Below, piece by piece: positions 1 to 64,000 of a stretch of 64,000 nt of DNA. The translations under genes and the position numbers were made by a program. The notes under the pieces were generated by a model that searched no databases, had not been told where the DNA came from, and was given only the letters and a program-made list of their open reading frames with translations. Position 1 is the stretch's first letter; each line of letters opens with the position of its first letter. This stretch comes from Blastocladiella emersonii ATCC 22665 (taxonomy: Eukaryota; Fungi; Blastocladiomycota), in contig JANHCV010000007.1 of NCBI GenBank assembly GCA_025594325.1, positions 682,001-746,000 of the forward strand, in the 5' to 3' direction.

Positions 1-198
1 TGGGCCCGCATCAACCACAAGTTCGACCTCATGTACGCCAAGCGCGCCTTCGTCCACTGGTACGTCGGCGAGGGCATGGAGGAGGGCGAGTTCTCCGAGG
101 CCCGCGAGGACCTCGCTGCCCTCGAGAAGGACTACGAGGAGGTCGGCGCCGACTCGGTCGACGTCGATATGGAGGAGGACCAGTACGCCGAGTACTAG
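1..198 (+). CDS. TUB1: alpha-tubulin, C-terminal end (5' truncated by window)
   Basis: Frame +1 from base 1 reads [65 protein letters not shown], the canonical alpha-tubulin C-terminus ending in Tyr; TAG at 196-198. Confidence 0.98.
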
Positions 199-1454
199 AT
201 GGCGTCGCTCTCGTTGTCGTTGTCGTTGTTTTGTTACCCCCTCACTTCAGTATCGCTCATCATCTGTAACACTACTTTTCCTCCCTCTCCCTACATTTTG
301 TCCCACCACGTGTATTACATTCCTTGAAACTTGTTACCCCTCCTCGTTCTCGCCGTGTTTGTTGAGGTCGCCATCGTCCTTCGACTCGGGCACGAACGCG
401 ACCTGAGACGAGGTCAGCGTGGCACCCGCGTCGCGCTCTAGCAGTAGCCGTCCCTCTCCACGACGGTCGTGGAGGCGGCCGCCGTAGTCGTAGTCGTCGA
501 AGGTTGTGGCCATGGTCAGACGGCTGCGCTGCAGTCGCGGGTCTCGGCCGCCACCTAGCTGAGGTGAGGGTCGACCGCGGCCATGGCCGCGATGCTCGTG
601 GCCACCGTGTCTTCTTCACATCCTCCGACGCAGTTACACGGCATACAGCTCACTTGAATCTCGGCCATAGTGGCGAGACAACCGCTCTCATTATCGGCTG
701 CTGAAACGACGAAAGCTACTCAACAGGGCGACGGCGGGCGGGCGCGGCCATGGTGGAGCTCGCCGCTCCCGGAGCCCGGTGCTTGTACTCCTCCGCGCAC
801 CATACGACTCGCATGAAGGTGGGCCGTCTCGACCAAGTGCTTCAGTGCACCGGTTGACGCGACGTTCATGACGCGGTGGGTTCCCGGCCACGCCGCGCGG
901 CTTGTCGCCGCAGCTTCTCGAGGCCGCGACCGCCGTTGGCCATGGCCATCTCGCGTCGCGCCAAGCGGCCACCACTCGACTATACTATACAACGTCCCTG
1001 TTCTTTTTTCATCCGCGACGGCCGCGGGCGGAGTGACGATGGCCAACCAGGCCGTGGAGCTTGCTTGGACGGACGGAGAAATCCGCTAGATTCGCCCGTT
1101 TCTTTCCGGCCGGCTCGGTCGGCTGCTGCCCGTCGCCGCCCGCCGTCGTCCTCGCCGTCCATCCCTTCTCCCTTCTTGGCCAGCGACCCGGCCCACGAAG
1201 GCGACACTTGCTGCAACGTATCACACCCCGCGGAGCGAGGCCCTGTCCCCTCCCGCCCTCGCGCGCCCGCCGTGCCTCCCACACGGGCCTCGATGCATCG
1301 CGCCGCCGGCCGCCTCTAGAACAAGTACACGCACGACTCGCCCCATCCCCCGCGATTTTGCTTGCAACCGAGATTTTTGCACACACGGTGCGTGCTCGTG
1401 GGGTGCCAGGGACGACTGCATCGCCGCCGCGCCCGCCGCGCTGCGCCCCAGGCG

Positions 1455-1462
1455 TATTTATA
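1455..1462 (+). promoter_or_regulatory. TATA-like element upstream of the kinase gene
   Basis: TATTTATA in a very GC-rich context ~180 nt upstream of ATG 1638. Confidence 0.4.
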
Positions 1463-1637
1463 GCCGCACATTCGCCAATATGAGCGGAGCGCGGCGCGGC
1501 GGCGGCGGCGGCGGGCTGCGGTCGTTGGCGACGCCCTCTTCCTCGGCCTTGTCCATCGGTGCCCGGCTGCTGACCTCTCTCTCTCTCGCGCGCCTGACGC
1601 GTCTAGACACACGACTCGATACAGTACATCGTAACCC

Positions 1638-4616
1638 ATGGGCCAGTCGCAGTCGACGTCCAGCCAGCACTCGGCGCACGGCCACCATGGCGCGCACGCC
1701 GGCGCCGGCGCGCACCACCACTACCGCGACCGGCCATCGGGCGACGACGGCCTCCTGTCGCCGTCCGCCTACGCCTTCCTCGATGCGCAATCTTCTGGGG
1801 GTGGTGTGCCGCGGCGCGGCTCCGAACCCTCGCTGCCCACTTCCTCCACAACCGCCGGCGCCGCCGCCTCCGCCACCTCGCCCGTCGACACGCGCGCGCC
1901 CGCCATCGCCGCGGCGTTCCGCGACCCGCGCCGCGAACCCTCGGTGCGCACCACGCGCCCGGGCGGGTTCGGGTCCAACCCGCGCCGCCCGCGCCCGCGC
2001 CGGCCGTCCGCCCCGCCACCGCCCGCCGCCGGCTCCCTGAATCGCGGCGCCGCCGCCGGCGCCGGCGCGGGGGGCCCCGTCGATATCTCGAACCCGACCA
2101 ACGTCGAGCAGGGGATCCACATCGAGTGGGACGAGGAGACGGGCACGTTCCGCGGCGTCCCCGCGCCGTGGCGCGCCGCGTTCGAGCGACAGCTCGGGCC
2201 CGCGGTCCTCGGAATGCTCGCGCCCGCCAACTCCAAGGCGGCGTCGGGGTCCGGGCCCGCGACGCCCGTCCGCGTCGAGTCGGCGTCCGCCGCGGAGCGG
2301 ACCGTCCCGATGCGGTCGGCGACCGCGCCCGTTGAGGTCGATGCGCCGCCGCGGATCCGGTCCACCTCGTCGTCGTCCAACCACGGCGCGCTCGCGTCGC
2401 TCGCCCACCGCCCGCTCCCGCCGCCCATTGCGCCCGCCGACCGCGACCGCGATCGCGAGCGGGAACGTGAGCGCGAGCACCGCCACCGCCGCAACAAGTC
2501 GTCCGAGACCAACAACCGCGCGACAACGCACTCGCCGTCGCCGCACCGGACCGCGGCCACCGCGCCACGGGAACGCGAGCCGCGCCGCATGGCCTCGTCG
2601 CAGTCGCTCAACATGACCACCCCGAACAAAGTCCCGCGCAGCCCCGGCGGCAACCCGCGCCCGACGAACCTGCCGCCGCTCACGCGGCCCGAGAAGTCGG
2701 CGCACCGCCGCACCCCGAGTTCCGGCAGCGCGCCCGCGTCGCCGTCGCAGCAGCTCTCGCCCGCATCGTCAAGACCGCAGCTCACGAGTTCGGCGTCGTC
2801 CGCGTCGCTCGCTGTCGTCGGCGGCGGCGGGATGCCGACCGACCGCCGGCCGAGTGACGGTGGCGCGAGCTCGCCCGCACGGCGACCGTCCAACACGCCG
2901 TCGATCCGGTCGCGCTCGCCGTCGCGCGGCCCGCCGCCTGTCGCGAACCCGCGCAAGGCGCCGCCCGCGACCCCGCCGCCGACCGCCCCGCTGCCGGACC
3001 GTCCGCTCGCGCGGCCCGTCCCCATCCCTTCATCCTCGTCCGACGACCAGCCGATCCGCGCCCGCCGCGTCTCGGCGCGCCGGTCGCGCGTGCTGTCGAT
3101 CTCGCCGCGCGGGTCGCTGCTCTCGACGGGCGCCGTGATGGCCGCGCTCGCGGCGGCCGCGATGCAGCGCGAGGAAGAGAACGCGCGCGCCTCCTCTACG
3201 CGTGCGTCCCGCGACAGCACCATGGCGACGCTCGACGACCCCGACGCCACGGTGCGCGCGCCCGTCCCGCCGCCCCGGTCGACGAGCAGTTCCGGGCGCG
3301 CGGCGACGATTATGGCGGCCGAAAAGGAGCGGCGGCGGTCGGCCGTGGTGCTGCAGGAGGAGCCGGAACCGGTTGAGCCTGAAGTGGAGATTCCCGCGGC
3401 CCTCGCCGAGGCGTTCCACCAGGTCACGATCCACCCGGCGCTGCAGCGGTTCATTGCCGAGGCGCAGCGCATGGAGCGCGAGCAGCAGGAGGCGCGCGCC
3501 GCGGGGAAACAGTCCGACGCGGCGCCGCAGCCGAACGGCGTGGCCACGGCGTCGTCGCTCGTGCAGCTGCTCCAGGACGGCGCCCTGGGCGAGGCCGGGC
3601 GCGAGCTCGCGGCGCTGACGTCGATGCGCGTGACGCCCGCCACCCTCGCCGTGGCCCTCGCGCCCATGGTCGAGTCGGGCGACCCGCACGCGGTCTTCGC
3701 GAACGTGGTGCCGTACGCCGAGGGCGCGTCGGGCGACGTGCACACGGCGAAAGATACCGTGGTGCACTGCGCCGTGGCCATCAAGATCGTGCCGCGCGAC
3801 CACCCGCGGTCCGCCGACAAGATCGCGCGGCTCCCGCTCGAGCTGCACCTGATGCGCGCGTCGCGCCACCCGAACGTCGTCTCGTTCATCGGCGCGTACC
3901 TCACCGACGACGCCGTCTGGATCGCCATGGAGTTCATGGATGCCGGGTGTCTCGCCGACTTTTTGTACGCTGACGAGGAGGACGAGGAGGGGGGTGAGCT
4001 CGTCCTCGCGGCACCCGGCATCGCGTACATCACGGCCATGGTCGCGCGCGCGCTCGAGTACCTGCACGCGGCGCACCGCCTGCACCGCGACGTGCGGTCC
4101 GACAACGTGCTGCTGACGGGCCGCGGCGACGTCAAGCTCGGCGACTTCGGGTACGCGACCGAGGCCCACGCCCCGCTCACCGAGCCCGTCGGCACGCCGT
4201 ACTGGATGGCGCCCGAGGTCGCGGCCGCGGGCGCGCGCGCCTTCGCCGAGCCCGGCAGCGTCGTCGATGATCTCGACGAGGACGCGGACAAGTCCCAGTA
4301 CGGGTCCGCCGTCGACGTCTGGGCGCTCGGCGTCACCGTGTTCGAGATGGCCGCCCGCATGTACCCGTACGCGGACCTCGACGAGGTCGCGGCCCTGCGC
4401 GCCATCGCCCGGAACGGGTGCCCGGACCTCGACCCGCACGCGCGCGACCGGCTCGGCGACAAGGGCGTCGCCTTCTGGCGCCGCGCCACGGCCAAGGACC
4501 CGAGCATGCGGCCGACCGCCGCCGAGATGCTCCGCGACGACGCGTTCCTCGTCGACGCCGACCTCGACGCCGGGCGGAGGCAGGTGGTGGCCATGGTTCA
4601 GGGGCAGGGGGAGTGA
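1638..4616 (+). CDS. PAK/STE20-family protein kinase with CRIB (p21-binding) domain, 992 aa, apparently intronless
   Basis: CRIB ISNPTNVEQGIHIEWDEETGTFRGVPAPW; kinase motifs EGASGDV, VAIK, HPNVVSF, WIAMEFMDAGCL, HRDVRSDNVLL, KLGDFG, VGTPYWMAPE, DVWALG; N-terminus MGQSQS. Confidence 0.93.
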   Translation: MGQSQSTSSQHSAHGHHGAHAGAGAHHHYRDRPSGDDGLLSPSAYAFLDAQSSGGGVPRRGSEPSLPTSSTTAGAAASATSPVDTRAPAIAAAFRDPRREPSVRTTRPGGFGSNPRRPRPRRPSAPPPPAAGSLNRGAAAGAGAGGPVDISNPTNVEQGIHIEWDEETGTFRGVPAPWRAAFERQLGPAVLGMLAPANSKAASGSGPATPVRVESASAAERTVPMRSATAPVEVDAPPRIRSTSSSSNHGALASLAHRPLPPPIAPADRDRDREREREREHRHRRNKSSETNNRATTHSPSPHRTAATAPREREPRRMASSQSLNMTTPNKVPRSPGGNPRPTNLPPLTRPEKSAHRRTPSSGSAPASPSQQLSPASSRPQLTSSASSASLAVVGGGGMPTDRRPSDGGASSPARRPSNTPSIRSRSPSRGPPPVANPRKAPPATPPPTAPLPDRPLARPVPIPSSSSDDQPIRARRVSARRSRVLSISPRGSLLSTGAVMAALAAAAMQREEENARASSTRASRDSTMATLDDPDATVRAPVPPPRSTSSSGRAATIMAAEKERRRSAVVLQEEPEPVEPEVEIPAALAEAFHQVTIHPALQRFIAEAQRMEREQQEARAAGKQSDAAPQPNGVATASSLVQLLQDGALGEAGRELAALTSMRVTPATLAVALAPMVESGDPHAVFANVVPYAEGASGDVHTAKDTVVHCAVAIKIVPRDHPRSADKIARLPLELHLMRASRHPNVVSFIGAYLTDDAVWIAMEFMDAGCLADFLYADEEDEEGGELVLAAPGIAYITAMVARALEYLHAAHRLHRDVRSDNVLLTGRGDVKLGDFGYATEAHAPLTEPVGTPYWMAPEVAAAGARAFAEPGSVVDDLDEDADKSQYGSAVDVWALGVTVFEMAARMYPYADLDEVAALRAIARNGCPDLDPHARDRLGDKGVAFWRRATAKDPSMRPTAAEMLRDDAFLVDADLDAGRRQVVAMVQGQGE

Positions 4617-4686
4617 GGGGTTGTTAGAGGTCGTGAATACACTGCAAGTTTGCGTCGCGCTCGTGCTCCCATGCATGCTCCGCGAC

Positions 4687-6612
4687 ATGAAGAAGACGCC
4701 GAGCAGGCAGACTACGAAAACGAATGGAGCAACCGCGCGACCGCGTGCATCGGTCTCGGCGGCAGCGCACCCGCTCGCACGGCGCGAGGTGAGACCGGCC
4801 GCTGGCGCGACGGCGTCGTCGTCGTCCTCGGCGAGGAGGCCCGCTCCTGCTGCGGCCCCACCACCACCGCCGCCACCGCCCGTCTCCCCGGCAGCCGCGG
4901 GTCCCGTCGTCGTCGTCGCCATCGGGCAGTGCGGCATCACCATCGCGCACGAGTTCTTCACCCTGCTCGGCGACCCATCGCGGCACCCGCGCTTCTTTGC
5001 CGCGATGCCGCCGTCGTCCTCGTCGTCCGCGCGTGACACGCCCCCGCCCCCGCCGCCTCCCGCACCCGCACCGGCGTCGGGAAGCGGCAGCGGCATGTCG
5101 GTCGCCGAGCGCGAGGCCCGGATCCGCCGCGCGCTGCTCGCCGCGGGCATCGTGCCGTCGTCGCCGGCCCCTCTCCCGCCGCCGCCTACCTCACCTCCAC
5201 CTCCGTCACACCACCAGGTCCAGTGGATCCCGCGCTGCGTGCTGCTCGACACCGAGGCCAAAGTGATCCGCACCGTGTTGCGCGAAGGCGGGCCTCGCTA
5301 CCCGACAAAAACCTCCCCGCGCGCGTGGCGGTACCACCCGAAGTGCGCGCAGTGGCGCGCGGCGGGCGCCGCCAACAACTGGGCGTACGGGTACTACCGG
5401 CACGGCAAAGACATGTATGCGGCGATCGCGCGCGGGATCCGTGCCCAGGTGCGGCTCGCGGGCGACGGGTTTGCGGGGTTTGTGGTCCTCCACTCGCTCG
5501 CGGGCGGGACCGGGTCGGGTGTCGGGACGTATGTCACGGAGCAGCTCCGACGAGAGTTTCCCACCGCGGCGGTCGTGAACCACGTCGTCTGGCCGTTCAT
5601 GCGCGGCGAGGTGATTGTCCAGAACTATAACATGGTCCTCACGCTCGCGCGGCTGCTTGAGGTACGCGTGTTCGGGAATGAGGGTGGGATGGCCGCTGAC
5701 GTGTGCTTGATACAGGCGTCGGACATGGTGCTCGTCCAGTTCAACGACCACCTGCAGCGCATCGGGACCGAGCGGCTCGGCCTGCCCTCGGCCTCGTTTG
5801 CGGACCTGAACCGTATCATGGCGCGCGTCCTCTTCCACATCCTCGCGCCCGCCAAGGTCGCCTCTTCCTCCTCCTCGCCTGCTTCAACCACCACCCTCGT
5901 CGACCTCGTCCGCACCGCGACGTGCGGCGCGTGGAAACTCGCCACCGCGTACCACGTCCCGCAGGTCCCCGCCGCCGCCGTCGCCTTCACGGCGCTGACG
6001 TGGCCCGCGCTGCTGCGCCCGCTCCGCCAGATGGTCCTCACGCACACGCCGACCGACGAGCGGCTCGACTGGGCCGTGGAGCCAGGGGCGGCGAAGGCGG
6101 CGAGGGTCGGCGCGGCCGTCGTCATCGTCAAGGGCGCGGATAAGCGTGCGGCTGAGGCCGAGCTCGTGCGGCTGTTTGGCGACGCGCGCATGTACGACGG
6201 CACAGGCGCGAGCGGGAAGCCGGCAGCGGCGGCGGGAGGAGCGAGGTGGCGCGTCTGGGTTGACCGCGACACGCAGGTGCCCGGGATCGATAAGTGGGCT
6301 GCCGTGGTCTGGTACGCGTGGTGCTGTGTCGACGAGGGGGGCCGAGACTGACGCGTCATGTGGTCTGTAGCACGTCGTCGGCCGCGGCGGAACCGCTCGA
6401 GGAGACGCTGCGCATCGCCGTGCAAATGTACCGGACGGGCGCGTTCCTGCACCAGTACGCCAAGTTCGGGCTGCCCGCGGGCGCCATGGCGGGCGCGATT
6501 TCGCGCGTGTACCAGGGTACGCGCTTTCCGCAGCTGTGTCTCACCATCATCATCACTGACACGCGGCGGCCGTGGTGTAGAACTCGAAAGGTACAAAACT
6601 GATGCATATTAG
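4687..6612 (+). CDS. TUBD1: delta-tubulin (spliced; start codon uncertain)
   Basis: GQCG, PRCVLLDTEAKVI, GAANNWAYGY, SLAGGTGSG, VWPFMRGEVIVQNYN, AFLHQYAKFG match delta-tubulin; introns 5662-5715, 6312-6370, 6517-6580 restore a continuous frame ending ELERYKTDAY*. Confidence 0.88.
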
Positions 6613-6615
6613 CTT

Positions 6616-7110
6616 CTACTCCTGCTTCGCGGGAACCGGGTTCAGCTCGTGGTCGAACCCGAGGCGCGTCAGGTCCTTCCACGTCTCGTCCTCGTCGTTC
6701 TGCGACTGCAGGTGGTACATGTCCATGAACCCCGTCACCGAGACCATCATGGTCGGCTTCTGGTCGTCGTCGCCAAAGTACAGCGCGATCTCGGCCATGG
6801 TGTCCTCGTCGAACTAGTTCGAGGCGGACGGGTGAGTGATGGGAGGGCGTGAGGTCGGTGTAGGGGGGAGGCGCACCTTCTTGCCGTTGGTCGCGACAGC
6901 AAACGCCTGCACCTCGTCGACGTTCAGGTACCCGTCCTTGTCGGCGTCGAAGCGCTCGAAGATGGACCGCTACGCGGGCAGCATGCGCGCACAGTGTCAG
7001 CGGGCGAGGGGCGCGGGTGGAACAGCGGTCTCGGGTACCAGCGCCTTGTCGAAGGCCGGCATGAACATGTCATCGTCGTCGAGGAGGGGGACGCGCTTGC
7101 CGCTGGACAT
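6616..7110 (-). CDS. small EF-hand protein, paralog A (exons 7110-7039, 6969-6877, 6813-6616)
   Basis: Spliced MSSGKRVPLLDDDDMFMPAFDKAL|RSIFERFDADKDGYLNVDEVQAFAVATNGKK|FDEDTMAEIALYF...GFMDMYHLQSQNDEDETWKDLTRLGFDHEL; canonical loop DADKDGYLNVDE; GT-AG introns. Confidence 0.85.
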
Positions 7111-7331
7111 GGTTGCAGGTACTCGCGGGTGTCGTTGATTCGTTGCAAATGGCCGTCCTCGGGGGAGAAAGAGCGCGAGGAGCGAAAGCAAAACGGGGAT
7201 GGAGACCTGGATGGAGATCCGTCACCTGATGGGTAGCGGCGGTGCCACTCACGTGCACCGTCGAGCGGCCTCCAAATCCTCTCGGCCTCCTCGTGGTGTG
7301 TTCACCCTCTCCTTTCGACCAAAGCAGCACC

Positions 7332-7876
7332 ATGGCATCGACGACGACCCCGACCCTCCACGAAGACCGCGTCGCGCTCGTCACCGAGGACGACCTGCTG
7401 ACCCCGCGCTTCGTCGAGGTCCTGGTAAGGCCTGCGCCGCTGTCGGCCGAGATCGCCCGCCAACCCCGCTGCCGCTCCCGTGTAGCGTGAGATCTTTGAG
7501 CGGTTCGACGTCAACCAGGACGGGTTCTTGAACCGCAATGAGCTCAAGGCGTTCGCCGAGGCGAGTACGGGCAAGGACGTGCGTACCAACAACTGCACCT
7601 TTTCAGCTGCGCTCTCGCGCTCGCTAACGCCGCAGGCCCTCCCTTCAGTTCACGGAGGAGACGCTCGAGGTCATCGCCAAGCTGTTCCTCGAGAAAAAGT
7701 ACCTTCCGACGCCGCAGCTCTCGTTTCTCGGCCTGCAGGGCATGTTCCTGCTGCAGGTCAAGCTCAACGAGGCCGAAGTGTGGGCCGACCTCGAGCGGTT
7801 GGGCTACGACCACCAGCTCGAGTCGATCCTCGTCGAGACGGCCGACCTCAAGCCGCTCGAGGAGGTCGAGGCGTAA
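7332..7876 (+). CDS. small EF-hand protein, paralog B (exons 7332-7424, 7486-7578, 7649-7876)
   Basis: Spliced ...RFVEVL|REIFERFDVNQDGFLNRNELKAFAEASTGKD|FTEETLEVIAKLF...EAEVWADLERLGYDHQL; loop DVNQDGFLNRNE. Confidence 0.85.
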
Positions 7877-7951
7877 CGCAACTTGCGAAGAACCAAAAAG
7901 AGTGAATACATTGCTAGGGCTATTACAACATCATGCGGCGACGGCGGCAGC

Positions 7952-9607
7952 TTACACGATCTCCTCAATCACCATGTCGTCGTCGTCGCTGTCCTCGTCC
8001 ATGGGCTGCGGCGCGGAGCTGCTCGCGGCGGCCGCAGACTTGCGCGGCGCGGCCGTGGCGGACCCGTCCTCGGGCACGTACTCGTACTCAATGTCCAGCT
8101 CGCCGGACACGAGCGCCTCGAGCTCCTTGTCGGGGACGACCTGCTCGACCGCGGGCAACAGCGCGTCGATGTTATCCTCGGCGCCGTCAGCGCGCTCCTC
8201 GCGCATCAGCATGTCGACGAGCCGCTCCGCGACGAGCCGGCACGGCACGTGGTCCTCGGCCTGGTGGTACGCGCGCACCACGAGATACGTGCCCGCAGCG
8301 CGCAGCGCGTCGCGGCCGCGGCGCGTCGTCGCCAGCACCAGGAGCGCCTCGAGCAGCGGCTGGCGCAAGTCGACCACGGGCTCGACGAAGTGGTCCGTCG
8401 GCAGCGACAGGAGCCAGTCGGGGACCGTGTCGAGGTCGTCTTCGGTCTCGAGCAGCGAATCCGCCAGGTCCGCGGGAGCGAGCGGCGTCAGCAGCGGGTG
8501 CAGCACGTAGTTCGGGTGCTTGGCGTCCAGCAGGTCGCCGTGCGCGCGCAGGTCGAAGGTTACGTTCTTGAGCGCCGAAATCACGCCGCCGCGGCGGATC
8601 AGCTCCGGGTGGTCCGTGAAGCACAGGATCTTGGACAGGGCGGACGTCGGGTCCGTCTCCGACAGCACCGCCGTCGTGCTCGCGAGCGACGAGCCCTCGG
8701 CCGTCTCGGGCGTCGCGGGAGCGGCGGCGGGAGCGGCGTCGGCCTTGATGGTCTTGCCGCGCGGCGCCTTCTTGGTCGAGGAGGGCTCGGTCTTGGGCTT
8801 CTTGCTACGGTGTTACGAACAGCAGTTGGTAAGCCAAGGGCGCCACACTCCACAAAGCGTGACAAGAGCGTACGTCTCGGGCTCCTCGGCCGTCTGCTTG
8901 GGCGCCTCGGGGTACCGGTTGACGATGGGCGTGAGGAAGTAAGCGCGGCCCTCTGAGTGCTGCGACACGTTGGCAAAGACGGAGGCGAGGAAGTGGAAGT
9001 CGGCCTGGGCGTTGTACCAGCGGCGGTCGCCGCCGAGCCCGACGCCGCGGCCAAACACCTCGACGAGCTGGTCCATGGCGGACGGCTGCGCGAGCAGCAT
9101 CTCGACCGACTTGCGCAGGAACCGGACGCGCGGCAGGTCCTCCTTGGGCACCTCGTGCTCGGGCTGCACCACGACGGGCGGCGCCTTGATGGCCGTCAGC
9201 GGCGCCAGGCGCAGCAGCGTGCGCGCAATCGCGCCGTCGTGCGACAGGTTCGACAGCAGCATGCACACCAGATCGGCCAGCACCGACGCCGGCGTCAGGA
9301 TCAGCGTCATCAGCTTGAACAGGAACTCGGGGTTGTTGAGCGACGGCAGCACCGTGCGGTCCTTGGTCAGGTTGATCAGCGTCTTGATCGCCAGGTGCGA
9401 GATGGCCGGCTCGTCCGTAAGCAGCTTGTCGAGCGCAGCCAGAAGACGCGGCAGGCGGCCGCTCGCCGTGTCCTTGAGCAGGCCCGACGCATCGCCGCCC
9501 GAGATCCCGGCAATGTACTCGCTCGCCACCTGGCGCAGGTTGTCCTGCTCGTGGCCCAGGAACTCGATGAGCTCGTCGAGCTGCGACGCGAGCGCGGCGT
9601 TGGCCAT
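7952..9607 (-). CDS. HGH1: HGH1/FAM203 eEF2 chaperone (ARM repeats); intron 8805-8873
   Basis: LDELIEFL, HFLASVFANVSQHSEGRAYFL, KILCFTDHPELIRRGGVISALKNVTFD, LLEALLVLATTRRGRDALR, YLVVRAYH, CRLVAERLVDMLMREE; acidic tail. Confidence 0.92.
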
Positions 9608-9848
9608 GGTTGTTTGATGCGTTTAGTGGTGTGATAGAGTGGCGCCGTCACCGTCGAGTGGAGGGGAGAAAGATCGGCGACCTCACAAAACTCGGCTAAC
9701 TGAGCCTCAGTTGAACGCGTCACCTGCGCTCACATGATTTGTTGGCCGGCCTTTCTCGGCGACGCGTCTCGCGTTGCGCCACCTCGAGGAGCCCCTCGTT
9801 TCCCCTCTCTGCCGCCAAGGCACCCTTTGATGTAAACGCAGACACACC

Positions 9849-11075
9849 ATGGCCCACGGCGACGACGTGCTCTGCCTCGTCCAGGACGGCGACTGGCGGT
9901 CGGCCCGCGCCAAGTACCTGACGGCGGCGCTCGAGGCGATCCTCAGCGAGCCGCAGTCGCGCAACAGCATCCTGTCGCTCGCCGACAGCACCAAGCTCGG
10001 CTCGGGCAACATCATCAACAGCCACGGCAGTCTCGGCCGGCTCACCGCCGACGATCAGCCGTCCATCTCCTCCGCCAAGCCCACCTCCAGCACCACCGCC
10101 GACGGTCATGCCATCACGGCGCTGATCCTCGCGCCAACGTGGGAGCGCGCCATGGAGATCGAGGAGCAGTGGGAGGCCGTGGCGGGGCTGCACTTGATCC
10201 GCGGCGCCTCGTCGCGGTCGCTCGTCGTCGCCGTCTCGCCGTGTGGCAACCGCCTCAACGGGTCCACGACCGCCCTCAACGTAAGCGCGAGCGCGTGCGA
10301 CGACCTCAACTGCTCCGTGTGCGCGCCGGGCAACAAGCCGACGGCCGCTGACGCCGCGGACCCGGTGCACTGCAAGGAGAGCCTCGCGATCCGGCACCGC
10401 GCGCAGATGCTCGGGACCCCGATCTACGTCGTGGTCGCGACGCCCGGCCGCCTGCTGCGCATGCTCCAGCAGCAGCGCGACTGGGAGATCGGCGCCGTGG
10501 TCCAGTCCGCCAACACGCTCCTGGGCAACGCGCGGTGCGGCCCATTCCCGATCCGCATGCACGCCCTGCAGCTGCTCGTCGTCGAGTCGCTCAACGATAT
10601 CGTCGCCGACGGCGGCGCCCAGGTCCTCGCCGATGTCGCTGACTGGCTCCCGCAGGACCGCCGCTCCATGGTCCTCCTCAGCGGGACCGCGCCCGTCTCG
10701 CAGCAGCCCGCGTACGTCATGGGCTTGTGCAGTCTCCTCCTCGGCCCCGTGTGCGTGACGCGGCTCCCCGCGCTCGAGGACGACGAGCTCGACGCAGCCG
10801 TCGGCGGCAGCACGGCGCGCGCCCAGGTCCTGCTCCGCCGACTGCGCCGCCGCGTCCACGCTATCAGCGACCGCGTGTCCAAGCGCTGGTCCATGGCCGT
10901 CACGCGCGTCCTCGAGGACCGCGCGCGCGCGATCCGGCTGCACCGGTTGGTTGGGATGATCGTGTTCCTCGCGCTCGCAGGCGGCGCGGACCGGTGGATG
11001 CGCAAGCACCGCGGCCGCACGCTGATCGACTGGCTCCGCACCACGGTGATCCCGCGGATTGTGGCTGCCTTGTGA
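9849..11075 (+). CDS. DEAD-box-like protein with degenerate motifs, single RecA-like domain (possible in-frame intron 10281-10376)
   Basis: ALILAPTWERAMEI (Ia), VVVATPGRLL (Ib), LQLLVVESLND (motif II position), MVLLSGT (III); no GKT. Confidence 0.7.
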   Translation: MAHGDDVLCLVQDGDWRSARAKYLTAALEAILSEPQSRNSILSLADSTKLGSGNIINSHGSLGRLTADDQPSISSAKPTSSTTADGHAITALILAPTWERAMEIEEQWEAVAGLHLIRGASSRSLVVAVSPCGNRLNGSTTALNVSASACDDLNCSVCAPGNKPTAADAADPVHCKESLAIRHRAQMLGTPIYVVVATPGRLLRMLQQQRDWEIGAVVQSANTLLGNARCGPFPIRMHALQLLVVESLNDIVADGGAQVLADVADWLPQDRRSMVLLSGTAPVSQQPAYVMGLCSLLLGPVCVTRLPALEDDELDAAVGGSTARAQVLLRRLRRRVHAISDRVSKRWSMAVTRVLEDRARAIRLHRLVGMIVFLALAGGADRWMRKHRGRTLIDWLRTTVIPRIVAAL

Positions 11076-11231
11076 ACTATGATGAATAGAGTGATACCCG
11101 AGTGTCGAGATACCCACAAAGAAGCCCGTGTTGTTTTGCTCACTCAGCGTCAGGCGCCGCGTCGCGTGGAGGTGACTAGGCCACCACTCGTCGCCGCGCT
11201 TCTCCCGCTTGACGATCTGTACAGCACAAAA

Positions 11232-12201
11232 ATGGAGCCACACTTGATGCAATCAAATGAACATGATGATCCGGACGACGGTTTGACGTTGGCGAGCCTG
11301 CCAACCGAAGTGCTCCCCCCGTCGTTCAGCTCGCGCATCCACGACTTGCAATCTGTGTCGCCACCCGCGAGCTGTCAGGCGCGAATCAAGTCAAGTCTTC
11401 TTGGATCATCAAAATCCTAGCCCGCGGCATCGACAAGTCCCTCTTGGTTGACAACTTCACGTTCCCGCTCCTCGACACGGAAATCTATCTCGAGCAGAAC
11501 TTGGTCGGTCAAACCCGCCGTCACGCGATGCCAGATTCTTCGTTTTTTTCTCGCGTTAGCCGACATTCTTCTCGATCGGATCGCTAAGTGGTCCGAGACG
11601 GACCCAAACGCGATCGCCGACATCATGAGGTCGCAAAGCGGCAAGTACAATCGCCTAGTACTCCGCTCATGGGACTTGCCGCAGCGCGAACGCGCACATC
11701 TCGGGCAGGATGCAGGTCTTCTTTGCTCACATCTTTGGCTACAACGATCCCTTTCCTCCCGCGAGCTTGTCCGATCCGTGTGTGTGCTCGGGAACAGTCC
11801 AAGTCGTCGAACCCGTTAAGGAGCTCGCCCGACTCCTCGCGGCGGCCGACTTGGCCGTCGTTCTTGGCTACTTTGCGCCGGACGCCATGATTCCGTCGGG
11901 TTTCTGGACTCTCATCCCGGATGGTGCGGCCGACGCCTGCACTATCGCGTGGCTCGCCGAGATGGAGCACCGTTACACGCAGCGGTGCGACAATGCAGAC
12001 GAGGCGACCGAGGCGATTCGCGAGCTCCACCGCGTCGCGCCCAGGACCACGGCCTCGGCTGAATACGCCAAACGCATCGCAGGTTTCGCGCCCTTCATCA
12101 AGCCACTGCGATTCTGATCGCGATGCTTCTTTACAGAATGGACTCTTCCTTTGCAGCTGGGTCAGCTTGAGGGTCGAGGACGCGTTGCGCCGCTCACGTG
12201 A
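11232..12201 (+). pseudogene. F-box-like gene relic, copy A (about three frameshifts)
   Basis: LASLPTEVL followed, after a frameshift at a C6 run (~11315), by PPVVQLAHPRLAICVATRELSG...SSWIIKILAR; further frame changes near a T7 run (~11543) and ~11710; probable last intron 12082-12136 and last exon WTLPLQLGQLEGRGRVAPLT*. Confidence 0.45.
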
Positions 12202-12279
12202 GATATGAAACATATGATGTCCTCGTAGTTAACGCCCGGACGGCCGATGTTTCTAAGGTAAACCGTATTTCTATGTCTA
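12138..12279 (+). repeat. diverged dispersed repeat, copy A (partner at 16547-16687)
   Basis: Shares colinear blocks ATGGACT, AGGACGCG..GCGCCGCTCACGTGA, TGAAAC, GGTAAACCG, TCTATGTCTA with copy B at near-identical spacing. Confidence 0.75.
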
Positions 12280-12388
12280 GAAACTCATCAGAAACCGTGA
12301 AATCCGGAAGGTCCTCGCCGCCACAAGGCGTCTCGGAGTTCACAGCACCGACGAACAACAAAAGTGAGGGAACGAGGAAGAAACGAAT

Positions 12389-15164
12389 CTAGGGAGAGTT
12401 CGCGAACCACGCGCGAACCGCGGCGATGCGCGCGCCGAGCTTGCGGACCCACTGCGGCTTCTTGACACGCATCGGCTTGCCGTGCTCGCGTGGCATGGAC
12501 CGGATGAGCGACTCTTGGCCCACTGGGAGGAAGAGCCCGTGTCTACACGAGAGAAAGCGTGGGCGATCCGTCAATGCAGAGTTCGCGGTCAGCGTGGGAA
12601 GGAAACTTACCCGTGGACGGTCGAGTCGTACTCGGCCGGCGGCATCTGGCCGCGGAAACCCTTGTTTGGGCCGTACTCGCGTCGCTCCTGGGGCGAGGAT
12701 GCGACTGAGCCGACCTCGGCGACCTTGGACGAGGTAGCCGCCGAGGAGCTGAGTTCGCGCGATGGGGACGCGTCAAGTCAGTGACGGTATCCGAAACGAG
12801 GTCCGAATCGGCGGCGAGCGAACATACCTTGACTCGAGCTGCGCTGGCTCGACACGCGCGTCGACCTTGAGCGAGGCCGACTGGTAGTCGAGGTGCTCCT
12901 GGACCTGGACCGACTGCTGCTGCTGCTCCTGGACCGAGTCGCCGTCCTTGTCCTTGCTGCTGTCCCGCAGCAGCGAGGCGTCGGCCCCTGTAGGGAACCG
13001 CCGATGGAGCGGCGACGTCGCAATGCCGTCAACCGCAAGCGGCTCCGCTGCCAGATGACGACCGACGACGCACTGCTGCGGGACCGCGGCGATGATGGCC
13101 GTCGTCGTGTCACACGAACCGCCGTCTGGAACGGCGAGCTCGCACGACTCGACAACGTTCCTACGATAACAGGCAATGACGAGTCAGTTCTGCTCGAAGC
13201 ACGCGAGAAACGGAGAAGACGTACATCTCCTTGACTTCAGCAACGACGGCCGACGTGGCCGACACTGCGTCCGCCGCCGCCCCGCGCGCGAGAACCGAAG
13301 CCTCGCGACCTTGAGCGAAGGCGGCGTCGGCGAGTGCCGACCCGACCGCCTCGGCATCAGCTGCCTGACACGTGGGTGCAGAAGCCCCACAGACGTCGGC
13401 GAATGTGGCGTCAGCGTTGGCGGTCGTGTCGGTGGTGCTGGACGTCAGGTGGATCTCGGACGACTTGGTCTCGGTCTTGGGCATGCTGGCGGGAGCAGCG
13501 AGAGGCGCGGGGGCAATGAGCGAGCCCTCGCCGCGCGACAACGTGTGCTGCTCCTCCTCCTGCTTGTCGGTCTTGGTCTCGGCGGCGCGACGCTCGAGGT
13601 CGCTATCGTGATGAAGCGGTCAGCACCGCGTATTCATCATGGACCGAGCGCGAGAGGGCGTACCAGGGGATCTGGGCGACCTCGCCGGGGCACGACTTGG
13701 TCTCATGCACCGAGTGCACGGGAACCGTCGCAATCGACTCGGCGGCACTCGACGACTGCTGCATCTCGGACCCGAGCTGCACCACGCCGACCTCAACCGC
13801 GTCGACAATCGCGTTATCGAAGTCGCTACACGCTCACTCGGGTTAGCGAACTTTGATCAAGACGATCGAGCCGAGAAACGTACCGCGAGGCCTGCTTGAC
13901 CGCCTCGGGCGCGGGCTCGTCCACCTCGGGGATCGACTCCAGCCGGAGCTCAAACATGACGAGCTTGGCGGCCGTGTACTTGTTGGGCACCCACTCGCCA
14001 TCGGCGCAGATCTTGATCAGGCGCTTGAGGCTAATGCACGCGCGAGCACAGGGCGTCAGTGTCATGGTCGTTTCTGGTCGACGACGAAGATGACGTACCT
14101 CGATGGCTCGATGAAGTCTGCGACCTCCTCCATGAGCTCGGCAAGCGAGAGCGGGGCAAGGGCCACCGCCGCGGTCGCGGTGCAGTCGGCGACGGTGAGC
14201 GACTCGGGCTTGGCCTGCGCGTCGACGTTGGCGTCGTCGACAATCGGGAGCTCGAGTGGGCAGCTACAGGCTTGCTCGAGTCAGCGACCAAGGGTGTGGT
14301 TAGTTAGCTCGAGGAACGTACCTTAAAGACCCGCCATGCTCCTCGAGCTCCTCCTCCTCGAGGATTGAGGACAGCGTGGGAACCGTCACCTTGGAGCGCT
14401 TGGCGAGGGCGCGCGACTTGGGCTTGGACTGCGAGTCGACGTTGGCGTTGTCGACGATCGGGAGCTCGAGGAAGCTACACACGAGGATCGTCCAAGTCAG
14501 CGCACGTCCACGTGTGTGGCCGACCGAGAAATCGTACCTCGTAGCACTGGCCTGGACCACGTTCTCGAACGAGGTGTAGGTCGACTTGACGGCCTCGATG
14601 AGGCCCTCGGAGATCTCGGATGGGAACTCGGGGTCGAACGGCGCGATCTGTGCGATGGTGACGTCGGTGCGGGGCTCGTGCTTGGCGAGCGCCTCGTCGA
14701 GGAGGTCCGTCGAGCTGTTGTTGGCGAAGACGCCCGAGTCGGCGGCGAGGATGGCGGCCTTGCGGGTCGCCTCCGTGGCGGCGGCCGTGGTGGCGGTGAC
14801 GTTGAGGGCCGAATTGGCGACGGCGACATGGTTGCGCGGGAAGGTTGCGCGGATGGGCCTGGAAGACGTTGCATGGAGTCCATTAGTGATTCATCGTGGT
14901 GGGTGAGCGGATCGGGAGTGGTAGAGGTGGCGAGAGCGGCGACCGACGCGTGTGACCGCCACACGGAATGAGCGCGCTGCGCCACCATCCGAGAGCGACC
15001 ATCACCACCGCTGGTACGGCAACGGTGCCGCTCGACCGGATCGGGCGAGATGGGGTGAGAGAAGCGCGGACGTACTTCTTCGCGAGGAGGTGCGGTCCAG
15101 CCGGCGCGACGACCCCAACGCCGACGTGGCCGACAAAGATCTTGAGCCCGCGACGGAAGCCCAT
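12389..15164 (-). CDS. orphan ~679-aa Ser/Ala/Glu-rich protein, 10 exons, all introns phase 2
   Basis: GCCACCATGG start at 15164; exons 15164-15076, 14858-14538, 14474-14322, 14263-14099, 14030-13884, 13825-13664, 13602-13225, 13160-12828, 12748-12611, 12542-12389 sum to 2040 nt with no internal stop seen; donors GTACG/GTATG/GTAAG. First intron (217 nt) is the least certain. Confidence 0.75.
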
Positions 15165-15789
15165 GGTGGCGGATCCGTGGATGCCGGTGTTGGATGAGCC
15201 GCGTGAGGGCGATGTGGAGAACGGCGGGGAGGGCGTGCGCGCAGTCAGCGGCGAGTCGAGGTGCTCGGGTGTTGGTGGATCAGCTGCTGCAGGCGGATGA
15301 TAGATCGGGTCCGGGCGGGTCGTGTCCGAGGTAATGCACGAGTTCCTGCTGCTGCGGGTGCCGGTGGTCGCTGTTGGTTGGTCGAGGAACGATGGCGAGG
15401 ACGGACGAGTGTGGTATGCGATTGATCAGCTGCGAATGGCCGAGTCGAACTGCGCGGGCGGACAGGTTGGGTGAGAGAGCAAGTCAAGGAGAGGGGAGGG
15501 GAGCTGTTTTCAGTGTGCCGGCCAGCAGCAGCGCAGGCGGTCCAACTGGATCCGTCGGCCGGGCGAACCATCTGTCTCCCTCCTGATACCTCGCGATCCA
15601 GTCCGTTCCATCGCATCGCGTGACAATTCTGTCAACCCGAGCAAGTTACACGGGCAAGGTGGGCGACACGCGACGCGCGAGGCCACGCGCCATGGGAGGC
15701 TCGGCTGCCCCACCACGCAGATCCTCGCGGTGCGTCATCGTACGCGTGCGTGTCGCGACCAACCGTGGCCACCACGAGCTCGAGCAACA

Positions 15790-16610
15790 GGCTGGACGAT
15801 TTGTGATTGGAGCTGGTCAAGGCCATCGTCGAGATCCAACACAGCCAGGTCAAGTAGTACTCGACGTCTTGGCCGCGGTCGGACGCCGAATGACGCGGCC
15901 ACGAGCAACACGCTGCTCAACTCACTTGCACGCAAGCTGTCGGTTGTTCCGCAACAGGCACTGCACACGACGCGAGCTGGTCTCGGCCGCTCCGGGTCCT
16001 CCCTGCCGATTATCTTGACCATGGTAGCGAGGCGCACCCTCACGCCACGCCGTGTCCTCACGGTCGAGCAACAATCTTCTCGGAGCTCTTTCTTACGTGG
16101 TGACAGCATTCATAGCGCAAGTGCATGAGGTATTGCTTCTGATCTGTGCCAGTTGAAGGATAGCAAAGAGGTCTGGCGCTCACCCACGAGGCGAACTCGC
16201 ACAGCCAGCATGGGTCCACTGTGTCGTGCTCGATGACCACGCTCTCGCGTCGCGATGGTCGCGGTCAAACGGAAGTCCCCTTCAGGAACACTGCACCGTG
16301 GGCGACGGGATCTTCCGCCGATGGCCATGGGAATTCGCGTAGTCGCGTGGTGTGAGACGGGTTGCAACGGAATTGGGCGACGCGTTTTTGCGACGCGAAA
16401 AAAGTCGCGTTGTTCATGTCGGCTGAGTGAGGCGGAACGCGTTCGCGTCTCCCACTCCGCGTCCGCACCGCGACCAGCGCGTATTCCACGCAGAAGCACT
16501 CAAGAGGTTTGTGCAACTCCACTAAATGCCCTTTGATCACCTACCGATGGACTTGTTCCTCGCCAACGACACAGGTTGGACGTCAAGGACGCGCCGCGCC
16601 GCTCACGTGA
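15790..16610 (+). pseudogene. F-box-like gene relic, copy B (premature stops)
   Basis: LDDL*LELVKAIVEIQH (TGA 15804) resembles an F-box start; terminal frame WTCSSPTTQVGRQGRAAPLT* is the same length as copy A's last exon and shares WT, Q, GR and APLT*. Confidence 0.35.
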
Positions 16611-16687
16611 TACTTGAAACGGCTAGATTCTCCTCGCCGACTCCCGAATGATTACAGACCTCAGGGTAAACCGAACGTCTATGTCTA
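16547..16687 (+). repeat. diverged dispersed repeat, copy B (partner at 12138-12279)
   Basis: Same colinear blocks as copy A; 141 vs 142 nt. Confidence 0.75.
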
Positions 16688-16728
16688 TGAAGAGCGTGAA
16701 CGACAAAACTGCTTGAACCGCGACACGT

Positions 16729-17796
16729 TCAGGGTGTCAGCGGACGCACGCCCTCGCGCGCGGGCGTGACGCGCACGTCCCACGGAACGAGCGCGTACTC
16801 GGTCGACACGTTGGTCTGCATCGCGACCGCGGCATGATCCGCGCGAGCGAACACGAGCAGCAACTCTGTATCCGCACTCGCGTCCGCAGCGTCCACTGGT
16901 GGTGCGAACCGGACGACGCGCGCTCTTGTCCCGGGCCACGTCATCTCGAGGTCCGACTGCGAGAGCAACGGTGTTTCGGGATTCGCGGGGACCACCTTGA
17001 GAATGTGCGCGGGGGATGGCGGCGCGTTGGCGAGCGCGTGCGAGACGCCGGGCTTCTCGCGCGGGTGCGGGTTCGGGTTGAGCGTCTCGGCGGGCGCCAT
17101 GTACACCTGGAACGCGTTGAGCGACGGGTCCCAGCACCAGACGGCGACGAGCGTGCTGCCGTTCTGCGCCGGCGGTGGCGGGAAGACGGGGTCGAATTTG
17201 GGGATCAGGTCTTCGAGGCGGAGGCCCGGACTACACACCGGGATCAAGCTCGGCATCAGCACGGTGACGACGCGATAAGTTCGGAGCCACGCGTACATGA
17301 ACGATGCCAGCGACTTATACATGACCACGCGCTTGTGGCCGTACGCGCTCGCATTCGAGTTGGACGTGACGACGACGTGGTCGAGGCCAAAGTACTCGGC
17401 GACGCGGTGCGCGATGAGCCGGCGGTAGGCGTTGGCGGGCGGGAGGTCGAGCCGCGTGCGGTCGGGCGCCCGCAGGAACTCCTCGATCATGTCCTGCAGC
17501 TCGAGGACCAGCTCGCGGTCGACGGGGCTGAACAGGGCGGCGATCAGGAACCCGTCGATGGTCGGCACCGCCACAGCAGCGGATCCGGGGGCCGTATCAG
17601 GCAGGGATTGTTGAGGCACGGGCACCAGCGCTGGAGGCGAAGGTGAAGGTGAAGGTGAAGGTGGGGGTGGCGGTGTGGCTGAGCGCGAGGTCGCCACGGC
17701 CTCGTCCGACTCAGTGGTCGTCGTCGACCGCGAGCGCGGCGCGCGCGGCTTGCGCCGGCGCTTCGAGTTGCGGGGACTGAATGAAGTAGCTAACAT
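16729..17796 (-). CDS. R3H-domain RNA-binding protein with C-terminal RRM-like region (R3HCC1-like); intron 17231-17296
   Basis: R3H core LPPANAYRRLIAHRVAEYFGLDH preceded by LELQDMIEEFL; spliced IPGLRLEDLIP; C-terminal HILKVV...LLLVFARADHAAVAM resembles the R3HCC1 RRM-like segment. Confidence 0.75.
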   Translation of the reverse strand: MLATSFSPRNSKRRRKPRAPRSRSTTTTESDEAVATSRSATPPPPPSPSPSPSPPALVPVPQQSLPDTAPGSAAVAVPTIDGFLIAALFSPVDRELVLELQDMIEEFLRAPDRTRLDLPPANAYRRLIAHRVAEYFGLDHVVVTSNSNASAYGHKRVVMYKSLASFMYAWLRTYRVVTVLMPSLIPVCSPGLRLEDLIPKFDPVFPPPPAQNGSTLVAVWCWDPSLNAFQVYMAPAETLNPNPHPREKPGVSHALANAPPSPAHILKVVPANPETPLLSQSDLEMTWPGTRARVVRFAPPVDAADASADTELLLVFARADHAAVAMQTNVSTEYALVPWDVRVTPAREGVRPLTP

Positions 17797-18113
17797 GGAA
17801 TCGATGCAGTTCGTGCGAGAGAGGGAGGGGAGTGCGAAGGCGTTGCAACAGTTCACGGCAGAGCAACCGCGTGGGCGTCGAGGTGTGGCGAAGGCAGCCG
17901 CCGCCGCCGCCGCCGCCGCGTGGCCCGCGGGCCGGATGGGTCACGGATTCTGTCCCATGCGTCCCACCGTCACTTCCGCGCTGCTGCGACGTCGTCGAGC
18001 ACGTTTCATCCGCTCATGATACTTGAGCTGATGGGCCGCACGTGTTGGCGCGACGCGTCGCTCTCGCGCGTGTCGGGCAAGCCTCGCGGAGCGAGACACT
18101 TCATCCAACGAAT

Positions 18114-20922
18114 TTATTCCATCTCGCGCTGCACGGCCGCCACCATCTCGGTCCACGCCGTACACCGCCGCGCGTCGCTCTCGAGCGCCTCCCAGTCGGC
18201 CTCGGTGCCGCGCGCGCGGGCCCGTGCCTTGGCGTCCCGCACGACCAGCCGCACGACCGCGACCACTGCCGCGATAGGCACACCCTTGACCATGGCCGCG
18301 CGCACGAGCCGGGGCACGTTACCGTCGACGCGCAGCGCCGCAGCGTCACCGTCGAGCGGGATCCAGTGCACCGCCCACGCGGCGGGCGACGAGACGAACC
18401 GCGTCGCGAGGATCCGCGCGACATTTGCTGCCGCAGGCTCGGCGACAAGGTCGAGCGTCGCGGCGCGGACCCACAGCTTGTGCAGCGCCTCGATGCTCCA
18501 CAGGTCCTCGGCCGTTGCGGGCGCGGACGCCGAGAGATTACCGGGCTGCACGCCGTCGGCAGCAGGAGTGAAGAAGGACCGCAGCGGCGGCGCCTGCGTC
18601 GCGAGGATCGCCGCGTTCGTGAGTCCCGCGACGCTGTCCATGAGCGCCACGGCAAACCGGTCCCACGGTGACTCCGTCTTAGCGCTAAACCGCGCGGGCG
18701 ACAGGAGCCAGGGCAGGAGCAAAGCGTCGACGGGGCTCGCCGCCACCAACACGGGCGACGAGCGCGCGAGCGCGGACCACGGCGGCGGGAGTTGCGCGCA
18801 CGCGACGGTGATGGGGAGCGGAATCCACGCGGACGGGTCGATGGTGGTGAGCTCGCGCGCGACCATCTCGGCGAGGATCGCGAGATTGTCTCCCGTCGGC
18901 GCGATCGCCGAGGTCGCCGGGCACAGCACCTCCTCGAGCGTGTACGCGACGACGTGGAGCAGCCGCTCCGCCGTGTTGCCGAGGTGCGGCCACATGGTCG
19001 GCGGGAGCGGTTTGGGCCCGCACACGCGGAGCCGTACGACGCCGCGGTCGTGAACCGAGAGAAGCAGGGTCGGCGGGACGCCCGCCGCCTGCGTTTGCGT
19101 CGTCGAAGGAGTCGTTCCCGGCATCCCGCCCGCCGCCGCCGAAGATCCGCCGGACGTGACCGAACTGCCCGCAGTCGTCGCCGCGGCCGCGAACGCCGCC
19201 TCGCTCGGGTCGTCGCGCACGCGCGTCCACGCGAGCCACGTATCGTTGGGCAGCCGCCGGGCCTTCTTGAGCGTGTCCATGATGTGCGACACGGCGCGCC
19301 GCACGGCCGCGGGCTGGTACGCGTCGAGGTCATTGCCCGGCTGGCCCGATGCGAGCAGGCCCCACAGCGCCGGGAGCAGCCGCGAGTGCACCCACTTCTG
19401 CTTGACCAAGCACCAGTTGAACAGCGTGCGCGGCACCTCGTGCAGCTTGTCGCCCTTGCTCGCGGCAGCGGCGGCGACGGCGAGTGCAGCGGCCTTGGTC
19501 CCCTTGGCCGGTTTGCCGCTGGTGTTTGGCGGCGGACCGAGGACGGCGCGGACAATCCCGACGGCGTCCTTGTGTGCGTCGTCGCCGCCAAACTCGCCGA
19601 GCCGCGCCACGAGCTGCCGGTGGTACACGGACCCGGCGACGCGCCACGGCGCGGCAGCGAGGGCTGGCGTGATGGCGAGCGGCGCCGCCGCCGTCGTGGC
19701 GCGGAGGTGTGCGGCGAGCGCCGTCGCGTCGTCCAGCGGGACGAGGTCGCCGAGCAGCTCGAACCACACAATCGACGGCGCGACCGTGGGAGCCGAGTCG
19801 GCGGTCGCGGCGAGCAGGCGGATCGGTGCCACGTCGGGAGCCGTGGTATCGGTCGTAGTGGAAGAAGCGGCGCTGCTGGGGAGCGGGAAGATACCGAGCG
19901 AGTTGCGGTGGATCACGCCCGCGAGCCAGGCGTCGTACGCGGGCGGCGTCGGCGCGAGAAACGACCGGACGAGCGCGAGCCCGACGGCGAACCGCGTCAG
20001 GTCTCGCTGCTTGACGGCATCGACCAGGATCGAGTTGACGGCCGATTCCAGCGCCGTGCGGAGCGCATGGCCAGACTCGGCGAGGACGTGGATCACGGCA
20101 AACACGGAAAGCGGGCGCGGCGCATCGAGAACCCAGCGGGCCAGCGTCCGGGCATCCAGGACGCGCGCACCGAGCAGCCGGGCCGCGTTCGTGAGCACGG
20201 ACGTCGGGTCGGGCGCGAGCAGCGACCCACCCTGCGCGAGTCGAGCGCGGCGCTGCAGCCACCGCGGCGCGAGCGCGAGCAGCGAGCCGAGCTTGTCCTC
20301 GCCCGCCATCGCGTCCGCGAGGTTGAACTGGCGCTCGAGGTACGCGTGGAACGCGGCGAGCCCGAGGTCTGGCCGCGCACCGATGCGCTCCGACCACGCC
20401 GGGTGCGACCACACGGAAGCGGCCTGCTTGGACGTGACAGCGGCACCGGCGAGGTGAAGGACGAGCTCGCTCCCGAATCGGGTGCTCGCTGCGAGACCGC
20501 GGGGCGGGTCGTTGGACAGCGCGGCGAGATCAAAGAGGGCGCAGATGCCGGTCGTCTACGCGGCGAAACTGCGTCAGCAAGGGGGTCGACGAAAGCATAG
20601 TGAGACCGCGACGCACCCACTGCGAGTTGGACTGCTGCCAGAGCATGCACCACGCGACGTGGCACCGCGCGACGGCCTCCTCGCGACTCTCGCCGTCGTC
20701 ACCCGGCAGATGGCGCTCTAGGAACTGGACGAGCCGGTCGTGGTTCCACTGCTCGCCTCGCTGTGGCTGCTGCTGCTGCTGCAGGCGCTGCCTTGACTCG
20801 GTCAGGGTGCCGGCGAGACGGCGCCGCTTCCTCGGCGGCAACACGTTACTCGGCGGTTCCTCGGTGCATTGCCATAGGTGATGGAGCGTCCATAGCAGTT
20901 CTGGCGTGAGGGCATCGTTCAT
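18114..20922 (-). CDS. FANCA: Fanconi anemia complementation group A-like protein (exons 20922-20617, 20555-18114; ~915 aa)
   Basis: Ordered segments resembling human FANCA as recalled: LALVRSFLAPTPPAYDAWL; LGDLVPLDDATALAAHL; VPRTLFNWCLVKQKWVHSRLLPALW (cf. [25 protein letters not shown]); IMDTLKKARRLPNDTWLAW (cf. FIESLKRADKIPPSLYSTY); NLS-like PPRKRRRL near the N-terminus. Confidence 0.62.
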
Positions 20923-21384
20923 GGCGGCGGCTCGATGGGCAGAACGCCGCGCCGCGCTCTCCGCTCGCTCTTCTCTCCCAGCACCGCGACGACGCTGATG
21001 AGAGAGTCACACACGACACATGCAGCGAATGAAGCACACGCTGCAACCTGCTTGTTAGCATCGCTGGGTCGCGCCACCGGCGCCGCTGGCGGCGTCCAGC
21101 TGGGCCGACCTCGCGCTCACGCCCGAGGCGGTCGCCAGCAGACCTTGACCTTAACGTCGACCCGGCTCGTCGCGCAACCGCGAGGCGGAGAGCCAGAGCA
21201 ACTTGTCAGGAGATTTCGATCATGCGGGAGGGAGTCGCGCCCACATGGGCTTTGTTCTGCAGGGACGGGGAGAGAGGAACAAGGCATGTCCTCGTGTCGT
21301 CGCTGCAAACATAGACGAGCGCCGCCGCCACCGCTGCTCCACGCTCCCTCCTCCGCGCCCATGCATCGCTCTTGAGCATCAAAC

Positions 21385-23393
21385 ATGTCATCGTCCGATT
21401 GCTCTGTCCTGAACGAGTTTCAGTTCACCACCGGCAAGAAGCCCACGGCTAGCAACTGCTGCGAGTGGCCGAGTGTCGCTTGCGATGCCGGCGGGAAGAT
21501 CGTCAAGCTGTACGCGCTGCTCGACCGAGCGCTAGTTACCGCGCGTCTCGATCGCTGACACTCTCTTCCTCCTGCGGCTCGTTAGGAACCTGGTCGAGGG
21601 CATGCTCATTGGCGCGATCCCGCCGACGATCGGTAGCCTGACCGCGCTCGAGGAGCTGTACGTCTGTTTCCAGCTCGAAAAGCACGACATCGCACAGCCG
21701 TTGACTCGCGCTCCCTTGACCAATAGCCGACTCTTCGACAATGACCTCCGCAGCGCCATCCCGCGGAGCATTGGCAATCTGACCAACCTCAAGGTCCTGT
21801 ACGGCTGTTGATGCGATTCCGCCTTGGTCTTGTCGCTGACCCTCGCGCCGTCTAGCGACATGGGCGGCAACAAACTCGTCGAGTCGATCCCGAATGAGAT
21901 TGGCGGTCTGGTCAGGCTCGAGGAGCTGTACGGATCCCCTCAATTGCTCGCCCTGAGGCCGTAGCTGACCTTGATCGTCTTTCGAGTAGGCTGATCGCCA
22001 ACAACACGCTGACCGGCGAGATCCCGCGGACCATCGGCAACCTCAAGAGCCTCAAGAAGATGTACGTCTCGCGCTCGCGCAACTCGCGCAGTGCCGCGCA
22101 ACTGACTGATATTGCGTTCGGCTTCCAGTGATCTGTGGGTCAACGGGCTCAAGGACAAGATCCCCGACGAGATCTGCGACCTCGGCCGCCTGGAAGAGCT
22201 GTACGTTGCCTCACTTGGACTGTTTAGCTCGCGGCAGGGGTATCATGCACTGACGCTGTTTACAGGCGACTGTACAACAATACGCTGACCGGCGAGATCC
22301 CGCGCAACATCAACAAGCTGTTGAACCTGCGAGTCCTGTACGGCTAGCGTGCTCTGACGCGCTTCCGCTCTCGCTATGCTAGTCATATCTGCTCACCTTC
22401 GCTTGTCCGCGTGTAGCTCCCTCACGCGCAACTCGCTCACCGGCGAGATTCCTGTCGCCCTGTTTGAGCTCAAGGGCCTCATGCGCCTGTACGTCGTTCA
22501 AGTCTTGAACATGTCACACTCGCAGGCTTACGCATGAGCCGTCTTTAGCAATCTCGGTTTCAACGGCTTCAATGGCACGATCCCGCCCGCGGTGAGCTAC
22601 TTGGAGAAGCTCGAGTTCCTGTACGTTTGGACTCGCTTGACCCGAGGTCAACTTGCTCGCTTGGGCTCACGCATGTGCTGCGTTTACGTAGCGATTTCGA
22701 CACAAACAAGTTCACGGGAACCGTCCCTGCCTCAATCAGCAACCTCAAGAACCTCAAGCGCCTGTACGTGACCTTAATCCTGCTCAAACGTGGCATCGTT
22801 GACTGGTTCGCTGCCTCGCGTAGGAAACTCGAGGGTAACCAGTTCTCGGGCCCGCTTCCCGCGCTTCCTCGCGCAAGGTACACTGTTACTTGACCGCGTC
22901 CGCCGGCGCTCGCTCACCGCCCACCCCGTGCTGTAGCGACAACTGCACCATCCTCGGCAAGGAGCGCGAGGGCAACAAGTTCTTGTGCTTTCTCGGCACC
23001 ACTCGCGAGGGCAAGTGTTTCGAGGAGCAGAACGCCGCCCTCAAGGACCTGCCGACGGTTTGCCCCACATCAGCCGCGACGCTAAGCCCGACTTCGCTCC
23101 CCGAATCCGCGGGATCGGCTACCCCGCTCATCTTGGGCATCGCGATCCCCGCCGCGCTCGTGCTTGCTGTCGCTGCGTTTCTCCTGATCCGGCACCGTGG
23201 TCGCTCAGCGCCCACCACCGACGACAAACCAGCACCGCGTGCGGCCGCCATGGCTCCCGCTGCACCTGCCGTGTTCGATCCCGAAGCCCTGTACCTTCCG
23301 GCTACTACCGCACCGCCGCCGAGTCAGGGCCCGCGTGCGGCCGAGTCGGACGACGTGCTTTACCTCCCGACCCAGGCCGCGCTGTACAAGTAG
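21385..23393 (+). CDS. plant-type LRR receptor-like protein: Cys cap, ~10 LRRs, Cys region, single TM helix, short tail; 12 exons
   Basis: Exon 1 21385-21509 (NCCEWPSVAC cap); 72-nt exons 21586-21657, 21727-21798, 21856-21927, 21990-22061, 22129-22200, 22266-22337, 22417-22488, 22549-22620, 22692-22763 each encode LxxNxLxGxIPxxIxxLxxL; then 22824-22877 and 22937-23393 with TM LILGIAIPAALVLAVAAFLLI followed by RHRGR. Confidence 0.93.
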
Positions 23394-23882
23394 TTGATGT
23401 AATTGCTTTTATGAGGCGTGTAAAAGCGTAGATATAGACAGTTTCGTGTTGCTTGGATCACACTTGTACGCGTGAGCGGTTGGCTGACTGCTACGAAAGG
23501 AATTCGGCGATCACAGCTTGCCGTCGAATCCTGTTTGTAATGAGAGCTTTAAACTTTCAACTCAACTGTACTTGAGCATGAAACGGCCAACAACGAAAAG
23601 ACGATGAGGAACTTGGACGCGATGCGCCACACACGTGATGTGGCGCAACGCCTCTCACCGGCTGGCGACAGTCTCGGCCGGTTCGCGGAACATCCACCCC
23701 TACCTGTAGTCAAGTGAGCGCCCGTGACCGCAACCAACAGGGCGAACCGAGGCATGGGTACGCGACAGGTGCGAGACGCGCCGATTGACGCGTTTTGGCG
23801 AGCGAAGCTCGCGTGTTCAAGAGTTCAAATTGATGGGCAAGGTTTTTTTTTCATTGATCGAAGGGTATATTCATCATTCCGG

Positions 23883-25276
23883 CTAGAATCGTTTCCGATG
23901 TTGCAGAATTGCCTTCAACTGAGCTTCCCCACCCAGGGTCACCAAAGTATCCCTCACATCAACCGTCAGCCCCCAAGGAACCGTCTTGACCTTGAAGGCA
24001 CCGACAATCGAGTCGTCCACTCGGTTTCCAGCAATGAAGAGCCACATAGGTGATCCGCGGAGGGACGGAGCGAGCTGGGCAATTCCGTCGAAGTTTATGC
24101 CACAACTGGTCAAGTTGAGCTTGTGCAGCGATGCCGCAAGGTTCAACTTGCTGAGCCGCGAAAACTTGCGCTCGAATAGTTTGAGCGGAGAGCCAACAGT
24201 GTGGATCGGATTTTCATGCAGTTCTAGCTCTACGATAGAGTTTGAAAGTGACATAATGAAGAGACTGGCCGCCTCCGGCATGAGGTCGCACGCACTGAGG
24301 TCAAGGATTTCAAGGCCCATGAGACGTATGAGGCTACTCGACAGCGCGAGCGTGGTCTCAAGTGTGAACGTATTACCTCCGAGCTTGAGCTTAACGAGGC
24401 CTTCTGGAAGGCGCGACACGACGGCAAGTAGGGAAGCGGAGCAGTGCCAAAGCATTTACTGAGTTCCAGTGATTTGAGCGTTGCTGGAACGGCATTCATG
24501 AGCGCCGCAGAAACCTTGGCGTTCAACGGCGTTTCCGACAAGTCCAGAGAGTGAAGAGTTTCCGGAAACGGGGGCAAACGAACTGTTGAGGTGGACATGG
24601 GGAGCCCGCTTGAAGAGACGCACAAGTGCAAGAGAGCGTGGGGAAGCCGCTGCAGAAGCAGTTCAAGCTTATCTACGCGATTGTAAGGCAGGTTCAACTC
24701 GGTTACGGAATCAGGCAAGTTGAGTTCATAAGAGGCAAGCGCGCAATTGAGTAGTGCGATACCGCAGGAGCGATTCGTTGGTCCCGCACAAGGATCGTGT
24801 CCGAATGGTCCAAAGCAACGTAATCAAAGATTCCAGCAATTGCTGGGTCCCCAGGTGCGACCCCTTTCGCGGGAACTCGAGCACCTGACACAGAATCAAG
24901 CGCAACCAAGTTCCTGTGACGGGTTCGCGGGGAGGACGATGGCCGACTTGTTTGCGCGCCAAAAGGCAAGAACGCCATTGTGACTAAGACGAACGGCCTC
25001 GAGCACCTCCTCGTGGTCAATGCTGAAGCCCTGCCCACTGCACACGCGCAGGTGCTCAAGCAACGCCGCGTTGCCACTCCGAGTAGCACTTTTGGTGTTG
25101 AGAGTCGGGCAACGATGCAGGACGGCCACCGTAACGTTTGGGATATGAGCACGCGGCTTCACGCGGAGGTACGGTCGCGTGCTGTGTCAGTCGTCTGCGG
25201 GATGGAGACGAACAGCACGAACGAGAATGTCCTCGACGATATCACTAACAGCAAGGTAGGGTTGCATTGGTTGCAT
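23883..25276 (-). pseudogene. RNI-like LRR gene with F-box/ankyrin-like N-terminus, disrupted
   Basis: MQPMQPYLAVSDIVEDILVRAVRLHP, in-frame TGA 25187-25189, ATRSGNAALLEHL, then LRR segments (LPDSVTELNLPYN, FPETLHSLDLSET, LPEGLVKLKLGGN, LEILDLSAC, LHKLNLTSC) distributed over different frames. Confidence 0.65.
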
Positions 25277-25446
25277 GATGATCTAGTTCGTGTGGTGGGA
25301 GAGCGAGAGGCGGATGAGACGCGCACTGAGTCGCTGTAGGGTACTGAATTGCGTGTATCGCGACGACTTGCAAGTATGCAGCGTGCACGTCACAGCTGAG
25401 CCACGACTGCGCCACCACCTGAGCAACTAACCAAACACTACTATAT

Positions 25447-26010
25447 TCAAAGAATAGTTTGCGTCCCAAACTCGTGACCCATCTTGGCCTGATAGTTGAG
25501 CCAGAACATGCTTGGAACGTAAATTGTGAACATCCAGCGCCCCAACGTTGGTTTGTAGCATAAACGGTTCGAATCCTTGTCCATGGAAGGAGGAGGCAGC
25601 CCCCTCAACGACCTTGAAGTGTTGACATCGCTTGAGGGGGTACCCTCGGGCGGCGTGACCAGCGGCAGGAGAAGCTCAAGGTGGTCAAGAATGCTGGTCA
25701 GGTTGCAGTGCCGCTCAGCGGAAAACTGGAGCTTGGTTCCAGTCAGGGCCCAGGCCAAGTCTGTTGTGAAGAGCTGCAGCTTGAAAGCCTCGGACCTTGA
25801 TATTTCAAACATGAAGGTGGGGGGCTCCTCAAGACACGGATGTGGGCAGGAATGCAGTGTTTTCAGCGGTACATGGCCTGACCGCGGTGCTGAGATGCCT
25901 ACAGAAAGGGAGCACGGTTACCGACTAGTGGCTAATACTCACACATGGTTGCAAAATGCTCGAGCTTGTTGCAAATCAAACACAAACGCCGTGGGCACGT
26001 ACCAGGTTTG
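25447..26010 (-). pseudogene. degenerate coding relic of unknown family
   Basis: 121-aa open segment ...PPTFMFEISRSEAFKLQLFTTDLAW...; probable intron remnant (GTGAGT...CTGTAG) upstream; frame is broken. Confidence 0.25.
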
Positions 26011-26285
26011 AAGCGTGAAACCGACAGCGGGGCATTATTGGTTCCCGAGGTGGTAGTATCGCACGCGGCGACTCCAACTGGACTTGACGGGCACGCTCCT
26101 GACATTGAGTTTCACTTCCTTTGACAGCTTGTCTGAGCAGTAAGCGATTGAGGACTCAAGTCGTATTATGAGATAGCGGGGGCGGCAAGTCTATTGGGGA
26201 GTCTCCATGCTTTGTAAGTCCTCCCTGCCACCACGAGATGCGCGATTCATTTTGGGCGGCACATGACTGCGCCACATGAGCCACT

Positions 26286-27014
26286 GTGTGCTGGGCCACC
26301 CACGTGCTGCGCTGTGACTCAGTTACGCGTCAAATACTGCAACAATCATTCACGCAGAGGCGTTTATATTCTTGGCGACGTATATATATGAAAATGATTA
26401 ACGAATACGCACATCTGCTGAGCTGGTGCTCAGCGTTGGGACAACCTGTTGAAGTGGAATACTTCATGTGGGTGAGGTCGCTGCTGACAAGCCGCGCCTA
26501 TTTCATTTGCTGACAGATATTCGCGCGAGGGAATGCAGAGATAAATCCGGAGATAATTATCATCCTTGATACTTGTCCAGATAGACAGACGCAGGCTGGG
26601 GAAGGTGAGGGACAAGGATGATTTCTGCTCAGCAGTCTTGGAAGGCAAATAAGGATTCAGACATTTGTCAACTTCTTCAAGGGACGGGGGGATCATGCCC
26701 ACTTCCTCGCCTACTTCGAGAGCGTCAAGAACCGCTACGCGCAGCTGTTCCCCGGCCCCCCTTCAACCGTCCCCCGCCCAGAACGCGTGGCGAGTCAGCA
26801 GCTCGTCCCCTCGCCCTGCCGGCCACGGTCACCACGACCGACCCGGCCCCCACAAGCGAGGTGTCACCTACCGACTCGACCAAGTCCGCCAGCTCGGACA
26901 AGGCGGTCGTGGGCTCCAAGTAGGGCGTCGTGGGCTCCAAGTAGGGCGGCGTGCGCCCGTAAGGCCATCACCATGCGGCGCGACGCCTCCAAGTCCAAGT
27001 CCAAGTCCAAGTGA
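26286..27014 (+). CDS. hypothetical spliced protein (lower-GC island)
   Basis: Open frame 26286- followed by two GTGAGG...CAG candidate introns with a CTGAC branch; downstream exon open to 26923 or 27014 depending on phase. Confidence 0.35.
26906..26947 (+). repeat. perfect 21-bp tandem duplication (GTCGTGGGCTCCAAGTAGGGC x2)
   Basis: Read directly; (TCCAAG)x4 follows at 26988-27011. Confidence 0.9.
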
Positions 27015-27098
27015 CCCCCGTCATGGCGTATCTGGTATTTTTCGTTGTCCGTTAAGAAATATTTGTCTATTCATCACATTTTCATCTCTGCTGTGCTA

Positions 27099-27545
27099 TC
27101 ACTTCACGTCGCTCTCAGCGCCCTTGTGCGAAGGATTTGCTTTCGCAACTGAGTGCGGCACAAAACTCCAAAAGCCTCTGAGTCCCCAGCTCGATGCAGC
27201 ACCGATACGTGCGGGGGAAGCGAGATCGCGAGGAACTGGCTCCCGTACTTGTTCAAGCACCGAGAAAAGATGGACGAGCAGCTCGTCGACCGATGGTTGC
27301 TCACCAAGGTCGGATTCTTGCATCACGGTCCCAGTGAGGTGCCAAGTAATCTTAAGCAATCGATTGTAATTGGACTGCTTCTCGAGGGTCACTTTGGTGG
27401 GCGTGGGCGCTTTTGGAATTGCGTGATACGGACGCTCGCGCATCGTTCGACGAGGGAGAGCGGCGGCATGCGCCTGAACTGAGGCCGATGCGTGGTCAGC
27501 CTTGAGCAGGGCCAGCGCTGAGGGACCATCGCTGACCGTGGACAT
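27099..27545 (-). CDS. hypothetical protein
   Basis: Open frame MSTVSDGPSALALLKADH...EQPSVDELLVHLFSVLEQV...; no recognised domain. Confidence 0.3.
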   Translation of the reverse strand: MSTVSDGPSALALLKADHASASVQAHAAALPRRTMRERPYHAIPKAPTPTKVTLEKQSNYNRLLKITWHLTGTVMQESDLGEQPSVDELLVHLFSVLEQVREPVPRDLASPARIGAASSWGLRGFWSFVPHSVAKANPSHKGAESDVK

Positions 27546-27827
27546 GGTGCAGCAGAACGAGAGGAAGACCAGTCGAACTTGCACGCGAGAATTCTTTTGC
27601 TTCGCGTGGTCCTTGGACCTCGTTGGCGACCGGGTAGGCAGTGTTGAGCAAGCGAGCAGGATTGGGGGAGACGAGGGGTTAGTCTTGCTGCCATGGTTCA
27701 AGGCTCGTAACGGAGCTTCGTGCACTCTCTACCGAGCAAGCCGCTTAAGGTCACGATTAGAATTCACGAAAATGAACATCGGAGCTCAGCGGCGCGATCC
27801 CTCGCGCCAGGCCGTGATGATGTGACG

Positions 27828-28920
27828 TCATGCGTCACGCACGCACACGCGTCGCAGTCGTCGCGCGATGCGCCTCGACGCCGCGCCCGCAAGCCCGAAC
27901 ACGAACACGAACACGAACCCAAACACGGCCAGCGGAGGAAGCGCGACTTGATGCAATGGGCGAAATGGACCAGGAACACCTTGAAGGCCTCGGAGTGGCG
28001 GTCCGACTTGGTGAGCGCGAGCGGAGCATGTCGAGCGCGCGAGTAACAGCGACTTGCCAAACAGCGACTTGCCGAACAGCGAGCCGACGACCCGACACCG
28101 GCCGAGTACATGCACTAGGACGACGGGCTCGGCGTGCTCGGGACCGCGAGGTGATGTGAGCGAACGCCGGCGAGTGCTTGGCCGCGATCTGGCTGGACCT
28201 TGGTTGGTGTCGAAGCCGACCGAGACCTGAAAGCATAGGGATCAGTCGAGGTCCTCGAGCAGAAATCCATCAAGCACAAGCGTATTACGTGAGACATGTC
28301 CTTGGTCACGACGACGACGGCGCCCTTGGGCGCGAGTGCGCGGAGCTTAGGGTCGAGGAACAGCTTGCGCGCGACGAGGTGGACGACGGTCGCCTGTGCG
28401 CAGAGCAGGGTGAGCTCGCTAGCCCGACAAAAGCGAGAAGCCGCGCGAGCGTACCGTTACCAAAAAGCCCTTGACGCTAACTTGACGAGGCAAACTTGAG
28501 GTGATAGCAGCCGGACCGACCTCGAGCCCCGCCACTGGTACGCCCGCGCGACGACGACAGGGCAGGCTCTACACGCGGAGCTGAGGTTGAGCGACCACGA
28601 GTCCGATGGCACGCGGCAGCTCCACTGGCACACCTTGAGCGCGGCCGCGGTGGTCTACCTCGCGGTTCTCCTGGCGGCCGAGCGAGTAGTCGGCGGGCGG
28701 GCGAGCGGGTGAGGTCCGTGCCGCGAAGCGCTTGGCGTCGAGCGGGTCGAGGTCGTAGAATAGCGCGAGCGTGGGAGCCGCCGCTCGTGGCGGTGAACGT
28801 GAAAGGCGCGCCGGTGCGCCACACGCCGTCGTTGACGCCCATCGACGCCGCGCAGCGCCGAGTCAGTCGCGCAGGGCCGCGGCGACGGCGACGGGCTCAC
28901 CTCACCATCCCCTCGAGTCG
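27828..28920 (-). CDS. possible spliced hypothetical gene or relic
   Basis: Candidate GT-AG introns join LALFYDLDPLDAKRF, ...VSVKGFL|ATVVHLVARKLFLDPKLRALAPKGAVVVVTKDMSH|VSVGFD; start and end unresolved. Confidence 0.25.
28047..28083 (+). repeat. 15-bp tandem repeat (ACAGCGACTTGCCRA, ~2.4 copies)
   Basis: acagcgacttgccaa acagcgacttgccga acagcga. Confidence 0.8.
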
Positions 28921-29427
28921 GGCGAGCATGACAAAGTCGAAGTCTACACGAGGGAGCGGGCGGAAGGAAATGGATGGCCGTGACGACCAGTGGGGGGTCA
29001 GCGACGCGCTGAACACGCCAAAAATCAGCCGCCAGCGTATCGTACCGGCGAGCGAGGGGCGGCGACGGCGTAAACGCGCGCGGGCGGTTGGGCGGACCAT
29101 GCTAGATGCGAGGTTGAGTACTCGTGAGTGAGGCGTCGGCCAGAACGGCGTGTTACCTTGGCGGCGTACCTTGATGCCGAACGTGATTTCGCCCAGTCAG
29201 CCGGACGGCGGCGTGCGCGCAGCGGCGGCCTCGCGGCTCGGCGGGAGTGTACGGCGGCCGGTGTGTGCAGCAGCAGCCGAGGGCGCGCGCGGCGGCGGTC
29301 GAGCCTTACATGGGCGGGCGAGCGCATCGTCGTCGTTTCATGGATGGAGCCAGCAGGCGGGAGAGCGGGCGCGATCGCCGTCGAGGGCGAGGTGGGCCCG
29401 TCCCGTCCGGTTGCAGCCAGTGGGAAC

Positions 29428-29466
29428 ATTTTATATTTTATTTTATATTTTATTTTATTTTTTATT
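29428..29466. repeat. pure A/T microsatellite (ATTTT/ATTTTAT units)
   Basis: 39 consecutive A/T bases in GC-rich surroundings. Confidence 0.9.
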
Positions 29467-30007
29467 GCGGGTGCGATGAGGGCGGGGACGGCGCCGGTGG
29501 GAGCCAGCGGGGCGGCGGTCTCACCGGGCGGTCGCTGCTGCGCGAGCGCGAGCGGAACGCGCGTTTGAGCAACGCGTGCGGGAGCCGTGTGGCGCAGGGT
29601 GGCGTTTGCGGGTGGCGTTCGCGGGTGGCGCGGCTCTCGGGGAGCTGGTTCGCGTTTCTCCCAGCCGGATCCGACCCGAACGTTGGGATCGTATCCCGGG
29701 CGAGTGTTCGGTGGGCTATCCTCGAGCTGTGGAAGAGTGAAGGGCTCGTGGCGAGCGGAACCGACGGTGGTTGGTTCTGTTGGGCAGGGACCCGAACAAC
29801 TGCGAAGGGGAAGGGAGGACCTTCACAGGAACTGCAGCCTCGACTGAAGCAAGGGACGCAGCCGTGGCAGGCCATCAACGATACGACTTCGTCCATGAGA
29901 GAAGCCGAGCGGATTTTCCAGCGAGCCCGCGGCATCATATGCGGCGCGGTCAGCTTCGCTTTCCCTGGCCATCGCAACCGAGAAGCTCCGCGAGGAATGA
30001 GATCTAT

Positions 30008-31314
30008 TCAGTACCGCGGAAACGACGGATCGACCTGCTCACTCCACGCCTCGAGCCCACCCGCCACGTCGGCGCACTCGATTCCGGCGGCGCGTAGGTC
30101 GTTCACCGCGCGCTGGCTGTCGTTGCCGCGGCGGCACAGCACCAGCACCTCGGCCTTTCCCTGCGTCAGCCCGCGCACCTCGCCGAGCCGCTTGCCAAGC
30201 TGGCGGTACGGCACGTTGACGGACCCGGGCAGGTGCGCGATCGCAAACTGCACCGGCTCGCGCACGTCGAGAAGGAGCACCTGGTTGCCGCCGTCCACAC
30301 CCAAATCTCGGGACGCGAGGTCGCGCGGCGAGATGCGGTGCTCGGGCGGGAGCAGCTGCAGCGCGGGCGCCTTGTCGAGCGCGCCCGACCCGCAGAACGC
30401 GGCGTAGTCGTCCATTGGCCGCGTGATGGTCGGCGTGTCGCCACACACGGCGCAGGACGCCTGCCGCACGCGCAGCCGGACCGTGCGGAACGTGCCCGCC
30501 CACGCGTCGACGGCGAGCATGCGGCCCGCGTACGTCACCGGCTCCGGGACTGCGGCAGAGTGGACGCCGGCGAGCAGCACCTTGATGGCCTCCATGGCCT
30601 GCATCGAGCCCAGCATGCCCGTGACGGGGCCCAGCACGCCGCCGTCGGCGCAGTTGGTCACGGCGGCCGCGGGCGGCGGGCGCGGGAACAGGCACCGGTA
30701 GCACGGGCCGCCCGCAAAGTGGTAGACCGTCAGCTGGCCCTCGGTGCGCAGCGCGGACGCCGACACGAGCGGGCGGCCGAGCAGCACGCACGCGTCGTTG
30801 AGCAGGTACCGCGTCGCCGCGTTGTCGGTGCAGTCGAGCACCACGTCGTACTCTTTGAGGACAGAGAGCGCGTTGGAGGCGTCGAGGACGAGGTCGTGCT
30901 CGACGTACCGCACGCGGCTGTTGAGGGACTCGAGCGCGCGGCGCGCCGACGCCACTTTCGGGGTATTGGTAGCGGCGGCGGCCTCGGTGTGGATGACCTG
31001 GCGGTGCAGGTTGGTGGCGTCGACCGTGTCAAAGTCGACCAGGCCGAGCGTCCCGATCCCCGCCGCGGCGAGGTACATGGCGGCGGGGGCGCCCAGCCCG
31101 CCCGTGCCCACAATCAGCACGCTCGACTGCTTGAGCTTCCTCTGTCCTGGTCGCTGTGGCTGTTAGGGGTCGTGCTGCTCGAGTAGTTGCTCTCGAGGAG
31201 CGCACCCTCGATGCCGAAGGCGGGAATGATCAGCTGCCGGCCGTAGCGCAGGATCTCGTCGTTGTCGAGGACCGGGTCGTGGTTGCGTTGCATCGAGTCC
31301 ATTGCCGTGTCCAT
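30008..31314 (-). CDS. UBA4: UBA4/MOCS3 adenylyltransferase-sulfurtransferase (ThiF + rhodanese); one intron near 31145-31205
   Basis: EILRYGRQLIIP, VLIVGTGGLG, DFDTVDATNLHRQVIH, VLDCTDN, CYRCLFP, CADGGVLG, CAVCG, LLDVRE, active-site CRRGNDSQ, FPRY end. Confidence 0.96.
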
Positions 31315-31486
31315 GGGTGGTTGACGGGGTGCGAGAGACAAAAGTGTCTCGCGGCGCCTGAAGCGAGTGATCAGCGGCATTCGTGCCACGTGCGGTCGGC
31401 CGGAGACGCGTCGACGCGTTCCTCGTCGGTCTTCGCACGCCCTCACTCTCCCGCCCCTCACATACCCGCATGCAATCACAGACACC

Positions 31487-32459
31487 ATGGTCCTCATCCA
31501 CCTCAAGAAAAACGACGCGTCGCTGTTCCTCGCGCAGTGCCCCGCGGCCGGGTCGACCGACGACGCCATCGACGCGCTCGTGCACCTGCACAACGAGCGG
31601 CTGCGCATCGAGCGCCTGTGCGTCGCCGTCGAGGACCTCGCCAAGTACGGCGTCTTCAAGCCGTACGCGCAGCACGGGTACCAGCCCGAGGACCTCGACA
31701 AGTTTGTTGCCGCTGGCGATGCGGAGGAGGAGGCCGGTGGCCAGGAGCAGATCGTGACGCACGAGGGCCGCGAGTACCGCAAAGTCGCCGACCCGACGGG
31801 CCGCCGCACGGGGCTCGCACCGCTGGCGACGTACGCGGCGACGCTCGAGGCGACCGTGGCCGAGGCGCGCGACGCCATCGCGGCCAAGCAGCGCGTCGCG
31901 GCCAAGCACGTCACCACGGCCGACGAGCTGCGCGGCGTCGTCGACCGCCTGCGCGCCGCCGTCGCCATCGCGTACCCGATGGGCATTCCCGAGTACGACT
32001 CAGTCCGCGAGATTCTCGACGGCACCGAGGACCTTGGCGAGACCATCGTGCGTTCGTTCTTGGAAGGGAGTGGTCGCGCGCAACTCACCTCCACCCACGA
32101 AAATGTAGCACGCCAAGGAGGTGCTCGACGCCGCCAACGCGGCGCTGTGGTGGGCGGGCAAGGAGCTGGTGCGCGGCAAGCTGCTGAGCGACTACGTCGG
32201 CCGCAACGACAAGACGACCATCATCGCCAAGCTGGCGCGGCGTGGAATGGGCGCGCCGATGCGCGAGCCCGTCATGGACGAGGCGGCGCAGCGCGAGATG
32301 ATGGCCTTCTACTACCGCAAGCAGGAGGAGCTCAAGCGGCTCGAGGACGACGAGGACGACACGAGCTACACGAGCTCGGCCTGGGCCAACCCGCGGGCGC
32401 TCAAGTCGACGTTCCAGGGGCTCAGCGCCGGCGGGAACGTCGCCTTCCGGCCTCGCTAG
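31487..32459 (+). CDS. CFAP298: cilia- and flagella-associated protein 298 (dynein arm assembly); intron 32048-32108
   Basis: MVLIHLKK, HNERLRIERLC, DPTGRRTG, LRAAVAIAYPMGIPEYDSVR, LWWAGKEL, DYVGRNDKTTIIAKL, PMREPVMDE, MMAFYYRKQEELKRL. Confidence 0.93.
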
Positions 32460-32604
32460 ACGTCCCATTGTTACACCATACATCTCATACTTGCACCTGA
32501 ATCGGTGGTCTCCGTGTTGAAGACGCGATCAACATACGCGAGCTTTGGCGAGTTGCTAACTATCAGGTGAATACATTTGAGTTACTGCTGCTTCTACCGT
32601 CAAC

Positions 32605-35049
32605 CTAGACGCGCTTAGGCCGCCACACGCGGTCCGCGACCACGACCACGTCGCGCATCTCCGCGACGTCGTGGACGCGGACGACGTCAGCGCCGCCGGC
32701 GACACACGCAGCGACCGCCGCGGCGGTGCCCCACGCGCGGTCCTTGGCCACAGTCTTGCCCGTCGCGTCGCCAATGAACCGCTTCCGCGACGGCCCGACG
32801 AGGACCGGGAACCCGCTCGGGCTCCCCGTCGCGAGCCGGATGAGCTCGGGCAGCTGCGCGACGAGGGCGAAATTCTGCTCGCCGGCCTTGGCGAACCCGA
32901 TCCCCGGGTCGACCATGACGTTCCACCGGTGGATCCCCGCCTGGAGCGCGGCCTGGACGCGCGCCGCGAGCTCGGCCGCGACCCCGCGCAGCACGCCGTC
33001 CGCGTACGACGTGAGCTTCGTCATGGTCGTCGGGTCGCCGCGCATGTGCATGACGCAGTAGGGGACCTGGAGCTTGGCGACGGCCGCGAGCATGCCCGGG
33101 TCGCCGCGCCCGCCCGTCACGTCGTTGACGAGGTTCGCGCCCGCGGCGACGGCGGCCGCCGCGACCGACGCCAGGTACGTGTCGACGGACAGGGCGACGG
33201 TCAGGCCGGCGGCGCGGATTGCCTTGATGGCGGGGAGCACGCGGCGGAGCTCTTCCTCGTGCCCGACCTCGACGGCGCCAGGGCGCGTCGACTGGCCGCC
33301 AATGTCGATCATGTCTGCGCCCGCAGCGACCATGGTCTTGGCGGCGGCGACGGCCGCGTCGACCGAGAGGTGGTCGCCGCCGTCCGAGAACGAGTCGGGG
33401 GTCACGTTCAGGATGCCCATGACGCGCGTGCGCGAGCCCCAGTCCCACGTCACGGTCGGGGAGAGCGGCATGACGCGGTAGATGGGCGAGTCCGCGGGCG
33501 CCGTGTGCTGCACGAGCGCGAGCAGCTTGGCGATTGAGCGGAAGTGGGTCGGGTGCTCGAGGTCGGCGGCGATGCTACACGCCTCGGTGGTTAGCTCGGG
33601 TTTCGTGAGGTGCAGCTGAGGAGCGTACTCGGCGAGCGGGCGCAGCACAAACTCGCGCTCGGCGATCCGCGGGTGCGGGATCTCGAGCCGCGGCGTGTTC
33701 ATTACCACGTCGTTGTACAGCAGAATATCGAGATCGATCGGCCGCGGCCCGTTGCGGCCCGTGTCGGTGCGTCCCATATCGGCCTCGATCGACTTGAGCG
33801 CGTCGAGCAGGTCGAGCGGGCTCAGCGGCGTGTAGATCTTGGCAGCCGCATTCAGAAACGCGGGCTGGTCCGTCACGTACATGGCGGGGGTCTCGTACAG
33901 GAACGACGTGTCGGCGAGGATCGCGGTCGCCCGCTCGACAACGAGGCGCAGCGCGCGGTGGATGTGGCCCGCGCGGTCGCCCAGGTTGCTGCCGAGCGCC
34001 AGGTACACGACGTTCGGGGCGGTCGTCGGCACGGCGATCTTGGGCCGCGGGATCACGGCGGGGGTCTCGGCGAGCCCGGCGGTCGGGGTCGTAGACCCCT
34101 GCGCGCGCTTCGCTTCGGCCGCGGCAGCCGCCGCCTCGGCCTCGGCGGCGGCAGCAGCCTCGGCCTCGCGCGCCTTGAGGGCGGCGAGCCAGGCGCGGTC
34201 GCGCGTGACGACGACGCCCGACGACTTGGCGAAGATGAGGGCCGAGGGTTTCTCGATCGAGACGGTGATGCGGAATACACCCAGGCGCTCGACGGCGAGC
34301 CGCGCGACGTGGTGGCACAGGGCCTCGATGGTCTTGAAGGCGGAGCGCTCGACGTAGTCCTGGACGGCGGCAGCGACCAGGCGGTAGTTGTAGGCGCGGT
34401 GGACGCGGTCGCGGCCCGAGATCGGGGCGGGCGGGAACAGGGTCAGGTTGAGGACGACGAGCTGCTTCTCCTCGCGCTCCCACGGGTTGACGCCGATGAT
34501 GGTGGAGATGGACAGGTCGCGGATGTAGATCTGGTCGCCATGCGCCGTGTTGGCGGCAGGGGAGGGCGAGGCGAAGGTGGCGGACGTGGGCGACTGCGGG
34601 TGGTGCGCGGGGTCGTCGCGGGTCGCGGCCGCGTCGAGGGCGGCGAGCTCGGCCTCGGAGCGCGAGATGCGGATGCCCGCACACTCGGCGTGTAGCAGCG
34701 AGCGCGGCTTCTCGACGTCGACGTCGACGCGGCGCGCGCCCTTGGGCCCGCCGAACGTGTTTAGGGTGAGGCGGGCGATGCCGACGGCGAGGGCCTCCAT
34801 GGAGCGGAACTCGCACGCCTCGGCAAACTCGGTGACGGCGCGGGTCAGCACGCCGTAGTGCACCGAGTCGGTCAGCTGGTCGTGCGCGCCCGGCCCGTCC
34901 ACGTCCGTGTGGACCGACAGGCTGATGCGCAGCGGCTGCGGCTTGGCGCGCTCCCAGTTGTCGACGCCGACGCGGTTGCGCACGACCAGGTCGCGCACGC
35001 GGATCTCGTCGAGGACCGGCAGCGTGTACTGGTGGTTGGTGTGTTCCAT
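32605..35049 (-). CDS. FOL1: trifunctional folate synthesis protein DHNA-DHNA-HPPK-DHPS; in-frame intron 33575-33628
   Basis: Two DHNA domains (VGVDNWERAKPQPL/SVHYG; IIGVNPWEREEKQ), HPPK (YLALGSNLGDR, FLNAA, GPRPIDLDILLY, PHPRIAEREFVLRPL), DHPS (MGILNVTPDSFSDGG, IDIGGQSTRPG, DPGIGFAK, GPSRKRF, VRVHDV). Confidence 0.97.
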   Translation of the reverse strand: MEHTNHQYTLPVLDEIRVRDLVVRNRVGVDNWERAKPQPLRISLSVHTDVDGPGAHDQLTDSVHYGVLTRAVTEFAEACEFRSMEALAVGIARLTLNTFGGPKGARRVDVDVEKPRSLLHAECAGIRISRSEAELAALDAAATRDDPAHHPQSPTSATFASPSPAANTAHGDQIYIRDLSISTIIGVNPWEREEKQLVVLNLTLFPPAPISGRDRVHRAYNYRLVAAAVQDYVERSAFKTIEALCHHVARLAVERLGVFRITVSIEKPSALIFAKSSGVVVTRDRAWLAALKAREAEAAAAAEAEAAAAAAEAKRAQGSTTPTAGLAETPAVIPRPKIAVPTTAPNVVYLALGSNLGDRAGHIHRALRLVVERATAILADTSFLYETPAMYVTDQPAFLNAAAKIYTPLSPLDLLDALKSIEADMGRTDTGRNGPRPIDLDILLYNDVVMNTPRLEIPHPRIAEREFVLRPLAEYAPQLHLTKPELTTEACSIAADLEHPTHFRSIAKLLALVQHTAPADSPIYRVMPLSPTVTWDWGSRTRVMGILNVTPDSFSDGGDHLSVDAAVAAAKTMVAAGADMIDIGGQSTRPGAVEVGHEEELRRVLPAIKAIRAAGLTVALSVDTYLASVAAAAVAAGANLVNDVTGGRGDPGMLAAVAKLQVPYCVMHMRGDPTTMTKLTSYADGVLRGVAAELAARVQAALQAGIHRWNVMVDPGIGFAKAGEQNFALVAQLPELIRLATGSPSGFPVLVGPSRKRFIGDATGKTVAKDRAWGTAAAVAACVAGGADVVRVHDVAEMRDVVVVADRVWRPKRV

Positions 35050-35483
35050 GGCGGGGTGGGCGCTGGGGGAGGAGAGAGAGAGCGGATCGGCGAGGGCAGC
35101 CGGTTGAGAGAGCATCGGATCGGGCCAAGCAGGCGAACGGATCAGGTCGGCGGCGGGAGCAGCGCAGTCGCGCAATCGGGCGGCCGCGCCGCGAACACGG
35201 CGCGCCGCGCCCGGCTTCTTCCGCTCAGGGCATGCAGACGCCACGTGGCGCACCACAACGCGTCTCTCGCGTCTCGCACGCCGTGCACGCCCGCCCGACT
35301 TGCAGGAACACACCGCGAGCGGAGGGGATCGGCAGGGCCCCGCGAGACATCATGTGCGGGCCACGTGCGGCTGGCCGACGCGTCCGCCACCCGATCCGGA
35401 CGCGTGGCGCTCCCGTTGGGCGTTGGGGGAGAACGGTCGGCTTCCCCTTCCTCTCCCTCACCCCTCACCGGCCAACCGCTCGC

Positions 35484-35490
35484 TATAAAG
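35484..35490 (+). promoter_or_regulatory. TATA box upstream of paladin-like gene
   Basis: TATAAAG ~110 nt upstream of ATG 35594. Confidence 0.55.
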
Positions 35491-35593
35491 GGGGACTCGC
35501 TGCACTCGGCTCCCGCCCTCTCCCTCTCCCCACCCTTGCCTCCATGTATCTTGCCTCGCTCGATTGATTGATTGCTTGCACCCGCCGCCGCAC

Positions 35594-38500
35594 ATGTCGT
35601 CGTCGTCGACCGACCCGCACACGCCGCCGCCGCCCGCGGGCCCGTCCCCGTCGCTGCCCGAGCGCACGCGCCGGCTCAGCGGGGCCACCGCCGCCGCCGT
35701 GCGTCTCCTCCCGACGACCCAGTCCTACGACTCGCTCGTCTCCGCCACCTCGAACGGCGCTAGCGCAGCGTCCTCGACGGCGCCCGCGTCGCCGACCGCC
35801 TCCGACACCCCGCCCAACGCCCTCGCTGCCCCGGCACCCGGCACCCGCATCCGCAGCATCTCGGGCCCGCAGGCACCAACCGCCACCAACGTGGTCCCGA
35901 CCCACCTGCACCACCTGGGTCGCCGCCTGCACGGCGCCGGGTCGCCCGGTCCTACTGCGGGCGGCGACCAGGTTGCGGGGCTCGAGGTCCACTCACACCA
36001 TCACCACGCCCACGCTGCGCGCCACGGCCGCTCGCTGTCGTCGACGCCCGCCCTCTCGCCGCCCGCCACAACGCACCGCGCCGTCTCGGCAGATGCCGCT
36101 GTCGCCTCCACCATGCACCGCTCGCCGTCCGTGTCGCCCGCGCTCGGCCACCACCACTTCCCCTCGGCGAGCCCGCTGCCCGACCTGCGCGCGCTGTCGG
36201 GCTCGCGCGGCACCCTCAACAAGTCCAAGAGCAAGTCCCGCCTCGACAACGTCCTGCTGCGCCTCAACACCACGCGCGACGCCATCTCCAAGACGGTCCA
36301 GAGCGTGCTCGCGTCGCGCCACGGGTCCGTCCTCGGACGCAACTTTATCCTCAAGGCCGACCAGTTCCCGCAGGCCGCGTCTGCGCACCTCGACGTGCAT
36401 CTCCAGGGATCGCCCAATTTCCGCATGGTACGCTTACTCGAATCGCTCCTGTACTGCGATCCATTGTTAACCCCCTCACCCCGTCTAGCTCGACCTCAAC
36501 GTCTACGGCGTCGCCCAGCCCACCGCCGTCGGCCTCTCCACCATCCTGACCCTGCTCAACTGCCACCCGGACTCGGACCCGGACCTGTGCGGCCCGACCG
36601 TGTGGCTGTGCACCCGCGAGGAGCCGCTCCTCTACATCAACGGCCAGCCCTACGTCCTGCGCCATGCCGACCAGCCCATGTCCAACCTGACCAACCTCGC
36701 CGGCATCTCGGGTACGCGCCTCGAGCAGCTCGAGGCCCGCCTGCGCGACGACGTGCTCCTCGAGGCCGCCGCCTACAACGGCCTGTTTCTCGTCCACGAC
36801 GAGCTCTCCTCCTCCTCTTCCTCGTCCCCCACCGCCGGCGGCGCCGTGGTCCCGTCCTGGATCGCCGCCACCTCCGTCCAGACCCCGCGCGAGGTCGTGG
36901 ACGGCTTCATCGCCGCCGGCTACCGCCTCTCGGCTACCCGCGTGCCCGTGTCGACGGCGCAGGCGCCCGACGACGCGTACCTCGACGAGTACATCCGCGT
37001 CCTGCGCGCGCACCCGCCGGGCGACCCGATCCTCATCTCGTGCGGCATGGGCGGCGGCCGCACGACGATGGGCACCGTCGTTGCCCTGCTCATCCGCCGC
37101 ATGCAGCTCATGAACCTCGGCCACCCGGACCCGTTCCCGCTCGCGCAGCTGCCCGGCGCCTCCGGGTCAGCGGCTCAGCCTGCCGCGGCGGCCGAAGCGC
37201 AACCCGCGGCGAACGGCCGCTCGTCGCTCGCCGTACGCGAGCTCATGGAGCTGACGGACCACGAGACCCAGAACCGCGCCCTGCTCCGCGTCATGCACAT
37301 CCTCGAGCGCGGCCTCACCACGCCCATGGCGCCGCACTCGGCCATCGAGTGGGCGCTCGCCCGCGGCTCGCTCGTCGACCACCTCAAGGCCGCGGTCCTC
37401 GGCAACTACCAGGTCGTCCTCGACCTCGCCCGCGTGCTCGACGACGGCGCCGCTGAGAAGAGGCTCCTCGACCACCTCATTGACCGGTGCGACGTCATCA
37501 TCAACTTGCGCGAGGAGATCCTGCTCCACCGCGTGCGCGGGTCCGTCGATTCGGCGATGCCCGCACACGCGGCGGCGCCGTTTGCGACCGCGGGCGGGAA
37601 ACCGCCCACCAGCGCGTTCGGCGGCCCGCTCGGCCTCTCGTCGGCCAACCTGGCGGGGGCGGGGGCGGGTCCCGACGCGGCGCGCAGCCAGCTCAACAGC
37701 CCGATCGACCGCGCGCTGTACGGCCTCGAGCGGTACTTTTACCTCCTCGCGCTCGCCGCGTACGTCGCCGACGCGGACGCCGGCGCGCCCGCCGGGTTCC
37801 GCGCCACCTTCTCCGAGTGGCTCGCAACGCGCCCCGAGATCTCCCGCATGGCCGACACGATCCGCCGCGGGCGACAGGGGCACCGGCTCCCGCTCGCGCT
37901 GTTCCGGCCCGTCGACGATCTCTCTGTGTTTGGGTCGTCGTCGTCATCGGGCATGATGCGAGGTAGCGGTGGGCAGCAGAACCGGTTCATGCCGCCCGTC
38001 TCGAGTCTGGTCGAGGTCGAGCGGTACGTGCTGCGCAACCGCACGGGTATGGTCCTCTCGCCCAACACGCTGCTCAAGGTCGACTTTTGGCTGTCGCAGC
38101 ACCGGCTCGAGGGCGGCAACGGCGACGCGTCGTCTCCGCAGCAGCACCCGGACCAGCTCCGCCTGCCCGGCGCGAGCCGTTTCCGCCGCATCGGCGAGTC
38201 CGCCATCTACGGCGTCGCGCAGCCGACGATCGCCGGGATGCACGCCGTGCACCGGACCATCGCCGACTCGCATTTCGGCCGGACCGCGACGACGTCCGCG
38301 ACGCACGTCGTGTGGCTCAACCTGCGCGAGGAGCCGCTCATCTACCTGCGCGGCGTCCCGCACGTCCTGCGCGACCAGTACACGGCGCTGCGCAACGTGC
38401 GCAGCTACCGCGGGATCACGGGCGAGCGGCTCGAGCTCATGGAGGCCCGGCTGCGCGAGGATATCTACGCCGAGCTCGAGACGTACGACGCGCGCGTGCT

Positions 38501-41204
38501 CGTGCATACCGAGGCGCGGCCTGATGCCGGCGAGGACGAGAACGGTGGTGGGAATACGGCGGGAGTGTACCCGATGTGGGTGGAATGCGAGCTGCACCAG
38601 GTCCAGACGCTGCGCGAGATCGCCGACACGCTCGAGGCGAGCGCCGCCGGCACCCCGCCCGTGCACCTGTACCGCGTCCCCGTGACGGCCGAGACCCCGC
38701 CCGACGAGGCCGACTTTGACACGCTCGTCGCGATCCTCGCCCAGTACCCGGTCGCCGGCACCGCCGTCGTCGTCAACGACCAGGTCGGGCTCGGCCGCAC
38801 CACCATGGGCACCGCCATGGTCTGGCTCGTCCGCAACTGGCTCGCGGGCAACACGTCGCTCACCACGCCGTGCCTGCGCCGCGGCGCAGTGAGCGCGGCC
38901 CGGTCCGCCGCCATGGTCCCGAGCGTCCACGCGCTCCTCCGCGTCATCCGCAACGGGCTCGAGGTGAAACGCGTTGTCGACGACGCCGTCGATGTGTGCG
39001 GAGCGTTTACCAACATTCGCGAGGCGATCGTCGAGCCGCCGCCGTCCGCCATGACCGCGTCGTCGCCGCCCTCGCCCTCGCCCTCGCCATCCCCCATGGG
39101 CCACGCCGCCGCGACCGCGGCCGCCGCCGCCGAGGCCGCGGCCAAGTCGGACCTGACCAAGCGCCGGCTGCTGTACCTGCAGCGGTACTTTATGCTGCTC
39201 GTCTTCCAGGCGTACCTCGACGACGTGCCCGCCTCGACCGCGACGCTCGCGGGGCTGGAGCCCTTCAGCGCGTGGCTGCGCCGGCACCCGGAGATCCTGG
39301 CCATGGTGCACGACCTCGAGGACGTGGCGTCGTCGGCCGAGGACGCCGACCACGCCGACCGCGCCGCCGCGCTCCTCGTCCCCGTCGAGGCCCAGACGCC
39401 CGGCGACGGGATCGCGCTCACGTCCGAGGTCGTTGAGGTCGTCACCGCGCGCCGCGGCGCCGTCCTTGCCCGGCAGACGATCCTGAAACACGACGCGTTC
39501 CCCGGGTGCCAGAAGCTCACGCTGCCCGAGCGCATCGACGGCGCGCCCAATTTCCGCCACGTCCCGCTCGCCAAGATCCGCGCCGCGGTGTTGGGGGTCA
39601 TGCAGTGGACCGCGTCGGACCCCGTGCTCGCGGCGCCGGCCGAGGACGGCGGGAGCGCCGAACTCCTTGCTGCAGCCGACGCGGCGCATGGCGCGGGCGT
39701 GTGCGGCGTCGCGATGCCCACGGCCAGCGGCGTGCTCAAGGTCCTCGAGCGGCTCGGCGGCGGCGGCGGTTCCGCGTCGCGCCCATCGACCGCACCATTC
39801 TCGGACGCGACCGCCGCCGCGGCGGCAGCAACCGTGGTGTGGACGTGTCTCCGCGAGGAGCCCGTGCTGTACATCAACCGCAAGCCGTACGTGCTGCGGA
39901 CGTTCCAAGACCCGATCCAGAACCTGGTGACGACGGGGATCGCGCGCGAGCGCGTCGAGCTCATGGAGGACCGCATGAAGGCCGACGTGCTCGCCGAGCT
40001 CGACCGGTACGGCGGCCGCGTGCTGCTGCACGAGGAGGAGGCCGCGAAACCGGGTGCCGGGCTCGCTATCGTCCCCGTCTGGGAGTCGTGTCACCCGAAC
40101 GACGTGCTCACGCCGCGCGACGTGTTCGAGGCCGCTGCCGCTGACGCACTCGCGGCCAGTGGATCGCTCGCAAGGCTCGACTACCTCCGCGTCCCCATCA
40201 CCGACGAGCAGGCGCCGATCCCGCACGTGTTTGACGTCCTCGTCGCGCGCATCATGGACGCGGCCGTCTCGCGCGCCACGTCCGGCGCACGCCACCACCT
40301 CGTGTACAACTGCCAGATGGGTCGCGGGCGGACCACCACGGGCATGATCATCGCGAGCCTCGTGCACACCATCATGGTGCCCTCGGCGACGTCGGCCGCG
40401 CTCGTCGAGGTGCTCCGCGGCGGGCTCGACGGCGCCACGGGCAGCCTCGCCAACCTGCTCCTGTACAATCCGGGCCTGCAGGACGAGCTCGACGACGACG
40501 ACAACGACGATTTGGCGGGAAGCCGCGCCGAGCTCGACCCGTCGCGCCGGTACCTGCGCGGCGAGTACCGCCTGGTCATGCAGCTCGTCGCGGTCCTCAG
40601 CCACGGCAAGCTCGCGAAAGCCATCGCCGACGCGTGCATCGACGCGTGCAACCACATGCAGAACCTGCGCGAGGCCATCCTCGACTACAAGCGGCGCGTC
40701 GAGGCCCTCGCCGTCGCCGCCGGCCTCCCCGCTGCCGCGGCCACGGGCGCCGAGGTGCCGATTCCCGCGAGCCTCGCTGAGACTAGCAAGGCCGTCGCCA
40801 AGTACCGCGTCGCCCGCGACGTCGGCATCAACTACCTCATCCGGTACTTTTACCTCGTCGCCTTTGCGGGGTACCTCCTCGAGATGGCCGAGGCCGACGA
40901 CGCCCGCCGGCGCAGGGACGCGGCCGTGCGGGATGGGATCGCAACCGCGATGTCGCTCCCCGACGTCAGCGTCTCGGACGACGGCGAGCTCGAGGTCCTC
41001 GCCGCTGTCCCCGCACGGGTCGCGCCCAAGGAGGCGGCCGTATCGGCGCTGGACGGCGACCTGCGCGGCGTCGTGGATGGTGCGGGGGTGGCCGCGGACG
41101 TCGACGGCGGTGTCTCGCCGCTGACCACGAGCTTCACGCAGTGGCTCGCCGAACGACGCGAGATCACGTCCATCATCGAGCGGCGCAACCAGGACTTTGC
41201 GTGA
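35594..41204 (+). CDS. PALD1: paladin-like protein with three PTP-like (inositol/phytase-type) repeats; intron 36428-36488
   Basis: ILKADQF/LLKVDF/ILKHDAF starts; GSPNFR/GASRFR/GAPNFR; VYGVAQPT; LREEPLLYING/LREEPLIYL/LREEPVLYINRKP; P-loops SCGMGGGRTT, NDQVGLGRTT, NCQMGRGRTT; ALYGLERYFYLL, LQRYFMLL, LIRYFYLVAF. Confidence 0.88.
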
Positions 41205-41596
41205 GACGATGGGAACCGTGTTGAATATACCCGCTACTGGAGAGCAACTGACTTGTCGACTGTGAGCGATGGCTGTCGCGATCTCTCAAGCTCAGCGAGT
41301 GCGGCCGGTCTCAGCGCGGCCATGGCCCTGTTGGTCAACGAGTCGGAGCGCGGCGTGCTGGGGCGACGTCGTGCGTATGACCAGGACGACCACAGCTCGC
41401 ACTAACGCGGCCGTGACGACAAACAGGGCGGCCACAGCCACGTCCAGCGAGTCGAGGCCTTCGGGTCTTCGTCACACTGACATACGGGCCAAAGACGGGC
41501 CCGCTCGGAGAGACAGAGGGATGGTGATGGAATGCTGTATGGACAAATTTACATCCGACGACATCGGACAAGACGACACGACACGGCCGCGGCCAC

Positions 41597-42370
<774 letters not shown>

Positions 42371-42455
42371 GGTGGGGTAGTGCTGCTGAGTGGGTGCTAG
42401 TTCGCGGGTGAGGCGACGAAGGGAGAGAGGAAGGGCTGCGGGGGGAGCGGGCGCA

Positions 42456-42462
42456 ATTTATA
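42456..42462 (-). promoter_or_regulatory. TATA box of ubiquitin gene
   Basis: TATAAAT on the minus strand ~90 nt upstream of ATG 42370. Confidence 0.55.
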
Positions 42463-43092
42463 CGGTGCCGGGCAGGGGTCATGTCCACGGACACGCGCGA
42501 TGGGAGGCGGCGGGGCGGACCGACCGATGGGCACGCAGCCTGCCAGCTGACCGCGCGGCGGCGGGCTTGCCCACCTGCACGTTCGCCGCGCTTCCCAGCA
42601 GCTGACTCAGTGCATTTTGCCACTGCCGCCGCGAGTGACGCGAATCGGGAACGCGACACGCCACACGGGACGGCCCGGGTGAACCGAAAAGAAGGGCGGC
42701 CAAGAAAAGAGTCCCGCTTCCGCCCGCTCGCATGACGCACTCACTCGGCTGCCGGCGTTCACCGCGTCATCCCGGTCTCGACGATTTTTAAGCGGGTTTA
42801 CGGTGTGACGCACTGCCCACTCTGGCCGTTTTGAGGTCATCCCAGCTCGGGATGGCCTCTTTGGGATCTTTGGGAGCGCATTCATCGCGAGTGGCGTGGC
42901 GTGACGCGAACGTGCCGTCGGAACGCGAACTGCTGCACGTCAGGTGATGTCGCGGGGAACACGCGAGACATTTGTGTCTCGCACCTGCAAGCCCGCGCAA
43001 TTTCGCCTGCTCAACGCCGCAGCGGACCTGATTGACCATATGTCGCCAGCCTGTCCACGCCATGCGAGCTCTCCCTTGAATGCAACGCTAAG

Positions 43093-43719
43093 ATGGAGTC
43101 CTCAAGTCGTATCACTCGCTACACGCTGTTCGCGCTCGTCGCCGTGGCCGCCGTCCTGACCGCGTCCGTCAAGGGCCAGGCCCCCGCGCCCGCCGCCAGC
43201 GACTCGGCCGCCGCGACGCCCGCGGCCTCGCCTGCCCCTGCGCCCTCGGTCTCCTCCTCGGCTACGCCCGCGCCGTCGGCGACCCCGTCAAGCACGGCCA
43301 CGCCGACCCCGTCACCCTCGGCTGCGCCTTCCTCGAGCTCTTCCTCGTCATCGTCGGCGCCGCCCGCTGCGACCACGGCCAACCCGGTCGCAACCTCGAA
43401 CCCGGCCGCGACAACGCAGGACCCCGTGGCCACGGCGACCTCGTCCAACGGTGCGGCGCAGCCCGTCGCCACCACCACCTCGTCCTCGTCGTCATCGGCG
43501 GCCAAGGCGGGTACAACCACGTTCTCGTCGTCGACGGCCGGGAGCAAGGCTTCGGGCACGAGCTCGACGTCCGAGGAGCTGCCGACCGAGATCGTGATCC
43601 GCCCGCTCGCCGTGAACGCCGGCGGGGTCGCGTCAGGCGCCGCGGACCGGCTCGGCGGGAACGGGGTCGCGGGGTGGGTTGTCGCGGCGGTTGCCGGGGC
43701 GGGCGCGCTGGCCTTCTAG
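43093..43719 (+). CDS. secreted Ser/Thr/Ala/Pro-rich, probably GPI-anchored cell-surface protein
   Basis: Signal-like YTLFALVAVAAVLTASVKG, low-complexity S/T/A/P body, hydrophobic tail NGVAGWVVAAVAGAGALAF after a small-residue stretch. Confidence 0.8.
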   Translation: MESSSRITRYTLFALVAVAAVLTASVKGQAPAPAASDSAAATPAASPAPAPSVSSSATPAPSATPSSTATPTPSPSAAPSSSSSSSSSAPPAATTANPVATSNPAATTQDPVATATSSNGAAQPVATTTSSSSSSAAKAGTTTFSSSTAGSKASGTSSTSEELPTEIVIRPLAVNAGGVASGAADRLGGNGVAGWVVAAVAGAGALAF

Positions 43720-43783
43720 CCTCGCCGTGTATCCGAGATGCATGAATGAGACTAGAAGTTGTACTACTGTATGTGCTTTGTTC

Positions 43784-43799
43784 GGGGGGGGGGGGGGGG
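43784..43799 (+). repeat. poly-G tract (G16)
   Basis: Read directly, between convergent genes. Confidence 0.9.
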
Positions 43800-43870
43800 A
43801 GAGGGAGCGAGCCGCCAGGGGAGGGGGAAGCAAGAGAAATAAAATACATGGGTGCGGTCACACGTCCGTT

Positions 43871-44725
43871 TCACTCGTCGGCCATTTCCACGTCGGCCTC
43901 CTCGTCGTCGGCCGTGGGCTCGACGACGAGCGCCTGGGCGGCGGCGGTCGGGAAGTGCTCGGCGAGGTCGGTCACCTTGGTCTCGGCCTTGTCGTAGAAG
44001 CAGATCGGGAACACGCGGAACTCGGCCTGCTGGTGGTAGAAGAGCTTGAGGAGCTGCGCCTGGTTGGCGTTGAGCACCTTGCCGGCGTGGCACACCGTGT
44101 ACGGCGCGAGCGAGGTCACCACACCCTTGACGAGCTTGGTCGGCATGCCGAGCTTGCGCAGCTGCGGCTCCATGTTGTGCGGGAACGACTCCTTGTCGAA
44201 GCCGCGCGTCACGGGGCCCTCGGGGATCTCGACCGTCGCCGTCGCCACGTTGCCGGCGCGCGCGTAGTCGGTCACGCTGAACGTCTTGAAGAAGTCGATC
44301 ACGGTCTCGGGCGCGCGGTCCGTGAACAGCAGACCGACCTGGCCCGTCATGCGCTCGGCGAGGACGTGGATGTCCTCGAGCGCCTCCTCGGCGGGTGTCA
44401 GACCGAGCGCCTTGGCGGCGACCTTGGTCTTGCCGAACACGAACCGCGAGTCCTCCCACTCGGAGCGCAGGTCCTTGAGCGTCGCATTCCGCATGTTGCT
44501 CACGCTGAACAGGAACACGTACTTGAACTGCTCGCACGCCTCGCGGATCTTCTCCACGAGCTTGTCCTTGGCCACGCGACCGACCTTGTTGGTCTTGGTG
44601 AGGTGGACTGCACGGCAGTGGCGAGCGGGTTCACCCAAAAGTCAGCGAACGGGGATTCCATCGGTCGTGATTCATGCATGTTCCATGGGATACTCACCAA
44701 CGCGCTGACGCTTCGACTTGGGCAT
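43871..44725 (-). CDS. MRT4: ribosome assembly factor Mrt4 (P0 paralog); intron 44608-44697
   Basis: MPKSKRQRV|VHLTKT, NMRNATLKDLRSEWEDSRFVFGKTKV, GQVGLLFT, DYARAG, FPHNMEPQLRKLGMPT, NQAQLLKLF. Confidence 0.97.
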
Positions 44726-45100
44726 GGTGAATTAAGTTACGTGGGTTACAGTTACGTCTGGATCCAGCTCTCCTCAACACGGATTCCACGTTCGAGTCGT
44801 CGGACTGGGCGGCGGCAGGGCCGGAGGCGCGCGGCGAGGCGTCGCGTCGTGTTGACTGGGGCCAGCTGAAGCCACGTGGGCTGCTGCTACGGCGTTTCTG
44901 ACTTGAACTTTTGCCTCCAGCTCAATCAGGACGACCAATGGAGAAGAGGAGGACAACTTATACTGAATGAATGCACAACGCCGGTTGCGCCAAGACTACG
45001 CGCAGAATGTCCACGGGCCACGATCCAGCGCGGCCCGGGTGGAGGGGTTTATGTACACGGAGGAGGAGGCCTCCTCGTCGGGACCCTGGGTGCAGCGGGT

Positions 45101-47111
45101 TCACGACGCACCCACCGCGACCTCGATGGGCGGTGTCCGTGGTGAGTCGCCGCCGCTGGCCTCGGTGCTCCCGGCCGCCGCGAACGGACGGAGCACGCGC
45201 CCGAGCCACGACGTGAGGCGGCCGAGCGACGGGACGGGGGCCATCGGCGCCTGCTGCGTCTCGGTCCCTGCGCTGTGGTCCGTGCTCGTGCTGCGGAACA
45301 GGCGCGCGATCTGCTTCATCCCCGACATGGCCGACGACGTGGACCGCACAAACGCCGAGTCGCGCCGCGTGCCCATATCGGTCGCCCCCGCCCCCGCCCC
45401 CGCCCCCGCCTCCACTGCGGCCGCTTCGCCGGCCGTCGCCTCGGTAGCGGCTGAGCTGGAGGTCTGCAGACTCGCCGAGAACGGGTGCTCGAGCTCGTGG
45501 CTCGGGAACCGCCGCAGCCGGAGCTCGGCGTTGCGGCGGACCAGGCCCGACGTGCTTGTAGTGGTTGGTTTGGGCTCGGGTTTGGTGCGGCGGACCAGGC
45601 GCGCCGGCTTTGTGCCGAGATCGACCCGCACGACGCGCGACGGCGGGAGCGCGTCGAGGCGTGTGACGACGGGTTTCGACTTGGATTTGGACTTGCGGCG
45701 GCCCAGGATGGCCGATAGGGACACGGGGGAGGGCGGTGCGGGCAGGTTTGAGGTCGGGAACTCGGGGAGGCTCGAGACGCGCGGCGGTGGGCGAGCGGTC
45801 TCGGCGACGAGCTCGACAGCGTCGGAGGTGGTGGTGGTGGCGGAAACATGCTGCTGCTGCTCGACGTGTACATGATGGTGGTGCTGCTCGGTCGTGACGG
45901 CCTGCGTCTCGATCACGGTCGACTCGACTGCTTCGACGGTCGCGGCACCGGTCTCCTCGGTGATGACCGTGGTGGTAGTCGTCGTCGTGGTAGTAGTCGT
46001 CGTGGTCGTGACGACAACCTCCTCGGTGCTCACCTCGCTCGCCGCCGCCGTCGCCGTGACCGCGACCGTCTTGGCCGCCGCCGCCGCGAACCGTGCCGCG
46101 GCGGGCGGCAGATGAAGCCCGTCGACCTTGCTGGCGACGGCGCGCGTGAGCTGGACACCCGGCGCATCATCCGCCGCATCGCTCTCCGACACCGTGAACG
46201 ACGACACGGACTCGCAGCTGATGGTGCGGTGCGACGCGAGTCGGTCGCGCCAGGTGACGCGCGATAAGTTGGGCGCGGAGGCCGGGTGCGGCGGCATAAT
46301 CAGGTCGCCCGCGCCGTGCTCGGGGAGCGACACGCACGTGGCGTTAGCGTTGACGGCGTAGCCCAGCTCGAACTCGGCGTTCAGCGAGTCGACCGACTTG
46401 GCGCGCTGGCGCGAGTTGAGGCGCGTGTTCTCGCGCGTCTTGACGTCCTCGAGCGCGGCGAGGAGGAACTTGGTCGCGGTGGGCGCGAGCGACGAGGTGC
46501 GCGGCGGAGGGTCGAGGACGGCAGGGACCAGGTCGCCCGTGCCGTCGGCGTGCTTGGCCAGATCAATGGTGGCGGCGGCGTCAGGCTCGGTCGGGTCGAG
46601 CGGCTGTAGCGGCGGGGACTGCAGCGACTCGGTGTCGCTCTCGACCAGGTCCTCCTCGGTCGCCTCCGAGATGATCAGGTCCTATCGTCTCATCACGGTC
46701 AGCCGAACCGCTTCGCTCGCTCGTCGCGACGAGCGCACGTACCTGGTTGGGCTGGAACCGCTTGACCTGCTTGCCGCGCATCGGCAGTGTGGCGGGTGCG
46801 GCCTTTTCATTCCACTTGCTACCCGCCGTCGAGGCCGAAGCTGGGAGAGGCAGCGTCGCCGCAGCGACCGGTGCGAGCGCGGGGCCGAGCGATCCCGCCG
46901 ACCCAAACCCCGAGTCCGACGACACGGCGAGCTGCGCGGGAATCCCGTTGATGGCCGTAGCAACCGAGGGCGGGGACGGCAGCGGCGAGCGCGGTCCCGT
47001 GGCCGGCGAGCCGGCGAGTGCGGGACGGCTCACCTGGACGGCCTTGCGGCGTCCGGCGTAGTAGCCCTCGTACTGGCTTCGCGATTGTTTGAGCACGTCG
47101 TCGTGTCCCAT
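45101..47111 (-). CDS. hypothetical low-complexity protein with poly-Thr tract (exons 47111-46743, 46681-45101; ~649 aa)
   Basis: GTACGT...ATAG intron 46682-46742 joins two in-frame segments; no domain recognised. Confidence 0.65.
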
Positions 47112-47771
47112 CTTTCGGGTTGTTGCTTCGTAGGGGCGGCAGTGCGCGCCGTCTATATCATGGAGTGGAGTTGAACTCCTCCTTGGAGATCGCAGTCCAA
47201 GGCTTCTTCCCCATCGGTGGCGAGAGGCTGAGCGGTCCGCGTGGAGGGAGACACTGAGCGCGAAGCGCGAATACGAGCGCGCGCGAACGTGTAGCCGTGG
47301 GAGACAGATTCCATGGAACGCTGGCCCTCGACGGCGCGTGCCAAGACAAGAGCGTGCGCGAGGGCCAAGGTGGGGCCGCGGCGGCGCGGCGCGTCTCGCA
47401 CCCGAGCGAAACGCGTCTCGCGACTCGACGCGTGCGGAACGTGTGACCCCACGCGGCCGATCAAAACACTTTTTTTCGCGCGCGCGCCTTCGCGACCGCT
47501 CGCTCGCCGCGCTGCTGCCCGCCCGGCGCACCCTTGCGCTGGCCCGAATCTCGTCACTCCACACGACGTCGCACCCCGACGACCTCGCCCTTCACCACTT
47601 ACTGCACCGGCCGCCCCTCTGATCCGGGCCTGCTGCTGAGTTGGGAACCGCTCCGTCGATCCGCCGCCGCTCTTCCTCCCTTACGGCGAGCAACCACCAA
47701 CCTCCCCGCCGCTGGACCGTTTCGCGCTTCACCTGCCCCTCCACAGCGCGACTCTGCCTCCCCGACCTTTG

Positions 47772-50700
47772 ATGAGCGACTCTGCCGAGTTTGACGCGGT
47801 CGTCGCCGACCCGACCCCCGAGCTGCTTCGGCTGCTCGGCGCGTGCGGCGGCAACGCCCTCGCCGAGTGGATCTCCGAAGAGGTTGTGCCTCTGATCCAG
47901 GAGAAGGGTATGCTGAGGCTCCTCGATCCGCTGCAGCGAAAGATCACGGCTGATCATATCCTCCCCGCCGTGTGCGTGTAGACTCGCGCGTCCTGACCCC
48001 CGAGCTCGTGCGCTCGGTCCTGCCGCTCGTGCTGCACCGCTATGCCGCCCAGCCCAAGGCCGCGCGCGCCGCGCCGCTGCGCATCCTGACGGCGCTCCTC
48101 GCCGCGTCGGCGCACGACGCCAAGCTGCGCGGGTCCGTGGTCGAGGCGACCGTCAAGGTCGTCGACGCCCTCGTGCTCAAGCCGACGGCTGCGGGCAAGC
48201 TGCCGCACGCCGTGGCGCTGTCGTCGATCCTGTACGCGCAGGCGTGGGTTGCCGAGTGCATGGCCGCGCTCGGCGAGGGCGTCCCGCTGCGCCTGTTCGC
48301 CATCCACTGCACGCTGATCGGCCTCGCGCTGCACCACCCGGACTCGGCGCCCAACGTCGTCTCGCCCTCCAAGTTCCTGTACAAGACGGCCGCCGGCAAG
48401 GCGCTTGCGCCCGTGGCCGCGCCGTGGATCGTCGCCGACAAGCTCGGCGCCGACCTCGTGGTCGTGCACGGCTCGCTCGTCGAGCTCAGCCGCATGCTGC
48501 GCGCCGGCCGCATCGCGTGGTCCGACGACTGGGTCGCCTTCCTCGTCAAGCACCTCGTGACGTGCAAGTACGCCGTCCCCGCCAAGACGCTCCGCACGCT
48601 GCGCCCGCTGCTCGCCGCCATGGCGCCCGCCGAGATCCTCGCCGCCTCCGAGAAGGTGCTGCTGCGCTCGCCCGAGGTCATCCTGCCCTTCCTCGCCGAG
48701 TACCTCGCCGTGCGCGACGCCACCGAGCCGCTCGCCGTCAAGGAGTCGATCACCACCTCGCTCGCCAACCAGCTCATCTCGTCCAACGAGGCCAACGGCG
48801 CCCTCGCCCGCACCGTCTTCAAGCAGCTGTGGACCGTCGCCGACGCCGACGCGCGCGCCTCGCTCACCACCAAGGCCCTCGCCACGCTCCCGCGCTGCAC
48901 CTCGTGGCAGCTCAAGCACAACGTGTACCTCGCCCTCAAGTCCGTGCAGCTCACGCCCAAGGACATTGAGACCGCCGCCAAGAACGTCAAGGCCGAGGCC
49001 AACGACACGGTCGCCACCCTCGTCTACGAGATCCTCGCTGCGTACCACGCCGACCACATGGACACGATTCTCGGCACCTGGACCCGCGTCAACGACAAGG
49101 TCCGCAAGCAGGTCCTGCAGGTTATGTTCGACGCCGGCGCCCTCGTCCCCGCCGACAAGATCGCCACGGTGCACGACCACCTCGCCCTCGCGCACGTCCT
49201 GCGCGCTGGCACCTTTGACGCCAAGCGCGACGCCAAGAAGGTGGCCGCGCTCGTCGCCCTCAAGTCGGCCGACGCGTGCTACGTGCACTGCCTCAACCTG
49301 CTCGCGCAGGACCACCCGGGCACCCTGACGCCCGCGCAGCTCGAGAACGCGCTCGCCCTGACCCTCGCGTCGCCCCACGTCACGCTGCTGTCGCCCGCGC
49401 TCGCCGCCGACCCCGCCGTGTTCGTCGCGCTGACCAAGTACACGACCGGCATCAACCTCGCGTCACCGCCCGTGCGCAAGCACTACCTCGCCGTCCTGCA
49501 CCACCTCAAGTCTGAGGCCACGCTGCTCGACCTGCTCCTGTTCGCGCACCACCCCGTGATCCCCGAGGACAGCTGGCCCGCGCTCGCGTTTCACTGCAAG
49601 GTGCACATCGACAAGTGGCTGCCCCCGCGCGCCCCCGTCGCCCTCGAGCGCGTCCGCGCTGGTCTCTTCTCGACCATCGCCTGGGAGCGCGAGGCCGGCC
49701 TCCGCGCCGCGTCCACGCTCGTCTGGATCGACGGGTCGATCCTCCCCGAGCTCATGGGCATCGCGACCCAGCTCGTCGCCGAAACCAAGGCCAGCAAGAA
49801 GGCCGTGGCCGATGCCATCGAGGCGGCCGCTGCTGCCGCCGCGGTCCCGACGCCCAAGGGCGGCGCGGCCAAGGGCGGTCGTCCCGGCAGCGCGGCCGGC
49901 GGCAAGAAGCCCACTGCCGCGGCTGCGCCCGCGGCGCCCGCGATCCCCGCCGTCGTCGATAACACGCCGCTCGTGCTGGCGCTCATCACGGCGGCGACGA
50001 CGCACGGCTCGGCGCTCGACAACGTGATCCAGTCGATCATGGAGATCCTGCGCGAGATCGACATCAACGACCCGGGGCTCCCGGCGGCGTGGCGCGCCGT
50101 GTGCGGGTGCCTCGACGCGTCCGTGTCGAGCATCCACTCGACGCTCGCGTCGCTGCTCGTCACGTTCCACCACGACTCGGCCAACTCGGCGTCGCAGGAC
50201 GACATGATCAGCTCGGTGCTGTTCCAGGTCGCCATGAAGACGCAGACCGAGCCCGTGCACCCCGTCACCTTCGTCGTCCTGTACGAGCTCATGATCCGCG
50301 TCCTCGCCTCGGCCAAGCGCCGCTCCCGCACCACCGACAAGGTCGTCCTCAACCGCGTGCTCGACCACGTCGCGTTCATGGTCGACATCATGGCCCAGAA
50401 CGCCGCGCTCGCCTTCTCGCCGATTCTCCCCGTCGAGGCCCTCATGCGCGACCAGCTCGAGCTGCTGCGCACGTGGCGCAAGCAGGCTGGCAAGTCGCAC
50501 GAGGCTCTCGTCACGCTGTGCCACGCCAGCCCCGTCGGGACCCCCGGCATGCTCCAGATCCTCCTCGACGGGTGCGCCAACGCCGGCCAGGACCACGTCG
50601 TCGCGGCGTGCCTCGAGGCGTGCCTGTACGTCAAGACCGAGTTCCCGACGTCGGCCCGCGTCCTCGTCCACGCGCTCGGCGCCCACCCCATGTACACGGA

Positions 50701-53700
50701 GCTCGCCAAGCAGGTCATCGAGAAGCACCAGCTGACGGTCGACCTCGAGGTCGCCGACGAGCTCGTCCTCCTTGCCGAGAACGCGCCGCTCGCCAGTTGC
50801 GCGGCCTCGTTCCTCGGCAAGCTGCTCGCGCGCGACGCGGAGGCGAGCCGCGCCAAGGCCGACGCCCTGCACACGCTCATCACCAAGCGGTTCAAGGCGG
50901 CCATGGTGATCCCCGTGCTCAAGGACGAGTTCGGCATGACCATCAAGGTCGAGAAGGACACGATCACGCCGCGCCTCGGCCTCGTCGAGTGCCTCGCGGT
51001 CCTCGCGCCGTACCTCAACGGCACCTCGGCCCCGCTCAAGCAGTGGGTCCCGCTCCTCGACGACGCGTCGTCGGACGTCCGCGGCCTCCTCCAGCAGGCC
51101 CTGCGCGCCTACATCCACGCCCACAGCAACAAGGAGTTCATTGCTGTGCTGCAGGGCTTCGCCAAGCACAAGAACGACGACGTGCGCGAGTCGGTGGTCG
51201 TCCTCACGGGCGCGTGCGCCACGCACCTCGGCGCCAAGGACCCGCAGCTCAAGGAGATTGTGACGATCCTGATCGCCGCGCTGCGCACGCCCTCCGAGAC
51301 GGTCCAGACCGCCGTCGCCCAGTGCCTCGGCGAGCTCCCCGTCGACGCCAAGACGCTCCTGCCCGGTCTCGTCAACACGCTCTTCACCGAGGAGAGCTAC
51401 GCGGTCCAGCGCGGTGCCGCGTACGGTGCCGCGGGCCTGCTCGCGTCGCACCCGGCACTCTTTGTCGAGTTCAAGCTCATGGAGGCGATCCGCAAGAACC
51501 TCGACGCCAAGGAGCTGCGCGCGCGCCAGGGCGCGCTCCTCCTCCTCGAGTGCTGCACCATCTCCATGGGCCGCCAGTTCGAGCCGTGGCTCATCCTCGC
51601 CACCCCCAACCTGCTCGCGCTCTTCGCCGACACCAACGCGGCGGTGCGCCAGGCCACCGTCGACACAGCGCGCGTCATGATGAAGCACATTTCGTCCCAC
51701 GCCGTCAAGCTGCTGATGCCCACGCTCATGGAGGGTCTCCGGTCGGACGCGTGGCGGACCAAGAAGGCGAGTATCGAGCTGCTGTCGTCCATGGCGTTCT
51801 GCGCCGCCGACAAGCTCTCGGGCACGCTCCCGACGCTCGTCCCCGCCATGCTCGAGGCCATGTCCGACTCGCACCTGCAGGTCAGCAAGGCGGCGCGCGA
51901 GGCCATCAACACGTTCGCGTCCGTCATCAACACGCCCGAGATCGAGGTCATGGTCCCGATGCTCCTCGACGCCATCATTCACGGCGAGGCCAAGACGCTC
52001 CCCGCGCTCCAGGCCCTCAGCTTCACCACGTTCGAGCACTACCTCGACCCGCCGTCGCTCGCGCTCGTCGCGCCCGTCGTCCTGCAGGGTCTCACCAGCC
52101 GCTCCGCCGACATGAAGTCGACGGCGGCCAAGATTCTCGGCAACCTGACGTCGCTCACCATGCTGCGCGACCTCATGTACTACATCCCGAACCTGATGCC
52201 GGCACTCCTGCTCGTCGTCGCCGACGCGGTCCCCAAGACCCGCGCCATGGCGTCGCGCACGCTCGGTATCCTGGTCCGCAACGTCGGCCAGTCGACGTTC
52301 CCGAGTCTCGTGCCCGACCTGTTCCGCGTCCTCGACAACCCGGCGGCCTCGGCCGTCGAGAAGTCGGGTGCCGCGCAGGGTCTGTCCGAGGTGCTCGCCG
52401 CGCTCGGCAAGGAGTCGCTCGACGCGTGGATGCCCACGATCCTCGAGGGCCTCAACTCGAGCAAGCGTGACGGGTACCTGGTGCTCCTCGTCTACCTCCC
52501 CGCGACCTACGGCGCCACCTACACCGAGTACATTTCCTCAACGCTGCCGCCCATCCTCGACGGTCTCGCCGACGAGGCCGAGATGGTCCGCGACTCGGCC
52601 CTCCGCGCCGCCCAGATCCTCATCGACCTGTTCAACGCCAAGGCCATCGACCTGCTCCTCCCCGAGCTCATCAAGGGCGTCTACAACCCCAGCTGGCGTA
52701 TTCGCCAGTCGTCGGTCCACCTGCTCGGTACGCATACTCCCTTTTCGCGATCAGGTGCGGTCAAGGAGATGGAACTAACGGTTATTCCCAAAAACAGGCG
52801 ACATGCTCGGCCGCATCATGGGCCAGAAGGTCAAGTCGCCGGCCAAGTCGCTTGGCAACGACCTGGGCGAGGACGGTGCCGAGGACGAGGAGGACGAGGA
52901 CAGCGACAGCGACGACGACGAGCCCGTGCACCAGACGCACACGCAGCAGATCAAGAAGCTGCAGGACGCGCTCGGCATGGACATGTACCAGCGCACGCTC
53001 GCGTCGCTGTACGTGCTGCGCGCCGACGCGTCGGGCGTCGTCCGCCACACGGCGTCGCACGTCTGGCGCATGCTCGTGTCCAACACGCCGCGCCAGCTCA
53101 AGGACATCCTGCCCGTGCTGCTCGAGATCATCCTCGAGTACCTGGCGCGCGAGCCGCCCGCGCTCAAGGGCGCCGACGGCGACGACGAGGACGACGACGA
53201 GCTGGTCGAGGTCGACGAGCTCGAGGAGATCGTGCAGACTATCGCCAACACGCTGGTCGATATTGTGCAGAAGCTCGGCGACAGCATCGTCACGATGCTC
53301 ATGCCGCTGCTCGTGCGCAACCTCGAGGAGTCGCCGCGCGGCGTGTGCATGGCGCTGATCCACGTTATGAAGGCCGCGGGCCGCCACCACATGAGCGACC
53401 ACCGTGCGTCCGCCGTCCAGGTGATCGCCTTCGCGCTCAAGCACCCGTCCGAGGAGGTGCGCGAGGCCGGCGCCGCCGCCTTCGACGAGCTCCTGCAGCA
53501 GGCCGGCAACGCGAGTATCGACGCGGTCCTCATGCCCATGCTCAAGGACCTGCCCGACAGCCTCAGCGGCCTGCAGCACGTCATGTCCGTGCGCGGCCAC
53601 GTTGTGCTCCCCGTGCTCCTGCCGTCGCTGCTCGCCAAGGTCGATGAGGCCTCGTGCAGCGCCCTCGCGTCGCTGCTCTCGGTCGCCTCGCTCGGCCGCA

Positions 53701-54713
53701 AGACGGCCAGCGTGCTCGCGTCGCTGCTCGACCAGTACAACAGCCACGTCGTGCCCGCGATCCGCGCGCTCCTGTCGCACGACCTCGACGAGGATGACCT
53801 CGACGACCTCAGCGAAGTGCTCGACGAGCACCGCGAGGGCGAGGGTATGGCCGGCGTCGCCACCGCGATCGCCGCGCTCGCCCCGCACGCGACGCAGTGG
53901 TACAAGCAGCAGTGGCTCGGCTGGCTCATCGCTGAGCTCGCGACCGAGGACGCGGCCCTCGTGCCCCTCGTGTACGAGGCTATGGACGCGGTCGTCAAGA
54001 GCATCCCCAAGGACGAGCTCGAGGGCTACGTCGCGACCGTCGCCATCGGCCTGTCCAAGCACTTCAGCGCGGCCAAGACGGCGGCCGGCGGCGTGTCCAA
54101 CGAGGTGCCGCCGCTCGCCGTGTTCGCGCAGCACCCGCGCGGCCCCGCGCCGCCGCTCGCCATCGTCCTGCACACGCTCATGTACGGCGCGCACAAGGAG
54201 CAGGCGGTCCGCGCCCTGATCCTGATCATCGCGCAGACGCCGGGCGCCAACCTGCGCGCGCACGTCACGGCCATGACGGGCCCGCTCATCCGCATCCTCG
54301 GCGACCGCGTCACGGGCGTCGTCAAGGCGCTCATCCTCGAGGCCGTCACGCTGCTCCTCACGCGCGTCGCCCTCATGCTCAAGCCGTTCATCCCGCAGCT
54401 CTCGCGCACGCTCGTCAAGCAGCTCGACAGCGACGAGGCCAAGGTGCTCGCCAAGGCCCAGGAGGCCCTCACGGTCCTGCTCGGCCTGCACCCGCGCCCC
54501 GACACGCTCCTCGCCGAGCTCGCCGCGCTCGTCTCGGCCGACCGCGACGCCGCCGCCGTCAACGCGATCGGTAACGTCCTCGTCGTCGGTGCCCAGTACG
54601 CCAAGGACGCGGCACCGCTCCGCGCCGCCGTCGACGCGCTCAAGGCTGCCGGCGCCCCCGTCCCCGCCCGCGAGCTCGCCAACGCGGTCGCGGCCAAGTT
54701 CCCCGCCGCCTAA
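47772..54713 (+). CDS. GCN1: GCN1 translational activator (HEAT repeats); introns near 47908-47981 and 52728-52798
   Basis: TPSETVQTAVAQCL, YAVQRGAAYGAAGL, RQGALLLLEC, WRTKKASIELL, VEKSGAAQGLSEVL, GLADEAEMVRDSALRA, SWRIRQSSVHLLGDML, GPLIRILGDR, LKPFIPQL. Confidence 0.96.
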
Positions 54714-54798
54714 GGCGACTCCTCCTCCCTCCCTAGTCAGTTTTCTTTTGCCCAAAATTCTTCCGATACACATTTTGCATCATCTTTGACCATCCTCG

Positions 54799-57700
54799 TC
54801 ACTTTGAACTGGACGGCGGCATTCGGTCGAGCTCCGGCCGGATCGTTGTGGACCGCCAGAACCCGCGCCGCGACTTTTTCTCCTGCGTCGCGGGTTGCTG
54901 CTGAACTGATGGACCCGCATCGCTCGCCCTCGCTGCTGTCGCCGCGTTACTCGGCGCCGCAGCGCGCGGCGGCGGCGGGGTATCCGCCATATCGTCGCTG
55001 ATACTGATATTGATCCCGGAGAACTTGCCGAGGTTGATCGCGTGCCCGCTGCTGTTCGCGCGGGTGAGCGTCGGCGGCCCGCCGCGGCCGCCGGGCAGGA
55101 ACAAGTCGTTGATCCCGCCGAGCAGCGACCCGGACGACAGCGACCCGCCGACGCCGCTCGACCGCGTCGTCCCACCGCCACCGCCGCTGCCGCTCGTGCC
55201 CGAGGTCGCGGTGCTCGGCCCGCCCCACGCCATGCTGCTGCTCAGGCTCCCGCCTGCGCGGAACGAGGACGACGACGGCGCGAGCGCGGGGGGCGGCGGG
55301 CCGGCCGAGGCCACGGCCAGGTTGCGCTTCGACGAGTAGCCCGGGACCGACAGGTACCGCGAACTGCCGGACCCGGCGGTCGGGAGGCCAACGTTGGACG
55401 TCGACGTGGACGCCGTGGGCCCGCCGCTGCCGTTTGAGCGGTGCCGCGTGTTGCGATTCCCACTGCCCGATCGGCCCTGAGTCCCGCTGCCGCTGCGCGA
55501 GCTCGCGTGGTGGTGGTGGGCGGCGGGCGAGGGCGGCGCGGATGGCGACGCGGACCGGTTGTAGTGCACGTCGAACGCGCTCGTGACGGATGTCGACGCG
55601 CGGCGGACGCCAAACTCGTGGTGATGGTGATGGTGGTGGCCGCGCAGGTGCGCACCCGTGCGCGGATCGTCATCGTCGTCGTCGTAATCGTCCTCCGCGG
55701 GACTGTCCTCTCCGCTGCTGTAGTGCCCGCCGCCGCCACCCCCGCCGCCGCCGTGGGGTGAGATGGCGTTGGCCGACATGTGCACGGCGCCGGCGCCCGC
55801 AGCCGAGTCGGACGGCGAGTACTGCGAGCGCATGGACATGGACCGGCCACGGTGCCGCGCGGGCGAGTCGGGGGTCTGCTGTTGCTGTTGCTGCTGCTGT
55901 TGTTGCTGCGCCGCCGCGGCCGCGGCGATACTCTGCCTCGACGCGGCGTCGAAGCTGGTGATGGACGAGACGGGCGGCCGCGGACACGCGAACCCCTGGG
56001 TGCTGACGCTGGTCGCGTCGACGTGGAACGAGGCCGACGGCGGCGGCGTGGTGGACATGCGGCCGGCGGCGGCGGCGGCCGACGAGATGGAGCCGTGGAT
56101 CGCCGGGTTGTACGTGAGCGAGTCTTCGGACGACCCGGGTGTCGTGGACAGGCTCGGGTCGGGCCGCGCGCCGCTCGACCGGCACTGCGGCGCGAGCTTG
56201 AGGTCCTTGGCGGCGTCGAGCGGCGGCGCCGAGTCGGACCACGTCAGCGACGGGGACATGATCGAGCCCGACCGCTGGCCCCAGTGGTTGCTCGTGTTGG
56301 ACATGGTGATGGACGTGTCGTTGGACGGGTACTGCTGCTGGCCGGGCACGCCGAGGTTCGCCTTGGCGCCCGCGGCCAGCGCCAGCGTCATGGCCGCGGC
56401 CTCGGACGCGAGCGACGCCGTGGTCCCCGTGCTGCTCGAGTCGCCGCTTTCGGTGCCGTTCGCCGGAAAGTAGCTACCCGGCCGTGGCGGTTCAACTCCC
56501 GCTCCCTGCCGTTGCCGCGTCGGGAGCGAGTAGTGCCGCGGGACGGTTCCGGTACTCGTCCCACCGCCAGCGGGCAGCGCGATGGATGAGGTCGTCGACT
56601 GATTGACGTTGGGCGGCGAGTAGCCCGCGCCAGCGCTCACCGCGGCGCCCGTCCGCGGCCCGGTCCCGGTGTAGTACGATCCCGAGTGGCCCGACTGCCA
56701 CGATCGCACGGACCGCGGGATGGACCCGACGCCGCCCGGGCCGGCGCCGCTGTACACGCTGCTCCCGCCGAGCGTCCCGCCGACGCCGGTGCCCGACCGG
56801 TTGAGCGACGAGTCGCGCGACGACGTGCTGTACGGGCTGCGGGTGTCGGTGCGCGGGTTCGTGCGGAGCGGGGCCTACATGAGGCGGGAAGTGGTGAGCG
56901 GGAGGGTGATTGCGGCGAGGTGAGAGATGGGTGGAGCGCACCGAGGCCATGATGGTGCCAGGCACGAGGCCGCCCACGGTATAGCTCGAGGTTCCAGATT
57001 CCTTCTACACTCGGCGGTCATCGAGGATCAGACGGGGTAGACGTTGTGTCCGTGAGCCGGAAAGCGCACCGAAGAAACTGACGACTGCGACTGCGACCCG
57101 GCCTTCTTGCCCGCGGCAGCGAGCTGCGACTCGCGCTGCGTGCCGCCCGAGAAGATGACGAGGTGCAACCTCCTGATATCTGGCGGTTCGAACCGAGATC
57201 AGTCAACCCCGCCCCATCACCACCCCCATCTCCTCAACGTACACGCGTAGATCGGGTCGGCGATAAAGTTGAGCGCGGCCAGCGCGCCGAGCCCGCCGAA
57301 CACGCTAAGCAGGATGGTCCACTCGAGCGGGACGTCGGCCGAGCTCGTCTCGAGGCCGACGAGGATCAGCACGCCGATGACGAGCGCCATGCCCGTCTTG
57401 ACGAGCGTCGTGACGTGCGGCTCGCGGTTGCCGCGCTCGGCGCGCGACGACGCGTCGGACTTGCGTTTCCGCTCGCCCGTGCGGCGCCGCGGGGCTGAGC
57501 TGCGGCCGCGGTCGGTTCCCGTGGTGGACCTTCGCGACGATGACACAGGACGGCTCGCGGAGGACGGCGAGAGCGACGCGGACGAGACGCCAGCAGCACC
57601 CGCCGCGGACGATGACGAGCCTGCGCCGCCGCCGCCCGGCGCCGCAGAGTACGAGCGCGGCGCGGACATGCTGACGCGCAGGGAGTCGCGCGGCTGCGGC

Positions 57701-57837
57701 GGCGTCTGGATGCTGATGTGCCCCGTAGACGAGCGCGATCCCGGGGCCGAGGCGGCGCGGCCGGCGCTCGCGCTCGAGAAGGACGCCGAATGGCGCTGCG
57801 GCATGCCGCCGCTGCTTGCTTGCATGGTGGAGTTCAT
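54799..57837 (-). CDS. orphan two-TM protein with very long disordered Ser/Gly-rich tail (exons 57837-57243, 57179-57070, 57004-56942, 56874-54799)
   Basis: Three GT-AG introns (63-67 nt) link the two annotated ORFs in frame; hydrophobic segments GMALVIGVLILVGL and WTILLSVFGGLGALAALNFIA; poly-Q, poly-G and poly-H tracts in the tail. Confidence 0.7.
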
Positions 57838-58596
57838 CGAGTGGGGCGGCGGTGGAAGCGGACGACGGCCATCTACCGATATACACACGCATGGGGACCG
57901 ATTCGCGCCAGGTTTAACGTGGCAGTGAAACACGAACGGACCAAGACACGCGCGCCCCCCACCGCGCGAGCGGCGCGGCGCGGCGCGTCTCGCGGAAGTC
58001 GGCGAGGGGATGGGAGACACGGCGGCGGCTCGGTCCGCTCGCGTCCCTGGCCGCCCTGCTTTTGGTGTGATCACGGCGACGGGGTCTGGCTCGGCGGGGC
58101 GAGACGGATCAGTAATGGTATATTTCTCAACAGTGTAGTGTATCCTCGAGTCTTGGCATTTGCGCGTCTCGCAGTTGAACCAGAGTCTTCCAAGTCTTGG
58201 GCTCGTCTCGCGTCGCCTGTACCTGCCGGGTGACGAGTTCAAGAAGAGGTCAAGGATAGGCTAAGCATTGCCGATGTGCGTGGTTGGGATTGAGAGACGA
58301 TTTTCCTCAACCGAAACCACGGCGCTGGTGCACATGCGCGACCTTTCGAGCTGGAGTCCGTGGCGGCCACTATCGAGGTCGGCAACGACATCGGTGGCCC
58401 GCGAGGTCCCGACGATGACCGGACTAGATCTCGGTGCATTGGACAACGTCTCACATGCAGGGGTTGCGACGCGGCGGAGACGCGTCGCGAGGCGCGTTTC
58501 GTTATCACGTGAGCCGTGTCTCGCACGGGAGACACGAGGAGACGCGGCGAAATCCAGCACGATTTAGAATTCTATAGCTTACATTAACTTCTGCGC

Positions 58597-59595
58597 TCAC
58601 ACGAGCCCAATCAGGACGTTGAGCAGGATCATGAACCCGATAGCGAAGAAGAGCGCGCTCCGCTGGTCGTTGGCCTGGTCCGCCGCCGCGGCCGCCGTCG
58701 CCGTGCCGGCTCGCCGCTGCTGCGGCGCAGCACCAGCGCCCGCGACGCCGCCAAAATTGACCGAGAACCCGAACAGGCCGGGGAACACGCCGGCCTGGAA
58801 CTGGATGTTGGACGTGTCCCAGAACCGGCGGCGCGGCGCCTCGGGTTCGGGGCGGAACGCGGCGGGTCGCGGGGACTGGGGCGATGATGGCGTATCGTCA
58901 GTCGCCGCCGCCGTGGCCGCGCCCGCGTTCGACCGCGTGCGCGGGTCGGCGGTGCGGCCGCGGGCAAAGATCGGGATGGTCTTGTCGGGCCCGCACCCGG
59001 CCTTGCACGTCGGGCAGGTGACGGCGACGCGGCGCTCGGCGCACGACCGGAACCACTGGTCGAGGCAGCCCCAGCAGTAGAGATGCCCACACAAAGTAAC
59101 GACCGGGTCTTCGCCGGCCATGTCGAGGCAGATGTTGCACTCGAACACGGTCTCGGCGGGGCCGGTACCGGCGCCGGAGCCGGCATCGGGCTGTGATGGC
59201 GCACTCGCGGCAGCGGCGGAGGTCGGGGAGGAAGCAGGCTTGGGCGAGGTTGGCGTAGGCGATGGTGGTTGGGCGGGGCGAGATGTTTCGGCTGTCGCGG
59301 GAGGACGCGGTGACGCGGAGCGTGCGCGTGCGGGTTCCGGAGCACTTGCTGCTGCCTCCGGCGAAGCGGGCCGAGACGATGAGCGGGACCGCGACGAGGA
59401 CGACGATGAAGTGGTTGCGTCCGAAGCCGATGCCGACGAAGCAGAGTACGGGCTGTGGAAGACGGGCGACTTGCGCGCGGGCTTGCGGACGGTCGTGATG
59501 CGGTCGCCGATGTGGGCGGCGTCGTACGAGTAGGCCGTGCTCCGCGCGCGCGGCGGGTCGGCGGCGGCGCTCATTGTCGTGTCGATTGGATCCAT
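58597..59595 (-). CDS. RING-finger E3 ligase, RNF5/RNF185/RMA-like, C-terminal membrane anchor
   Basis: FECNICLD, PVVTLCGHLYCWGCLDQW, CPTCKAG, TIPIFARG, DPR, PRP; hydrophobic C-terminus ALFFAIGFMILLNVLIGLV. Confidence 0.9.
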   Translation of the reverse strand: MDPIDTTMSAAADPPRARSTAYSYDAAHIGDRITTVRKPARKSPVFHSPYSASSASASDATTSSSSSSRSRSSSRPASPEAAASAPEPARARSASPRPPATAETSRPAQPPSPTPTSPKPASSPTSAAAASAPSQPDAGSGAGTGPAETVFECNICLDMAGEDPVVTLCGHLYCWGCLDQWFRSCAERRVAVTCPTCKAGCGPDKTIPIFARGRTADPRTRSNAGAATAAATDDTPSSPQSPRPAAFRPEPEAPRRRFWDTSNIQFQAGVFPGLFGFSVNFGGVAGAGAAPQQRRAGTATAAAAADQANDQRSALFFAIGFMILLNVLIGLV

Positions 59596-59651
59596 GGTTT
59601 GTGTTACATTGCAGGTGGTCTGGGTGCACGAGAGCAGAGGGAGCGATCTCG

Positions 59652-59658
59652 CTTTATA
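59652..59658 (-). promoter_or_regulatory. TATA box of RING E3 gene
   Basis: TATAAAG on the minus strand ~60-80 nt upstream of the candidate ATGs. Confidence 0.5.
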
Positions 59659-60564
59659 AACTTGGGGGGATGCTCGGGGTTCGGCGGGAGGCGAAGTGCC
59701 ACGCTGGCAGCGTTCCCGAAGTCGGCCGAAGCAGCCGATGCGGCGGGGTGTGGTTCTCTAAGACGCAAGCAGCTCCCCTGACAAGTAACAACCCACTTAA
59801 GCCCAGTGAGTTACATCGAACGCCCCCAGTGATTCTCGACGCCTGTAGTCTGGGCCGGCTTTGCCAAGGCAGCTTGCCCAAGAAAGGCCAACAGCTGTCG
59901 TACAGTGCATATTCTGCGTGCAGGCAACAATACCACTGTTAAGAAATACATATGGGTTCCAAAAAAAAAGAAGCAGCCGATGCGGCGCAGCGCGTTCGCC
60001 CACGCGACCGAATCTGTTTTCAGCCGCCACGTGAGGGGCACGCCCCGCCCGTCACCGGATCGACGCATCTTCTTTTCGACTTGCCCCTCAGCCACCCGCC
60101 GTCCCTTGAGCGCCGCCACGCCGCCGCCGCGCCCTGCGCTCCCCACTTGCCCAAGAAACTTCCATGTATCAGTCGCCCGGCGCGCCGCTTGCAATTCTGC
60201 CGGAGCTCTAACTCGCCTGCTGCGCACCGCTGCGGTCCCTCTCGACGCCCTCGCCTCCATCGTCATCCGGGCTTCGCGCCTCCGCCTGCCCGACTTCCAC
60301 CTCGAGGGCTCCTAGTCTGGGCCTCTCTGCGCTGATACTTGATACTCTTGCCGAGTGCCTGGCCGACTGCCCCACCCGCTCGACTTCTTCCGCGTGGGCC
60401 CGCCGCGCCGCCTGCGAGACAACAACAACCATTGCACTGCCCTTCTCGCCTCGCCTCGCCGCAAGCCCTCTCTCCCCTTGCCACCACGCCGCACCGCAAC
60501 CATCAGCACCACGAATCAACCATCCTAGACCCTCAATCAGCAGCAGACGCGCGATATCCAGACC

Positions 60565-61941
60565 ATGCTGTTCTCGCACCTGTCCAAGCTGCGGGCGATT
60601 CTCGACCGGTCGGCGATAGCGCGGTACGCGCTGCTGTCGTCGGTCGCGCAGATGGGCATCCAGCTCATTCTGGAGACGGGCGTGGCCGTGTCGCACAACC
60701 GCGAGCTGGCGCACGTGTACGACGTGCACTCGGCGGCGCTGGCGGCGGGCGGGCAAAAGGACCCGGCAACGGGTTTGCCCTCGCTACCCGCGACCGACCC
60801 GAAGCTGCAGCTGTACACGGCGTACAACCTGGCGCGCGCGCTGTTCGTGTACCACTGCATCTACCTGATGGCGACGTGCCTGCAGCTGTACTTCACGTTC
60901 GACTCGATTCTGCACCAGAACTCGGTCGAACTGATCGCGCTCAACACGCTCAACGCGGGCCTGTTCGGGTACGCGATCCTGCAGCACGTGCAGAGCGTGT
61001 CGACGTTCAACACGCTCAACGAGGTGCTGGCGTCGCCGACGCTGGCCAAGGCGGCACCCGGCGCGCGCGCGCTGGTGCTCAAGACCACGTCCGCGTTCCA
61101 CATCCCGGCCATGGTGGTGTCGGCGCTGTTCCTGGTCGGCACACTGGCGCTGTCGTACAAGATGCACCGCGAGTACGGGTGGATGCTGTACAAGCGGATC
61201 GGCGCCAACGTCGGGCTGCGGCGGCAGATGATGCACTACTTTTTCCTCATGATGCTGCTCAAGGTCGACGTCTTCTTCTACTTCACTTTCTCGCTGCAGT
61301 TCCTGGTCGTGTCGGCCTTCGCCGAGGCGCCCATGGGCAACACCATCATTCACGTGTTCGTGTCGGTGCTCGTGATCTTCATCCTGGCGGTGATCTCGGT
61401 GCGCGGGGTGCGGTCCGAGAACGCGCGGCTGATGCAGGGGTTCATGGTCGGGACCGTCGGGTGCATCGGGTACCTCGCGTACAAGCTGTGGCAGGCCACG
61501 ACCGAGCCGCGGTTCGAGCCCGTCAAGCGGTCCATCACCTTCTCGATCGTCGTGTGCCTGCTCGTCGCCGTGGCCACGCTCGTCAACGCGTTCGTGTGCT
61601 ACCGCAATTTCGGGACCGGGCTCAAGGAGCACGTCAGCCGCCAGGCCTCGGTGCGCCGGCGACGCGAACAGCAGCAGCAGGGCCAGGGCCAGGGCCAGGG
61701 CCCTCAGCCGCTCGGGCTCGCGCCCGTCGGTAACTACGCGGCGCCAACACCGCCGCAGCCCGCGGCCGGGTACCCGCAGCACCAGCACCAGCAGCAGTAT
61801 CAGCAGCAGCAGTACGGGTACCAGCAGCAGCAGCAGCAGCAGGTGTACTCGTCCTACTCGAGCGACGGCGGCAGCGGGCTCGGGTACCAGCAGCACCCGC
61901 AGCAGCCCAAGACGGCGTCGGGCGGGAGCAGGTTCCCGTAG
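60565..61941 (+). CDS. multi-pass membrane protein, UPF0658 (Golgi) family-like, Gln-rich C-tail
   Basis: About seven hydrophobic helices; DSILHQNSVELIALNTLN and EYGWMLYKRIGAN...MLLKVDVFFYFTFSLQFL match the family pattern as I recall it. Confidence 0.75.
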   Translation: MLFSHLSKLRAILDRSAIARYALLSSVAQMGIQLILETGVAVSHNRELAHVYDVHSAALAAGGQKDPATGLPSLPATDPKLQLYTAYNLARALFVYHCIYLMATCLQLYFTFDSILHQNSVELIALNTLNAGLFGYAILQHVQSVSTFNTLNEVLASPTLAKAAPGARALVLKTTSAFHIPAMVVSALFLVGTLALSYKMHREYGWMLYKRIGANVGLRRQMMHYFFLMMLLKVDVFFYFTFSLQFLVVSAFAEAPMGNTIIHVFVSVLVIFILAVISVRGVRSENARLMQGFMVGTVGCIGYLAYKLWQATTEPRFEPVKRSITFSIVVCLLVAVATLVNAFVCYRNFGTGLKEHVSRQASVRRRREQQQQGQGQGQGPQPLGLAPVGNYAAPTPPQPAAGYPQHQHQQQYQQQQYGYQQQQQQQVYSSYSSDGGSGLGYQQHPQQPKTASGGSRFP

Positions 61942-63053
61942 AGCAGAAGTTGTGTGTCGAATGTAACCTCATTTACCCCTTGCACCGCAAAGCGTCTCAC
62001 AGCGCGCGCGAGACGCGTCGCGATGGGCGTGGCAGGTCACATGCCCACGTGGCGAGGCTTGCGGTGCGGGCCGATTTTCTTTTTTCCAAGGAAGCTTCGG
62101 CACGCCTCCGCGGCGGCGGGCTGAGCCCCGGGGCAGAAGCGTCGCCAACCGCCCGCGCGCCAGCCAACCGCAACACCCCGGCCCAAGCGCACCCCGCGGC
62201 TCAGCGGCTCAGCGCAATCCCATCAGTCACGTTCGCAAGACCGCCGCGTCCCGCCGTGCCCCGCCCGCGTCCCGCGTCTCGCACCGCCACGCCGCCCACT
62301 CGTGCGCCCTGCCTGCCTCCATCCGGCGCCCACCCGCCCGACTGTCCCCAAGTGTCTCCCGCCCTTCCCGCTCGGGCCGCCCTTCCTGCGCCCTTCCCAC
62401 CCGCTCGCGCACCTTCCCGCCGGCTCCGCCCGCCGCGCCGCGAAGCTCTGTTCCGGGCAGCTGTTCCTCGATCCCTGCCCGCCCGCGTGGCGTCGCCATC
62501 GCCGCCCGCACCTCGCGAAGCGTGCGAGCGCTGTGTGATCGCGCACTTCGAGCGGTCCAGCGCCCCGATTATCGCGTTCGCGTGGGAGTGGGTGCAGCCA
62601 GCGCGAGAGAGCTGCGATCGAACGGCCGCCCCCCGCGCGCGCCCCTGCGCTCCCATCGCGCATCGCGCCGCGCCGCCTCGGTCGCTGGTTCCCTCCGCCG
62701 CACCCGCCATCCGCCTGACCCGGTTGCTGTCTCGCACCCGCGTCCTGCCGCGTGATTGACCGGCGCGTCTCGCAGCTGCGTTTGCGGTTCGAGCGCGCGC
62801 GTCAGAGTCACGTCGCGCCATCCATCGGCCGCGTTCCGCCCGCCCGCCTCGCCGTGTGCCCCCGTCACGCACGCACACGCAGACGCCGCCGCTCGCTGCA
62901 TCGCGTGCCCGGCCCCGCGCCCCTGCCCTTCCGCTGCCGATCCGGTCGTCGTCGTCCGCGTGGTACGCTTGTCTCGCGCGACCCTGTCGCCGACCGCGAT
63001 CTGACTCGACTGACCATGGACCTCGTAGATCCTACCTATACCCGCTCGGCGCT

Positions 63054-64000
63054 ATGCAGCAGCAGCCGTCGTCGACGCCCGGCCCCTCCGGCCAGCAGCC
63101 GCAGTTTGCTTTCGCCCAGCAACAGCAGCAGCAGCAGCAGCAGCAGATGCCACAGCTCGGCGGCCAGGGTATCCCGCCCAACCAGCTCGCCGCGTACCAG
63201 CAGATGCTCCAGCAGCAACAGCAGCAGCAGCAGATGTACCAGCAGCAGCAGCAACCACAACAACAGCAGCAGCAGCAGTATGTCCAGCAGCAGCAGCAGT
63301 TCGGTCAGCAGCAGGCCGCCTTCAACAACGCGGCGTCGGGCGCCATGCAGCCGCCCACCGTGTCGGCCTCGGCCATGGGCGGCAACGCCGGCGGCGCCAT
63401 GCAGCCGCCGTCCAACGCGCCGTACGCCGGCATGACCATGCAGCAGCTCCAGATGCTCCAGTTCCAGCAGCAACAGCAGCTCCTCCTTCAGCAGCGGCTC
63501 CAGCAGCAGCAGCAACAGCCCGGCGCCGGCGGCTTCACGATGCAGCAGATCCAGGCCCTGCAGCTCCAGCAACAGCTCCAACAGCAGCAGCAGGCCGCGG
63601 CCAACCAGCCGCCCGCCGCCGCGATCCAGCCGCAGCTCTCGGGAAACAGCAACATGGGCGTCGCCGCCGCCGCCGGGATGCAGGGCATGCAGCAGCGCCA
63701 GCCGAGCGTGAGCCTGCAACAGCAGCAGCAGCAACCGATCGCGACCAACGTCACGGGCGGCAGCGTCACGTCCAACAACGCCCAGCAGCAGCAGCGCCAG
63801 CCGAGCCAGACGCCCGGCCCGCCCAACAACAACAGCATGGACAACACGGCCACCGCCGCCAACTCGGCCGTCTTCTCGTCCGCCTCGGGCGCGCCCTCGA
63901 CCGCCTCGACCCCCGCGTCTGCCCTCGCCATGGGCCCCGGATCCGCGTCCGCGTCGGCGTCCGCGTCGGCACCGCAGTCCAACCTCGCCTCACCTGCGTT
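63054..64000 (+). CDS. glutamine-rich protein, N-terminal part (3' truncated by window)
   Basis: MQQQPSSTPGPSGQQPQFAFAQQQQ... open to the window end; candidate upstream intron 62963-63028; composition suggests a transcriptional regulator but no domain is visible. Confidence 0.7.
   Translation, partial: MQQQPSSTPGPSGQQPQFAFAQQQQQQQQQQMPQLGGQGIPPNQLAAYQQMLQQQQQQQQMYQQQQQPQQQQQQQYVQQQQQFGQQQAAFNNAASGAMQPPTVSASAMGGNAGGAMQPPSNAPYAGMTMQQLQMLQFQQQQQLLLQQRLQQQQQQPGAGGFTMQQIQALQLQQQLQQQQQAAANQPPAAAIQPQLSGNSNMGVAAAAGMQGMQQRQPSVSLQQQQQQPIATNVTGGSVTSNNAQQQQRQPSQTPGPPNNNSMDNTATAANSAVFSSASGAPSTASTPASALAMGPGSASASASASAPQSNLASPA

Follow-up and report, generated by a model that had tools for sequence, protein, structure and literature searches.

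The window analysed here (64,000 nucleotides of Blastocladiella emersonii ATCC 22665, placed on contig 19 of the assembly) carries a minus-strand gene of two exons (Table 1). The frame is read through 915 codons with no internal stop, as the preliminary description had stated for an intact protein of ~915 aa, and the nuclear localization signal (NLS)-like motif PPRKRRRL named there was found in exon 1. The last ~35 codons of this exon (HLPGDD...AW.MLW.QS...W) are kept in Catenaria anguillulae. Since the joined sequence across the exon 1/exon 2 junction aligns gap-free with the Catenaria orthologue, and an unannotated upstream exon of B. britannica ends with W|GT at the same intron position, we regard the splice junction as supported. 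The gene is real and intact.

Table 1. Features of the locus, in window positions (P0001, protein of the NCBI model H9P43_006178, 1142 aa).
Feature	Position	Strand	Details
Exon 1	20617..20922	(-)	102 codons from ATG 20922
Intron	20556..20616	(-)	61 nt, GTGCGT...TAG
Exon 2	18114..20555	(-)	813 codons + TAA stop (18116-18114)
Basic NLS-like motif PPRKRRRL	20815..20838	(-)	exon 1; residues 29-36 of the 915-aa reading
Segment matching the Catenaria Fanconi_A_N stretch	19692..20105	(-)	residues 218-355 of P0001
Most conserved block of the Blastocladiales family	19248..19436	(-)	VP.TLF.WCLVK.KWV..RLLPALWG ... IRRAV..IM..LKK
VPRTLFNWCLVKQKWVHSRLLPAL	19436-19365	(-)	in the conserved block
IMDTLKKARRLP	19283-19248	(-)	in the conserved block
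766-codon open frame	18114-20414		100% identical to NCBI protein H9P43_006178
AATAAA	18113-18118		overlaps the TAA stop; possible poly(A) signal
Alternative ATG of the NCBI model	20875		other frame
3' intron of the NCBI model	about 18164 to 17631		~0.53 kb
Downstream R3H-domain gene	16729-17856

The 5' and 3' ends of the deposited NCBI model, H9P43_006178, both depart from the two-exon reading. On the 5' side, the model uses an alternative ATG and a predicted 61-nt intron, with its junction from 20849 to 20791, deletes PPRKRRRL, while at the 3' end a further intron joins the frame to the downstream R3H-domain gene. Residues 1-864 of P0001 correspond to residues 45-899 of the 915-aa protein, with residues 1-9 of P0001 coming from NCBI's alternative 5' exon. 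The sequence work used exon 1 and P0001:1-864 as two separate pieces.

If the NCBI model were correct, the locus would encode an RNA-binding fusion of 1142 aa, started at ATG 20875 and without PPRKRRRL. The model is the deposited annotation, and its R3H domain is a genuine Pfam match (residues 906-952 of P0001). However, the Catenaria orthologue (985 aa) lacks an R3H domain and stops at the point at which the B. emersonii frame ends, its alignment reaching within about 40 residues of the B. emersonii stop codon, and the B. emersonii frame itself continues to a TAA overlapped by AATAAA. Therefore, the fusion is probably an annotation artefact in which two genes were merged. Furthermore, the R3H frame possesses upstream Met codons and a basic N-terminus of its own, and the fusion requires an intron of ~530 nt, in contrast to the 61 nt of the gene's own confirmed intron. 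The 5' end of the model is opposed by the N-terminal basic motifs of both relatives. We favor the unspliced 5' reading, since the upstream exon of B. britannica encodes RKRR in frame with the conserved end of that exon, and Catenaria carries RKSKKR...RNKRLR. Given that reading, the protein has a predicted basic NLS at its N-terminus, as is characteristic of FANCA. We consider it quite unlikely that the NCBI model is correct.

An exhaustive HMMER scan of 1.84 billion representative proteins returned only two relatives, namely, ORZ33454.1 of C. anguillulae (985 aa, E 1.4e-75) and KAI9220601.1 of B. britannica (688 aa, E 6.6e-28), both of which are annotated as hypothetical. Therefore, the family is confined to Blastocladiales as far as has been seen. 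It evolves rapidly, with identities of 32-38% among its members within the order. In B. britannica (MU624794.1), an upstream frame of ~130 codons (L007:1-700) contains RKRR and ends with W|GT; since it ends at the shared intron position, KAI9220601.1 starts inside the gene and is an N-terminally truncated model. A word-indexed protein search, in which Ala-rich words dominated the candidates, gave the query's own entry alone among the matches listed, and none of the 272 pattern matches obtained in a metagenome scan with the family alignment was confirmed. A gene organization absent from the B. emersonii and Catenaria loci was noted in B. britannica, in which a MutS-family mismatch-repair gene (MutS_I, III, IV, and V; L007:2777-6115) follows the FANCA-like gene after 60 bp in the same orientation.

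Human FANCA (O15360, 1455 aa; structures 7KZP and the 6LHS series) is represented in Pfam by Fanconi_A_N (PF15865), FANCA_helical (PF24781), FANCA_arcN (PF24783), and FANCA_CTD (PF03511). The window protein, searched as a whole, as open reading frame pieces, and in 5-10 sub-ranges, had no Pfam match at E<=10 except for the R3H domain of the fused neighbor, and Fanconi_A_N had no six-frame match anywhere in the B. emersonii genome. Taken literally, the Fanconi_A_N comparison proposed in the preliminary description was negative for the window protein by itself, which on that description's own terms would refute a FANCA identity for this protein alone. KAI9220601.1 of B. britannica also had no Fanconi_A_N match. 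The Catenaria orthologue had a single Pfam match, and this was to Fanconi_A_N (its residues 335-447 aligned to positions 217-328 of the 355-position profile). The whole protein gave an E-value of 1.2e-3 and its sub-ranges gave 1.7e-4 to 2.2e-4, and the scores of 18.8-21.6 bits were below the gathering score of 27 bits. The matching segment of B. emersonii is interrupted by a Ser/Thr/Ala-rich insertion of ~38 aa, which plausibly breaks the profile alignment. FANCA_helical and FANCA_arcN had no match at E<=10 in the three family proteins or their pieces.

The sequence-level FANCA signal is found only in this segment, upstream of the block that is best conserved among the three species. The block contains VPRTLFNWCLVKQKWVHSRLLPAL and IMDTLKKARRLP, which the preliminary description had likened to human FANCA. 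This resemblance was not confirmed because the block profile retrieved no FANCA chain at E<=10 from the PDB sequences searched and Pfam gave no match. Searches of PDB sequences with phmmer and hmmsearch also yielded no FANCA chain for the protein, the Catenaria orthologue, or the three family profiles (whole, residues 195-410, and residues 436-530). ADRM1 and a capsid-protein A fusion were the only PDB sequence matches obtained, and we judged them to be due to chance.

Language-model comparisons pointed to FANCA. The ten best family-bearing ESM-Atlas clusters for the Catenaria orthologue were all FANCA (0.91, 175 of 256 features), as were the five top clusters listed for the window protein (0.84-0.82). 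Scores of this size are rated as leads, and at least 170 shared features are typical of true family members. Two AlphaFold models (pLDDT 48.9 and 61.6) were both almost wholly alpha-helical, in agreement with the helical protein described previously. Foldseek searches of the PDB with both models found only generic ARM/HEAT/karyopherin solenoids (E of at least 8e-3), the Atlas structure search reached a TM of at most 0.32, which is meaningless, and the top matches of a wide VIA search were eIF2B-epsilon W2, CNOT1, and CID/VHS-like domains. After the 1000 best Foldseek chains were re-aligned with VIA-align, the first rank for both models was 7kzp_S, a chain of 1250 residues from the human core complex. 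We take this chain to be FANCA from its length alone because we know of no other core subunit longer than about 900 residues. The full model, which is of low confidence, was aligned at 8.9 (438 positions; query 107-798 to 265-929), and the domain model at 10.9 (328 positions, 13% identity; P0001 60-516 to 203-627). The alignment of the low-confidence full model runs through FANCA 530-929, the helical/arcN range, the fold of which may therefore be present. Thus, the structural comparison with FANCA suggested in the preliminary description had a divided outcome: plain Foldseek retrieved generic solenoids, and 7kzp_S ranked first after VIA-align.

Each of these lines of FANCA evidence is weak. 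However, three signals of different kinds are concordant, and they probably indicate FANCA and nothing else. The designation FANCA-like, for which the window protein itself provides no profile match, is upheld by the sub-threshold Fanconi_A_N match of Catenaria, the FANCA clusters of the Atlas, and the top rank of 7kzp_S in VIA-align. We consider it reasonably likely that the protein is a divergent, C-terminally shortened, true homologue of FANCA.

The protein may instead be an alpha-solenoid specific to Blastocladiales and without FANCA ancestry, in which case the FANCA signals would reflect the chance similarity of amphipathic helical repeats. The window protein has no significant match of its own, just two relatives emerged from 1.84 billion proteins, the Foldseek and Atlas structure matches were generic or meaningless, the wide VIA search was headed by domains of other families, and every FANCA signal fell under the confidence line of its tool, all of which fit this explanation. 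However, three unlike methods chose one rare family among thousands, with a consistent register, whereas the HEAT, ARM, and karyopherin families of Pfam did not give even a weak match. Moreover, a single unique match with a per-library E of 2e-4 is unlikely to arise by chance. A solenoid without FANCA ancestry is possible, but appears unlikely. Membership in another known solenoid family is extremely improbable. The example closest at hand is AP-5 zeta (AP5Z1/SPG48), which comes after FANCA in the language-model lists, with clusters at ranks 15 and 27 in both Atlas searches (0.87/0.85 and 0.80/0.78). However, AP5Z1 clusters always ranked under more than 10 FANCA clusters, neither SPG48 nor TPR_AP5Z1 of Pfam matched at E<=10, and no AP-5 chain was present among the structural matches. 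We rejected this identity based on the lower Atlas rank and the lack of a profile match.

If the protein is homologous to FANCA, it comprises the N-terminal domain, the helical subdomain, and perhaps arcN, and ends where arcC would begin. FANCA_CTD matched neither the protein nor the genome, and the protein continues for only ~120 residues past the final position that aligns with FANCA 929. This bears out the shortened C-terminus noted in the preliminary description, with no counterpart of arcC/FANCA_CTD. Similar to vertebrate FANCA, the protein has a basic motif at the N-terminus and then a predicted all-helical, HEAT-like solenoid, the two structures align colinearly, the weak Fanconi_A_N match of Catenaria is in the matching register, and the gene co-occurs with FANCL, FANCD2, and FANCI. 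In contrast to vertebrate FANCA, it is 540 aa shorter than the human protein (915 against 1455 aa), lacks arcC/CTD, has no above-threshold profile match, and is encoded in a genome in which the partners FAAP100 and FANCC/E/F were not detected.

Arthropod proteins with Fanconi_A_N and FANCA_helical (clusters of 376 and 583 aa) likewise have no arc-shaped C-terminal domain. The 583-aa group, with these two domains only, is the nearest language-model cluster of the window protein (0.84) and provides a precedent for short FANCA-like proteins. However, the short arthropod proteins pass the Pfam models, whereas the window protein does not. In the vertebrate protein, arcC (Xenopus residues 901-1402) forms the FANCA dimer and makes the second FANCG contact, with the FANCG C-terminus, and most disease mutations fall within the entire C-terminal domain (PMC7102982).

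The search of the genome for FANCL, FANCD2, and FANCI proposed in the preliminary description recovered all three. Pfam FancD2 matched three exons above its cut-off (75.5, 62.6, and 59.4 bits; C1:681381-685883), and above-cut-off matches were also obtained for FANCL (FANCL_d3, 41.5 bits, C1:4544172-4544396) and FANCI (FANCI_S1, 29.1 bits, C15:871368-871646). Therefore, the B. emersonii genome contains both the substrate pair, FANCD2-FANCI, and the ligase, FANCL, that define the minimal pathway. Within a 1280-codon frame that is not the FANCL gene, a FANCL_C-type RING/PHD domain was matched weakly at C3:624561-624692 (23.5 bits, under the cut-off). Six-frame searches of limited sensitivity, by which absence is unproven, gave no match for FANCC, FANCE, FANCF, or FAAP100; a search of the same type and of similarly limited sensitivity found no second FANCA. 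To our knowledge, no Pfam model exists for FANCG. The preliminary description proposed that an animal-like core complex was retained. FANCL is present; however, this proposal is unsupported because FANCC, FANCE, FANCF, and FAAP100 were not detected. The inventory agrees with the minimal pathway reported for early-diverging fungi rather than with an animal-like core complex.

We infer a scaffold function for the FANCA-like protein, as well as FANCA homology itself, from the sequence features and gene inventory observed here. The 915-aa protein is probably a nuclear, all-alpha, HEAT-like scaffold and a rapidly evolving FANCA orthologue, which would have retained the NLS and the solenoid of the N-terminus together with a central helical/arcN-like part, and would have lost or never gained the arcC/C-terminal domain. 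The basic N-terminal motif may direct nuclear import, and the HEAT-like solenoid may bind partners of a FANCL-centered ligase. As an accessory scaffold in a reduced Fanconi pathway, the protein may aid the nuclear import or chromatin recruitment of this ligase, which would mono-ubiquitinate FANCD2-FANCI in crosslink or replication-stress repair. Without an arc dimer of the vertebrate type, the protein may be a monomer or may pair by another route. We tentatively raise, as a rather doubtful proposal, that in Blastocladiales a FANCA without arcC has been kept and cooperates with FANCL, FANCD2, and FANCI in the absence of the subunits B/FAAP100, C/E/F, and G.

Barua, Plecha, and Muszewska (2024) surveyed 183 fungal proteomes and reported FANCA, FANCE, FANCL, FANCM, FANCD2, and FANCI in early-diverging fungi (PMC11061109). 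In the supplement, FANCA is given for Glomeromycotina and Mucoromycotina only, and thus for no member of Blastocladiomycota (PMC11061109). C. anguillulae and Allomyces were both included; the Fanconi genes of C. anguillulae do not include FANCA, ORZ33454 is not mentioned, and the Allomyces entries consulted contain no FANCA (PMC11061109). Therefore, FANCA in a fungus, the heading under which the gene was originally described, is not new in itself, and what is new is a candidate in Blastocladiomycota. The candidate resembles the FANCA of Mucoromycotina and Glomeromycotina (for example, Mucor ambiguus GAN01546.1) in being an early-diverging fungal core subunit beside FANCL, FANCM, and FANCD2/FANCI. 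However, the FANCA of these fungi was recognized by standard searches based on PF03511/IPR003516, and the Blastocladiales protein lacks the PF03511 region.

The gain in knowledge is incremental because the pathway was already known in early-diverging fungi. A divergent FANCA in Blastocladiales would extend the retention of this core subunit to another deep fungal branch. If the reading as an arcC-less FANCA is true, the N-terminal part of FANCA would be a scaffold of the Fanconi ligase in ancestral opisthokonts, and the dimerizing arc at the C-terminus would be either dispensable or acquired later. A natural truncation without the C-terminal arc, the part affected by most patient mutations, would also be useful for investigating the role of the N-terminal half in its own right.

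Follow-up and report, generated by a model that had tools for sequence, protein, structure and literature searches.

A Blastocladiella emersonii gene with one plant-class leucine-rich repeat per 72-nt exon

How does a zoosporic fungus come to carry a gene whose leucine-rich repeats (LRRs) belong to the class typical of plants and are divided among exons at one repeat each, and is such an array still being rearranged? Proteins combining LRRs with a transmembrane (TM) segment were found to be almost absent from 49 fungal genomes by Soanes and Talbot (PMC2939053), and LRR receptor-like kinases in chytrids have been noted in a 2026 paper (PMC13618815). We analyzed a gene of this kind in a 64-kb stretch of the genome of Blastocladiella emersonii ATCC 22665, referred to here as the window. 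The one-LRR-per-exon layout and its growth by exon duplication are already known from other organisms. What is new is the blastoclad fungal setting, the lack of a kinase and of a signal peptide, and a C-terminal cap, TM segment and tail that are specific to one family.

Gene structure and repeat array

The gene model was obtained by locating donors and acceptors on the sequence read from 21000-23900, with the 5' end and the splice sites predicted. It consists of a 12-exon reading frame on the plus strand (21385-23393; Table 1) with exons of 125, nine times 72, 54 and 457 nt; the spliced coding sequence of 1284 nt encodes 427 amino acids and has no internal stop. All 11 introns are of phase 2, have GT..AG ends and measure 57-79 nt. 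The donor reads GTACG in ten of them and GTACA in the other, and CTRAC motifs resembling branch sites are found upstream of the acceptors. GTACG is not generally enriched in the window: the count outside the gene is 71, compared with an expectation of about 80. In every intron that splits an LRR, the cut falls in the codon of repeat position 1, the first residue of LxLxxN (CT/N or AT/N, the slash marking the intron; Leu or Ile).

Table 1. Predicted features of the gene in the window and exon plans of its relatives
Feature	Position	Strand	Description
Exon 1	21385-21509	+	125 nt; start codon, conserved N-terminus (MSSSDCSVLNEFQF..GKKP), N-cap CCEWPSVAC at 21457-21483
72-nt exons 1-5	21586-21657, 21727-21798, 21856-21927, 21990-22061, 22129-22200	+	
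72-nt exons 6-9	22266-22337, 22417-22488, 22549-22620, 22692-22763	+	
Nine 72-nt LRR exons together	21586..22763	+	eight phase-2 introns between, 57-79 nt, GTACG donors
54-nt exon	22824-22877	+	last, truncated LRR (LKLEGNQFSGPLPALPRA)
Last exon	22937-23393	+	457 nt; C-cap, TM, tail, stop codon
Four-Cys C-terminal cap (NCT..C..C..CP)	22937-23066	+	family-specific; aligns with P0001-P0004
TM helix L340-I360	23127-23189	+	Kyte-Doolittle 19-residue mean 2.76; RHRGR directly after; aligns with paralog TM
Predicted cytoplasmic tail, 67 aa	23190-23393	+	juxtamembrane DDKP; LYLP at 23289-23300 and 23358-23369; stop codon
P0001 exon plan			125/144/54/547 nt; all phase 2
P0002 exon plan			125/144/72/54/604 nt; all phase 2; donor and acceptor differ from annotation
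P0003 exon plan			(59)/69/69/72/270/544 nt; all phase 2
P0004 exon plan			146/72/72/144/72/69/54/448 nt; all phase 2

The plant-specific (PS) class of LRRs has the 24-residue consensus LxxLxLxxNxL(S/T)GxIPxxLGxLxx. The nine full units of the gene, each of 24 amino acids, read LxLxxNxLxGxIPxxIxxLxxLxx and follow this consensus at N6 in eight of nine, at G10 in five of nine, and at I/V12-P13, L19 and L22 in all nine. A repeat HMM trained on paralog units alone, and thus not circular for this gene, matches all nine exons with 7.6-32.7 bits (seven at E<1e-3) and has no other match of this LRR class within the 64-kb window. The exon-per-repeat pattern is real and far beyond chance. A first-pass annotation of the window had described nine consecutive exons of exactly 72 nt with one 24-aa LRR each, as well as phase-2 introns throughout and GTACG donors almost throughout; the gene model and the independent HMM agree on the former, and the intron counts given above, with all LRR-splitting cuts at repeat position 1, bear out the latter. 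The five-residue strings that it cited for the predicted ligand face (NLVEG ... DFDTN) match the nine units exactly. Its further point, that face residues vary on a fixed scaffold, is correct but holds for any LRR protein and is not distinctive.

Units of the gene are 25-58% identical to one another in amino acids and 42-67% in nucleotides, and its introns align with each other no better than shuffled controls. A recent tandem duplication inside the gene is ruled out by this low unit identity and by the unrelated introns. Units 1-6 (21586-22337) alternate in two types, with the first, third and fifth ending in LEEL and the second, fourth and sixth in NL..L(K/R)(V/K). Of all ten partitions this division came out best; column shuffling, in a test chosen post hoc, gave a p of about 1e-4. 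The sequences indicate that units 1-6 are three old copies of a two-exon block, the trace of an ancient duplication.

A small Blastocladiella family

The last exon (151 aa) was compared with 1.84 billion cluster representatives using HMMER and gave only four matches, P0001-P0004, at E values of 1e-11 to 1e-4. These relatives are 36-47% identical to the gene over the last exon, and since the best of them reaches only 47%, the product of the gene itself is apparently absent from the searched collection. P0001, P0002 and P0004 are hypothetical proteins of B. emersonii ATCC 22665 from the JANHCV assembly, described by Leonard et al. 2022 (PMC9730499), in which the members of the family are H9P43_009138, H9P43_009137 (= P0002) and H9P43_006067; P0003 is the B. 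britannica hypothetical protein BC828DRAFT_402784. With the full spliced protein, phmmer scores against the four were 157-172 bits, and the alignments covered the N-terminus, the last repeats, the C-cap, the TM segment and the tail motifs. Common to the family are an N-terminus of the form M..DC..V..FQF.PG.KP..CC.WP.V.C, a C-cap NC..C..C..CP and a TM segment followed by basic residues; juxtamembrane D(D/E)KP and LYLP-like tail motifs are likewise common to the gene and family members. The family is small and has so far been seen in the genus Blastocladiella only.

P0001 and P0002 lie in tandem on one strand, 485 nt apart (L001 3001-5781), and the family is thus partly arranged in tandem. The annotation of P0002 (L001 4531-5781) appears to be mis-spliced; a GTACGC donor at 4656 and an acceptor before 4723 give the exon plan of the family, and the respliced model regains a CCKWPGVRC cap. 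The P0003 model (L003 ~3925-4060) begins with MTNCC; immediately before it, in a different frame, the sequence encodes the family N-terminus (MALTAVFLTDCDIVKQLTFSPS). This suggests that exon 1 either has its frame broken by 1 nt or contains a sequencing error.

The gene sits where GC content falls from about 0.66 to 0.55-0.58. On the minus strand at 23883-24718, two overlapping ORFs in different frames have weak matches to LRRs that are not of the PS class (LRR_1 at 21.8 bits, LRR_6 and LRR_4). They represent an LRR gene of a different class, either frame-broken or split by introns, that lies about 500 nt downstream of the receptor-like gene and is convergent with it. The annotation had placed the gene beside an island of decayed LRR genes. 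Of that island the one frame-broken ORF pair remains, and it is of a different class; no further PS-class repeat exists in the window, and an adjoining island of the same LRR class is ruled out. At ~23614-23664 there is a short multi-copy element, of which several contigs from the same sample share 22-36 nt and at which summed contig depth rises two- to three-fold.

Given the fall in GC content, the adjoining frame-broken ORFs and a C-terminal exon search that returned no protein above 47% identity, so that the gene is apparently absent from the protein sets searched, the locus might be regarded as a decaying or non-functional copy bordering an island of gene relics with lower GC. We consider this highly improbable, because the frame is open through 12 exons, all 22 predicted splice sites are canonical, GC3 of the coding sequence is 0.82 (against a GC content of 0.58 in the introns) and all family motifs are kept. 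The locus appears to be an intact gene that is apparently missing from the public protein sets searched.

Every mapped intron of the family is of phase 2 and falls at one common repeat position, which argues that the family's ancestor already had the one-repeat exon plan. The first exon of P0001 and P0002 has the same length of 125 nt and the same phase 2 as that of the gene in the window, and a 54-nt exon stands at the equivalent place in P0001, P0002 and P0004. The gene has nine full repeats and the other family members two to six. By these exon plans, repeat number (2-9) has changed through entire exon cassettes being gained or lost; in the paralogs, exons of 144 and 270 nt are units fused through intron loss. 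These events are old and not ongoing.

The annotation had gone further and proposed a modular receptor for non-self recognition, whose cassettes could be shuffled or skipped. In its strong form, the gene would be an actively diversifying receptor with symmetric phase-2 cassettes exchanged between loci or alternatively skipped, yielding many specificities. All LRR exons are indeed 72 nt long and of phase 2-2, so that a skip or a swap would preserve the frame, and repeat number does range from 2 to 9 among paralogs. There are also precedents (PMC3341825, PMC11378527, PMC6564038), and diversification in this manner has been proposed for the ROCO/LRR genes of brown algae. In brown algae, the LRRs of ROCO genes are encoded by shuffled 72-bp exons (PMC11378527, PMC3341825). 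Like the gene studied here, brown algal ROCO and type I LRR genes encode one LRR in each 72-bp exon and have symmetric phases and a variable number of repeats; unlike them, it carries no ROC-COR GTPase domain, ending in a TM segment and short tail, and it has no sign of recent shuffling. The published ROCO exon consensus also differs in that it does not start at LxL. Tetrahymena possesses arrays of 90-bp LRR exons with phase-2 introns, which have been explained by clonal exon duplication (PMC6564038). It resembles the gene in having arrayed LRR exons of equal length with phase-2 introns between them, whereas its 90-bp unit, its thousands of genes, its young, near-identical exons and its LRR type set it apart.

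Several lines of evidence stand against present-day diversification in Blastocladiella. Within the gene, units share no more than the low identities given above and introns resemble each other no better than shuffled sequences do. Among 25 units from five genes, the best pair between paralogs shares 7 of 15 variable positions, and conservation by position is highest for the last full unit. Young, near-identical LRR exons were found neither within the gene (maximum 67% nt) nor between loci in the five family members examined. The family is small, with just four relatives among the 1.84 billion representatives. DNA contigs of the source sample had no joints and no structural variants across the gene; the four DNA runs come from the assembly's own sample and confirm contiguity alone. 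An actively diversifying receptor is thus very unlikely, and present-day shuffling or skipping is not supported. The modular part of the claim has fared better: growth of the array by duplication of whole exon cassettes is supported, as far as comparison of sequences goes, by the range of two to nine repeats among paralogs and the two-unit periodicity of units 1-6.

Protein layout and proposed surface function

The solenoid of PS LRRs forms the N-terminal two-thirds of the predicted protein; cysteine caps enclose its nine full repeats and the partial one on both sides. The protein begins with MSSSDCSVLNEFQFTTGKKPTASNCCEWPSVAC, and the N-cap motif CCEWPSVAC is present in exon 1. Against LRRNT_2 (PF08263), exon 1 scored 12.4 bits with profile positions 28-41 alone aligned, compared to a cut-off of 20.7, and the paralogs gave no match to this profile at E<=0.01. 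A Pfam search of stop-free exon pieces of the gene returned LRRNT_2, LRR_4, LRR_14 and LRR_1, all below threshold; the paralogs are above the Pfam cut-offs for LRR_8, LRR_1 and LRR_14. No match to a kinase domain was obtained, the protein stops 67 aa past the TM segment, and there is no Pfam domain in the last exon. The tail is rich in Pro and Ala, and LYLP or near-LYLP motifs are also found in the tails of P0002, P0003 and P0004. A CCxWxxVxC cap, a TM helix and a short tail, the layout of plant receptor-like proteins (RLPs) that the first-pass annotation had seen here, are all present in the predicted protein.

The fold was assessed by proxy, through the AlphaFold model of the paralog P0004. 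Confidence in this model is high over the LRR domain (pLDDT >90 over residues 20-200) and low for the C-cap, TM segment and tail. Its best 50 matches in the PDB were without exception plant LRR ectodomains, among them MIK2, FLS2, GSO1, PSKR, ERL1-TMM, SERK1, PGIP and BRI1. By way of this paralog model, the protein encoded in the window is predicted to adopt the PS-LRR solenoid fold.

We consider it probable that the locus is an intact Blastocladiella-family gene for a single-pass membrane protein with a PS-LRR ectodomain and a kinase-less tail, and that it acts in ligand binding at the cell surface. The LRR domain would face outward, to judge from the positive-inside rule (RHRGR after the TM segment), the eight cap cysteines and the five sequons on the N-terminal side. 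The N-x-S/T sequons, five in number, are all N-terminal to the TM segment, as are eight of the nine cysteines (in caps or repeats), with four in each cap. The concave face of the LRR domain probably binds an extracellular ligand or surface, and signalling or sorting may occur through the tail (DDKP, LYLP) or a partner protein, by analogy with plant RLPs.

The missing signal peptide contradicts the outward orientation. There is no hydrophobic signal sequence at the N-terminus, where hydropathy over 19 residues reaches a maximum of 0.65. Three codons ahead of the ATG the frame is closed by a stop. None of the five family members has a signal peptide, and a search for an upstream signal-peptide exon at the five family loci gave no convincing candidate. 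All five family genes keep an ATG at a distance of 3-8 codons ahead of the DC motif, which, with a signal peptide lacking, suggests insertion by a signal anchor (type III) or a 5' exon that escaped detection.

It is possible to read the same observations as pointing to a cytosolic LRR domain, with the N-terminus inside or the TM segment a mere C-terminal membrane anchor, in which case the protein would not be a surface receptor. The absence of a signal peptide throughout the family, the conserved position of the ATG and the short stretches preceding the start codon (270-320 nt in L001 and L002) would fit such an arrangement. However, the RHRGR directly after the TM segment fits the positive-inside rule, the caps have four cysteines each and the sequons all precede the TM segment, PS-class LRRs are extracellular in all 50 of the best structural matches, and a tail of 67 aa is too long for a tail-anchored protein. 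We therefore regard a cytosolic LRR domain as quite unlikely and retain the reading as a surface protein.

Plant likeness and origin of the cassette

The architecture is ordinary for plants; it is the host that is unusual. The LRR-kinase genes of rice (group 5) have 72-nt one-repeat exons bounded by phase-2 introns that fall within the first Leu codon of LxL, as well as 144- and 69-nt variants, and exon duplication and intron loss have been proposed for these arrays (PMC3050792). Intron position, phase and the 72-nt exon size are the same in the gene described here, and the 144- and 69-nt variants recur in its Blastocladiella paralogs. For precedent the annotation had cited the brown algal ROCO genes, which do have 72-bp LRR exons, but the closer parallel in plant LRR-kinase genes (PMC3050792) was missed. 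Plant LRR-RLPs and receptor-like kinases (RLKs) further share with this protein the 24-residue PS LRRs, a CxWxxVxC-type N-cap motif and a single TM segment, and the RLPs a short tail as well. The gene differs from them in being fungal, in having neither signal peptide nor kinase, in its LRRNT_2 match below the Pfam cut-off, and in a four-Cys C-cap, TM segment and tail that have no relatives beyond Blastocladiella. Plant LRR families also comprise hundreds of genes, whereas the Blastocladiella family is very small.

The plant side of this intron comparison rests on the rice study (PMC3050792); among the plant and green algal loci that we fetched, those of Klebsormidium and Erythranthe are intronless and that of Selaginella has one phase-1 intron at another position. 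In the brown alga Ectocarpus fasciculatus, the one PS-like LRR gene mapped (L004, P0120) differs in having mostly phase-1 introns after the G of LxG. Its exons measure 72-144 nt and its cassette boundary is unlike that shared by plants and Blastocladiella.

The nearest language-model clusters are mostly from Streptophyta. In a word-indexed search, a method insensitive for this family, as P0001 (whole or N-cap only) did not recover the known paralogs, P0004 matched look-alikes in the LRRs only, mostly metagenomic or bacterial (45-50% identity), followed by plants (38-41%) and brown algae.

One explanation for the plant likeness is that the family was acquired as genomic DNA from a streptophyte, either a plant or a green alga. 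This would explain the plant LRR class and the plant-like N-cap motif, and it would fit the 72-nt exons whose phase-2 introns interrupt the first Leu of LxL as in rice LRR-kinases, the exclusively plant ectodomains among the top structural matches of P0004, the language-model clusters, and the near absence of LRR-TM receptors from fungi (PMC2939053). Yet codon bias and GTACG donors appear host-like, the C-cap, TM segment and tail are specific to the family and unmatched outside Blastocladiella, and the best matches to the P0004 LRRs are metagenomic or bacterial rather than plant, which together argue against a recent transfer from plants. A sub-threshold LRRNT_2 and the lack of signal peptide and kinase also fit poorly with a streptophyte source, and we judge such an acquisition unlikely.

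That the intron position is shared speaks for a common ancestry of the cassette. It is conceivable, if rather doubtful, that the phase-2 intron in the first Leu is homologous between the fungal family and plant LRR-kinases; the cassette would then predate land plants or have moved as genomic DNA to or from the green lineage.

The gene provides a concrete case, in an early-diverging fungus, of a plant-class LRR ectodomain combined with the intron position and phase of plant LRR-kinases. It also bears on annotation: automated procedures mis-splice arrays of micro-exons, as one paralog model appears to have been, and may miss them altogether, given that the gene in the window is apparently without a public protein. 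With this family it can be tested whether the cassette of one repeat per exon is of ancient origin, was transferred or arose by convergence. If the intron is homologous by ancient descent, the 72-nt PS-LRR cassette would be far older than land plants and would have survived in a zoosporic fungus. If instead it was transferred between a green-lineage organism and the Blastocladiella lineage, the transfer would have founded a fungal family of LRR surface receptors, which this kingdom is regarded as lacking.
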